Origin: Stramenopiles sp. TOSAG23-3
Lineage: Eukaryota
Direction: 5' to 3'
Length of the DNA stretch: 45,819 nt
Assembly (NCBI GenBank): GCA_900128585.1
Contig: LT642170.1
Span: 1 to 45,819 of the forward strand
Positions 1 to 45,819 of the stretch are shown here, piece after piece. The position numbers and the translations under genes are program-made. Each line of letters starts with the position of its first letter. Positions within the stretch are counted from its first letter, which is position 1. Under the pieces are notes generated by a model. It was not told where the DNA came from and did no database searches. It was given only the letters and a program-made list of their open reading frames with translations.

Positions 1-79
1 AGCATTCGTTTCTTGTGTGATGGTACTTTGGTATAATAATAATAATAATATTTTTTTTTACCAACACTACTTCTTTCTT
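1..79 (+). repeat. 79-nt sequence identical to 20360-20438
   Basis: Base-by-base identity of AGCATTCGTTTCTTGTGTGATGGTACTTTGG...CCAACACTACTTCTTTCTT between the two positions. Confidence 0.95.
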
Positions 80-166
80 TTCTTTCTTTTCTTTCTTTTC
101 TTTCTTTTCTTTCTTTTCTTTCTTTTTCTTTTTCTTCTTCTTTCTTTTTTTTCTTTCTTCTTTCTT
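70..166 (+). repeat. Polypyrimidine (TTTC/TTC) simple repeat
   Basis: Almost pure T/C tract read directly from the sequence. Confidence 0.95.
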
Positions 167-347
167 GTAACAAAATATTAATTTTATATATAAACGATAG
201 ATAATCGTCAGTCATGATGACATTTAAAGAGTAAACAACGGAATATAAATTTATTTGAGCGAACGAATAAGAATTTACTGTTGTGAAGAATTACAACGAC
301 AACAAACCCTGCACGTTGGACGTCTGGCCTTTGAATTGTGGTTTTCA

Positions 348-3300
348 ATGATGATGCAACGTATGCATTTATTCCTACCAGCATTTCTTCTCTATTCTTT
401 CAGCACTTGCTGCCATTCGGTAGAGTGGGACTGCAGCAGCCCTCAGAGCAATGGTCAGTTTACTCGAATCAGTGATTGTAATCTTGGGACTGAAGTCCAA
501 GTAAAGGATGGGAATTCCTTGGAGATTGTTGGGCTCCCAACAATTACGAAAATAACCTCCGTATCTCACGAAGGCGAACCTCTTCGGCACTTTTCTGTGT
601 GGAAAACAAACAGCGTACTGACGTTAAAGTACATACATTTGACCGGCGGCACGGCGATTGATGCACCGATGCCCGGGGGGGCAGTCTACATTAATAACGG
701 GGGCAGTTTTTTTGCATCCGTTTGCTTTTTTTCGGGCAACCAAGCGGACATGGGCGGGGCACTGTATGCAAAGGATGGAACTCTTCGCCTCGATGATTGC
801 ACAATCAGCGACAACGGTGCTTCTAACTACGGTGGGGGGATTTGTATTGAAGATGGAGGTGTGGCAAATTTAACTCGTGTCGTTTTGCGTGAAAACGAGC
901 AGCTGGAAACCACCTACTCAGACAATGGCGAATGCAATTATGACGACGAAGGCAACTGCTATGAGAATGCCGGGGGGGGCGGAGTGTTCGCAAGGGGGTC
1001 TGGTCGTCTGAATATTCGGCAATCCTCGTTCATTGAAAACGTAGCAAAGTCGGGATCGGGGCATCAGCTGCAAATTGAGGAGGGACGGACTTCGTTTTAC
1101 TGGCGGAATTTTGTCCAATCGAAATCAACCTTCTTATTTTCTGTGTGGAGTTGAGGGTACATCTGGCCCGGGAACTATCTTCAACATTACTCTGGACGGG
1201 GAGATTCTTCCCAATGCTGTCAGCAGCACCTCCCATTCCCAAGCCAAGATTTTGTTGGAAAATTTGAGCAATGGACCGCACACTTTAACAGCGAATATAA
1301 TCAAGCGTTTGACGGACTCAATCCCATTGACTGTTGTCCAAAATTTTGTCACAAGCAATTCATTGCTTAAGACGACCATTCGCAGCGATACACCTTCAAG
1401 GACTTCTATGAAATACGCAGTTTTTCACTTTGCATCCAACGTTGAAAATGTAGTGAAATTTGAATACTCTGTGGACGGGTCAAACCCTATTGCAACTGGC
1501 GCTGACTTGGTGGTGGGGCCTCTAGACACAGGGCAGCACGCATTGGTTGTGAGCGCCGTTGATAACGACGGCGAAAAAGACGAATTTCCCGCTATGTTTG
1601 GGTGGGAAATAGTAAAAGAGGATACCCCCACACAGCCAATAGTAACATCATCTCCTCCCACGCAGTCCACATTGCAACATGCATATTTTCGGATTGAGTC
1701 CAAGAACGAGACCAGGTTCAAGTACCAAATTTCCGACGGACCGTTGCACTTTGCAGATACTGGAGGACGCATTATCGCCGAAAATTTAAGCCCGGGCCCC
1801 CACACTATCCGTATATGGCAATTTCAAGAGGGAGGAGTGATGGTCAGCTCTCCTGCTGTGTTTACGTGGAATGTCGACGAAGCAAAGCCTTGGGGGACCA
1901 AGACAGTTCAGCTGATCGATTTGTCCGAGGGAGAACACAGCATCCAGGTCTGGGCAACAGATCCGTTGGGCCTGAAAGACTCAGCTGGTGCAAAGAAAGA
2001 CTTTTTCATTGATGGGGCTGCACCAACACTCAGTACAATCACGTCTCCCCCGGCAAGAGTTAACGGGTCCGATGTATTCGTCACCCTCCGCTGCCTTGAC
2101 AATGTCGCGTGCAAATCAATTGTTTACAAAATTAACACCGAGGAGACACTGCATGTTGCCAATGGCCCATTTACAGCCGATGGATCACTTACGGTAAGGA
2201 TAGAAAGCCCAGAGTACGACGGGATGCACGAAGCGGTGTTCAATGGTGTCGATACCGTGGAAAATACCAATGCTGCCCCCGAGAAGCAAGTTAAACTTAG
2301 CTGGACACGAGACACAACAGCGCCAGACGGCAAAATTTCAATTGCAAGGGATGGCAATTACATCGATGTCAGTGTTACATCCGACAATACCGACGTGCAA
2401 CTTTACCACTGTGCGCTAGAGTTAGTCCTAGAAAACCAGGACGGTCAGTCATGCAACGAAGCGACTCAGTTTGAAACTGTAGACTTGTTTGAGCTGACAC
2501 CGTCCTTACTGACTTGGAGGTCTGGTTTGTTGAACGGTGGTAGGTACCGGGCAACTGTGATTGCCGTGGATGATTTGAACAATCGGCAAACGGTAGCAGG
2601 CATTTCCAGCACACTTCTCGTTTCCACTACCGAGCAAGAACCGCTGACCAACATTACCAGTTCCCCCCCCCCGATAAGTGCACACCAAGAAGCCACGTTT
2701 GTCCTGTACTCTCCAGACACTAATAAGTTCCAATGGCGAAAAGACGGGGAAAAGTACGCAGACGTTTTGTGCCCTGGAGAGGAGTTTTGCTCAGTGTACA
2801 TTCCTTACCTAACATACGGGCGGCACCGGTTTGAAGCGCGTGCAGTCAGGGAGGGAATAGTGGATACCACTCCCCCCTTTGTTGAGTGGGAAATCAGCCA
2901 CTGCAACGACGCCAACCGTAACCCTTCACAGTATGCGGAAATCGAAAAGGGCGGTGCTTTGAAGTGTCTGAATTGCCCCCATCATCGCGGTGCAAATTGT
3001 GACACATTGGATGTGGAATGGGATGGGATTTTTGCCAATCCGGGTTGGTGGACATCCGGGACGACGGAAGACAACTATTACAAGTGTCCGTACAGAGGCG
3101 CGTGCTTGGGCGGTCAAATGACAAAGGTTTCAAAAAATGGCACAACGTCAAAAAACACCACAAAAAGCACCTGTGCTGCTGGTTTCACTGGCGTTGTCTG
3201 CTCCATTTGCGACCAAGGGTACTACCTAGTCGACGACCAGTGCTCGCTGTGTCTGCCTACCGAAGATGGAACTGCTAGCATTGCCGTAGTTTTCACCTTT

Positions 3301-4590
3301 CTTGTTGCATTTGGGCTGTTTATGTTCGCTTTGTGTCGACAGTTGCGTGTCCGAGACAGCAAGTCTTACTGGCATGAACTGAAAGAGAAAGGCGTAGAGA
3401 GTCGCGCACGAGCTATCAGCGGCCGGAGAACTCTGTCATCCATGAAGAAGAAAAACAAAATTTCAAAGCAGCTGAAAATATTCATAGGCTTCGTCCAAAT
3501 ACTCAGCGTGAGCAATTCAGCGTTTAAGATCCCCTGGCCAAGTGGCTTTTTGTTCTTTCTGCGGATTCTGTCCCCGTTTAACTTTGATTTCCTAGCCACC
3601 AGCGGCGTTGGATGTCTGGTCGAGTACGACTTCTTTGACTCTTTTGTGACAATGGTCTGTTTGCCGTTGGTCGTTGTAGCATTGGTGTTCATTACATATT
3701 GGCTGGGGTTGAGACGGCACGAGGTTCTGCACGGGAAGGAGTTTACAAAGGGAATGCATACAGCGTACACAAACCATGTCATTCAGTTTGCAATGTGGGT
3801 CATTCTATTAATCTACCCCCCGCTGTCAAGAAGAACAATTGAATACTTCACATGCTCTGAATTAATTGATGGGGCTTCCTACTTGGTAAAAGATTACCGG
3901 AATGAATGTTTCGCGGGTCGCTGGAACGCAATGCTCCCCTTGTCGACCGCTGCACTTGTAGCCTATCCCCTTGGAATACCTTGTTTTTTTGGGATCCAGC
4001 TGCTGACCCGACGAAAGAAATTGAACAGTGCGAAAACGTTGGCACGCTATGGGTTTCTGTACGATGCTTACCGGCCAGGGGCATATTTGTGGGATGTCTG
4101 GGAGTTGATACGAAAAATGTTCCTCACTGGCGTGATTGTCTTGGTCAGCCCAGGGACAGTATTTCAAGTTGCTGTGGCCAGTGTGACCAACATAACGTTC
4201 ACGTTTTTTCTCTTAATGGAAAAGCCCCATCTGCCTGGCCCTGGACGAAACTTGGCAACAATGGCTAGCATTGCGCTTACCCTGACCATGTTTGTCGGAT
4301 TGATTCTTATAACGGTGGACGATGCGAAAGAGTATTCTGCACTGTTTGATATCTCATTGGTTGTTATCAATTGCTCTGTGGCCATTTATGCCCTCTTCCT
4401 GGTGATTGCTCCCCTGCTCCACTCAATCCCTTTCGGAAAATATTCCACCAAGATTATCCCCGCTAACAAAGTCTCAAACAAAGATCGAATCACGGCAGTC
4501 TTTCTTAAACATGATCACGACCCCCCCACTAAAAGTGAAAGCGATGCACGCGAGGACAAGGCAAAGGAGGCATGGAATGTTGAGAGCTGA
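348..4590 (+). CDS. Large cell-surface/multi-pass membrane protein (signal peptide, Pmp/pectin-lyase-like beta-helix, Ig-like repeats, Cys-rich linker, C-terminal multi-TM region), split by an apparent +1 frameshift near 1075-1154
   Basis: The first ATG (348) precedes a hydrophobic leader (MHLFLPAFLLYSF). Pmp-type repeats GGAVYI, GGALYA, GGGICI and GGGVFA follow. The overlapping ORF 1075..4590 has no start or signal of its own. It carries Ig-like repeats (LDTGQHALVVSAVD, LSEGEHSIQVWATD, LTYGRHRFEARAV..DTTPP), a Cys-rich segment (CAAGFTGVVCSICDQGYY) and many TM helices with motifs KIFIGFVQI, YLVKDY and YGFLYDAY..WELIRK. Confidence 0.8.
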
Positions 4591-4788
4591 GAGCACATAC
4601 CGGTACCGGTACTGTAGGGAACGGGTACCGTGTAAGAAACGGAAAACATGAGTTTTATGAGTGTTCTTAAATTTTTTTTGATTAAGCTAAATTACGTATT
4701 CTTTTCAATACTTCATACTACCCTATTAATAACCTCTTTGTCAGAATGACCTCAATGTATTATTCTATTAATACACTCATATTTAATA

Positions 4789-5097
4789 CCTCCTCCTTCT
4801 TCTTCTTTCTTCTTTCTTCTTTCTTCTTCTTCTTCTTCTTCTTCTTCTTCTTCTTCTTCTTCTTCTTCTTTCTTCTTCTTTCTTCTTCTTTCTTCTTCTN
4901 NNNNNNNTTCTTCTTTCTTCTTTCTTCTTTCTTCTTTCTTCTTTCTTCTTTCTTCTTTCTTCTTTCTTCTTCTTCTTCTTCTTTCTCTTTTTTCTTCTTT
5001 CTCTTTTTTCTTCTTCTTCTATTTCTTCTTCTTTCTTCTTCTTTCTTCTTCTTCTTCTTCTTCTCTTTTTTCTTTCTTCTTCTTTCTTTCTTTTTTT
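4789..5097 (+). repeat. (TTC)n/(TTTCTTC)n polypyrimidine tract containing an N gap at 4900-4907
   Basis: Read directly from the sequence. Confidence 0.95.
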
Positions 5098-5295
5098 AAA
5101 AATTATTCACAACCACCAACCTTCTTCTTTTTTAGAAAGACTTTATTAATATCAGTAGTGTTTAGAAACAATAAATGAAGAAAGTTTCAAAAGTAAAGAT
5201 TCCAACGATTGTTTTTATTTAAAATTTAAAACATCTTGCTCATTTGTTACAACATTGAAACATTGAAACGACACTAAATACAAGCAAGGAAAGAA

Positions 5296-6992
5296 ATGGA
5301 AATGAAGAAAGCATTTACTACATTCTTATTGTTAGCCGTGACCGTGGTGTCCGCTGCGCCAGAAGCGGACTTGGTCGAAAGTCTTCCTGGTTATGGCCCA
5401 CCACCGTCGAAAATGTACAGTGGGTTTTTAAACGCCTCTGCGGCAGATCCTCTTGCAGCGGTACAACTGCACTACGTTTTCACGGAAACTACGAACCGAA
5501 ATGTGAAGGCCGAGGAGACCCCAGTCGTCCTCTGGCTGAACGGTGGACCAGGATCAAGTAGCGTTCTTGGTTTGATGGAAGAGTGGGGCGCCCTGATCTT
5601 GAACGCAACCGGTGGCCTGTCGCCGAACCCTTACGCATGGACGAACCTTGCAAACATGGTACTACTGGAGTCCCCAAGCGGGGTTGGGTACAGTTATTGC
5701 TCGACAAGCACGACGACGGGATGCGTAAACTCCGACGTTAGCACCGCCCGCGCCGCCCGAGTCGCTATGCAGCAGTTTTTTCAAAAATTTCCCGAGTTCT
5801 CGGGGAGTGAGTTTTACATCACCGGGGAATCTTATGCAGGGGTCTACGTCCCTACACTGGTGAAGGAGATTTTGGACAATGCCCCGGAAATCAACATCAA
5901 GGGCATGGCTGTCGGAGACCCTTGCACGGACAACGAAGCACAGCACGATTCGATGGATATGATTTGGTATGGTCACAAAAAGTAAGTACACTGCATATAA
6001 AAGTCCCCCCCACGCACACCCGCTAAACTAACACCAACACCTTGAAAATATTTTTGCGCAGCGGTTTCGTTGCGGAAGCAACGTTTGACACTTTATGGAA
6101 AAAATGTGGCGCACGCCACCCCGCCAAGCTGATGACCGGAGACATGGCATCCAAGGACCCAAAACCTTCCCACAAAACCATGACAATGAAGCTGACTTCT
6201 ACCGAATGCATTGTTGCCCAGCGCAAGTACTTGGCGTCCACAAGCAAAGGGTTCTCCCAGGTGTGGTTGAACGACTACATCAACAATTTGGACCTCTTTT
6301 CGCCCTCCGCAGTTGTATCGTTCAACCAGCCCGGGTCGTTGAATTATAAACTTGCGGAATGGATGATGCAGGACGACGTTAAGAAAGCCCTGCACGTCGA
6401 CGAGTCCCCGAACAAACAGTGGCCGGGCCCTGGCCCCAAGTGGCAGTACAATCAGCAATGGGCCGCGTGCAACCCAAATCCAGAGTTTAACCAATCGATG
6501 GTTGACTTTTACAAGAACATTGCGCCAAGGTTGGAGGCAAAAGGCGGGCGCACGATCGTTTTCAACGGCGACACCGACCCTTGCGTCAGTTACGAAGGCA
6601 CGCGGGCCGCACTCGCAACCGTGTACCCAGAAGTCCCGGGCGGAGCATACCGACCATGGTTCTACAACAATTCCAAAGCAACGTACGAGTTCTTGGCGAG
6701 CAAGCCCTTGTTGTTCGGGCCAAACTTAGCGTTGGTCGATGCCGGGGCACAGCTTGGTGGCATGGTCGTCAACTACGAACACAACCTGAAGTTTGTTACT
6801 GTCCATGGCAGTGGGCACATGGTCCCTCAGTTTCGACCTCAATCGGCATTGAAACTTTTAAGCAACTTATTGTCTGGCGATTCGTTTGCTGAATTAATTC
6901 CAACCGACGATCAACTTGCTGCATTCACAGACGACCAGTTCAATCAATGGATTGACAAATGGACAATTGCAGCAAAGGAGAACGTCGATTAA
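5296..6992 (+). CDS. Serine carboxypeptidase (peptidase S10), two exons: 5296-5981 and 6062-6992
   Basis: Signal peptide; PVVLWLNGGPGSSS; catalytic Ser motif ITGESYAGVYVP; Asp motif FNGDTDPCV; His motif TVHGSGHMVPQ. Removing intron 5982-6061 joins the two ORFs in frame as YGHKNGFVAE. Confidence 0.95.
5982..6061 (+). other. 80-nt spliceosomal intron
   Basis: GTAAGT donor, CTAAC branch-point-like motif at 6028-6032 and CAG acceptor; removal restores the reading frame. Confidence 0.9.
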
Positions 6993-7413
6993 ATAAAAAA
7001 AACCCTTAAAACCTTATAAAATAAGAAGTTTCAAAAAAACGTTATACCAATAAATATTAAGGAAAAGATTGAATTATTAAGAAATTAAAAAATCAATTTC
7101 AATTTCTTTTTCATTTCTATGTAGTGTTATGATTTAAATTATTTTAGACACAATGGTGGATGGATATTATCTCTCCCCTTAATTTTCAAAAAGTAAAACG
7201 AAAATTTGGTGAAAACGTAGTATTTTGAATTTTGCAGCGGCGTGTAAATTTAAAAAAAAAGTAATCAATGTTTTCACGGTGAGTTGAATTTGTGTGTTCT
7301 GTTTGTTTGTCTAAAAGGTTTGCGTATGCCAAAGTAGTGCGCGTCGTATTGTTTGTTTTCCGTTGATGGATATAGTGTAGTGTACGAAATATATAAATAT
7401 TTTACCTCTTCAT

Positions 7414-8124
7414 ATGTCGAAAGTGCCAAAGGAGAAGACCATTCATGCGTTGACTGTTGTTGGTCATGGAGGCCATTCGTTGCACAATGGCTATGATGGG
7501 GTGTATTTGGATGGTGTGAAATTGATAGGTGGGGTTGGAAAGGGTTTAAATGTACATACGATGGATAAAAGCAATTTGCGGCTTGTAGAGAGCAGTGCCT
7601 TTGATACTGCCGCACCTGTCCCTGAAACGACGAAAGGGGAAGGGCCCCCCGAAAGCATGTCGGCCAGCGACGGGCTGTTGGAAATGTTGTACAATATTCC
7701 GGACGGCGTCTTGGTCCTTTTTGCAAGCCGTGGCGTTTGGGAAACAAACTTGAGCGAAGAAGCAATGAAAAAGATGGAAGAGTTTGGTTGTTCGTTCGTG
7801 GGGCCGATCGTGAACAGGAGAACAAGCGAGGGGAAAGAGTTTGGTCAGCCCTTTGCCTGTATCGGTGAGGCGGGCTTAGGGTTTGGCTATGGGACTCAAC
7901 ATTGCATTCTGGACAAGTACGATGGCTTTGGTCAAGACGTTGCCGTAGTGCATCGTGCGTACATTCCCAGCATGCACTTGGGCGCTGCGGGGATGATTCT
8001 GGACGGGGACATCGGGGAAAACAAAAAATGCACCATGCGGTACATGAACGTGAACGTCGTGCCACCTGAACAAGTGCAAGCCTTGGACGAAGAAGAGGAT
8101 GGTGGCGGTGTGGGCGAAACGTAA
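7414..8124 (+). CDS. ILEI/GG-type lectin (FAM3-like) domain protein
   Basis: The pattern GKGLNVHTMD...AFDT...LLEMLYNIPDGVLVLFAS...LSEEAMKKMEEFG...PFACIG matches my recollection of the ILEI consensus (GxGxN..FDT..IPxGxIV..LG). No signal peptide is evident. Confidence 0.7.
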   Translation: MSKVPKEKTIHALTVVGHGGHSLHNGYDGVYLDGVKLIGGVGKGLNVHTMDKSNLRLVESSAFDTAAPVPETTKGEGPPESMSASDGLLEMLYNIPDGVLVLFASRGVWETNLSEEAMKKMEEFGCSFVGPIVNRRTSEGKEFGQPFACIGEAGLGFGYGTQHCILDKYDGFGQDVAVVHRAYIPSMHLGAAGMILDGDIGENKKCTMRYMNVNVVPPEQVQALDEEEDGGGVGET

Positions 8125-8386
8125 CGCTTCTTTGCTCAACCAGGAATTTCAAAAGAAGGGCGTGCGTGTAAAAAATCATTTCAGGAGCTATGCAGTCATA
8201 TTTCACTTTTAGACAAATATTAAAAACAAAACAATAATGTGGGTGCTGTTCGCAGGTTACTCTTTCTCACACTCTCGAGAAGCGAATTTTTTATTCCAAG
8301 ATCTCTCTTGTTAGCCCTTGAATACACGACAACCTTACTCGTAGATACGAGCGAGCTATTTTACACATACCGTTCCATTCTCGTAA

Positions 8387-9286
8387 TTAATAATCGTCCG
8401 ACGCCGCTCCCGCCGTCTGGCCGAGGGCCTCCACCTCGACGTACTCCTCCGGGACTTCCGCCCGGCAGACGGGGCAGGTGGTGTGCCCCTCAAGCCATGG
8501 CGACAAACAGTTTCTGTGAAACAAGTGCGAGCATGGCATTTTCGTTACGGGCATTCCGACGTCGTCGTCGGACGAGTCCCTCAGCATTTCCGTGCAAACC
8601 GGGCACTTCTCCTGGTCTGGGACATCGCATAAATTTACATGTGGCAAGGCATCGATGAAAGCTTTCGAGGTGCTCCGCCGGTCAAGGCTCCCTGCTGAAT
8701 CGAGCAACCGGGTCATCAGAGACTGAAGCGCATCGTTACTGGTAACATAATCGCCCGGGTTGGTCCCTGGAACCATGAACGACCGAGTGTTGCTTGCTAT
8801 TAAGTTCGAAACACTTCCAAAAATATGTCGCAGTGCGTTCGTTCGGCCCGGGCTTCCAGAATTATGTCGCATCGCGTTCGTTCGGCCTCGGCCACGTTGA
8901 GAGGTCGTCGACGCCCGGGATGCCATCCGCCGACGCCTTCTTGGAGGATCACCGCTTCCGGCGCGGTTTCGTCGTCGGCTTCGCCGCACGTACCGACGGC
9001 CTTGCGGCCTCCACTGCCGCTCTGGCCGAGGGTTCACCCCAACGTCTTCCGGAAGCACGAACTGAACGTCGATGCCCCCGCACCTATTGCATACCAACCC
9101 CCCCTTCTCATCTCCTACTTTACAATCGCCTTTCCCCAACGGTTTTACATTTGTTTTACACTCGAAACAAAATCCATCCTTGCTGGCAATCTCTGCCTCC
9201 CCAGACGCCATCGCCATTGAAACAACAGGCGTATGGTTCACCGGCGAGACTCGCACGGACTCTTCCCCAACTGCAAAGGAAGACAT
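8387..9286 (-). CDS. RING-H2 E3 ubiquitin ligase with an N-terminal zinc ribbon (RNF115/RNF126-like architecture)
   Basis: First ATG at 9286. N-terminal FCFECK...CNRCGG..VQ; C-terminal CPVC..MPCSHLFHRNCLSPWL..TCPVCR. An imperfect 36-nt internal repeat encodes GRTNAMRHNSGS/GRTNALRHIFGS. Confidence 0.88.
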   Translation of the reverse strand: MSSFAVGEESVRVSPVNHTPVVSMAMASGEAEIASKDGFCFECKTNVKPLGKGDCKVGDEKGGLVCNRCGGIDVQFVLPEDVGVNPRPERQWRPQGRRYVRRSRRRNRAGSGDPPRRRRRMASRASTTSQRGRGRTNAMRHNSGSPGRTNALRHIFGSVSNLIASNTRSFMVPGTNPGDYVTSNDALQSLMTRLLDSAGSLDRRSTSKAFIDALPHVNLCDVPDQEKCPVCTEMLRDSSDDDVGMPVTKMPCSHLFHRNCLSPWLEGHTTCPVCRAEVPEEYVEVEALGQTAGAASDDY

Positions 9287-9562
9287 GGGAAAAAACACGC
9301 TCGCAAAGGGAACAACAACAAAAAACAAATCTGTACAATAATTGAATTCAAAGAATAGAACTATACCTTCTCTTCAGCTTTGAAATTTACATCGAATGTT
9401 TCCTTTTCGATTTAGTTAAATATAGTATGTGTATACATATATCTAAATTGAAGATTTTAGTCATTCTCGATATAATAAAATAAATAATAATAATAATATT
9501 ATTATTATTATTTTTTATAAAAAGTATAGTTGAGGAGAGAAGAAGAAGTAAGAAAGATGAGT

Positions 9563-10005
9563 TCTTTCTTCTTCTTTCTTCTTTCTTCTTTCTTCTTTCT
9601 TCTTTCTTCTTTCTTCTTTCTTCTTTCTTCTTTCTTCTTTNNNNNNNNNNNNNNNNNNNNNNNNNNNNNNNNNNNTTCTTTCTTCTTTCTTCTTTCTTCT
9701 TTCTTCTTTCTTCTTTCTTCTTTCTTCTTTCTTCTTTCTTCTTCTTTCTTCTTCCTCGCCGCTTTTAATTATTTGTTTTTTAAGTATAATAGTCTTTCTA
9801 CCAAAAGGAAGAAGGAAGAAGAAAGAAGAACAAAGAAGAAAGAAGAAGAAAGAAGAAAGAAGAAGAAAGAAATAGAAGGCGCGGCATTGTTGAGTGATGG
9901 TATGATGGTGCTAATTATTATTAATTTTAAAAAAATGTGCGAAATAAAAAAAGAAGAAAAAGAGAAAGAAGAAGAAAAAAGAAGAAAAGAAGAAGAAAAA
10001 AAAAA
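9563..10005. repeat. (TTTCTTC)n tract (N gap 9641-9675) followed by complementary (GAAGAAA)-type purine tracts
   Basis: Pyrimidine tract at about 9563-9755; purine tracts at about 9803-9870 and 9945-10005. Confidence 0.9.
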
Positions 10006-10358
10006 GCAATTTTAATTATTATAATATATAATTAAATTAAAATACGTATAATAATATATGAAGAAAAGAAAGAAAGAAAGAGAGAGAAAGAAATGAAATA
10101 TAGACGAAGAAGAGCTAATTTAAAATGGTTTCGGATTTGGGTGAACACTAGACCGGTGGTATATTAAACACACGAAAAAAACGATTACAATTTAAACGCA
10201 AAGGAAACTTGCTACAGACGACAATATTTTGATAACAAGAAGGTCATTCAAGTCTATAAAACAGGCGTGGTGTGTATGTGTTTTGAGCACCATTATTGTT
10301 GGAACATTTATTGACGAGAGAGACAGAGAGAATCCAGCCCTTATTTCGTTTTTCTCAC

Positions 10359-11417
10359 ATGGCATCTTTTGAACGGGGTGGTCTGTCGGTGAAAGCGCTT
10401 TGTGCTGGTCAGGCAATCTCGTTGTGTATAGCAGGGACGAGTGTGTTTACGGAGTACCTTAGTTCGCACTCACCGCCGGTCAGTATTCCTTTGGTGTTGA
10501 GTTCAATTACGTACGCTTTGCTAGCGCTGCACTTGGTGTACCGGTACTTTCGGGACGGGCGGCGTTGGCAGCCGTTGAAAGTGAGCTGGTGGAAGTATGC
10601 AATATTCGCCCTCATCGACTTGGAGGCAAACTACCTCGTCATAAAAGCCTACATGTTCACGTCGATGGCGAGCGTCGCGCTGTTGGACGCATTTTCGATA
10701 CCGTGCTCCGTTTTCCTGTCGTACATTTTTCTGAGCGTACGGTACGGGAAGCGACACATATACGGCGTCCTTCTGTGTGCTGCTGGGCTAGGGCTGAGTT
10801 TCGCGTCCGACCTTGTGGCAGCGAAAGGGGGAACCGGGGGGGAAGAGAAAGCGGGAGCGTACAACAATGCGATATGGGGGGATGCCCTCTGCTTGTTGGG
10901 GGCGTTGCTGTACGCGACGTCCAACGTCCTTCAAGAGTCCGTCGTGAAGACGATGGATCGGGTGGAGTACCTTGGCATGCTTGGCTTTTTTGGAACGATC
11001 TTTGCGTGGATCCAGATGACCATGTTCGAGTCCCAAGAGTTGGCCAACGAAAATTTTTCTTCCGACACGATCGTGTACGTTGTTGGTTTCTCCGTTTGTC
11101 TGTTTTCCATGTACGTCGCGACGTCCTGGTTTTTAACGTTTGCAGACAGTGCCCTTTTCAACATGTCGCTGTTGACCGCAGACTTTTACATCGGGATGCT
11201 GTTCATATGGCTCTTTCAAGGAAAGATCACACCGCTGAACATATGCGCGTACGTTTTCATCGGCATCGGGCTACTCGTGTACGGCCGCGAACCGTTGTCC
11301 ACTGCAGGGAAAGAATCATCACTTTTGCAGCACCGGGATGGCGGCGAGTACGACAACATCAGGCACGAGCCCTTGGACCCATTGGACGAGGACGGTGCGT
11401 CTGAGGGAAAGCTTTGA
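10359..11417 (+). CDS. SLC35F1/F2-like (DUF914) multi-pass transporter
   Basis: GQAISLC, WWKYAIFALIDLEANYLVIKAYMFTS, GDALCLLGALLYATSNVLQE, EYLGMLGFFG and FNMSLLTADFY are characteristic SLC35F motifs. First ATG at 10359. Confidence 0.92.
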   Translation: MASFERGGLSVKALCAGQAISLCIAGTSVFTEYLSSHSPPVSIPLVLSSITYALLALHLVYRYFRDGRRWQPLKVSWWKYAIFALIDLEANYLVIKAYMFTSMASVALLDAFSIPCSVFLSYIFLSVRYGKRHIYGVLLCAAGLGLSFASDLVAAKGGTGGEEKAGAYNNAIWGDALCLLGALLYATSNVLQESVVKTMDRVEYLGMLGFFGTIFAWIQMTMFESQELANENFSSDTIVYVVGFSVCLFSMYVATSWFLTFADSALFNMSLLTADFYIGMLFIWLFQGKITPLNICAYVFIGIGLLVYGREPLSTAGKESSLLQHRDGGEYDNIRHEPLDPLDEDGASEGKL

Positions 11418-12000
11418 ACAACCGGGCCAAACGGCTCAGTATCTATTAAATTGTGCATCCATGGTAGAAAGAACGATTTAAATGTTGTGAACCGTGCATG
11501 ACAATCATCTTTCTCTTCCTTCTCTCTCTTTTAAAATTGATTTACGAAACAAAGAAAGAAAGATCAAGAAAAGAAAGAAAAGAATGAAACAGATTGACAA
11601 AGAACAAAGAACAAATGACAAATGTGACAAAAATGACAATGATTTTTTATGAAATTTAATTTTTTTAAAAAAACATATTAGTATCTACTTATCCTTAAAC
11701 GATATTATTTACCTTAATTTAAATAAACCCTAATTCATAACATTAATTAAGAGAAATTAAAATTAAAATTAAAATTAAAATTAAAAAGAAACTCAACGTT
11801 ATTTTCTGTTATAATACTGTATAACTTATTAACTATAATATACTATTAGCGCCCTAATAAGATAATAATAAGTCTGGAGGAAGAAGAAGTAATTTATAGT
11901 CTGGAAGCTTTTTTTTTAAAAAAAGAAAAAGAAGTGCTGGAAGAAAGAAAGTGATAAAAGAAGTGCATTTCAATAGGCTTTTAGGTAGAACAGAGCAACT

Positions 12001-12002
12001 GA

Positions 12003-12042
<40 letters not shown>

Positions 12043-12064
12043 AAAAGAAGTAAGTAAGTAAGTG
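12001..12064 (+). repeat. (GAAA)n microsatellite followed by (AAGT)n
   Basis: Read directly from the sequence. Confidence 0.9.
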
Positions 12065-12534
12065 AGAACGAACGAACTAACCGTTATTTAATAAATTCAC
12101 AAACGAAAGGACGTTGCAACAACAATAATTAATACTGGAATAATGGGAACTTTTCATTTCTATCCAACAACAATTAAATTATAAAAACCACCCCGACGAC
12201 GACGACTGTTGTTAGCAATTTAATTACTTCATTCTTATTGGTCGTCTAACTACTACAACAAAACACGAATAATATCAAGAAGAAGAAGAAGACAAAGAAA
12301 CAATTAATTAATACAATAATAACAATTGTCACAAACACAATAATTTGGGACGCAAAAAAAGAATTGTAAGAGAACTTAAAAAAATTCACAGTCAAAAGGG
12401 AAAAATAAATCGAAACGAAACAAGCCAAGCAACTGAGAAGAAGCAACCAGCAAGGCGCCAAGTGTGTACTCGAACAGATCCCGTATTGGTAAGCACCCGG
12501 TGGCACGCTTATTTTCCAGAACGCTAGCGTGCAA

Positions 12535-14142
12535 ATGTCTGACAAAGGGTACAGCACAGCTCCCGCAAAAGTCGTCATCGACGAAGCGTTGATCTATGAC
12601 TCCCTGGAGATCGATTTTAAAGAGCTCGTTGACGAGGATGTCATGCAAGATCGTAAAGAGACCATGAAGGCCGAGAAGGCAGCAGTACAGGCGGCGCGCC
12701 GGGTCAAGCTGGACGAGCTCGAGAAGCTTCGTTTGTCCTACCGGGACATTTGCGAGATCGACAACTTGGAAGGCCTGTGCGCACTGTCGTACCTCAGTTT
12801 AGACAACAACAAGATACCCGAGATCGTAAACATAGACCATTTGGTCAACCTCACGTGGCTGGACCTCTCTTTCAACAAGATAACGGAGATCTCTGGCCTT
12901 GAGACGCTCGTCCGATTGAAAGACTTGACGCTCTTCAACAATGAGATCACGGAAATCAAAGGCCTGGGCACGCTGAAGGGGCTCCACTGCCTGTCCTTGG
13001 GAAACAACAATATTTCCTTGCTGGCCGAGATAGCGAAGCTCCGGGACTACACCGCACTGAAATCCCTCAGCCTGGAAGGGAACCCTGTGGCGAAAATGGA
13101 CGAGTACCGAGGGTTTACCCTGGCTCATTTAGACAGCATCGAGTTCTTGGACTACACGCTGGTCGACCCCGAGGAGGTAGGCGCGGCGCAGGAAACGTTC
13201 CAGGACGAGCTGATCATTTTGCAAGAGAAGGAGTCCATGGCAAAGGCAAACGCGGACAGGGACGCGATCAAAGCGGCGTACACGGCCAAATTGGTGCAGG
13301 CAAACATGGGTGTTGTGGAGACCATGTACAACGACATGTTTAAAGAAGACCAAGAGATGCACAAACTCATGGTTCTTCCAGGCATCAAGGAGCTCCTTGA
13401 AGACTACCAGGAACGGATCAACGACGCCGCCGAGGAGTTCAAGAACAAGGGGCTGGGGAAGTACAAGGAACGGTTCGAGGAGGAGCAGAACTTCGTAAAT
13501 TCCGTAGAGAACGCCCGCGTCCGCGCAGTAAAGGACTCGCACGATTTTATGAGGCCGTTGCTGGACTCAAAGAGCGAGCTAGTCACCCGCCTCCAGGAGT
13601 CCGAGGAGGACGAGCCCGATTTGTCGGACATCGGCGAGTTGATGGGCAGGGTAGATAGTTTGGTAGCCAAATTGATTTCAATCGAAGTGAGGCGCATGGA
13701 AGGCATCGAAAAAATAGCCAACATGTTTGAAAGCCGCGTCGGCGACATCCAGAAAAAGCAGCTAGAGAACCAGAACGAATTCTTCAGGGCGGTCGAAGAC
13801 GGCGAGGGAATATTCTCGGAGGCCTTGACCGAATTAGCAGAGAAACTTACCGCGGAAATGGAGGCCGACGAGTCTGAGAGTTTACCAGTAGAAGTAGCAG
13901 ACCTGCTTGGCGACAAAGACTCGCTGACAACGTCGATCCAAGGGTCAAACGACGTGCACATAGGAAAACTTCTCGGGGCAGAGGATGCGCTTCGGGCGAA
14001 CGAGATCGGCCACCTTGCAGGCATACTCGCGAAATTCAAATCGAACAAGTTCGACTCGAACAGGGCCCGCATCACAGAAATCAACCAGTTCAAAATGGAG
14101 TTCATAAAGGAATTGAAGGAGGTGAAAGAGGAATTTAGTTGA
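12535..14142 (+). CDS. DRC3: Dynein regulatory complex subunit 3 (LRRC48)
   Basis: N-terminal VIDEALI, SDS22-like LRRs (LRLSYRDICEIDNL, LSLDNNKI, LTWLDLSFNKITEISGL), LRR cap LEGNPV..YR..LAHL..LDY, long coiled coil, C-terminal NRARITEI. First ATG at 12535. Confidence 0.88.
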   Translation: MSDKGYSTAPAKVVIDEALIYDSLEIDFKELVDEDVMQDRKETMKAEKAAVQAARRVKLDELEKLRLSYRDICEIDNLEGLCALSYLSLDNNKIPEIVNIDHLVNLTWLDLSFNKITEISGLETLVRLKDLTLFNNEITEIKGLGTLKGLHCLSLGNNNISLLAEIAKLRDYTALKSLSLEGNPVAKMDEYRGFTLAHLDSIEFLDYTLVDPEEVGAAQETFQDELIILQEKESMAKANADRDAIKAAYTAKLVQANMGVVETMYNDMFKEDQEMHKLMVLPGIKELLEDYQERINDAAEEFKNKGLGKYKERFEEEQNFVNSVENARVRAVKDSHDFMRPLLDSKSELVTRLQESEEDEPDLSDIGELMGRVDSLVAKLISIEVRRMEGIEKIANMFESRVGDIQKKQLENQNEFFRAVEDGEGIFSEALTELAEKLTAEMEADESESLPVEVADLLGDKDSLTTSIQGSNDVHIGKLLGAEDALRANEIGHLAGILAKFKSNKFDSNRARITEINQFKMEFIKELKEVKEEFS

Positions 14143-14374
14143 AGGCAGAATTTTCACAGGTAAAAGGAGCGGGCGCGGTCAGGAAGAGAGGAGCAGCGCC
14201 TTCCTTAATCCCTGACAGTTCTTCGTGCACCAGCGGTAGAGTATTAAATAATTACAAGAAAAATTTGGCTGTTATTTTTTATAGTAAATAATTTATGCGC
14301 TGGCGTCTGTAGATACGGGCAAACCCTTGAACAATACAAAAAAATCGACCTCTTTTAAAATATTTGTATTTTAT

Positions 14375-15326
14375 TTAAATATAATATATATATTTTATAA
14401 GATTGGCTTCTTTTTGTGCTCGCTCCCCCTCCTCCGTGGGAATCGTGTTTCTCGCTACCGCCTTCCTCAGAATACTCTCAGCTCTACCCCTCGCCACGGG
14501 ACCGGCAGGCGCGGCTTCCCAGTTTTCGTCCAACAGAGTGTTCATTGCGCCGATCGCCATCGGGTCTTCCTCCACTGCCACCAGGGAAGCATTGACGACC
14601 TTGCCCTTCCGTTTCCGCCTTCGCTTCGGAGAGTACGAGCGGTCCTTTCTCCCAGACCTACTACACTCACAAAACGACTGCGCTTTCTTCGAAAAGTCCA
14701 CGGCACGCTAAGTTTTGGTCACGCTTTCCCGAAATTTTTCGTTTTCGTTGCCGAGAGCGAATATTTGCCGAAAGCCCTGCTGCCGTGAGGCGAAGGGCCT
14801 TGTCCAAACGATCTTCATTGTTTGCAAGCTGGTTCACACAACGGGTTATCTTAAGATTGGATAACAGCCGGTGCGTTTCACGGCGGGTCCGGCCATCTTC
14901 CCCGTCGCGAGCATATTCCTTTTCTAATCTTGCTGGCGACAACCCAGCTGGACTCCGAATCTGTGAGAAATGTTGCCTGCAGACAGGGCACACTTTTCTA
15001 ACCGTTCTTTTCTCTGCGGGCACCTTGCTGTCTTGGCACCGACGGACGAATTTCTCAAGGCAATCCATGTGAAAGACGTGCTTGCACGTGTGCAGCTTTA
15101 TCATGGGCTCGTACTCCACCCCACGTCTTCGACAAGGTCTGGCACGGTTTGTCGCCCCACACAGGCAAATTGGGCAAGTGTCAGTTTTGTCGAACTCTAC
15201 AATTTCGCGATGCCCAAGCTCTCGCCCTATATCTCTAATGTCATCTATGTGCAGTTCACGGCAAGCCCTTACGCTGTTCTCGTGCTGTCCATTCAAAGTT
15301 TGCGCTAAGATGGAACGAAAGCTCAT
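14375..15326 (-). CDS. RING-H2 finger protein; main ORF 15326-14667, probably continuing in the +1 frame to about 14375
   Basis: CPICL...LHTCKHVFHMDCLEKF...CPVCR. The GC-rich, protein-like frame 14701-14375 overlaps the end of the main ORF. The 3' boundary is uncertain. Confidence 0.7.
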
Positions 15327-15933
15327 CGTTTGCAAACAATGAACGCCCTGCCCCCCCCCCCCCCCCCCCCCGGCTGGTCCTAAATCGTTTCGTAAAACAA
15401 TTTGTTTTGCACACGTACACGTACAAACTTCTCTCTGATCAATCTAAACAAATGTCAAATTATGCTCGACTATAATCAACATTCAACACACATCATCGTT
15501 TTAAAAAAAAAGTCATTGAACATTTTTCTTGAATCGATAGAATCGATCAGGATAATAAAAATAGTTCTTTTGTCATTTATAGATATATACCATATCTCTC
15601 TCTTCCATATATTGTATTTTTTTTCCGTTACACAAAAAACACACATCATTTTTTAAAATTAATTAAATGAAAGAGTCAAAAGTTAATTAGTATACAATAA
15701 TTAATACTAAAAATATATGTAAACAAATAGGTAAAATATAATATTCAAAAGAGATGGGGGGTGGGGGTGGGGGTGGGGGTGGGTAATCTTAAAATAATGA
15801 CTGACTATATAAAGTATTTTAAATATATCTCGAATAGTATACACTAAGATCCAACAATGTGCAAGATTTCAGTAAGAATCTTATTTCCTCTCATTTTCTG
15901 TGTTGTACATTACAAAGGAATTATTTTTTAATT

Positions 15934-16915
15934 TCACGAAAATGCAGTGTTAACTTTTCCGCACAAATCTGCATATGCTTTGCAAACTACATGAATTTGA
16001 GCGTTAAATTGAGAAGGAGAAGGTTCAGCGTCTTTGGGACGTTGAAATACTGACGCAAAGTCAATTCCAACACATTTTGTCGCAATGCTTTTGCACTGTG
16101 CTGACAATGTTTTGTAATCGGCATTGAGTATGTCCAGAACAAACTTGGTAACGTCCAAAGGAGAAGCTACGTTGTGGCCAGTTGGAGTGCCCATGCCTTT
16201 TGAAGCTTTCGTCAACGAATTATAAATGTTTGTTATGGTGCGATCTGCCGATTCCGAATCTTCTTCTGAAATAATACATTGTGCTTCGCCAGAACCTCCC
16301 ATTGTAGCCGCACCAGTACATTTGCCATCGACCCATTGGCAAGATTTGCAACAGTACCCATTATCGTCACATATACCACCTGCTCGTGTACAAGCGTTAT
16401 CTGGAGTTGAATTGTGGGCGCCCGAACCAAACCACAAAGCAAGTGGTCTGGTGTCGGGGCACACGCTAGGTTCGTAGTCACAGTCTGGGCCAAAGTTCTC
16501 GCAGTCGTCCTGGTCAGTTTGCTCGTAACATGTCGCCGGAGGTTCTCCACTGTTATATTTAATTTCTTCGTTAATGGACCAGTCAACGGATTTTACGGTA
16601 TTAAATACTTTGGCGCCAGAGTCAAAGATGTCCTTCCATGCCTTAGGGTCAGTGTTTGCTTGCATTGCTTTAATGAGAGATGGGTAGATTGTCCCAGGCA
16701 CTAGTCCCGCGGCGCTCCCTGTGGAATGTGTTAGGAACACGATTATCACGGTTAAAAGTACCGTTGAGATAACTGCATTTAGAAAAACAGCCACGAGGAC
16801 CAGTTTCCAAACGCACGGACGGCACGATAAGTTGCCCACGGACACACTATTCTCAGTAGAAAGGCTGCGTTGGCGCCCCCCCCCCTTCGTTCACAAGTTT
16901 GTAGTTTTGTTCCAT
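15934..16915 (-). CDS. Single-pass (type II-like) membrane protein with a Cys-rich extracellular region, unknown function; apparent +1 frameshift in a G10 run near the start
   Basis: ATG at 16915 gives MEQNYKLVNEGGG. Dropping one G of the run at 16876-16885 continues RQRSLSTENSVSVGNL into ORF 16845-15934, which has a TM segment (LVLVAVFLNAVISTVLLTVIIVFL) and many Cys. Confidence 0.7.
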
Positions 16916-17365
16916 TTCTTATTGATGCGACGAGTAGGGAATGGCTGCTGCGAAATTAAATTGTAATTATTTTGTTTAAAGGATATAAAAAATTACCTTG
17001 TGTATAAGTACGAACCCAGAACGCATAATGGACTGCTTTTAATCTTTTGTAATAAATACATAGTCGTCTGTATAAATCACAATACATAACTTCTGCATAT
17101 GAAAAGGATGCATCCACTACTTCAACTCGTCGTCTATTCAATCATCATCACCCACTACTATTTTAATACTACTACTTCTTTTTTTTTTTACCCTACCTGC
17201 ATTCTTTCTTTATTTCTGCAAAAACAACACCCCCGAAAATAGTTAGTCTATATAATTTAATGCTGTGTTTATGTATATAATTTACAAGCGATGTGAAAAA
17301 AACAAAAGATACTCAATCTCTCAATAAAATATAATAATAAATAATAATCAATACTCGTACACATA

Positions 17366-17716
17366 TTCTTCTTTATTTTCTTCTTGTTCTTCTTCTTTCT
17401 TCTTTTTCTTCGTTCTTCTTTTTCTTCGTTCTTCTTTTTCTATCTTCTTTCTTCTTCTTTCTTCTTTCTTCTTTCTTCTTTCTTCTTTCTTCTTTCTTCT
17501 TTCTTCTTTTTCTTCGTTCTTCTTTCTCTTCGTTCTTCTTTTTCTTCGTTCTTCTTTCTTCTTCTTTCTTCTTCTTTCTTCTTTCTTCTTCTTCTTCTTC
17601 TTCTTCTTCTTCTTCTTCTTTTTCTTCTTTCTTCTTTCTTCTTTCTTCTTCTTTCTTCTTTCTTCTTCTTTCTTCTTCTTTCTTCTTCTTCTTTCTTTTT
17701 CTTTTATTTTTTTTTG
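17366..17716 (+). repeat. Long (TTC)n/(TTTCTTC)n polypyrimidine tract with recurring TTCGTTC variants
   Basis: Read directly from the sequence. Confidence 0.95.
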
Positions 17717-17910
17717 ACTCTCCTCTTCGTTTTGTGGTGTTCGTCGTATTTTGTATTTTATTATTTATATGAAGCGAGTCGACTATAAAGTATACTATTA
17801 ATATAGCTGTAAAGAATGAAATGTTCACTCAATACCACAAAAAGTTAACAACCAACGAAAATTTAGGATGGTCTTGTAGCTAAATAGAGAAAAAAACAAC
17901 CGCAGCAACA

Positions 17911-19119
17911 ATGTTTCGAAAAGTTCGTATTTTCTTCCCGTTCGTATGTTTGTGTGGCCTGGTGTGTGGACAAAGGTCTGCGACAATTTCGAACAAGGAG
18001 CCACGTAAAAGTACCGATGGGAACGTGTTAAATGCGCACAGTGGGACTATTGTGTACGTGAACGGCACCTACTTCATGTACGGGGAATATTATGGAAGGG
18101 GGCCTTACATAGTAACGGGGAACGAGCTTTTTCCAAAGCTCAGCGTGTACACGTCGACGGACATGGTAACTTGGAATTATGGTGGGCTTCTTCACAACAA
18201 CAGCAAGGGCGTGGAAGGGGCGCCACCGGTATGGTCCGAGTCGCCCCACTGGAAGTACCACCCGAAAGGCACGTGGTGGTCCCCGTCCGCCGTTTATGAC
18301 AAGCGATCGGACAGCATTATAATCTGGTTCAGTGCAAGCCCCGGGGAGTGCTGCTCGGCATACTTTGGTATTGCAAAGTCAAGGAATGGGGTCAATTTCG
18401 AGTTGGTTTCCCTGTCCGAAACACCAGCTACAAACGTGTCCGTGGATGGAAGTTCGGTTTTGATCGACGACGATGGGGAAGGGTATGTTGCGTACACCGC
18501 AATGGGTGTTCCCGGCCAAGACGCGCACGTTGTTGCAATCGATAAGCTCACGGACGACTATCTGGGGACTGCGAAAACTCAAGTAGGCAATTTTTTTCCA
18601 GACCCGTTCGTTGAAGGCGTTATGCTTTTTAAACGGAAGGGTGTTTACTACCTTTTGTATGGGTCCTGTTGCTGCGCCTGCAGAGAAGGCAGCGGCGCTG
18701 TCGTTCACATGGCGAAAGATATTGCCGGACCTTGGACAAGGCAACCTGGCGGAGACATGAACTGCAAAGCTGGGGAAGACGTGAAAGTGTGCGCGGGCAT
18801 GCCCGCTGGAGCCAAACGAGACCGGCCGACTGGTGAACTGATCATCAATGCCCAGGGAATCGGCCTGTCTGTCTTACCAACTTCTTCCACTGGAGAAGAA
18901 AATACGTATTTATGGATGGGAAGTCGGTGGCTGTCTGCACCGCACAATAACCCAAAATGCACGTCGCTCTGCAGCACGTGTGAACGAGACCATGGATTCA
19001 ATGGGTACGTACGTGGAAACGATTTTGAATATTGGATTCCCCTTGAATTCAATGACAAAACAGGATACGTTCATAAATTCAAAAACTTTGTCAATTCGTA
19101 TCAATTGGAAATCCCATAA
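17911..19119 (+). CDS. Secreted glycoside hydrolase family 43 (five-bladed propeller; GH43_24/exo-beta-1,3-galactanase-like)
   Basis: Signal peptide; DGNVLNAHSGTI..GTYFMYGE; VYTSTDMVTW; LIDDDGEGYVAY; VEGVMLFKRKGVYYLLYGSCCC; IAGPW; INAQ; YWIPLEF. The subfamily assignment is inferred from motifs only. Confidence 0.85.
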   Translation: MFRKVRIFFPFVCLCGLVCGQRSATISNKEPRKSTDGNVLNAHSGTIVYVNGTYFMYGEYYGRGPYIVTGNELFPKLSVYTSTDMVTWNYGGLLHNNSKGVEGAPPVWSESPHWKYHPKGTWWSPSAVYDKRSDSIIIWFSASPGECCSAYFGIAKSRNGVNFELVSLSETPATNVSVDGSSVLIDDDGEGYVAYTAMGVPGQDAHVVAIDKLTDDYLGTAKTQVGNFFPDPFVEGVMLFKRKGVYYLLYGSCCCACREGSGAVVHMAKDIAGPWTRQPGGDMNCKAGEDVKVCAGMPAGAKRDRPTGELIINAQGIGLSVLPTSSTGEENTYLWMGSRWLSAPHNNPKCTSLCSTCERDHGFNGYVRGNDFEYWIPLEFNDKTGYVHKFKNFVNSYQLEIP

Positions 19120-19656
19120 AATAAATCATCTATATATATATATGTGCACATGTGAGATGTGAGATCAGAAAATTAATAATTGTATAATATTTATTATAAA
19201 AAATACACGAGTAACAAACTACTTCTTCAAACTACCAACAATCATCTTATTACTTATATTAATTTATTTGTATTCTTTATATAGAGACAATCAATTACAA
19301 CCATTCATCGAATTTCCAAATTCAATCCTCCATACACACCACACTGTGTGGTGTATTATGGCTCTAAACTCTAAACCCTCTGAAGAAGAATGGTGGGGTA
19401 GAGCGAGTATCAAAAAAAAGGTATTACTTCTTGTTGGTGGTATTATAATCATTCCACCAATAAATAATAAAAAGTACTTTGACGACGGGAAATCTTTTTT
19501 TTTAAATTTATACTAGTACGGTACTATATATTAAAATTAACATAGAACAAAATGTTTTCTTTGGTTGAAAGGCTTTTAAAGTGTTGTTGTTGATCGCTTC
19601 ATATTTTTGTTTGTTTTTGTCTTAAATTATTTTAATTTTAGATCTAGTGAGAAACT

Positions 19657-20139
19657 ATGGGAAACAAAGGGTCGAAAGGCAAAGGGAAGAAGGGTGCGCC
19701 AACCCCAGCAAAAGCGCCAGCGGCGACGACGAAGCGTGTGGAGGAGCCAGTTAACTCGGAGCCGGTGATAATAGACAAGAACACGTTGGACGCCATCAAT
19801 AGTTCGGAAGCGGTACAGGAGGCCAGAAATGCCGCTGCGGAGACCAAAGAAAAGGCCAAGCGCGCTTCGGAACACGCGGACTCGGTCGTTGCGAAGACGA
19901 ACGAAGTTATTGCCGCCACCAAAGTAGCAGAGGAGAAGGCCGAAGAGCCCGCCGCCGCGGCGGCGGAGCCAGCAAAGGAAGCAGCAGTTGTTAGCCAGGC
20001 GAACCACCAGAAGGAGACGCCGCTCTCTGTTCCAATAGGACACACGACCTTTTCATGGAATTCCAAGGGCGAAAAGTGCCCCCTTGGCCATACCAATTTC
20101 TCGTATGGGAAAACGAACTGGGTGTCAGGTGTATTTTGA
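19657..20139 (+). CDS. Small Ala/Glu/Lys-rich protein with a probable N-myristoylation signal and a duplicated C-terminal motif
   Basis: GC-rich island with an ATG start; begins MGNKGSKGKGKK; C-terminal PIGHTTFSW/PLGHTNFSY. Confidence 0.75.
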   Translation: MGNKGSKGKGKKGAPTPAKAPAATTKRVEEPVNSEPVIIDKNTLDAINSSEAVQEARNAAAETKEKAKRASEHADSVVAKTNEVIAATKVAEEKAEEPAAAAAEPAKEAAVVSQANHQKETPLSVPIGHTTFSWNSKGEKCPLGHTNFSYGKTNWVSGVF

Positions 20140-20359
20140 AAAGGGGGTAATGTATCGGCGCGAATGCTGTCCTCTAAGTCGTACGAACGAAACAAAATTT
20201 ATTTTCAACACAAACGCAAACTCCGCTCTGTTTTGTGTTCATGTGTACGGTGTCAATGTGTGTATTAAAGTCATAATTGTTTTTGTTTCTAGGCATCCTT
20301 CTGCGCTGTCCACAGTACAATCAAATATCTTTCTATAAAAGTATACCCGTAATTCGTAA

Positions 20360-20559
20360 AGCATTCGTTTCTTGTGTGATGGTACTTTGGTATAATAATA
20401 ATAATAATATTTTTTTTTACCAACACTACTTCTTTCTTNNNNNNNNNNNNNNNNNNNNNNNNNNNNNNNNTTCTTCTTCTTCTTCTTCTTCTTCTTCTTC
20501 TTCTTCTTCTTCTTCTTCTTTCTTCTTCTTTCTTCTTCTTCTTCTTCTTCTCTCTCTCT
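20360..20559 (+). repeat. Second copy of the 79-nt sequence (20360-20438), N gap (20439-20470) and (TTC)n tract
   Basis: Read directly from the sequence. Confidence 0.95.
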
Positions 20560-21017
20560 AATAAAAAATAGCTGGTATTTAAATACCGGTATACATACAC
20601 ACAGTATTGTTTTTCAATAATTATTTCGTCCATCCTCCTTCCTCCTCTCTTCTCTCAAAGAACTCAAAAGATTAAAAAAAAAAAAAAAAAAGAAAGAAGA
20701 AAGAAGAAGAGTCAGCACAGCAAAATATTATATAAAAAAAATATATACCTACACACTACCTACACTACCTAAAATAATATAATAATCAATCAACAAAAAA
20801 AACAATAATAAAATTGAAAAATATCTTTCTCTCTTCTCTTTCCTATACATACCAACTTGAAAAATGTACATGCAACCATTTCAACGATAAAATGAAATAG
20901 ATTCCTTTTCTTTTCTCGCCATTCCTTTCTTTAGTACCAATGCTCTTCAAATAAATTTGATGAAAAGGCCCTTTCCAACATTATAGGATTCTTCCCTTCC
21001 GTTTTTTTCCTAAAACC

Positions 21018-22724
21018 ATGCGCCTTTGTAGTTTCAGTCTTTGCACAGTCTTGTTGGCCGTTAGTAGCTGTTGCGTTTTCTCGAAAAAAAAGGATCAAAA
21101 CTTTTTGATCATACTAGCAGATGATTTAGGGTATGGAGATTTGTCTTGCTATGGGCACCCCACGAGTATTACGCCCAATTTGGACCAACTGGCGAACGAA
21201 GGCATGAGGTTTACGCAATTTTACTCAGCGTCTCCTGTCTGCTCTCCTTCGCGCTCCTCGATCGTTACGGGGAGACTTCCCGCTCGAAACGGTGTCTACT
21301 GTGCCAATTCTACAAAGCCTTGCGCCAACCCGACAGACGAAGGATGCTGCAACGGAGTCTTTCTGCCTGGGATGCCAGGTGGTCTACCGCAGAGCGAGGT
21401 GTCTTTCGCAACGGCCTTAAAAGAATCAAACGATTGGAATGGAACAACTGGAATGATTGGGAAATGGCACTTAGGAACCGAAGAAAAGTATTTTCCGACG
21501 ACCGGGCATGGGTTCGATTATTATTACGGAGTACCACACGGGCTGGGGGCTTGCCCTTGTCACGCTTGCTTTGCACCGAATCAAACGTGCGGTATAAAGT
21601 GTCAACCAAATTGGGCGCCGTGCCCCGTCTTTGAAAATCGGGACATCGTACAGCAACCTGCAAATTTAATAACGTTGTCGGATGATTACGTACGTGCCGC
21701 AAAACGTTTTATTCAAAGTGCTGTAGAAGATAAGAAACAGCCGTTTTTGCTCTATTTTGCATCGCACCACACTCACTCTCCACAGTTCGCAGGATTTGAT
21801 ACCACAAACACCACAGCACGGGACCGGTTTGGGGACTCTCTTGCAGAGTTGGACCGATCGGTAGGAAGTTTATTAAGTTTTTTGAAGGAATATGAAGTCG
21901 ATTCCAACACGCTCGTTATTTTCACGTCAGACAACGGGCCAAGTTTGAGGAACGAGATAAGGGGGGGAAATGCTGGTCTTTTAAAGTGCGGCAAAGGGAC
22001 AACTTATGAAGGAGGAATGAGGGTTCCGGCCATCTTTCGTTGGCCCGGGGTGATTCAACCCGGTACCGTTCAAAGAAATGTTGCCTCAGCGTTGGACATA
22101 TTTCCTACAATAATCAACATCGCAAACGGAAAGTCTGCCGTGCCTTCGGAAGGTCAGACTGTAGTGAAGAACATTTTTCATTATTCTCACAAAGATTCCT
22201 ATGGTCGAACGGTACGAAAACAAATTGTACTCGATGGGTACGATATGATCGAACTGTTGCGAGAAAACGATTCCCCAAGCGGCCGTACAGGGCCACGGCA
22301 AGGCAAGCTGGTGTATTACCCCCAGTTTGCCATGCAATCTCGAGGATTGTATGCAGTGCGCACCAACCGAACCAAGGTTCATTTCCATACCGAAGGATCG
22401 CTACAGTCTAATCCTGACAACTCGGACGTTGATTGCAGACCAAGCAGCACGTACAGTACACCGGTACCGCCTCATGTTTACGATCTTGGTGTTGATCCTA
22501 GTGAAAATTATCTTCTCGAGCCAAGCACTGAGCCATTTTCCCACGCGATAGAAAATGCCAAGAGGGTAAGAGAGGAGCACTTGAAACATTTGAAATGGTT
22601 TGGATGGCCGATGTTGAACAATGGAACGTTTGATCGAAAGTTGTGGCCGTGTGCAAAACCTGGTTGCAGTCCTTTTCCACAATGTTGCGTAACTGATCCG
22701 GACGAAAACGTATTCTGGTTGTGA
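21018..22724 (+). CDS. Formylglycine-dependent (S1) sulfatase, arylsulfatase A-like, secreted/lysosomal
   Basis: Signal peptide; NFLIILADDLGYGD; CSPSRSSIVTGR (CxPxR); IGKWHLG; HHTHSPQ; FTSDNGP; CGKGTTYEGGMRVP; DPSE; Cys-rich tail CAKPGCSPFPQCC. Confidence 0.95.
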   Translation: MRLCSFSLCTVLLAVSSCCVFSKKKDQNFLIILADDLGYGDLSCYGHPTSITPNLDQLANEGMRFTQFYSASPVCSPSRSSIVTGRLPARNGVYCANSTKPCANPTDEGCCNGVFLPGMPGGLPQSEVSFATALKESNDWNGTTGMIGKWHLGTEEKYFPTTGHGFDYYYGVPHGLGACPCHACFAPNQTCGIKCQPNWAPCPVFENRDIVQQPANLITLSDDYVRAAKRFIQSAVEDKKQPFLLYFASHHTHSPQFAGFDTTNTTARDRFGDSLAELDRSVGSLLSFLKEYEVDSNTLVIFTSDNGPSLRNEIRGGNAGLLKCGKGTTYEGGMRVPAIFRWPGVIQPGTVQRNVASALDIFPTIINIANGKSAVPSEGQTVVKNIFHYSHKDSYGRTVRKQIVLDGYDMIELLRENDSPSGRTGPRQGKLVYYPQFAMQSRGLYAVRTNRTKVHFHTEGSLQSNPDNSDVDCRPSSTYSTPVPPHVYDLGVDPSENYLLEPSTEPFSHAIENAKRVREEHLKHLKWFGWPMLNNGTFDRKLWPCAKPGCSPFPQCCVTDPDENVFWL

Positions 22725-22914
22725 TGATGTGAGAACATGGAGAAACCCAAGAGGGAAAAAGAAAATGCAGGTAGCTAAATAATACAACGCCACAGTGCGT
22801 GCGTGTTACAAAAAAACAATTAGCGGGTAATTTAAATGTGAGAATTACGCGGAACGAAATTTCTTAAGAAAACCTTTTAGATAATTCGATTAACATATCA
22901 TATTTAAAATAATG

Positions 22915-23832
22915 TTAATTTTTAGAAAACCGCCTTGTTGCGCACGTGACGCACACCATTTTCTTCTCCTTGTTCTGTCGCCCGCAAGTTCTGCACCGCC
23001 AAATGTTAGAGTGACGATTTTTTTTGCCTGAGTCGTTGGCAAGGGAAATGGGCGAGGAAACAGGTGCTGTGGCGTCGTTTAATGCCATGGCAGTCTCTAC
23101 CTTGCTCAACGATTCAATCGCATCGTCTGCGGTCATCGTTTGCAAGATTTCCTGGAAACTTGGAAGGCTCATCCCACCTTGCTTTTTCGCCACGTGGGCC
23201 TCTAAATCCCTTCGTTTCTTCGACTCTTTCGCCCAAAAACTCTTCCCGAGGATCGAGTTTTGAAACGACAACTGCATGTTGAAGGCAGGGAACAGCATCG
23301 CCGGAAACTTTAAACAAAACGTTCTGAAATCCGAAAAGGAGATTTCACACGCCCCACTGCCATTGTCAAACATCAGTTTAATCTTTTTATACACATTTTG
23401 CGCCTTGTTGTTCCGTTCCCACCTCTTTCCGTAGAGCTCTTTCAGCATCTGCTTCAACTCGGAGGCATCGATTGCCCCGCTACCATCCTGATCGTACAGT
23501 TCAAACGCAAACCTCATCAGGGCACTCTTGTCAAACGTGCAAAAGTTCCACACGCACAGCACAAACTCTCCAAAATCTATTTCCCCACTGTTGTCCTCGT
23601 CCATGACCGCGAACGCCCGCTTGGCAAACTTGGACTTTTCGAACTCAAAATACCTGCGAAACTCGGTAAAATCAACCTCACCACTTCTGTCCACATCAAT
23701 TTTATCAAACACCTTCCTTAACTTCCCAATCGTCGATTCGGAGATATTCAGCGCGGTAAACATGCTCTCACGTGACTGGTTCGCTGCCTTCACTGATGCC
23801 TGGTTAGTGGCTTTCAAAATGCAACCTCCCAT
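22915..23832 (-). CDS. Calcineurin-B/NCS-like EF-hand protein with a C-terminal RanBP2-type zinc finger
   Basis: EF loops DVDRSGEVDFTE, DEDNSGEIDFGE and DQDGSGAIDASE; FAFELYD; N-terminal MGGC; C-terminal WRCRTCGRQNKEKKMVCVTC. Confidence 0.88.
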   Translation of the reverse strand: MGGCILKATNQASVKAANQSRESMFTALNISESTIGKLRKVFDKIDVDRSGEVDFTEFRRYFEFEKSKFAKRAFAVMDEDNSGEIDFGEFVLCVWNFCTFDKSALMRFAFELYDQDGSGAIDASELKQMLKELYGKRWERNNKAQNVYKKIKLMFDNGSGACEISFSDFRTFCLKFPAMLFPAFNMQLSFQNSILGKSFWAKESKKRRDLEAHVAKKQGGMSLPSFQEILQTMTADDAIESLSKVETAMALNDATAPVSSPISLANDSGKKNRHSNIWRCRTCGRQNKEKKMVCVTCATRRFSKN

Positions 23833-24384
23833 CCCGTTCGTCTCATCGACTATATCAATGCATATGTATTTAATAAAAATTAATCAAAAATACGTTCACC
23901 CGAATATGTTCAAGTTGAACAGTAAACTCGAACTCACCCTTCGTTCGGGAATTTCAAAGAAATTATTTAAAACTATTCATTGATTAAAAGCATTGAATCA
24001 TATACTTATGGTGCCGGCAATGGTTGGTCATTTGTTCTTTTATTCACTTATTTATTCCACTTCTTATTCTATATTTATATATTAATTTTTGGTGGTCCTG
24101 TTTCCCTGTTATTTCCTTCCGTAATAATTAGTTTTGTTTTGTAATTTTTTCCACATTTTTTGATGATGACGACGACGCGACCGCCGATGCGATGATCGAT
24201 GACGATCAAGCTTGCTTGAGATTTTATATAAACTCCTGGTCGTATTATTATTTAATACATACAGTGTAAAGTTCGCACAACTTGCGAAAGCATTGGTTGA
24301 GCATAAGATTGAAAAATATTATGAAATGGACGTTGGACTGATTTCTTTTTTGCGTACGGAAGAAAGGGCAAGGAACGAAAGAAG

Positions 24385-26469
24385 ATGTTGGTTTTTCTGT
24401 TTTTCCGTCTGTTGGCTATTCCAGTGGGTGTGAAAAGCGCATTGGAGAGCGGCCAGTTCGTTCCATTAGTGGAAGAGGCAGGGTTTCTTGCATGTCCACA
24501 ATCTTTAAAGACTCTAGATGGACTCGGCCATTGTGTAAATATTGCCCCACTTGCGGCCGTTCAGGCTGCATCAAACTCCGGTGGTGCGGACCTTTTCGCT
24601 CGTTGTATCGCGCAAATGAGAGCCCCCCAGGGTGGGACGTACACCTACCAATTTCCCTTTTTGCGCTGGGATGCGGACTCGGACGTTCCCATTTTTGAAA
24701 AGCCCATTATGCTGACCCCGGCAACGTTCAAGGGCTATCCAGTCCACCCAGAATCCATTTGGAAGTCGCCCAGCGATGGTTCTGTACGGGGGTTGACGGT
24801 TGCCCCGGGACTTGTTCATTTGCTAACCCTCACAGACGACCATAAATGGCTTGTGGAGAAATCGATACAATTTTCCCACCCAGGATTTTCCAAAGCGTCG
24901 TTGGTGATCGAAGGCGTCGACGAGCAATTGACCATTTACTCAGTCGTTCAAACTGGCAACAGCTCACGGGCCCTCAACTTATTTCCATATAACCAAAATT
25001 GGAGGGCAAAAGGCTACGAGCCATTCTCTGGCAGCGGCATTTACCGCGGTCAGGTTCCACTTTTCGGTGTTTGGGCCATTTCAATGTACAAGAACGCCAG
25101 CTTCGGCACCAACCGAGTCTTGACTCCAGCGGGTTGGACGGGGGGAATTCTAGGGCTAAGCGTCGGACATTTGGAGAATAAAGACGGGAGCAGAACGCTT
25201 GTTGGAGGCACTCGAAACGGACTGATTTTCACCATCCCAGATACACCGGGCGCCCAGCCGACTGCAGCCGTGGATGTCACGACGAACGCCTTGTTTGTGT
25301 CGAAAATTATTGCCGCCAAACCACTTGGTTACCCAGGAAAACTGGGCACAGAGGGCTTGATCGTTGGGGGAGAAAATGGGCTCCATTACACAAACATTAG
25401 ATCGACCTTGGCGAACGGCCGCCTTGAGCTTCAATACGCAGGAAAGGTCCTCGAAAAAGGCGCTGTCCTTGTGACCGGACAGACGCCAACGGTGAGCGTG
25501 GCAGATTGGGACGGCGATGGGTTGGAAGATCTGATTGCTGGGTCATCGGAGGGGCGTATATATTTTTCCAAGCGCTCCAAACTCGGAGGGTTCCATCGTC
25601 CCGTTCCTCTGGCGACTGGCGCAGAAGAGGTGTTTAGTGCTGAAATTGTTGTCCAAGGGGGGTACCGCACGGACATACAAGGGCCACGCGAGAACAGGTG
25701 GGGTTACACCGCCCCCTACGCTGTCGACTGGAACGGCGATGGGCTCATGGACATCCTGTCCAGTGACAACTCCGCGCAGGTGCTGGTGTATATGAGGTTT
25801 CAAGCAGGAAACGGGCAAGTCCGACTTCGCCAAGGAGTTCCGTTGAAGCTGGACGGGCTTCCCCTGCACGGAACATGGCGTAATGGCCCAGCGGCCGCAA
25901 ACTTCAACGGTGCTATGGCAGTGGTCACCTCTGATGAGCAGGACGAGGCACATTTGTACATTAGGGTTGATGATTTTAACGTGGAAGACGGCGGGAAGCT
26001 GCTGGTTCGAAACCCCAAAACGAACCAACTCCAACCCATTGGCCCCGTGAATTACTTGTTGGCAGGTGCAACTGGGCGATTGAAGTATTCCTTGGTTGAC
26101 TTCAACAACGACGGCAAGCTTGATCTGCTCCTGGGAACGAATGGTTACCACAGCATCCCCTCCCCAGACCACGGTTTGCCCGCGTGCACCAATGGAACGT
26201 GCCATGATAACGGTGCCACCGCCCTCGTGCTTTTTCAAAGCAAGCAAGGGACGGCCGACATCAGTAGGCGGCAGCTAATCTTCGAGTGGCCCCAATGGAT
26301 CACAACGCAAGGGTTTCGCGTCTCGTACGGCGGGCAAGAGCTGGGCATTGCACCGTTGAAAGATAAAGACGGAAACATTGGTCTGATATTTGCAACTCCA
26401 GGTGGCCGGCATGTCTTTTGGGAGGCAAAAGATTTAAATGTATCGTCCACAGAACCACCTTTGAATTAA
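24385..26469 (+). CDS. Secreted FG-GAP/VCBS-repeat beta-propeller protein
   Basis: Hydrophobic leader; repeats PTVSVADWDGDGLEDLIAG, PYAVDWNGDGLMDIL and LVDFNNDGKLDLLLG. Confidence 0.85.
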   Translation: MLVFLFFRLLAIPVGVKSALESGQFVPLVEEAGFLACPQSLKTLDGLGHCVNIAPLAAVQAASNSGGADLFARCIAQMRAPQGGTYTYQFPFLRWDADSDVPIFEKPIMLTPATFKGYPVHPESIWKSPSDGSVRGLTVAPGLVHLLTLTDDHKWLVEKSIQFSHPGFSKASLVIEGVDEQLTIYSVVQTGNSSRALNLFPYNQNWRAKGYEPFSGSGIYRGQVPLFGVWAISMYKNASFGTNRVLTPAGWTGGILGLSVGHLENKDGSRTLVGGTRNGLIFTIPDTPGAQPTAAVDVTTNALFVSKIIAAKPLGYPGKLGTEGLIVGGENGLHYTNIRSTLANGRLELQYAGKVLEKGAVLVTGQTPTVSVADWDGDGLEDLIAGSSEGRIYFSKRSKLGGFHRPVPLATGAEEVFSAEIVVQGGYRTDIQGPRENRWGYTAPYAVDWNGDGLMDILSSDNSAQVLVYMRFQAGNGQVRLRQGVPLKLDGLPLHGTWRNGPAAANFNGAMAVVTSDEQDEAHLYIRVDDFNVEDGGKLLVRNPKTNQLQPIGPVNYLLAGATGRLKYSLVDFNNDGKLDLLLGTNGYHSIPSPDHGLPACTNGTCHDNGATALVLFQSKQGTADISRRQLIFEWPQWITTQGFRVSYGGQELGIAPLKDKDGNIGLIFATPGGRHVFWEAKDLNVSSTEPPLN

Positions 26470-27222
26470 GATAAAGAGAGAAAAATAATAACATCACACA
26501 ATTTTTATATTGAAGTATAAGCTCTGTATAGTATTATTATTAATTAGGTAAAGGAACCCAACTGCAGGGTTAGTTACCCCCCGTACAGGTATAATACCAG
26601 GTACCGGTACCTGTACCAATTCTCGGTATGTGTGTTCGAAGTTCGAAATAATTTAAAAAGTATATTTAATAAAATATTGCAACTATTAATTAATACTATT
26701 ATACTCGTACTCCTCTGATGATAAATAAATATTTTACATGTAATACTCGTACATGTAATCCAAGAAGTGATTGTTGTCGCATTTTAAAATTATTTTGGAA
26801 ACCAACCCTTTTATTCATTTTGTATTCTAATGTGTTTTGATAGGGATATTTATAAAATGCGACATGAATGAATCATCACACTTGGAATCTTGGAATATAT
26901 AATAACAATTATTATTTTATTCGTTTAAAAAAAAAAGAGATGATAATTTAATGGTTTATAATATTCTATTTCCAAAAAGTAACAAGATTTTATATTATAA
27001 TGTACTGATTGCCTTTTTATTATGAGAATTTTTTTACAAAGCATCTAAGATATTTAATGTTCCCACTTCCTATTGTTTCTGTTTGAACAGCGAACGTCTG
27101 GTTTCCTTCCTTCCTTCACTAGATTTTCGTCATTTTCTTTACACCGGGAGAAACAGGCACATTTCGCTTAGTCCTCTAGGACGGCCATCACAATTCAGTC
27201 CAGCCATCACTGTGGGGTCATT

Positions 27223-30200
27223 ATGGTGCCGACAAAGTTTGGGATTAAATGCCTTCTTCGATTCGTTCAAAGTTTGCTGGTTTTCGGTGCGCTGGCGAAC
27301 GCTCAGTTTAATATACAGAATTCTGGGTTGAATGAGCGCGGGTGCGGACATGTTGGGCAGACAACCCCAAAAGTTTGCACTGTTTCTCAGGCGATGCAGT
27401 CCAATGGGGTCAACTTTAATGGGTTAGTTGTTGCATTTGCAGCACGACCGCAAAGCAACGGAGTTAACTTTAAAGTCCACAACGTAAAGTTTGGCGACGA
27501 TTACATGGAGAAAGCGGCAGGTTTAGATTACGACGGAATGTTTCCGACAGATACTACCCCGAAAACCAATGGTTGGATGAGTGTGTACTATATTGGCGGC
27601 AATCATTTGGAAGGTGTGACACGCGATATTTCGTACACGCTGACGCCCGATGCCAACAAGGAAATAGGCAAGGTCGTATGGTCTCGTATTCTTGTAAGAG
27701 GAGCAAAGGGAATTGTACCCTTGAAACTGTTCCAAGGTGGGGGTGTTCCCGGAACACAATCGAAAACCATTACAAACACGTTGTACGATACTTATGGTAA
27801 AAGCGTGAATGCCCAATGGTTTGGTTTTATGTTTTTTCGGAAAGAAGCGCAAGCCGACTGCGGCACATGCTTTAACGTCCCGGGCGGTTCTAAAAACACT
27901 GAAATAAAAGCAAAAAGCAACCTGGGTTTTGGAACCTCAAAAGTAACGAGCGGAGAGACCGACGGAGAGGTCACATTTACTTGGGAGCACACATTCGACA
28001 ATTCCCCGTACGGTCACGCAGTTTTTGCGGTGTACCGAGACAAATCGCCTTGCGAAAATCCAAATTTTAGTTGTGGTGCTAATGGGGCCTGCAAAAACAC
28101 TTTTTACAACGACTGCCTATGTAAGAACGGGTACAAAGGGCCATTCTGCCAATACGGTCCACAGCAAATGTACATCCATGACAATGCGTTCCGCAAACGG
28201 CGTTACATCGAATCGCCCGATGCCAACACTAATGCGATACAGATAAAGCACAGCATGCCCCCTCGAAAATACAGTTACCCGTGCACGTTTCTGGAAGACA
28301 TTGAGCTGTTGGGGGAAAACTTCGTCGGTGGGTTCCTGAACATTGTCAACACTACAGGAGAGTGCTGCCAGCTCTGTCAGTCTTACAAGGATTGCAAAGC
28401 GTGGAAATTCGACAAATCCGACGCCAGTGTGGCCACCAGGGGACAGTGCTGGCTTCAAAAAACCGTCGGGGCCCGACGGGAATCGCCGGCCAGCGGCACA
28501 GGTCAACGGTGGGACAGTGGGATTCGCTACGATGCAGAACGCGATTACAATTTCGTATGGCAGTACAAAGGGCAGTGCGATCCTGCCGGGACCAATAACG
28601 ACGATTGGGCGTACCCAGTTACGACGGGCACTGCATCATCGTTCAAGGTTCCCGCTAGGCACAGCATAATTGAAGGCACCGGCAGAAGCAAGGGCATGAA
28701 GTCATGTTATGATCAGTGCAAAACCCAGTTTGACACCGGTGCTAGCCCCTTCGATGAGAATTTCAACGATGGGTACCAGGGAGGAATAAATGTACAGTTC
28801 ACCAACTCTCAATGCTATTGCATGAAACAAAAGTCTTGCCCATCCCCTAGTACTCCTGGTTACAGAACCTTTTCGTACAGAGAGAAAATTGCCCCAGCAA
28901 AAGCTCTTTATGTAGCGACATGCACTAGAAATTCTCACACAGATGGCAACCAAGCTAAAGTTGACCGTGTATACGTCAATGGGCCTGGGATCACCATTAA
29001 CGGGGACCAAGACTACTACAATGGCCTACGAATGACAGAAGTCAAGAACGAGCTCGTTAGTGACAGTTCTACTACTTACGATGTGACCGAACATTTCACT
29101 CAAATGGTCCCGTCACCGTCAGCCGTGAACGTGCCGTCACCAAGTGAAATCACGAGCACTTCACCGTCTCCTAGTGGAAACGAAACGGTCTCGGTCAGCA
29201 CAACGTCGTACGTTCAGGTAAGCTACGAAACTTCTGTCCAGATTTCGGTCCCAACACCAAGCCAAAGAGAAGTCCCGACAAAGTATACAAACTACAGCAG
29301 GCGTTTACAAATATTTAAATTGGTTGGTGGGCTAGGAGCTTCATACAACTCCGGCAACAGCAGGCTGGAAGGAAACCCAAGCGAGACGGAAGACTACTTT
29401 GTAAACATTCACCTAAACAGTGTTGGGCAAAACGCTGGAGGCGTAGCAGTGATGACGTTCAGTGCGGAAGACTTGAAAGGGACGAATGATCTGGATAGTA
29501 CTAAAGTGTTTGGAAATGTTGCGGCTACCGCCACAAAGTCCACGCTGAACGAGACGGATGCAAACAAGTTTAAAAAAGGAGGACTTGCGGTGGACTTTGC
29601 GTGCTTTAATGCCTTTAACTCTGCAAACGGTGGATTCATGTACCATGATTCTACTCAGCAAAATGTAGTCACAGACCACGACACACAGTTGAAAGGTCGA
29701 ATGGACGTGGGGTTTGCCAGTAGCGTTCGCGAGGTTTCAGCAGGCGGGCAATCGTTAGGTTTTCATTGGAGCCGTGGTTCAGACAACTCCGACGCGGGCG
29801 CGTTTCATCATACTATGGTCCACTTGGTCGATGAGTTGACAAAGACCCCAAACGGTGCCCCAACACTAACCCTTGACAGTAGTGGCACCACCGCTACGGT
29901 TGACAGCATGAAAGCCAACTTGACGCTGTCCATAAGCAATACGGGCGTCACGAACGACTATCCTTCCGAGACCGACATTGGACTTGACATTCCCATCCAG
30001 TACCTTGGTCCATATTTTGGAGGAGAGCCACACAATAAAATCATAGGGTTCATCATGGAATACAAAGAGACGGGTGCGTCCAACAAATTTATTCTGCATA
30101 ATTATGTATCTATGGTAAACCCCGAAGAAGGGGGTTCAACAGATGTCCCCAAAGATACCTTTGACATCTTGCCCACTTCGTATTTTTTCGGACACTTGAA

Positions 30201-32121
30201 AGCAGGGACACAATACTCCTTTCGAATGGCGTATGAGAGCACGCAAGGCTTTGGCGACTACAGCCAAACGTTCGACGCCACCACGCCCACCCAGAGCACG
30301 AAGCAAAATTTAGCAAACTTTGCTGTGAGTAGAACGGGTGCGAAAGAGTGCACAATCTCATGGGACGCGCCCTCAGGGACCAATAGGCACGGTTTTAAAT
30401 ACTACTATTTTCAGCAAAAGGAGTACAATTCATTGTACGAGGGACGCGTGTACGGGTACGACGAAACCGCAAACATCTATTCTATAGTGCAGAACAAGTC
30501 TACTATTGCTTCCCCGTACAAACTGGAGAATTTGAATGCAAAAAGCACCTATGACTTCTCACTGGCGTACGTCAACGATGCGGGTGTGGGTGGAGTATCC
30601 GAGGGCCGTTGCGCCCCGCACAGCGTAGTCGCCGCAAGTTCATCGACATTCGAAGACAGGACAACGCTATCGTTTTACACCCCCTATGTAAACAGCGGAG
30701 CGAACGTGGTTTCTACAAACTTTGCCCTCCGGAAACGCCTCATTAGCCCCACGGTGTTTTCCGTATCGCTTAATGTGGAGAGCCCTATGGCCTCTTCGCT
30801 CAACAACGGGTCACTAGGAGGGCAGTACCGCCTTGTTGTTGACGGGCAGTACAGCAATTGCATCAATTGGGACGATTCAGGGGCTGGGGTAGAATCAGCG
30901 ATAGAAGCAATACCCAGCGTGAAGAAGGTTCGAGTTACAAGAAACGACCTTTCCTCCAGATCCAGAGTCTGGAAAGTTACATTCTTAGACAAGGTCGACG
31001 GCACCAGGAAAGTAGAGCCCGATTTTCAATATCAACCAAACGAAAGGCTGGCACGGGCTGTAGTGATCGGAAACGGTACAAACCGAACTTATCATTTTTG
31101 GAGACTCACCAACACCTCCGACCCCGCGCCAGTTCTGTTCTATTTTCACAGCCCGGACGGTGGGATTAATGAGTGCAGAAACGATGGGTGGGTTCAACTC
31201 GCCGCGTCTAGTGGGGCTCACGCCGTCTGCCTCGAGACCACTTCTGCTAGCGAATCCCAATATTTCGAGTGGAAAACTTTTCGTGTGAACTACAAGCTGT
31301 CAAAGCAGAATGCGTGGAAGATCCCACATATTTTGACGGGCGAATCAAACAGGCCATCTACTTTAACTGGAAACTTTGAATCCGGTGCAGGAAACAAGTG
31401 CGATATGAATTTGGCCTCTGCTGCAGACTTATCGTATGTCAACGAAACTTGGTACGATATTTTCAAGATACCGGGCGTCCAAATTGATACAAGCAAAGCC
31501 TACTTGTTGGGAAAAAAAGATGGTGCTGACATGGCCATGTATGTAAGTCAGTGCATGCAATCCACGTTTCAGGCGGTCGGTACCCTCTTCAATGGACTCA
31601 ATAGAGTCTCGATTTACGACGACAAGTGGACATGCCACCCCTACAGCAGCACCGAAAACTCCGCTTCTAACTTCTGCGTCGATGGCGAGCAAAGTCACAA
31701 AAACGGACACTTGGGATGCTGGAACGAAAACCCTGACTATCCTGTTGTATTTGGGTATGGCGCCGACAACGCGCTCCGGGTTGTCAAGGGATCCTCAGGG
31801 GCCATGACGGTGGAAACCTGCCGCACAGAATGCAGTGAATACCTTTATTTTGGAATTAAGAACGGAACGCAGTGCTTTTGTGACAATCGCTACGACACGT
31901 TCGGCCGCGCTGCAGGAGAGTTCAAGTGCTCGATTCCGTGCACGGGCGATGCCAGCACAATGTGCGGTGGGAGAGATGGCGATAGAAGAGAATACGTATC
32001 TGTCTTCACAACTGCGCAACCAGCTCTCCAGCCAAATAAATTGCGAGACTTTTATTATCCTGTTCCTATCGTAAAGAATGATAATCAACATATTGTGATT
32101 GATGACTTTATTTTATACTAA
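27223..32121 (+). CDS. 1632-aa secreted multidomain protein (EGF-like, PAN/Apple, PSPS linker, FN3-like, WSC)
   Basis: Signal peptide; EGF CGANGAC..CLCKNGYKGPFCQ; PAN ECCQLCQSYKDCKAWKF..CWLQ; PSPS repeats; FN3 HLKAGTQYSFRMAY and NLNAKSTYDFSLAYVN; WSC LGCWNE..MTVETCRTEC..YFGIKNGTQCFC..CSIPCTGDASTMCGG. Confidence 0.87.
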   Translation: MVPTKFGIKCLLRFVQSLLVFGALANAQFNIQNSGLNERGCGHVGQTTPKVCTVSQAMQSNGVNFNGLVVAFAARPQSNGVNFKVHNVKFGDDYMEKAAGLDYDGMFPTDTTPKTNGWMSVYYIGGNHLEGVTRDISYTLTPDANKEIGKVVWSRILVRGAKGIVPLKLFQGGGVPGTQSKTITNTLYDTYGKSVNAQWFGFMFFRKEAQADCGTCFNVPGGSKNTEIKAKSNLGFGTSKVTSGETDGEVTFTWEHTFDNSPYGHAVFAVYRDKSPCENPNFSCGANGACKNTFYNDCLCKNGYKGPFCQYGPQQMYIHDNAFRKRRYIESPDANTNAIQIKHSMPPRKYSYPCTFLEDIELLGENFVGGFLNIVNTTGECCQLCQSYKDCKAWKFDKSDASVATRGQCWLQKTVGARRESPASGTGQRWDSGIRYDAERDYNFVWQYKGQCDPAGTNNDDWAYPVTTGTASSFKVPARHSIIEGTGRSKGMKSCYDQCKTQFDTGASPFDENFNDGYQGGINVQFTNSQCYCMKQKSCPSPSTPGYRTFSYREKIAPAKALYVATCTRNSHTDGNQAKVDRVYVNGPGITINGDQDYYNGLRMTEVKNELVSDSSTTYDVTEHFTQMVPSPSAVNVPSPSEITSTSPSPSGNETVSVSTTSYVQVSYETSVQISVPTPSQREVPTKYTNYSRRLQIFKLVGGLGASYNSGNSRLEGNPSETEDYFVNIHLNSVGQNAGGVAVMTFSAEDLKGTNDLDSTKVFGNVAATATKSTLNETDANKFKKGGLAVDFACFNAFNSANGGFMYHDSTQQNVVTDHDTQLKGRMDVGFASSVREVSAGGQSLGFHWSRGSDNSDAGAFHHTMVHLVDELTKTPNGAPTLTLDSSGTTATVDSMKANLTLSISNTGVTNDYPSETDIGLDIPIQYLGPYFGGEPHNKIIGFIMEYKETGASNKFILHNYVSMVNPEEGGSTDVPKDTFDILPTSYFFGHLKAGTQYSFRMAYESTQGFGDYSQTFDATTPTQSTKQNLANFAVSRTGAKECTISWDAPSGTNRHGFKYYYFQQKEYNSLYEGRVYGYDETANIYSIVQNKSTIASPYKLENLNAKSTYDFSLAYVNDAGVGGVSEGRCAPHSVVAASSSTFEDRTTLSFYTPYVNSGANVVSTNFALRKRLISPTVFSVSLNVESPMASSLNNGSLGGQYRLVVDGQYSNCINWDDSGAGVESAIEAIPSVKKVRVTRNDLSSRSRVWKVTFLDKVDGTRKVEPDFQYQPNERLARAVVIGNGTNRTYHFWRLTNTSDPAPVLFYFHSPDGGINECRNDGWVQLAASSGAHAVCLETTSASESQYFEWKTFRVNYKLSKQNAWKIPHILTGESNRPSTLTGNFESGAGNKCDMNLASAADLSYVNETWYDIFKIPGVQIDTSKAYLLGKKDGADMAMYVSQCMQSTFQAVGTLFNGLNRVSIYDDKWTCHPYSSTENSASNFCVDGEQSHKNGHLGCWNENPDYPVVFGYGADNALRVVKGSSGAMTVETCRTECSEYLYFGIKNGTQCFCDNRYDTFGRAAGEFKCSIPCTGDASTMCGGRDGDRREYVSVFTTAQPALQPNKLRDFYYPVPIVKNDNQHIVIDDFILY

Positions 32122-32418
32122 TACTATTATTGACATTATTACCAAGAGTAGTAACAACACTGTATAAAAGACGACTAGTAATAATTCGATGTTACATGTA
32201 TTAGCTATATTGTCTCGACCAAAGACTTCCATCCCGGAATTGCTGTTGGTATGTTTTTTTCTTCTTCTTCTAAACATATATATAAGCTACACAGCAGCAG
32301 CAAATAATTATGAGATGTTTTGTTGAATGTTTTTAACTTTTTACTACACATTAATTTTATCATTGAAAAACAGCATCAAAACGACTATTTACATTTGTTT
32401 TTATCAGCGTTACGCTCC

Positions 32419-33558
32419 CTACCAATTTTTAGTGTACCCAATTTTTCCACCCTTGTAGTTGTAAATCGGCAAGCGCTCCATGATCTCTCGCCCCGACGTG
32501 TACTTTCCGAACATGGACGTTGGCTTACTGTTCCAGATTCTTCTGCTTTCCGCCTCCGTCCAGGGCATGACCCCTTCGTGTGTCACTGCAGTGCTGACAT
32601 CTGCCCCATGAAGCTTTCCCGGGCCGAGCTCGTAGTGTATTTTTTTGAAGTTGTTGTAGTATTGGGCTGACGATGGGCGACTCTTTGTGTTGGAGCGAAA
32701 CACCCAAGAATCCGCACGCTTCAACGATGTCTTGAAATGTTTTTCTTCCTCCAGCTTTTGCCTGCTCTGTCTCTTTGCCGTGCTCTCCACAAAACCTCGG
32801 TTCTCGCGCCAATTGTTGTTGTCGTGTGTTCTAAGGGGTCCTCGCAGGCTTGCCTGCTCCATTTCCTGCTTTCGCAGCTTGTACAGTTGCACGGGGACAA
32901 TGCTTTTCCCACAGAAGGACGGGCTTTGGTTTATTTTATTGTGAACATTTCTGTATCGGGGAATTCCACTTCCGAGCTCTTTGTGGCTTTGACTAATGTA
33001 AATGGCGTCCGCCCCTTGGTTCGCAGGCAAACGACTCGCCCCTACATGCTTGTGGTGGATGACGCAGTCGCGGTGACCTGCAGCGCCCACTTTCGAGGTT
33101 CCCTTTCGCCGCTTTGACTTGGCACTGGATGCGCGTCGATTTGCCTGCACACGGCGTGACCCACGAGGCCGCGGCGGCGGCCGTCGCAGCCCCTCCCCGC
33201 TGGCCCTGCGCCGACCCTCCCCGCTGGCCCTGCGCCGACCATTTTGCGAAGGGTTTCCAGTAGATGACGTTCCAACCTTCCCGTCCCCGTACTGATCCAT
33301 CGTAAGTACCAATTTAACCATGTCGGCGCCGTCACCGGCCACGCCGTCGCCAAAGTACTTGCATTGGAAGGTTTTGCAGAACTTGTAATTCTTCCCGTAC
33401 TGTTTCTTCAGGTTCCCCGTGGTGTTTACGGCCGACCGAGGCCTTTCCCCTGCCGGCCTTCTCAAACTTTGGTAGTGCTTTGGGGCAATCAAGCAATACT
33501 TTGACGTTGGAACAGCCGACTTAGGGCGCGACGTAGTTTTCTTTGTGGACGTGATCAT
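32419..33558 (-). CDS. Basic, low-complexity hypothetical protein with RPxSA motifs
   Basis: The long ORF fills a GC-rich island; first ATG at 33558. It contains RPKSA, RPRSA and RPSSA, and a perfect 24-nt tandem repeat at 33191-33238 encoding RRRASGEG twice. Confidence 0.72.
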   Translation of the reverse strand: MITSTKKTTSRPKSAVPTSKYCLIAPKHYQSLRRPAGERPRSAVNTTGNLKKQYGKNYKFCKTFQCKYFGDGVAGDGADMVKLVLTMDQYGDGKVGTSSTGNPSQNGRRRASGEGRRRASGEGLRRPPPRPRGSRRVQANRRASSAKSKRRKGTSKVGAAGHRDCVIHHKHVGASRLPANQGADAIYISQSHKELGSGIPRYRNVHNKINQSPSFCGKSIVPVQLYKLRKQEMEQASLRGPLRTHDNNNWRENRGFVESTAKRQSRQKLEEEKHFKTSLKRADSWVFRSNTKSRPSSAQYYNNFKKIHYELGPGKLHGADVSTAVTHEGVMPWTEAESRRIWNSKPTSMFGKYTSGREIMERLPIYNYKGGKIGYTKNW

Positions 33559-33835
33559 CGGCGACCTTGGCTTCTTTGCCCACTCCACTTTACAACACCC
33601 TGCTCAATCAATCCTCCGACTTCGATTAAATTCCGTTCAAACCAACTTTATTCATTTCCAATCAACTCTCCTAAATTTCTCATGTCCCATTAAAAAAGAA
33701 AATTCTCCTTCATCATTATGAATAATTTCAACCTATATAATTTTATTCATTCATTTGAAAATCTTCTTTGCAAATAATATATATTATATAAAAAATAAAA
33801 ATATTATTATTATATTTTTTTTTATCGGTTACACA

Positions 33836-33951
33836 TATCTTTCTATCTTTCTTTCTTTCTTCTTTCTTTCTTTGTTTGTTTGTTTGTTTGTTTCTTTCTT
33901 TCTTTCTTTCTTTCGACTCTTTCTTTCTTCTTTCTTTCGACTCTTTCTTTC
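33836..33951 (+). repeat. (TTTC)n/(TTTG)n simple repeat with duplicated TTCGACTCTTTC
   Basis: Read directly from the sequence. Confidence 0.9.
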
Positions 33952-34331
33952 TAAATTATATCAATAGGGTTTATATTAGGTTATTATTAATATAAATATC
34001 TTCTTTCTTCTTCTTCTTCTCATCAAACAAAAGCTAAAGAGAAGAAAGAAGAAGAAAGAGAGGAGAAGAAGAATGAAAAAAATAATATTATTTTTATTTC
34101 ATTCTTCATTTACTACTTTATTACTGGTATTTATTACTACTCTTCTTCTTCACAATTTCAGACAATGAGGAAAACGATTAACGATGAGGAAGAAATTAAA
34201 AACGATCGTTTGGTATTTTTTTAGCATGGCATATAGGTATGTTTTTTGAGATTTCTTTTCTTCATTCTTGGATACTTATTCTGTCTTTATTCTTCGCGTT
34301 GTATAGTTATTGGTGAGAGTGGAAGGATTGT

Positions 34332-34820
34332 ATGTCAAAGTCGGCCCCTGTCCGCATTGTCAATGGGCAAGTCCTTCGTGCTGGGGAGACGCCTAGTGGT
34401 GGTGGTGGTGGTGGTAGTGTTAGTAGTGGTGGCGGTGGCAGGGACTTAGAATCTGGACGGAGCCTTGGCTCGGGGACGGGATCTGCAGGAAACCCTGGGG
34501 CATCGACATTTTCGTCGTTGAATGGTGCGACGGGGATCAATTTTGATGGCAACAACAAGTACAAGTATGGGGCCGTGTTTCTGTTTCTTCTTATGTTTGG
34601 CCTTCGCGCGGCGGTGCCGATGGTAATGCTGTATATTCTTTACCAAGTTTTTTCGACCATTCAACGAACGTCGGCGCATAGGGGGGGCGGATCTAGCGCA
34701 AGTGGACCTTCCCGATCTTCTGGCACGCAGCGACCCGCCAGGACCCCGGGTTCGAACATTCGAACGGTCAGGGATTTGCCGAAACCGCCACCCAGTGCCT
34801 GAGGTCGAGGGGGGTGCTAA
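34332..34820 (+). CDS. Candidate selenoprotein, SELENOK/SELENOS-type small membrane protein (162 aa; Sec157 encoded by TGA 34800-34802; true stop TAA 34818-34820)
   Basis: N-terminal VRIVNGQVL (human SELENOK: VYISNGQVL), a hydrophobic segment and a Gly/Arg/Pro-rich tail. The end reads IRTVRDLPKPPPSA-TGA-GRGGC* (human SELENOK ends PPPMAGGUGR). A SECIS lies about 120 nt downstream of the TGA. Confidence 0.85.
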
Positions 34821-34914
34821 ACCAGCTCTTGTTCGTCGCACAGGTCCGGTTTTGCCCTGTGCTGGTTTAGCCCCCCCATCTCCCCGTTCTGGTTCTGACC
34901 CTATCCTTGTTGGT

Positions 34915-34976
34915 GTAGTATATGACGCGGCACGCATGAAATCTTTCCGTCAAAGAATGCGAGCAGCCGATACTAC
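34915..34976 (+). promoter_or_regulatory. Eukaryotic SECIS element, type II, in the 3' UTR
   Basis: Helix I GTAGT(34915-19)/ACTAC(34972-76). Core ATGAC(34922-26)/CGAT(34968-71) gives tandem G.A/A.G pairs. Helix II GCGGCACGCAT/ATGCGAGCAGC pairs at 9 of 11 positions. Unpaired AAA at 34939-41, then apical mini-stem TCTTT/AAAGA. Confidence 0.88.
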
Positions 34977-35444
34977 CGTGGTGTGGGATAAATATCTAAA
35001 CATATACTATGATATAATATAATTTGTTTTTCTAAGGAACGACCTCCATATTTTGCGGCATGAGATGAGCGAATAATCGCCCACCGTCGCGACAGGTTTA
35101 AACCTCGTTGATGTAATTTGACTAAATAAATCTACAAATGTACAAAGTATTATGCACTTTGTACGGAATATCAGTTGTTTATTTAGGACAACGTGCACAA
35201 TATTAAATATTCCTCCTCTCTTATTATCATATTTATTAATTTTTCCTTTTCACTTTTCAGCTTTTCAGTGTAGTATTAATATTAGAAGTCACTATTGCGC
35301 TGCTGTTAATAGTAGTTAGTAAAATACAGCTTTAAAAAAAATATCACCACGGAAAATGGTCAAGATTTTAATTTTTTACATGAAAAAATTTACCGGGTGT
35401 ATTTTAGATTTTGTTCATAAACCGAGAGGGGCGGACACCGCCTT

Positions 35445-36065
35445 TTACCTCCTCGTCTGCAAGGTCTTCCCTTCCGTGTACCCAAAGTGCCCCATGCTCT
35501 TGGTCGTCACGTTGAAGGTGACTTTGACTATGCCGCAAGACTTGACTCGCGTCACTTCGCGATCTCCGTTCCTGGCCGGAAACTTATTATCTCTAAACTC
35601 AGCAGGGGCGTTCAACAGCCATCCCAGGAACTCCTGCAGGGGCGACGATGCCAGTGGGGCAAACATGTGAACGTACCGCGTGTGCTTTCCCGCGGTCGTA
35701 GGCATAAGCACGGCGCCGTACCCCCGCACGATCAGGCCCCTGTCCACCACCGTAAGGACCAGGCGCGGCCACCCAAAGGCGTTCGTCGACGAAAACGTCG
35801 ACGATATGGGAAAGTTCCACACCACGCTGGCACCGGACCGTGAGGTTTCGTTGACGGAATACTGACTATCGTTGGTTGCGAGCATGGGCCCGTCTTGGAT
35901 TCGCCAATCTGGGCCGTAGGAAAAGTCGTACGTGCACGCGAGTGAGTCGTGCCCGCGAAACATCCCGCTCTCTACTTGACCCGACACGTTCACTAGAAAA
36001 TGCTTCGGGCCATCGTTCGTTTCCCCGGCGACCGCATTCAACCGTGCTCTTGCTATCGCATTCAT
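35445..36065 (-). CDS. B9D1: B9 domain-containing protein 1 (ciliary transition zone, MKS module)
   Basis: FLVNVSGQVESG, YDFSYGPDW, VVWNFPISSTFSSTNAFGWPRLV, VRGYGAV, EFRD..GDREVTRVKS.GIVKVTFNV..FGY. Confidence 0.92.
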   Translation of the reverse strand: MNAIARARLNAVAGETNDGPKHFLVNVSGQVESGMFRGHDSLACTYDFSYGPDWRIQDGPMLATNDSQYSVNETSRSGASVVWNFPISSTFSSTNAFGWPRLVLTVVDRGLIVRGYGAVLMPTTAGKHTRYVHMFAPLASSPLQEFLGWLLNAPAEFRDNKFPARNGDREVTRVKSCGIVKVTFNVTTKSMGHFGYTEGKTLQTRR

Positions 36066-36986
36066 TCTTTCGTTCTAATTTGTTCGTTCGATTTTCACTG
36101 CGCTATACTGACCTTTATTAATTACCGCACGGACGGATAAGGCGGATACCCCAAAAAATCGTTTCCCTCTTCTTCTCTATTTATATATGCCACACGAACG
36201 CACGCACGAAACGGTCGTCACGGCAGGCACACACGGAACGGGCAAAGCAAATGACAAAGAAAGGTTGACACCCTTTCCAAACCACGAAAAACAAAAAAAT
36301 AACTGATACACTGAACCTTTGAAACGAAATCAACCGGTCGGTTCAATTGATCAACCCCGATTCCACCGTTATTCCTTTCCCTTTCCTTTTAATTAGTATG
36401 AACTTCATTCATCACAATATACAATAATTGTTATTTCCATTTTTTCTTTTTCTTTTTTCTAAATTTTTTTTTTAATTAATTATTATTAATTAATTATTTA
36501 TTATATTTTCCTTTCTTCTCTTTCCTACTATTTCTATGTTGTTAACAATAATTTAAATATTATAATTATTATTATTTATTATTATTTTTTGAAATTAAAG
36601 AAATAATTATACATACATGACACAGCATGAATTCAAAACCAACTAAACAGTTTAATAAGAACAGAGCATAGGGAATCGGGTTTTAAATTTGAAAAACCAA
36701 CGATTTAGAGTTAAGAATAGGGTATATAAACAAATTAGGGGTAATATTAGGGTTTTAAAATCAAAAGATTCGTTCTTCGTTCTTCGTTCGATCGTTCTTC
36801 GTTCTTTTCAAAGAAGAAGAAATACCCAGAAGAAGAAGTAAGAGAAGATAACTGTTTGATTTGTTTCATTCATTCATTCATTCATTCATTTTTTTGTTTG
36901 TTTCTTTTGTATGTATGTACATTTTTGTTGTTGTGTATTAATGTTTGATTGTTCAGTTCAGATCAGTTCCGCATTATAATACCACT

Positions 36987-39893
36987 ATGTTGTGTCGAGG
37001 TTTTCCCGTTGGGTTTGTTCGTTTGTCATGGCTTTGGTACTTTGCCTTGTTGCCCTTGTCAGGATTTGGGAAGACGCTGGTGGACTTATCCTCCAGGGGA
37101 CAATACGCTACGTGGAAACTGTGCAGGAAAGATTTGTTGGACGCTTTGAACGTGACGGCGAAAGACGTGTCCATGCCAGGGTTTTCTTCGACGCCACTGT
37201 ACGCCTCCCTCTGCTTTCCCGCCGTGGTGCCTGGGACTGCGATGGTGTCCATGCTCGAAAACGGCATGTTTCCCGGGGTGACCGACCCATACTACGACGA
37301 AGACTTGCGAAAGATCCCGGACATTCACGATTCGGGGAAAGCGTTTTACACCTACTACTGGCACGCTTCCGTCAACGTCTCCGAGTTCGCGGGGACGGCC
37401 AGCCCGCTGTCGGTGTACGTTCGGTCCCTGAACTACCGGGCGAATTTTTTCCAGGCCGGGAAAGAGGTGTTTCCGGAGCAGAACGGCGGGAAACCGGCGG
37501 CCGGAATGTTTCACCGCTGGTCGTTTCCGATTGCTCGCACGATGGGCCGGGCCGACGACGACACGGTCTCGTTCGCGATCTTGGTCGCCCCGCCCGATTT
37601 CGTTGGAAAACCCAATTGCGGCCAAGGGGGGGACCACCAAATAGCCAAGAATGCGGCGATCATGCAGTACCTTGCGGGTTGGGATTGGGCGCAGGCGACG
37701 CCGGACCGAAACACTGGCCTATGGGACCAAGTCTCGCTCGTCCTTGCAGGCAACGCACGGGCAACGGTGAACGACGTTCACGTGGAGATCCTGTCCAACA
37801 TCGACGCGTCGGAGACTGGGACAGAGGCAACGGTCGACGTGGGGGTCACCGCAACGGTACACGGCTTCGAGCAAGGCGGGGGGGCGCCCCCGCCCAAGCT
37901 GGTCCTCCGGGCGACCGTGCTGGAAACGAACGAGAGCGCAGCGAGCAAGCCGTTCGAAGTCCCTTCGACAGGCGCGGGCGGGGACAAAGCGGTCGCGCTC
38001 CCCGCGTTGAAAATGGAATCGCCGCAGTATTGGTGGCCGCACACCCACGGGGAGCCCCATTTGTACCACCTGCGCGTTGAGCTTTTCGCGGGGGAGACGC
38101 CGCTGTCCGCGGAGGTGGTGGCCTTTGGGGTGCGCTCCTTTACCAACTACGTGGACGAGAAGACGAGGGGGCGGGTGTTCCTCTGCAACGGGGTGAAAAT
38201 GTTTCTTCAGGGGGGAAATTGGATAGGGACCGACCAGCTGTTACGGTACTCCACGTCCGCGGACCGGTACACGACAGAGGTCCGGCTGCACAGGCAGATG
38301 GGGCTCAACCTGATCCGGGTCTGGGGGGGGGGGATTGCGGAGCGGCCGGAATTTTACGACGCGTGCGACCGGCTCGGGGTCATGGTCTACCAAGAGTTTT
38401 GGATGACGGGGGACAACAATGGGCGGTGGGCGGGGAACTATTCCTGGCCACTGGACCACCAGGTGTACCTGTCGTGCGCAGCAGACGTTGTCAAGATGCT
38501 GCGCAACCACCCCTCTCTCCTGCTGTGGGTAGGGGGCAACGAGCTGTTCCCGGAGAAGCAAAGCCCTCCGCCCGACATAGCGGCGGCCTTGCCGGCCCTT
38601 CTGTCGCAGCTCGACCCCGGGCGATTTTTCATCCCCTCCTCCATGTCCAACTACACCGACTACGACCCCTCCTTCGCCCTTGCGCCCAAAGACGGCCCGT
38701 ACGGCTACCTTGACCCGAAGAGGTTCGACGAACGGAACCCGGGCCTTAAGTTTTGGAACGGGAGCAGTGCCGCTGCCGTGATCTTGGGCTTTCAGCCGGA
38801 GATCGGAAGCTCGGCCACGCCCGTGTACAACAGCGTGGCAAAGTTTGTCAAACACCTGGACGCTTTCCCGTCTGCGTCGAGCGAGACAGTCCCCGCGGCA
38901 TTTTCCTTTCACAATTACCTGTCGTACAACGACGACATGGGCCGGGACCACATCTACACGTACGGCACGCCGCGGAACATGTCCGAGTATTGCCTGTTTG
39001 CGCAGATGGCCCAGTTGTGCCAGGTCAAGGGAATCTTCGAAGGGTTCCAACGGCACATGTTCACGTACTACACGGCAATGCTCTTTTGGAAGACGCAGTC
39101 GCCGTGGCCTAGTTTTCGGGGCCACATGTACGACAATTACCTCGAGACGAATGGAGGGTTCTGGGGTGTTGTCCAAGCCACCGAGGGGGGAAGGAACCCG
39201 TTGCACGTTTCTTTGGGAAATTGGACCGAGGACTTGCAGGTCGTGGTGGTCAACCGTTTCGCCAAAGGGTTTGCGGGATCAACGTTTCGCGTCAGCGCGG
39301 CGTGGTGGCGGTTGAACGGGACCCTGGTCCGTCAGCACGTGCTGGACGTGGAGGGCTCGCTGCTGCAGGGGCACTCCGTCCACTCGGTGGGCCTCGGGGG
39401 CTTCCGGTTCCCGGACGTGCCGAAAGCGTCCTCCACCCCGGAAGTCTTGTACCTTCGGCTGGAGCTTCTGGAAATGACGAGGCAGGCCTTGGCCAGTTTC
39501 AACGATTACTGGCTCAGCGACCCAAGCTTACCCCAGGACTACGCCCAGCTGGGCATGATGCGCGCGAGCGAGGAGGAGCTCTTGCACTTGTGCGCCTCGT
39601 GCACGATTGCAAAGGGCGGGAGCGCGCATTTTGCGTCGCTGAACGTTTCGAACTGCGACGGCGCGGGCATCGCGCTCGCCGTCCGCGTTCGCCTGCGCGA
39701 CGGCCAACTGGGCCCTAGGGAAATTGTGCTAGGAAAGGAGCAGTACACGTACTCCAGTCAGTACTTTTCCTTGCTCCCGGGCGAGTCCAAAGTGGTCTTC
39801 GTCGACACTGCCCGTGGTAGCAGCGCTGATTCCATCCAAGCCGGCATCAACGGGTGGAACGTTGCGAACGTCGCCGTCGAGTGCACAGGGTAA
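36987..39893 (+). CDS. Secreted glycoside hydrolase family 2, mannosylglycoprotein endo-beta-mannosidase-like
   Basis: Signal peptide; AVVPGT, GQGGDHQIAKN, GWDWAQATPDRNTGLWD, WWPH, QGGNWI, NLIRVWGGGIAERPEFYDACD, LRNHPSLLLWVGGNE (acid/base), GFQPEIGS (nucleophile), WKTQSPWP. Confidence 0.93.
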   Translation: MLCRGFPVGFVRLSWLWYFALLPLSGFGKTLVDLSSRGQYATWKLCRKDLLDALNVTAKDVSMPGFSSTPLYASLCFPAVVPGTAMVSMLENGMFPGVTDPYYDEDLRKIPDIHDSGKAFYTYYWHASVNVSEFAGTASPLSVYVRSLNYRANFFQAGKEVFPEQNGGKPAAGMFHRWSFPIARTMGRADDDTVSFAILVAPPDFVGKPNCGQGGDHQIAKNAAIMQYLAGWDWAQATPDRNTGLWDQVSLVLAGNARATVNDVHVEILSNIDASETGTEATVDVGVTATVHGFEQGGGAPPPKLVLRATVLETNESAASKPFEVPSTGAGGDKAVALPALKMESPQYWWPHTHGEPHLYHLRVELFAGETPLSAEVVAFGVRSFTNYVDEKTRGRVFLCNGVKMFLQGGNWIGTDQLLRYSTSADRYTTEVRLHRQMGLNLIRVWGGGIAERPEFYDACDRLGVMVYQEFWMTGDNNGRWAGNYSWPLDHQVYLSCAADVVKMLRNHPSLLLWVGGNELFPEKQSPPPDIAAALPALLSQLDPGRFFIPSSMSNYTDYDPSFALAPKDGPYGYLDPKRFDERNPGLKFWNGSSAAAVILGFQPEIGSSATPVYNSVAKFVKHLDAFPSASSETVPAAFSFHNYLSYNDDMGRDHIYTYGTPRNMSEYCLFAQMAQLCQVKGIFEGFQRHMFTYYTAMLFWKTQSPWPSFRGHMYDNYLETNGGFWGVVQATEGGRNPLHVSLGNWTEDLQVVVVNRFAKGFAGSTFRVSAAWWRLNGTLVRQHVLDVEGSLLQGHSVHSVGLGGFRFPDVPKASSTPEVLYLRLELLEMTRQALASFNDYWLSDPSLPQDYAQLGMMRASEEELLHLCASCTIAKGGSAHFASLNVSNCDGAGIALAVRVRLRDGQLGPREIVLGKEQYTYSSQYFSLLPGESKVVFVDTARGSSADSIQAGINGWNVANVAVECTG

Positions 39894-40148
39894 AGAAGAG
39901 GGCGGGAAAAACAAGGAGCGTTTTCCTTCTTAAGTTACAAAGAAAACATACAATCTGTACAGTAAATTTTAAGTACGCAGTGCACACTGCACGGAGGAAA
40001 TGCTAAGCATCGAACACTTTGTGTAGAACAGGGATACTAAAGACTTACATAAATTTTAAATCCTTTAAAATAACAGCCATTATTGTGTTTAAAAAGAATC
40101 CTCCTCTTTGTAATTTTGTTTTGTTTGCCCCACCCTCCCCGCTGCCCT

Positions 40149-40571
40149 TTACAAATTGGAGAAGGAGATCAGTTCTATTTCATAAATCAAGGTCTCGTTG
40201 GGCGGGACTATCGGGGGGTATCCTCTGCGCCCGTACGCCAGCTGCGGCGGTATCTCTACACGAACCTTTTGGTTCAGGCTCAAGTCTGGAAAAAATTCTT
40301 CCCAACCTTTAATGACTTGGTTCGCCCCAAGGACGAATTCAAAGGCGTGCCCCCTGGTGTGGGACGAGTCGAACTTGTCCCCAGAGCTTTTCAACCACGC
40401 ATCGTAGTGAATTCTTACGGTCTGGCCTTTGACGGGTTTGTGGGTTGCATCCCCCGCCCGCAACGTCTTTACAGTAACGCTGACCGGGTCCATTGCCGCC
40501 AGAACTTGAGAGTCCCCTTCCGCCACCGAACCGTTCGCATCGAACGTTCCACCGCCTCCCTGAGAGTTCAT
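40149..40571 (-). CDS. FKBP-type peptidyl-prolyl isomerase (FKBP12-like, with an N-terminal extension)
   Basis: GQTVRIHY, KFDSSHTRG..FEFVLGANQVIKGWEE, IPPQLAYGRRGYPPIVPPNETLIYEIEL. Confidence 0.95.
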   Translation of the reverse strand: MNSQGGGGTFDANGSVAEGDSQVLAAMDPVSVTVKTLRAGDATHKPVKGQTVRIHYDAWLKSSGDKFDSSHTRGHAFEFVLGANQVIKGWEEFFPDLSLNQKVRVEIPPQLAYGRRGYPPIVPPNETLIYEIELISFSNL

Positions 40572-40993
40572 CGTTTCTATACACCCAAAGACCCCAACAA
40601 TTCAAAGAAGAATAAGACAAAAAACGAAGAATAAGACAGAAAGAATGAGTTCATATCTTTCTACAATTAAATCCCATGTGTTCAATTCCTCACTCTTTCT
40701 TTAAAAAAATTAGTAAGTAATAGAAATACATACATATACATACATAGAAGAATTCAAGTTTAATTTTTTTCTATTAATTATTTTCGTACCTACCAGTACC
40801 ACCAAACAACTACTGAATGAATAATAAAAACCAAAACCAGAAGAAGAGAAGAAGGGAAGGAAGAAGAAGGAAAATACCTGAATGAATAAAAAACCACCGA
40901 CCTGCTGTGAATACGTATTATACCTGTTACCGTACCTGTGCCATGTACCCTTACAATAATATAATAAAATTATTATAACGGTTAGTCGACCCA

Positions 40994-41333
40994 TCTTCTT
41001 CTTCTTCTATCTTCTTCTTCTTTCTTCTTTCTTCTTTCTTCTTTCTTCTTTCTTCTTTCTTCTTTCTTTTTTCTTCTTTCTTCTTTCTTCTTTTTCTTTC
41101 TTTTTTCTTTCTTTTTTCTCTTTTCTCTTTTCTTCTTTCTTCTTTCTCTTTTCTTCTTTCTTCTTTCTCTTTTCTCTTTCTCTTTCTTCTTTTTCTTTCT
41201 TCATTTCTTTTTTCTTTCTTTCTTCTTTCTTCTTCTTTCCCCTTTCTTTTTTTCTTCTTCTTTCCTTTCTTTTTTTCTTCTTCTTTCTTCTTCTTCTTTC
41301 TTTGTCTTTTTTTCTTCTTTATTATTTTTCTTC
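40994..41333 (+). repeat. Long polypyrimidine (TTC/TTTC) tract
   Basis: Read directly from the sequence. Confidence 0.95.
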
Positions 41334-41567
41334 ATCATCAAAAAATAATAATACCTACTTTAAATACATAGACAGAGCATCATGATATAATAATCCTAAA
41401 TTTTAGAAAAAAGTTTGATAAATATATTATAGTAGTAGTAAAAATAAAATAAAATTTGATATGATATTTAAAAAGAGTATATTAGATGTGCGATTAATTT
41501 TTACTCTTTGAAGACGTAAATTATAAGATATGGCGAAGGGGTCAACACGCAGACTATGTCGCATACT

Positions 41568-42824
41568 TCATGTTGCGCGGATTAGCTCGCCCACTGCGAG
41601 GTCTAGAACAGGCAAGCCGGCGCCAGAATTGCAGCACACGACCGCCCCGAAGGCGGCGGCTCCGATTGGAGTGTTGGGGTTCGTTAATCCATCAGGGGCA
41701 AGCCAAGCCACGCAGTGGTTCAAGGTGTTGCTTCCACCGTGCGTCAGCACGTTCCCTTTCGCCCACCCGCGCGAGACCACAAGCCAAGCTCCGGGGGCGT
41801 ACTCCTGCGATACCGGCGGTGTGCGCAAAGCGCGCATCGTTGCGTTCGTTACCCCGAGAAGTTCGTTTGCCAATGCCGGGGAAAGGGAGGCGGCAATGAA
41901 ACGACACCAGTCGCCTATAGACATATGTATCCTTCCAGCAGGGTTTAACGCAGTAGGGTTGTCCGACCCAAGCTCTTCCGGGGAAATCGGCTTCCACTTC
42001 GAGTACTCACCGTGGCCCCACGGGTTGGTAACCCCAGGGGCACTTCCAAACCCAAAGGTCGTGATCCCCAAACCGTTGAAGAGGTACTTCTCCACCAGCG
42101 ATTCGTACGAAGCGTTCATTTTGTATTCCAGCATATGCCCTGCCATGGCATACCCCCAATTCGAATAAATGTGCTGCGTCCCTGGCTCCACTTGAGGGGG
42201 AGTTTTCAGAAGTGCGCTTAAACAAGTGACCCGCTGCTCGCGGGGTTCCGCACTTGACGCGTGCTGTTCGTATGCCAAGTTCCACACTGGACCACTGCAT
42301 GCGGACATAAACCCCGCGGTATGTGTCAGCAACTGCTTCAAAGTCACGTTCAGGTATTGTTCGTTCGTTTGGCCGGTTACAACGTCTTCGCACTCTCCCA
42401 CGGTAGTGTCCCAAGACACGATGCCCTTGTCAACGAAAATCGCGCAGAGCATCGAGGTCATTGCTTTCCCGTCGCTCCCTAGATGCCACAAGTCCTTAGT
42501 TTCACATTTGTTGCCCGCCTTGCCGCACTGCCTGATACCACCACAACCCATACGAGCCCGGGCGACCGGTTTGCCGCCTTCTCCAGTCGCCACAGTTACT
42601 GTCGCCAGTGCTAGCCCGGGCGGAGATAATTTGGGGTCGCCTCCTTTGCAATGACCCGACGCTTGCAATGACAGGTTTTCATCCACACGCACCTGGTACC
42701 ATTCTCTACCCTCGCCACCGTCGCCAGCACCCACAGCAAGAGGGGCGGCGCCTTCTTCTACAACAGGAGCGACGTCGTCCGGCAGAACGGCCGGTTGGCT
42801 GAAGCAAGAGGGAACACAAAACAT
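41568..42824 (-). CDS. Beta-lactamase/AmpC-fold serine hydrolase
   Basis: SxxK in WHLGSDGKAMT; VTLKQLLTHTAG; YxN in HIYSNWGY; PAGRIHMS; THGGSN. The start is uncertain because the ATG overlaps a GTATGT donor-like site. Confidence 0.9.
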   Translation of the reverse strand: MFCVPSCFSQPAVLPDDVAPVVEEGAAPLAVGAGDGGEGREWYQVRVDENLSLQASGHCKGGDPKLSPPGLALATVTVATGEGGKPVARARMGCGGIRQCGKAGNKCETKDLWHLGSDGKAMTSMLCAIFVDKGIVSWDTTVGECEDVVTGQTNEQYLNVTLKQLLTHTAGFMSACSGPVWNLAYEQHASSAEPREQRVTCLSALLKTPPQVEPGTQHIYSNWGYAMAGHMLEYKMNASYESLVEKYLFNGLGITTFGFGSAPGVTNPWGHGEYSKWKPISPEELGSDNPTALNPAGRIHMSIGDWCRFIAASLSPALANELLGVTNATMRALRTPPVSQEYAPGAWLVVSRGWAKGNVLTHGGSNTLNHCVAWLAPDGLTNPNTPIGAAAFGAVVCCNSGAGLPVLDLAVGELIRAT

Positions 42825-43125
42825 ACCTCCTTGAGCAACCTACGACGTCAGCTAAACGAGACTGTTCACCACACAAACAAACAAGGACAATATTCTTCTG
42901 TTCAAAAAGAGACGTTTTCTTCCGTCATTTTACCATCCTCTATCTTTCCTACTTGGCATTTAAATTTCTTTCATTGTATTATGAATCGATACATACACAG
43001 ATTTTAATTTTTTTAAAAAGATACCCAAAAAAAAGATACCCAAAAAAAAAGCGCACAATACAGCCGATGATGATGGGGGGTTTTAGGGATATTATTATTA
43101 GGGATTGGAAAGAAGAAGAAGAGAT

Positions 43126-43139
43126 CTTCATTCTCTTCT

Positions 43140-43207
<68 letters not shown>

Positions 43208-43208
43208 T
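43126..43208 (+). repeat. (TTTC)n microsatellite
   Basis: Read directly from the sequence. Confidence 0.95.
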
Positions 43209-43567
43209 ACTCATGTGTCTTCTTCTGTCTGTTGGGATTGTAGATGCTGTGTATATGTAGTAAATAGATAATAATATCTTTTTTTTCATTAAACAAAAAA
43301 AAAACAAATGCGCAAAAAAAAAAACCAAAAAAGAAAGAAACAAACAAACAACTGAAAAAGGGGATTCATTCCTTCATGCAGCATGATTTAACCTTATTAT
43401 TAGTATAATTCAAGAAAGTAAATATACATATACCTAAACAATTGGTAATTATTCCATATCGTATGTACTATCTATTTAGTGAAAGGTAGTAGGCAAGCAG
43501 GCAGGTAGGTTGATAGTTTGTTTGTATTTACACTTTTCTTCCTCCTCTTCTGCCTTGGCCGCAAACG

Positions 43568-45186
43568 ATGAGCCGGCCAGACGACCGGGGGGGAATTCGG
43601 CCGCGAAGTAGCGTTGCGGAGTGGCTCCAGTCTCAGCCGGAGACGGGGGAGAGCAGGAGGCGGCGAACGGACCACCGGCACGGTCGGTCCAGGGGGGCAC
43701 GGGACCACAACGCAAGCGTTGGTAGCATACTGGAGGGGAGGGGCTCGTCGTCGGTCAATAGGAGCGGACGGGCCGACAGCGAGCTTCGCCGGCGGCGGCG
43801 GCAGCAGAACCGGCACCACCACAACAACAGCAGCAGCCACCACCTCGCGAGGGCGAGCCCAGGCGAGGGGCGCGCATCGACCGTGGCCGGGGCGTCCCCC
43901 ACGGCGACGACCCCGCCGTGGAACGACGCGCCCACCACTGTGACGAGCCGGAGTTTCCAGGGCACCTCGGGCGTGGGCGCGAGGGAGGCCCCGGCGGAGG
44001 TGGACGACGAGCCGAGGAGCACGACGGCGTCCGCCCGCGGGGGGGGGGGGGCGCAGGCCCCCCCCGCTTCGGCAGGAGGAGGAAGAGTTCGCCATGTTGG
44101 ATCAGCGGGAGACGGAGGGCCAGATTTTGATAAAAAACCCGTACCGGTACAAGGTTCGGTGCGGGGTCTTCAGCCGGAAGGTGGTCCCGGGGTCCGGGCG
44201 CGAGGTCGTGAAAGTCGCGGACTTCACGCTCCCCCCCCCGGCAAAGGGCCGCGTTCACCCCGAAGGCGGGGTCGAGCTACCGGTTCAAGTTCCAGGGGGT
44301 GATGGTGGCGGACCCGGCGACGGGGAAGCCGTCCAAGAAGACGAACTTCGTCCCGGTGAACCTCCCGCACGGCGCGGACTTCAACCTGGCGTACAGCGTG
44401 GACGCCATGGAGGTGAAGCGGGCGCTGCGCCGGCAGGCGCAAGAGCGGCGCACGGGGATCGAGCAGGGGGACATTGACCCGGACGACGAGGGGGGCACCG
44501 TGGAGGCGATCAACCGGAAGAAGAAGTGGTGGTTGGCGGCGGCGGCGGGCACGACCGACGCAACCGAGCGGGCGTTGCTGGCGTCGCTGGTCGAGCGGAG
44601 CCGGACGTGCACCCGGCGCACCCGCGCCGACCGGGCCTTCCCCGCGCTCTTGGAGGGGATCGACCCGTACGGGACCCGCGTGTTCGCGGCGAGCCCGGAG
44701 GCGGACGCGTACGACCGGAAGCTGCTGGAGCAGGAGCAGAAGCAGCTCGTGAAGGAGCTGAGCGCCCGGGAAAAGCAGCTGGAGGCGTGGCGGATGGAGC
44801 TGTCCAAGTACCGGGAGTTAATGTTCCAAAAGAAGCACGAGTCCTCGGAGCAGATGGCGCAGTACCGCGAGCGGCACGCGGTGATAGTGGAGGCCGTGCA
44901 GAACTACATCGCAAAGTACCGGACGAAGGCGAAGCGCCAGAACTCCAAGCTGGTGTTCGAGTTCAAGGAGCGCGTCAAGGACAGCATCGAGCGGGCCCGG
45001 GACCAGAAGATTGAGATGGTCAACCGCCTCCAGTTCGAAGTGACGCAGTCGGAGAACAAGCTCCCGACCTTTGGAAAGCAGGTCGAGAGCGCAAAACTAA
45101 AGTTGACCAAGTTCTTCCTCGAAGGCCTTGGCCTGGTCGTCGACCCGGTCCTGTCTTGTTTGAAGCGATACCGGCGGGGGCGCTGA
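43568..45186 (+). CDS. GC-rich hypothetical protein (disordered N-terminus, small beta-rich region, C-terminal coiled coil), interrupted by two apparent +1 frameshifts at homopolymers
   Basis: Three overlapping ORFs (43568.., 44094.., 44299..) join into one frame if one base is dropped from G13 44039-44051 (or C8 44058-44065) and one from C9 44231-44239. The joined protein reads ...PLRQEEEEFAMLDQRE...VADFTLPPRQRAAFTPKAGSSYRFKFQGVMVAD... Confidence 0.72.
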
Positions 45187-45385
45187 GGGGGGGAGGAGGG
45201 GTGCCTTCGCTTTAATTTTAGAACAAATAATAATGGCTGTTATTCAGGAAAGGTGTATCATATGAATATTATTTAAAATTTATGCCCAGTACAGTTTTAC
45301 TTCATTCATGTCTTCATACTGCGATTTATTTCTGTTTATTTAAGATATCATATGATATCATATGATGAATATGATACCAGAAGTC

Positions 45386-45811
45386 TTATTCTGGAACAAG
45401 GGGGAGTTTGGGTTCTTGAACGGTTTTACCTTCTTTTTTCTTTTCTTTTTTGACTTAAAACATGCTATATATAATTTGTTCATATCATAAAAAGTATGAT
45501 AAAACAATCTATGAAATGGCATCATTAATTTTTATCGATGAAGAGAGGGACAGGATGCGACGCGTGTAACACATTCTTTAAAAACAAGAAAATTGGCTGT
45601 TATTTTGCCAGAGAAAAAAAGTTACGCGCACGAAAGAGAGAGTACATTGACACAAAAAAAACCCCAAAATGAAATTTTTTTAACATCACAGCGCCACATC
45701 CTTTTGTTTTTTAATATCTACTTACTAAAATATATAAATTGTTTTATTCTGGAACAAGGAGGAGTTTAGGTTCTTGAACGGTTTTACCTTCTTTTTTCTT
45801 TTCTTTTTTGA
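45386..45811 (+). repeat. 68-nt direct repeat (45386-45453 and 45744-45811; 66/68 identical)
   Basis: TTATTCTGGAACAAGGRGGAGTTTRGGTTCTTGAACGGTTTTACCTTCTTTTTTCTTTTCTTTTTTGA occurs twice, 358 nt apart. Confidence 0.93.
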
Positions 45812-45819
45812 GAGTCTTA

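What the first reader, a model, noticed from the sequence alone, without database searches (positions are those of the whole stretch)
34332..34976. Hidden selenoprotein: in-frame UGA plus a type II SECIS, ending in U-G-R-G-G-C
Seen: the ORF track stops this gene at TGA 34800-34802, but the frame continues GGT CGA GGG GGG TGC TAA. About 120 nt downstream is a hairpin with all the standard SECIS features: helix I, ATGAC/CGAT core, an 11-position helix II, unpaired AAA and an apical mini-stem. Established: SELENOK/SELENOS-type proteins are small ER membrane proteins with a Gly/Pro/basic tail and Sec near the C-terminus; human SELENOK starts MVYISNGQVL and ends PPPMAGGUGR. This protein has VRIVNGQVL and PPPSA-U-GR. 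Inference: it is a real selenoprotein that standard gene callers would truncate. It has an extra terminal Cys five residues after Sec (UxxxxC) that could form an intramolecular selenenylsulfide, and human SELENOK has no such Cys.
Basis: partly seen in the sequence, partly recalled or inferred. Interest (0 to 1): 0.9.

Follow-up and report, generated by a model that had tools for sequence, protein, structure and literature searches.

The report
Truncated SelK-like selenoprotein gene, marine protist
This is a real but ordinary kind of hidden gene: a small membrane protein whose apparent stop codon almost certainly encodes selenocysteine, belonging to an unannotated SelK-like family of diatoms, brown algae and uncultured marine protists.

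Summary
ORF 34332-34802 stops at TGA; the frame goes on GGT CGA GGG GGG TGC TAA. A SECIS-shaped hairpin lies at 34915-34976, 122 nt after the TGA.

The decisive evidence is comparative. All 8 related metagenome loci (6 lineages with the window) have TGA at this codon, then 3-6 more codons. Cys is the last residue in 5 of 6 lineages and follows Sec directly in the sixth. Between L001 and L002 the four differences among the six post-TGA sense codons are all synonymous. An AUGA...AA...GA hairpin lies 114-180 nt downstream in every lineage. TGA ends 9 other ORFs of 150 aa or more here, so the code is not reassigned. RNA contigs run colinearly across the TGA to 34949.

The protein has a SelK-like layout: N-terminal IVNG motif, one membrane helix, Gly/Ser/Arg tail, DLPKPPPSA-U. 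Pfam's SelK_SelG model does not match it; only 3 of 33 relatives match, below threshold. No Rfam SECIS model matches the window. The Sec machinery could not be checked.

Verdict: genuine selenoprotein, probably a divergent SelK. New member of a known kind; moderate interest.

The parts
34332..34820 (+). Full coding sequence of the selenoprotein: 162 residues with Sec at 157, ending in the true stop TAA 34818-34820
   Evidence: RNA contigs are colinear with the genome over 34277-34949 and show no joints. Relatives start at the same place, M-x(0-12)-[VK][RK]IVNG.
34350..34376 (+). Conserved N-terminal motif VRIVNGQVL (residues 7-15)
   Evidence: Alignment A2 has G10 nearly invariant within the I-V-N-G-x-V block. 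An [IVL]x[NDE]G motif lies within the first 60 residues in 29 of 44 relatives.
34396..34440 (+). Gly/Ser low-complexity linker (GGT repeats), variable in length among relatives
   Evidence: read laying skipped 34387-34445 as a repeat.
34566..34643 (+). Predicted single transmembrane helix (about residues 79-104)
   Evidence: The Kyte-Doolittle 19-residue window peaks at 2.25 for residues 82-100. It is the only stretch above 1.6. The hydrophobic block aligns in all relatives.
34773..34799 (+). Conserved Pro-rich motif DLPKPPPSA directly before Sec
   Evidence: D, P, P, P are invariant and L, K nearly invariant in A2. The motif occurs in 40 of 44 relatives.
34800..34802 (+). TGA read as selenocysteine (U157)
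   Evidence: TGA sits at the homologous codon in 8 of 8 loci and is never TAA, TAG or a Cys codon. TGA ends 9 other ORFs of 150 aa or more in the window, so it is otherwise a stop.
34803..34817 (+). Post-Sec tail G-R-G-G-C; Cys162 is the C-terminal residue
   Evidence: Tails in the loci are USRGSGC, UAGRSC, UGPNMC and UCKV. L001 and L002 differ at 4 of the six tail sense codons, all synonymously.
34915..34976 (+). SECIS element (form 2): helix I, AUGA/GA core, helix II, unpaired AAA, apical mini-stem
   Evidence: Equivalent hairpins follow the TGA in the other lineages. An RNA contig of run X15 reaches 34949, inside the element. Rfam gave no match.

Best explanation
**Gene.** 34332-34820 is an intronless gene for a 162-residue single-pass membrane selenoprotein. 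Ribosomes reaching UGA 34800 are directed by the 3'-UTR SECIS at 34915-34976 to insert selenocysteine. This is the standard eukaryotic route via SBP2, eEFSec and tRNA-Sec, and that machinery is inferred, not shown. Translation then adds G-R-G-G-C and ends at UAA 34818.

**Protein layout.** It has a short conserved N-terminal IVNG motif, a variable Gly/Ser linker and one transmembrane helix. A disordered Gly/Ser/Arg tail follows, ending DLPKPPPSA-U-GRGG-C.

**Family.** It is most likely a very divergent homologue of selenoprotein K. It belongs to an unannotated family found in diatoms, a brown alga and uncultured marine protists.

**Likely function (inference).**
- The polyproline motif docks a partner.
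- The flexible Sec-bearing tail acts at the membrane surface as SELENOK does in the ER (ERAD, or as cofactor of a DHHC palmitoyltransferase).
- The conserved C-terminal Cys serves as resolving residue for an intramolecular selenenylsulfide.
For: **Shown**
- In-frame TGA followed by a 5-codon tail and TAA.
- TGA at the same codon in 8 of 8 related loci, representing 6 lineages with the window. Each has a 3-6 codon tail. It ends in Cys in 5 of 6 lineages and reads U-C-K-V in the sixth.
- L001 and L002 differ at 4 of the six tail sense codons, all synonymously, and stop at the same position (TAG versus TAA). Identity is 0.79 over TGA plus tail, against 0.58 in the 100 nt after the stop.
- SECIS: the only pattern hit in the window, with about 0.002 expected at such a place.
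- AUGA...AA...GA hairpins lie 114-180 nt after the TGA in L002-L006 and L008 by pattern. L001 and L007 show them by reading and folding.
- Helix II positions 1-5 next to the core pair in 29 of 30 cells, with 2-4 pair types per position.
- The L008 hairpin matches Rfam SECIS_5 full-length, at 25.1 bits and E 0.61, below threshold.
- TGA ends 9 other ORFs of 150 aa or more in the window, among them the sulfatase and LRR genes. The code is therefore standard.
- RNA-library contigs bridge the TGA and the true stop: X15 covers 34471-34949 and X18 (polyA library) covers 34638-34899.
- Of 44 relatives, 40 carry the C-terminal motif and 39 of those end 2-5 residues after it.

**SelK likeness**
- One transmembrane helix.
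- SelK_SelG is the Pfam family matched by most relatives, 3 of 33, best E 0.0034 against the whole library.
- The pre-Sec motif PPP-x-A(-G-G) resembles the human SelK peptide HLRGSPPPMAGG. P0037 ends PPPRAGG.
Against: - No Rfam SECIS model matched the window at E<=10.
- A covariance model built from the window's hairpin alone recovered only the L008 element, at E 4.1.
- Pfam gives nothing for this protein at E<=10. All 3 SelK_SelG matches among 33 relatives are below the gathering score: 18.4 and 13.8 bits for the two I identified, against 23.3. They fall in a Gly/Ser/Pro-rich region where scores can be inflated by composition.
- The protein-atlas look-ups named no SelK cluster.
- My SECIS pattern and my choice of the 3' GA partner were made after seeing the hairpins, so the pairing counts lean towards the structure.
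- tRNA-Sec, SBP2, eEFSec, PSTK, SepSecS and SPS2 could not be looked for. No genome is held and none of these lies in the window.
- The protein is 162 residues with the helix in the middle. Human SELENOK is about 94 residues with the helix near the N-terminus (recalled, not from a call).
- RNA libraries can contain DNA, and depth was low at 3-5.
Confidence: 0.65

Rival explanations
1. It is a genuine selenoprotein but not a SelK homologue. It would be an independent stramenopile family that converged on the same layout: a small membrane anchor, a disordered Gly/Pro-rich tail and a penultimate Sec.
For: - Pfam SelK_SelG is below threshold everywhere: 0 hits for the window protein and 3 of 33 relatives at 18.4 bits or less.
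- The atlas lists only unnamed clusters.
- There is a long insert between the N-terminal motif and the helix.
- Published surveys list no SelK for Thalassiosira pseudonana (PMC2375036, Table 2). They rank SELENOK among the least widely distributed algal selenoproteins (PMC7539508, passage).
Against: - SelK_SelG is still the family matched most often. It was the hypothesis named in advance, so the library-wide E-values understate the match.
- The PPP-x-A-G-G-U ending of some members parallels the human peptide.
- SelK is notoriously divergent (PMC3753652).
Confidence: 0.27
2. TGA 34800 is an ordinary stop. On this view the short tail and the hairpin are conserved for another reason, such as Sec-independent stop-codon readthrough or a 3'-UTR regulatory stem-loop.
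For: - No curated SECIS model matches the window.
- The Sec machinery was not shown.
- Every database entry is called as ending at the TGA.
Against: - An invariant TGA, never TAA or TAG, in 8 of 8 loci across 6 lineages.
- Synonymous-only change in the tail.
- Hairpins that share the AUGA / AA / GA signature of SECIS while their helix sequences differ.
Confidence: 0.05
3. It is a chance ORF or a pseudogene, and the hairpin is a coincidence.
For: - A SECIS-pattern hit somewhere in a window of this size occurs in 55 of 200 shuffles.
- The folding energy is unremarkable.
Against: - Forty-three relatives with E<=0.01 to the family profile, some from named diatom transcriptomes.
- RNA contigs cover the gene.
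- The motifs are conserved.
Confidence: 0.02

Closest known systems
Selenoprotein K (SELENOK / SelK, Pfam PF10961 SelK_SelG)
   Same: - Small single-pass membrane protein with a disordered Gly/Pro/basic-rich tail.
- A polyproline stretch lies directly before a Sec placed a few residues from the C-terminus.
- The gene is truncated by gene callers and a SECIS sits shortly after the stop.
- Human SelK ends ...HLRGSPPPMAGG before Sec. This family ends DLPKPPP-S-A, or -R-A-G-G, before Sec.
- SELENOK is an ER membrane protein that binds DHHC6 through an SH3-binding element, and its Sec92 supports the acyl-enzyme intermediate (PMC5789314, abstract and passages).
   Different: - The Pfam model is below its threshold.
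- The protein has 162 residues, with a long low-complexity insert between the N-terminal motif and the helix.
- The tail after Sec is longer and ends in a conserved Cys.
- ER location and partners are untested.
Kinetoplastid SelK (Lobanov et al. 2006, PMC1557815)
   Same: - Protist 'distant homologs of mammalian SelK' with Sec near the C-terminus, 'within predicted redox motifs', and a predicted transmembrane motif.
- The genes are intronless, with the SECIS about 200 nt after the UGA in Trypanosoma.
- They were unannotated or misannotated (abstract and passages).
   Different: - The host is different. This window carries sulfatase, GH2, GH43, WSC/PAN and a B9 cilium gene on both strands, and its relatives are from diatoms and a brown alga.
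- T. cruzi SelK is given as 9.5 kDa. This protein is far larger.
- I could not see the paper's figures, so the Cys positions could not be compared.
Selenoprotein S (SELENOS)
   Same: A membrane-anchored protein with a disordered tail and Sec near the C-terminus. An intramolecular Cys-Sec selenenylsulfide is described for the human protein (recalled, not from a call). That is the chemistry proposed here for U157 and C162.
   Different: - No Pfam match to a Selenoprotein S family for the window protein or among the families listed for the 33 relatives at E<=10.
- In SELENOS the Cys lies upstream of Sec (recalled). Here it is downstream and C-terminal.
Thioredoxin reductase C-terminal redox tail
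   Same: A flexible C-terminal tail carrying Sec and a neighbouring Cys that form a selenenylsulfide (recalled). Lineage L008 has U and C adjacent.
   Different: No flavoprotein domain is present. In 5 of 6 lineages the spacing is 4 or 5 residues and the Cys follows Sec.

Membership tests
Eukaryotic SECIS-dependent selenoprotein gene | In-frame UGA conserved at the same codon in homologues | tested here: met
   8 of 8 loci have TGA at the codon 2-3 residues after PP(P). None has TAA, TAG or a Cys codon there.
Eukaryotic SECIS-dependent selenoprotein gene | Protein-level conservation downstream of the UGA | tested here: met
   A tail of 3-6 codons, with Cys last in 5 of 6 lineages. L001 versus L002: 4 of 4 sense-codon differences in the tail are synonymous, and the stop is in the same place.
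Eukaryotic SECIS-dependent selenoprotein gene | SECIS element in the 3' UTR: AUGA/GA core, helix II, unpaired AA, correct strand and distance | tested here: met
   Window 34915-34976. Hairpins with the same signature lie 114-180 nt after the TGA in all 6 lineages. The pattern is my own and was written after seeing the hairpin.
Eukaryotic SECIS-dependent selenoprotein gene | Recognition by a curated SECIS covariance model | tested here: not met
   Rfam gave no match in 34600-35300 at E<=10. Among six loci only L008 matched SECIS_5, at 25.1 bits against a gathering score of 50. SECISearch3 is not available here.
Eukaryotic SECIS-dependent selenoprotein gene | Sec machinery (tRNA-Sec, SBP2, eEFSec, PSTK, SepSecS, SPS2) in the same genome | not testable with these tools
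   No genome is held for the window. No tRNA lies in the window, and none of these families appears among the 19 ORFs scanned.
Eukaryotic SECIS-dependent selenoprotein gene | Cys-containing homologues at the Sec position | tested here: inconclusive
   P0038 ends ...PPPKSC and P0043 ends ...PPAKC, with Cys at or next to the Sec column. P0040 reads W there and then DHVC. Their DNA was not seen.
Eukaryotic SECIS-dependent selenoprotein gene | SECIS lies within the mRNA | tested here: inconclusive
   A contig of an RNA library (X15) runs from 34471 to 34949, through the TGA, the true stop and the 5' half of the SECIS. Depth was 3.6, and contigs cannot show ends or exclude DNA.
Selenoprotein K (PF10961 SelK_SelG) | Match to the family profile above its gathering score | tested here: not met
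   The window protein gave 0 families at E<=10. Among relatives, 3 of 33 matched: P0043 at 18.4 bits, P0025 at 13.8 bits and a third not identified. The cut-off is 23.3.
Selenoprotein K (PF10961 SelK_SelG) | Small protein with one transmembrane helix | tested here: met
   One hydrophobic stretch, residues about 79-104, with a Kyte-Doolittle peak of 2.25. The length is 162 residues.
Selenoprotein K (PF10961 SelK_SelG) | Sec a few residues from the C-terminus, preceded by a polyproline (SH3-binding type) motif in a Gly-rich tail | tested here: met
   The window protein ends ...DLPKPPPSA-U-GRGGC. The human peptide is HLRGSPPPMAGG. An SH3-binding element is reported for SELENOK (PMC5789314).
Selenoprotein K (PF10961 SelK_SelG) | N-terminal I-x-N-G-Q-V-L type motif | not testable with these tools
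The motif is conserved within this family.
Selenoprotein K (PF10961 SelK_SelG) | ER membrane location and binding to ERAD or DHHC6-type partners | not testable with these tools
   Needs experiments.
Selenoprotein S | Match to the family profile | tested here: not met
   No such family appeared for the window protein or among the 21 families listed for the 33 relatives.

The most novel reading that the evidence does not exclude
This gene would be one member of a stramenopile-wide, so far unnamed selenoprotein family found in diatoms, brown algae and uncultured marine protists. On this reading the family is the 'missing' SelK of these lineages. It differs from animal SelK in having an obligatory C-terminal resolving Cys (U-x4-5-C-COOH, or U-C). 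The membrane-anchored tail would then cycle through an intramolecular selenenylsulfide, like a thioredoxin-reductase tail tethered to a membrane, rather than acting through a lone Sec.
Probability: 0.35. Interest if true: 0.55.

Novelty: new member of a known kind. Interest (0 to 1): 0.38.

Why it matters
- **Annotation.** Every one of the 44 database relatives I saw is unnamed. Of these, 39 are called as ending 2-5 residues after the D-L-P-K-P-P motif, which is where the UGA falls in the loci. The family is a clean example of systematic mis-annotation of selenoproteins in marine protist genomes and metatranscriptomes.
- **Selenoproteome surveys.** Published surveys list no SelK for Thalassiosira pseudonana and rank SELENOK among the rarest algal selenoproteins (PMC2375036, PMC7539508). 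Members of this family come from Thalassiosira, Stephanopyxis and Leptocylindrus transcriptomes. Those gaps may therefore reflect divergence rather than loss.
- **Chemistry.** The conserved Cys after Sec gives a testable handle on what the SelK-type tail does chemically.
- **Limits.** The kind of gene, the recoding mechanism and the reason it is missed are all textbook.

Tried and rejected
- **Rfam on the window.** A cmscan of 34600-35300 at E<=10 gave nothing.
- **Rfam on six loci.** Only L008 gave a subthreshold SECIS_5 match, plus AT-repeat 'miRNA' noise.
- **MAFFT alignment of six SECIS regions.** It did not align the cores, so fold_alignment and the count of structure pairs were not used.
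- **Covariance model R1.** It was built from the window hairpin alone (two identical rows). It was too specific: among the family's hairpins only the L008 element was recovered, at E 4.1, and the other listed matches lie elsewhere.
- **First metagenome scan.** With P0002 alone, 593 pattern matches were found and none was confirmed. The second scan, with alignment A2, gave L001-L008.
- **'Shorter' protein search.** No hits.
- **PDB sequence search with the A2 profile.** It gave only weak matches to membrane proteins, best E 0.15.
- **Protein atlas.** It listed unnamed eukaryotic clusters (commonest Bacillariophyta, then Oomycota) and a DUF4605 cluster at 0.83-0.86. These are leads only, and no SelK cluster appeared.
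- **Genome access.** No genome is held for the window, and the records behind the loci are not held for family searches. The Sec machinery and a directed SelK_SelG search of the loci were therefore impossible.
- **Read laying.** The stretches 34116-34276 and 34980-35357 had no cover in the four RNA runs.
- **Trypanosomatid origin.** This was my first guess from the one-strand ORFs. I rejected it on the gene content and on the relatives' taxa.
- **Global TGA reassignment.** Rejected.
- **Earlier findings.** Both look-ups were empty.
- **Papers.** PMC3695291 (Aureococcus selenoproteome) is not held. Supplements of the selenoproteome papers are closed and may list SelK-like genes of diatoms that I could not see.
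Full report
**1. The observation**

The ORF starts at ATG 34332 and reaches TGA at 34800-34802 after 156 sense codons. The frame continues GGT CGA GGG GGG TGC and ends at TAA 34818-34820. Read with TGA as Sec, the product has 162 residues and ends ...DLPKPPPSA-U-GRGG-C.

The hairpin at 34915-34976 has these parts:
- Helix I, GUAGU/ACUAC.
- An AUGA core at 34922-34925, followed by C, opposite CGAU at 34968-34971.
- An 11-position helix II with 9 pairs, one G.A mismatch and one A.A mismatch.
- Unpaired AAA at 34939-34941.
- A 5-bp apical mini-stem with loop CCGUC.

**2. Is it more than chance?**

- A SECIS-consensus pattern of my own found exactly one site in the window on both strands, and it is this one.
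- In 200 dinucleotide-preserving shuffles the mean was 0.325 hits per window, and 55 of 200 shuffles had at least one. A hit somewhere is therefore not special.
- A hit on the right strand within 500 nt after a given codon is expected about 0.002 times.
- I wrote the pattern after seeing the hairpin, which flatters it.
- Folding energy is unremarkable: z -0.18 for 91 nt, and z -2.16 for the exact 62 nt, with 5 of 200 shuffles as stable.
- No Rfam family, including the SECIS models, matched 34600-35300 at E<=10.

On the window alone the case would be suggestive but open.

**3. Relatives**

Protein searches:
- Word-based and HMMER searches with the ORF gave 3 and 7 proteins.
- A profile of six of them gave 43 proteins at E<=0.01 among 8000 scored candidates.
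- With P0004 this makes 44 proteins, P0002-P0045.
- None has a precomputed Pfam domain or a functional name.

Where named, they come from stramenopiles:
- Diatom transcriptomes of Stephanopyxis turris, Leptocylindrus aporus and Thalassiosira antarctica.
- The brown alga Ectocarpus fasciculatus.

C-terminal ends:
- 40 of 44 carry the motif D-[LY]-[PS]-[KP]-P-P.
- 39 of those 40 end 2-5 residues after it.
- The exception, P0040, reads W at the Sec column and then DHVC.
- The 4 without the motif are a fragment (P0003) and garbled or frame-shifted calls (P0004, P0020, P0045).

For alignment A2 I used 33 of the 44. I dropped those four, plus P0013, P0015, P0022, P0023, P0030, P0034 and P0042, which are near-duplicates, N-terminally extended calls or a fragment.

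**4. DNA of relatives**

The first metagenome scan, with P0002 alone, confirmed nothing. The second, with A2, returned 8 loci:
- L005 is nearly identical to the window, with one His/Pro difference.
- L002, L003 and L004 form one lineage.
- With the window this makes 6 lineages.

All 8 loci have TGA at the homologous codon, and then a short in-frame tail:

| Lineage | Tail after the Pro-rich motif |
|---|---|
| Window / L005 | U-GRGG-C |
| L001 | U-SRGSG-C |
| L002-L004 | U-SRGSG-C |
| L006 | U-AGRS-C |
| L007 | U-GPNM-C |
| L008 | U-C-K-V |

Cys is the last residue in 5 of 6 lineages and is adjacent to Sec in the sixth.

L001 and L002 differ at 4 of the six tail sense codons, all synonymously. 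Their stops, TAG and TAA, are in the same place. Identity is 0.79 over TGA plus tail, 0.62 in the 150 nt before the TGA and 0.58 in the 100 nt after the stop. The tail is therefore translated and under selection, which a true stop at TGA cannot explain.

**5. SECIS in relatives**

- A looser version of the pattern found a candidate 114-180 nt after the TGA in L002, L003, L004, L005, L006 and L008. It found none in L001 or L007, and gave two extra hits in L008 at +19 and +273.
- Reading and folding L001 and L007 shows AUGA-helix-AAA-helix-GA hairpins there too.
- Anchored on the cores, helix II positions 1-5 pair in 29 of 30 cells, with 2-4 pair types per position. The helix is kept while its sequence changes. 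The 3' partner was chosen to maximise pairing, so this is descriptive rather than an unbiased test.
- The L008 hairpin matches Rfam SECIS_5 over its full length, at 25.1 bits and E 0.61 against a gathering score of 50.
- MAFFT could not align the elements. A covariance model from the window hairpin alone was too specific.

**6. Other checks**

- *Genetic code.* TGA ends 10 of the 20 ORFs of 150 aa or more that I examined in the window. That is 9 besides this gene, including the Pfam-supported sulfatase (followed at once by a second stop) and the LRR gene. TGA is therefore not globally reassigned.
- *Expression.* Contigs from four RNA libraries of three studies lie colinearly on the gene with no joints:

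| Run | Library | Span |
|---|---|---|
| X17 | polyA | 34277-34584 |
| X16 | oligo-dT | 34304-34769 |
| X15 | metatranscriptome | 34471-34949 |
| X18 | polyA | 34638-34899 (ends in adapter letters) |

  X15 and X18 bridge the TGA and the true stop, and X15 reaches into the SECIS. Depth was low, and contigs show neither ends nor strand.
- *Sec machinery.* It could not be tested. No genome is held, no tRNA lies in the window, and no such family appears among the 19 ORFs scanned.

**7. What the protein is**

Layout:
- N-terminal motif VRIVNGQVL, with the I-V-N-G block conserved in the family.
- A variable Gly/Ser/Asn linker.
- One hydrophobic helix, residues about 79-104.
- A Gly/Ser/Arg-rich tail.
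- G-S-N-I-[RK]-x-[VI]-x-D-L-P-K-P-P-P-x-x-U.

This is the architecture of selenoprotein K. For comparison:
- Human SelK ends HLRGSPPPMAGG before Sec (bioRxiv 10.1101/2025.03.31.646306, passages). Family member P0037 ends PPPRAGG.
- SELENOK is an ER membrane protein with an SH3-binding element that binds DHHC6. Its Sec92 stabilises the acyl-enzyme intermediate (PMC5789314, abstract and passages).

Membership is not shown:
- Pfam gives nothing for the window protein at E<=10.
- SelK_SelG is the family matched by most relatives, but only 3 of 33, all below the 23.3-bit cut-off. P0043 scored 18.4 bits at E 0.0034 and P0025 scored 13.8 bits at E 0.089.
- Those E-values are for the whole library of 24736 models. 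SelK was the hypothesis named in advance, so they understate the match. Against that, the matched region is compositionally biased.
- The atlas named no SelK cluster.

I therefore call it SelK-like, probably a distant homologue (about two in three). I keep an independent family as the main rival.

**8. Mechanism**

Shown:
- A conserved UGA.
- A translated tail.
- SECIS-shaped hairpins.

Inferred:
- SECIS/SBP2/eEFSec-dependent insertion of Sec at residue 157.
- A membrane-anchored protein whose flexible tail presents Sec.
- The conserved C-terminal Cys resolves a selenenylsulfide. This resembles the Cys-Sec pairs of SELENOS and thioredoxin reductase, which I recall rather than draw from a call.
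- The polyproline motif docks a partner.

**9. Novelty**

- SelK-type selenoproteins in protists, truncated or missed by annotation, have been described since 2006 (PMC1557815, abstract and passages; PMC2375036, passages). The kind is known.
- What may be new is the family itself. Lobanov et al. 2007 list no SelK for Thalassiosira pseudonana (Table 2).
- Jiang et al. 2020 place SELENOK among the least widely distributed algal selenoproteins (passage). Yet members of this family occur in three diatom transcriptomes.
- My literature checks were full-text searches. Supplements are closed and the Aureococcus selenoproteome paper is not held, so I cannot say the family is unpublished.

**10. Verdict**

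- SelK membership is probable but unproven.
- The terminal Cys is conserved and worth a test.
- Interest is moderate.

Noticed in passing
window 5296-5985 and 6132-6992 (+): A serine carboxypeptidase (Peptidase_S10) is split over two ORFs that match profile positions 5-198 and 275-419. This points to an intron or a frameshift between them, so the genome is not wholly intronless.
   Followed up: no
window 34678; L005: A>C variant (His116 to Pro) in contigs of three RNA runs and in metagenome locus L005. Probably a strain polymorphism in the disordered tail.
   Followed up: partly
window 35445-36065 (-), 21018-22724, 17911-19119, 36987-39893, 27223-32121 (+): The neighbours are a B9-C2 ciliary basal-body protein, a sulfatase, GH43 and GH2 glycosidases and a WSC/fn3/PAN protein. 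This points to a flagellated marine protist with secreted polysaccharide-degrading enzymes. The stretch is held by many marine metagenome runs.
   Followed up: partly
protein P0020 (from a 455-kb contig): Its first 87 residues match the P0006 group, and then it runs in another frame. Back-reading that frame is consistent with ...DLPKPPP-x-x-[TGA or CGA]-... in the true frame. I take it to be a frame-shifted or intron-misread gene call of the same family (my own reading, not computed).
   Followed up: no
protein P0040: It reads ...DLPKPPPS-W-DHVC. W sits at the Sec column and the tail ends in Cys. This looks like a TGA translated as Trp by the caller. The DNA was not seen.
   Followed up: no
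proteins P0007, P0025, P0031, P0036, P0037: Five of the 40 motif-bearing relatives end in -GG just before the presumed Sec, like the human SelK fragment PPPMAGG, which is the KLHDC2 C-end degron ligand. Whether truncated products are cleared in the same way in protists is unknown. The window's own truncated end would be -SA.
   Followed up: no
L001 487-610; L007 570-634: In L001 a 10-bp outer helix (GUUGCAACUU/AGGUUGCAAC) encloses the SECIS plus an extra 5' hairpin. In L007 a separate strong hairpin directly precedes the SECIS. I cannot say what these are for.
   Followed up: no
window 33900-34075: TTC/CTT-rich simple repeats upstream of the gene attract very deep short RNA contigs, with loose ends that belong to other sequences. 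This is a repeat artefact and not expression of this locus.
   Followed up: no
window 34446-34937 (-): A 163-residue antisense ORF overlaps the gene. It is Arg/Pro-rich and is most likely a shadow of the GC-rich coding strand.
   Followed up: no
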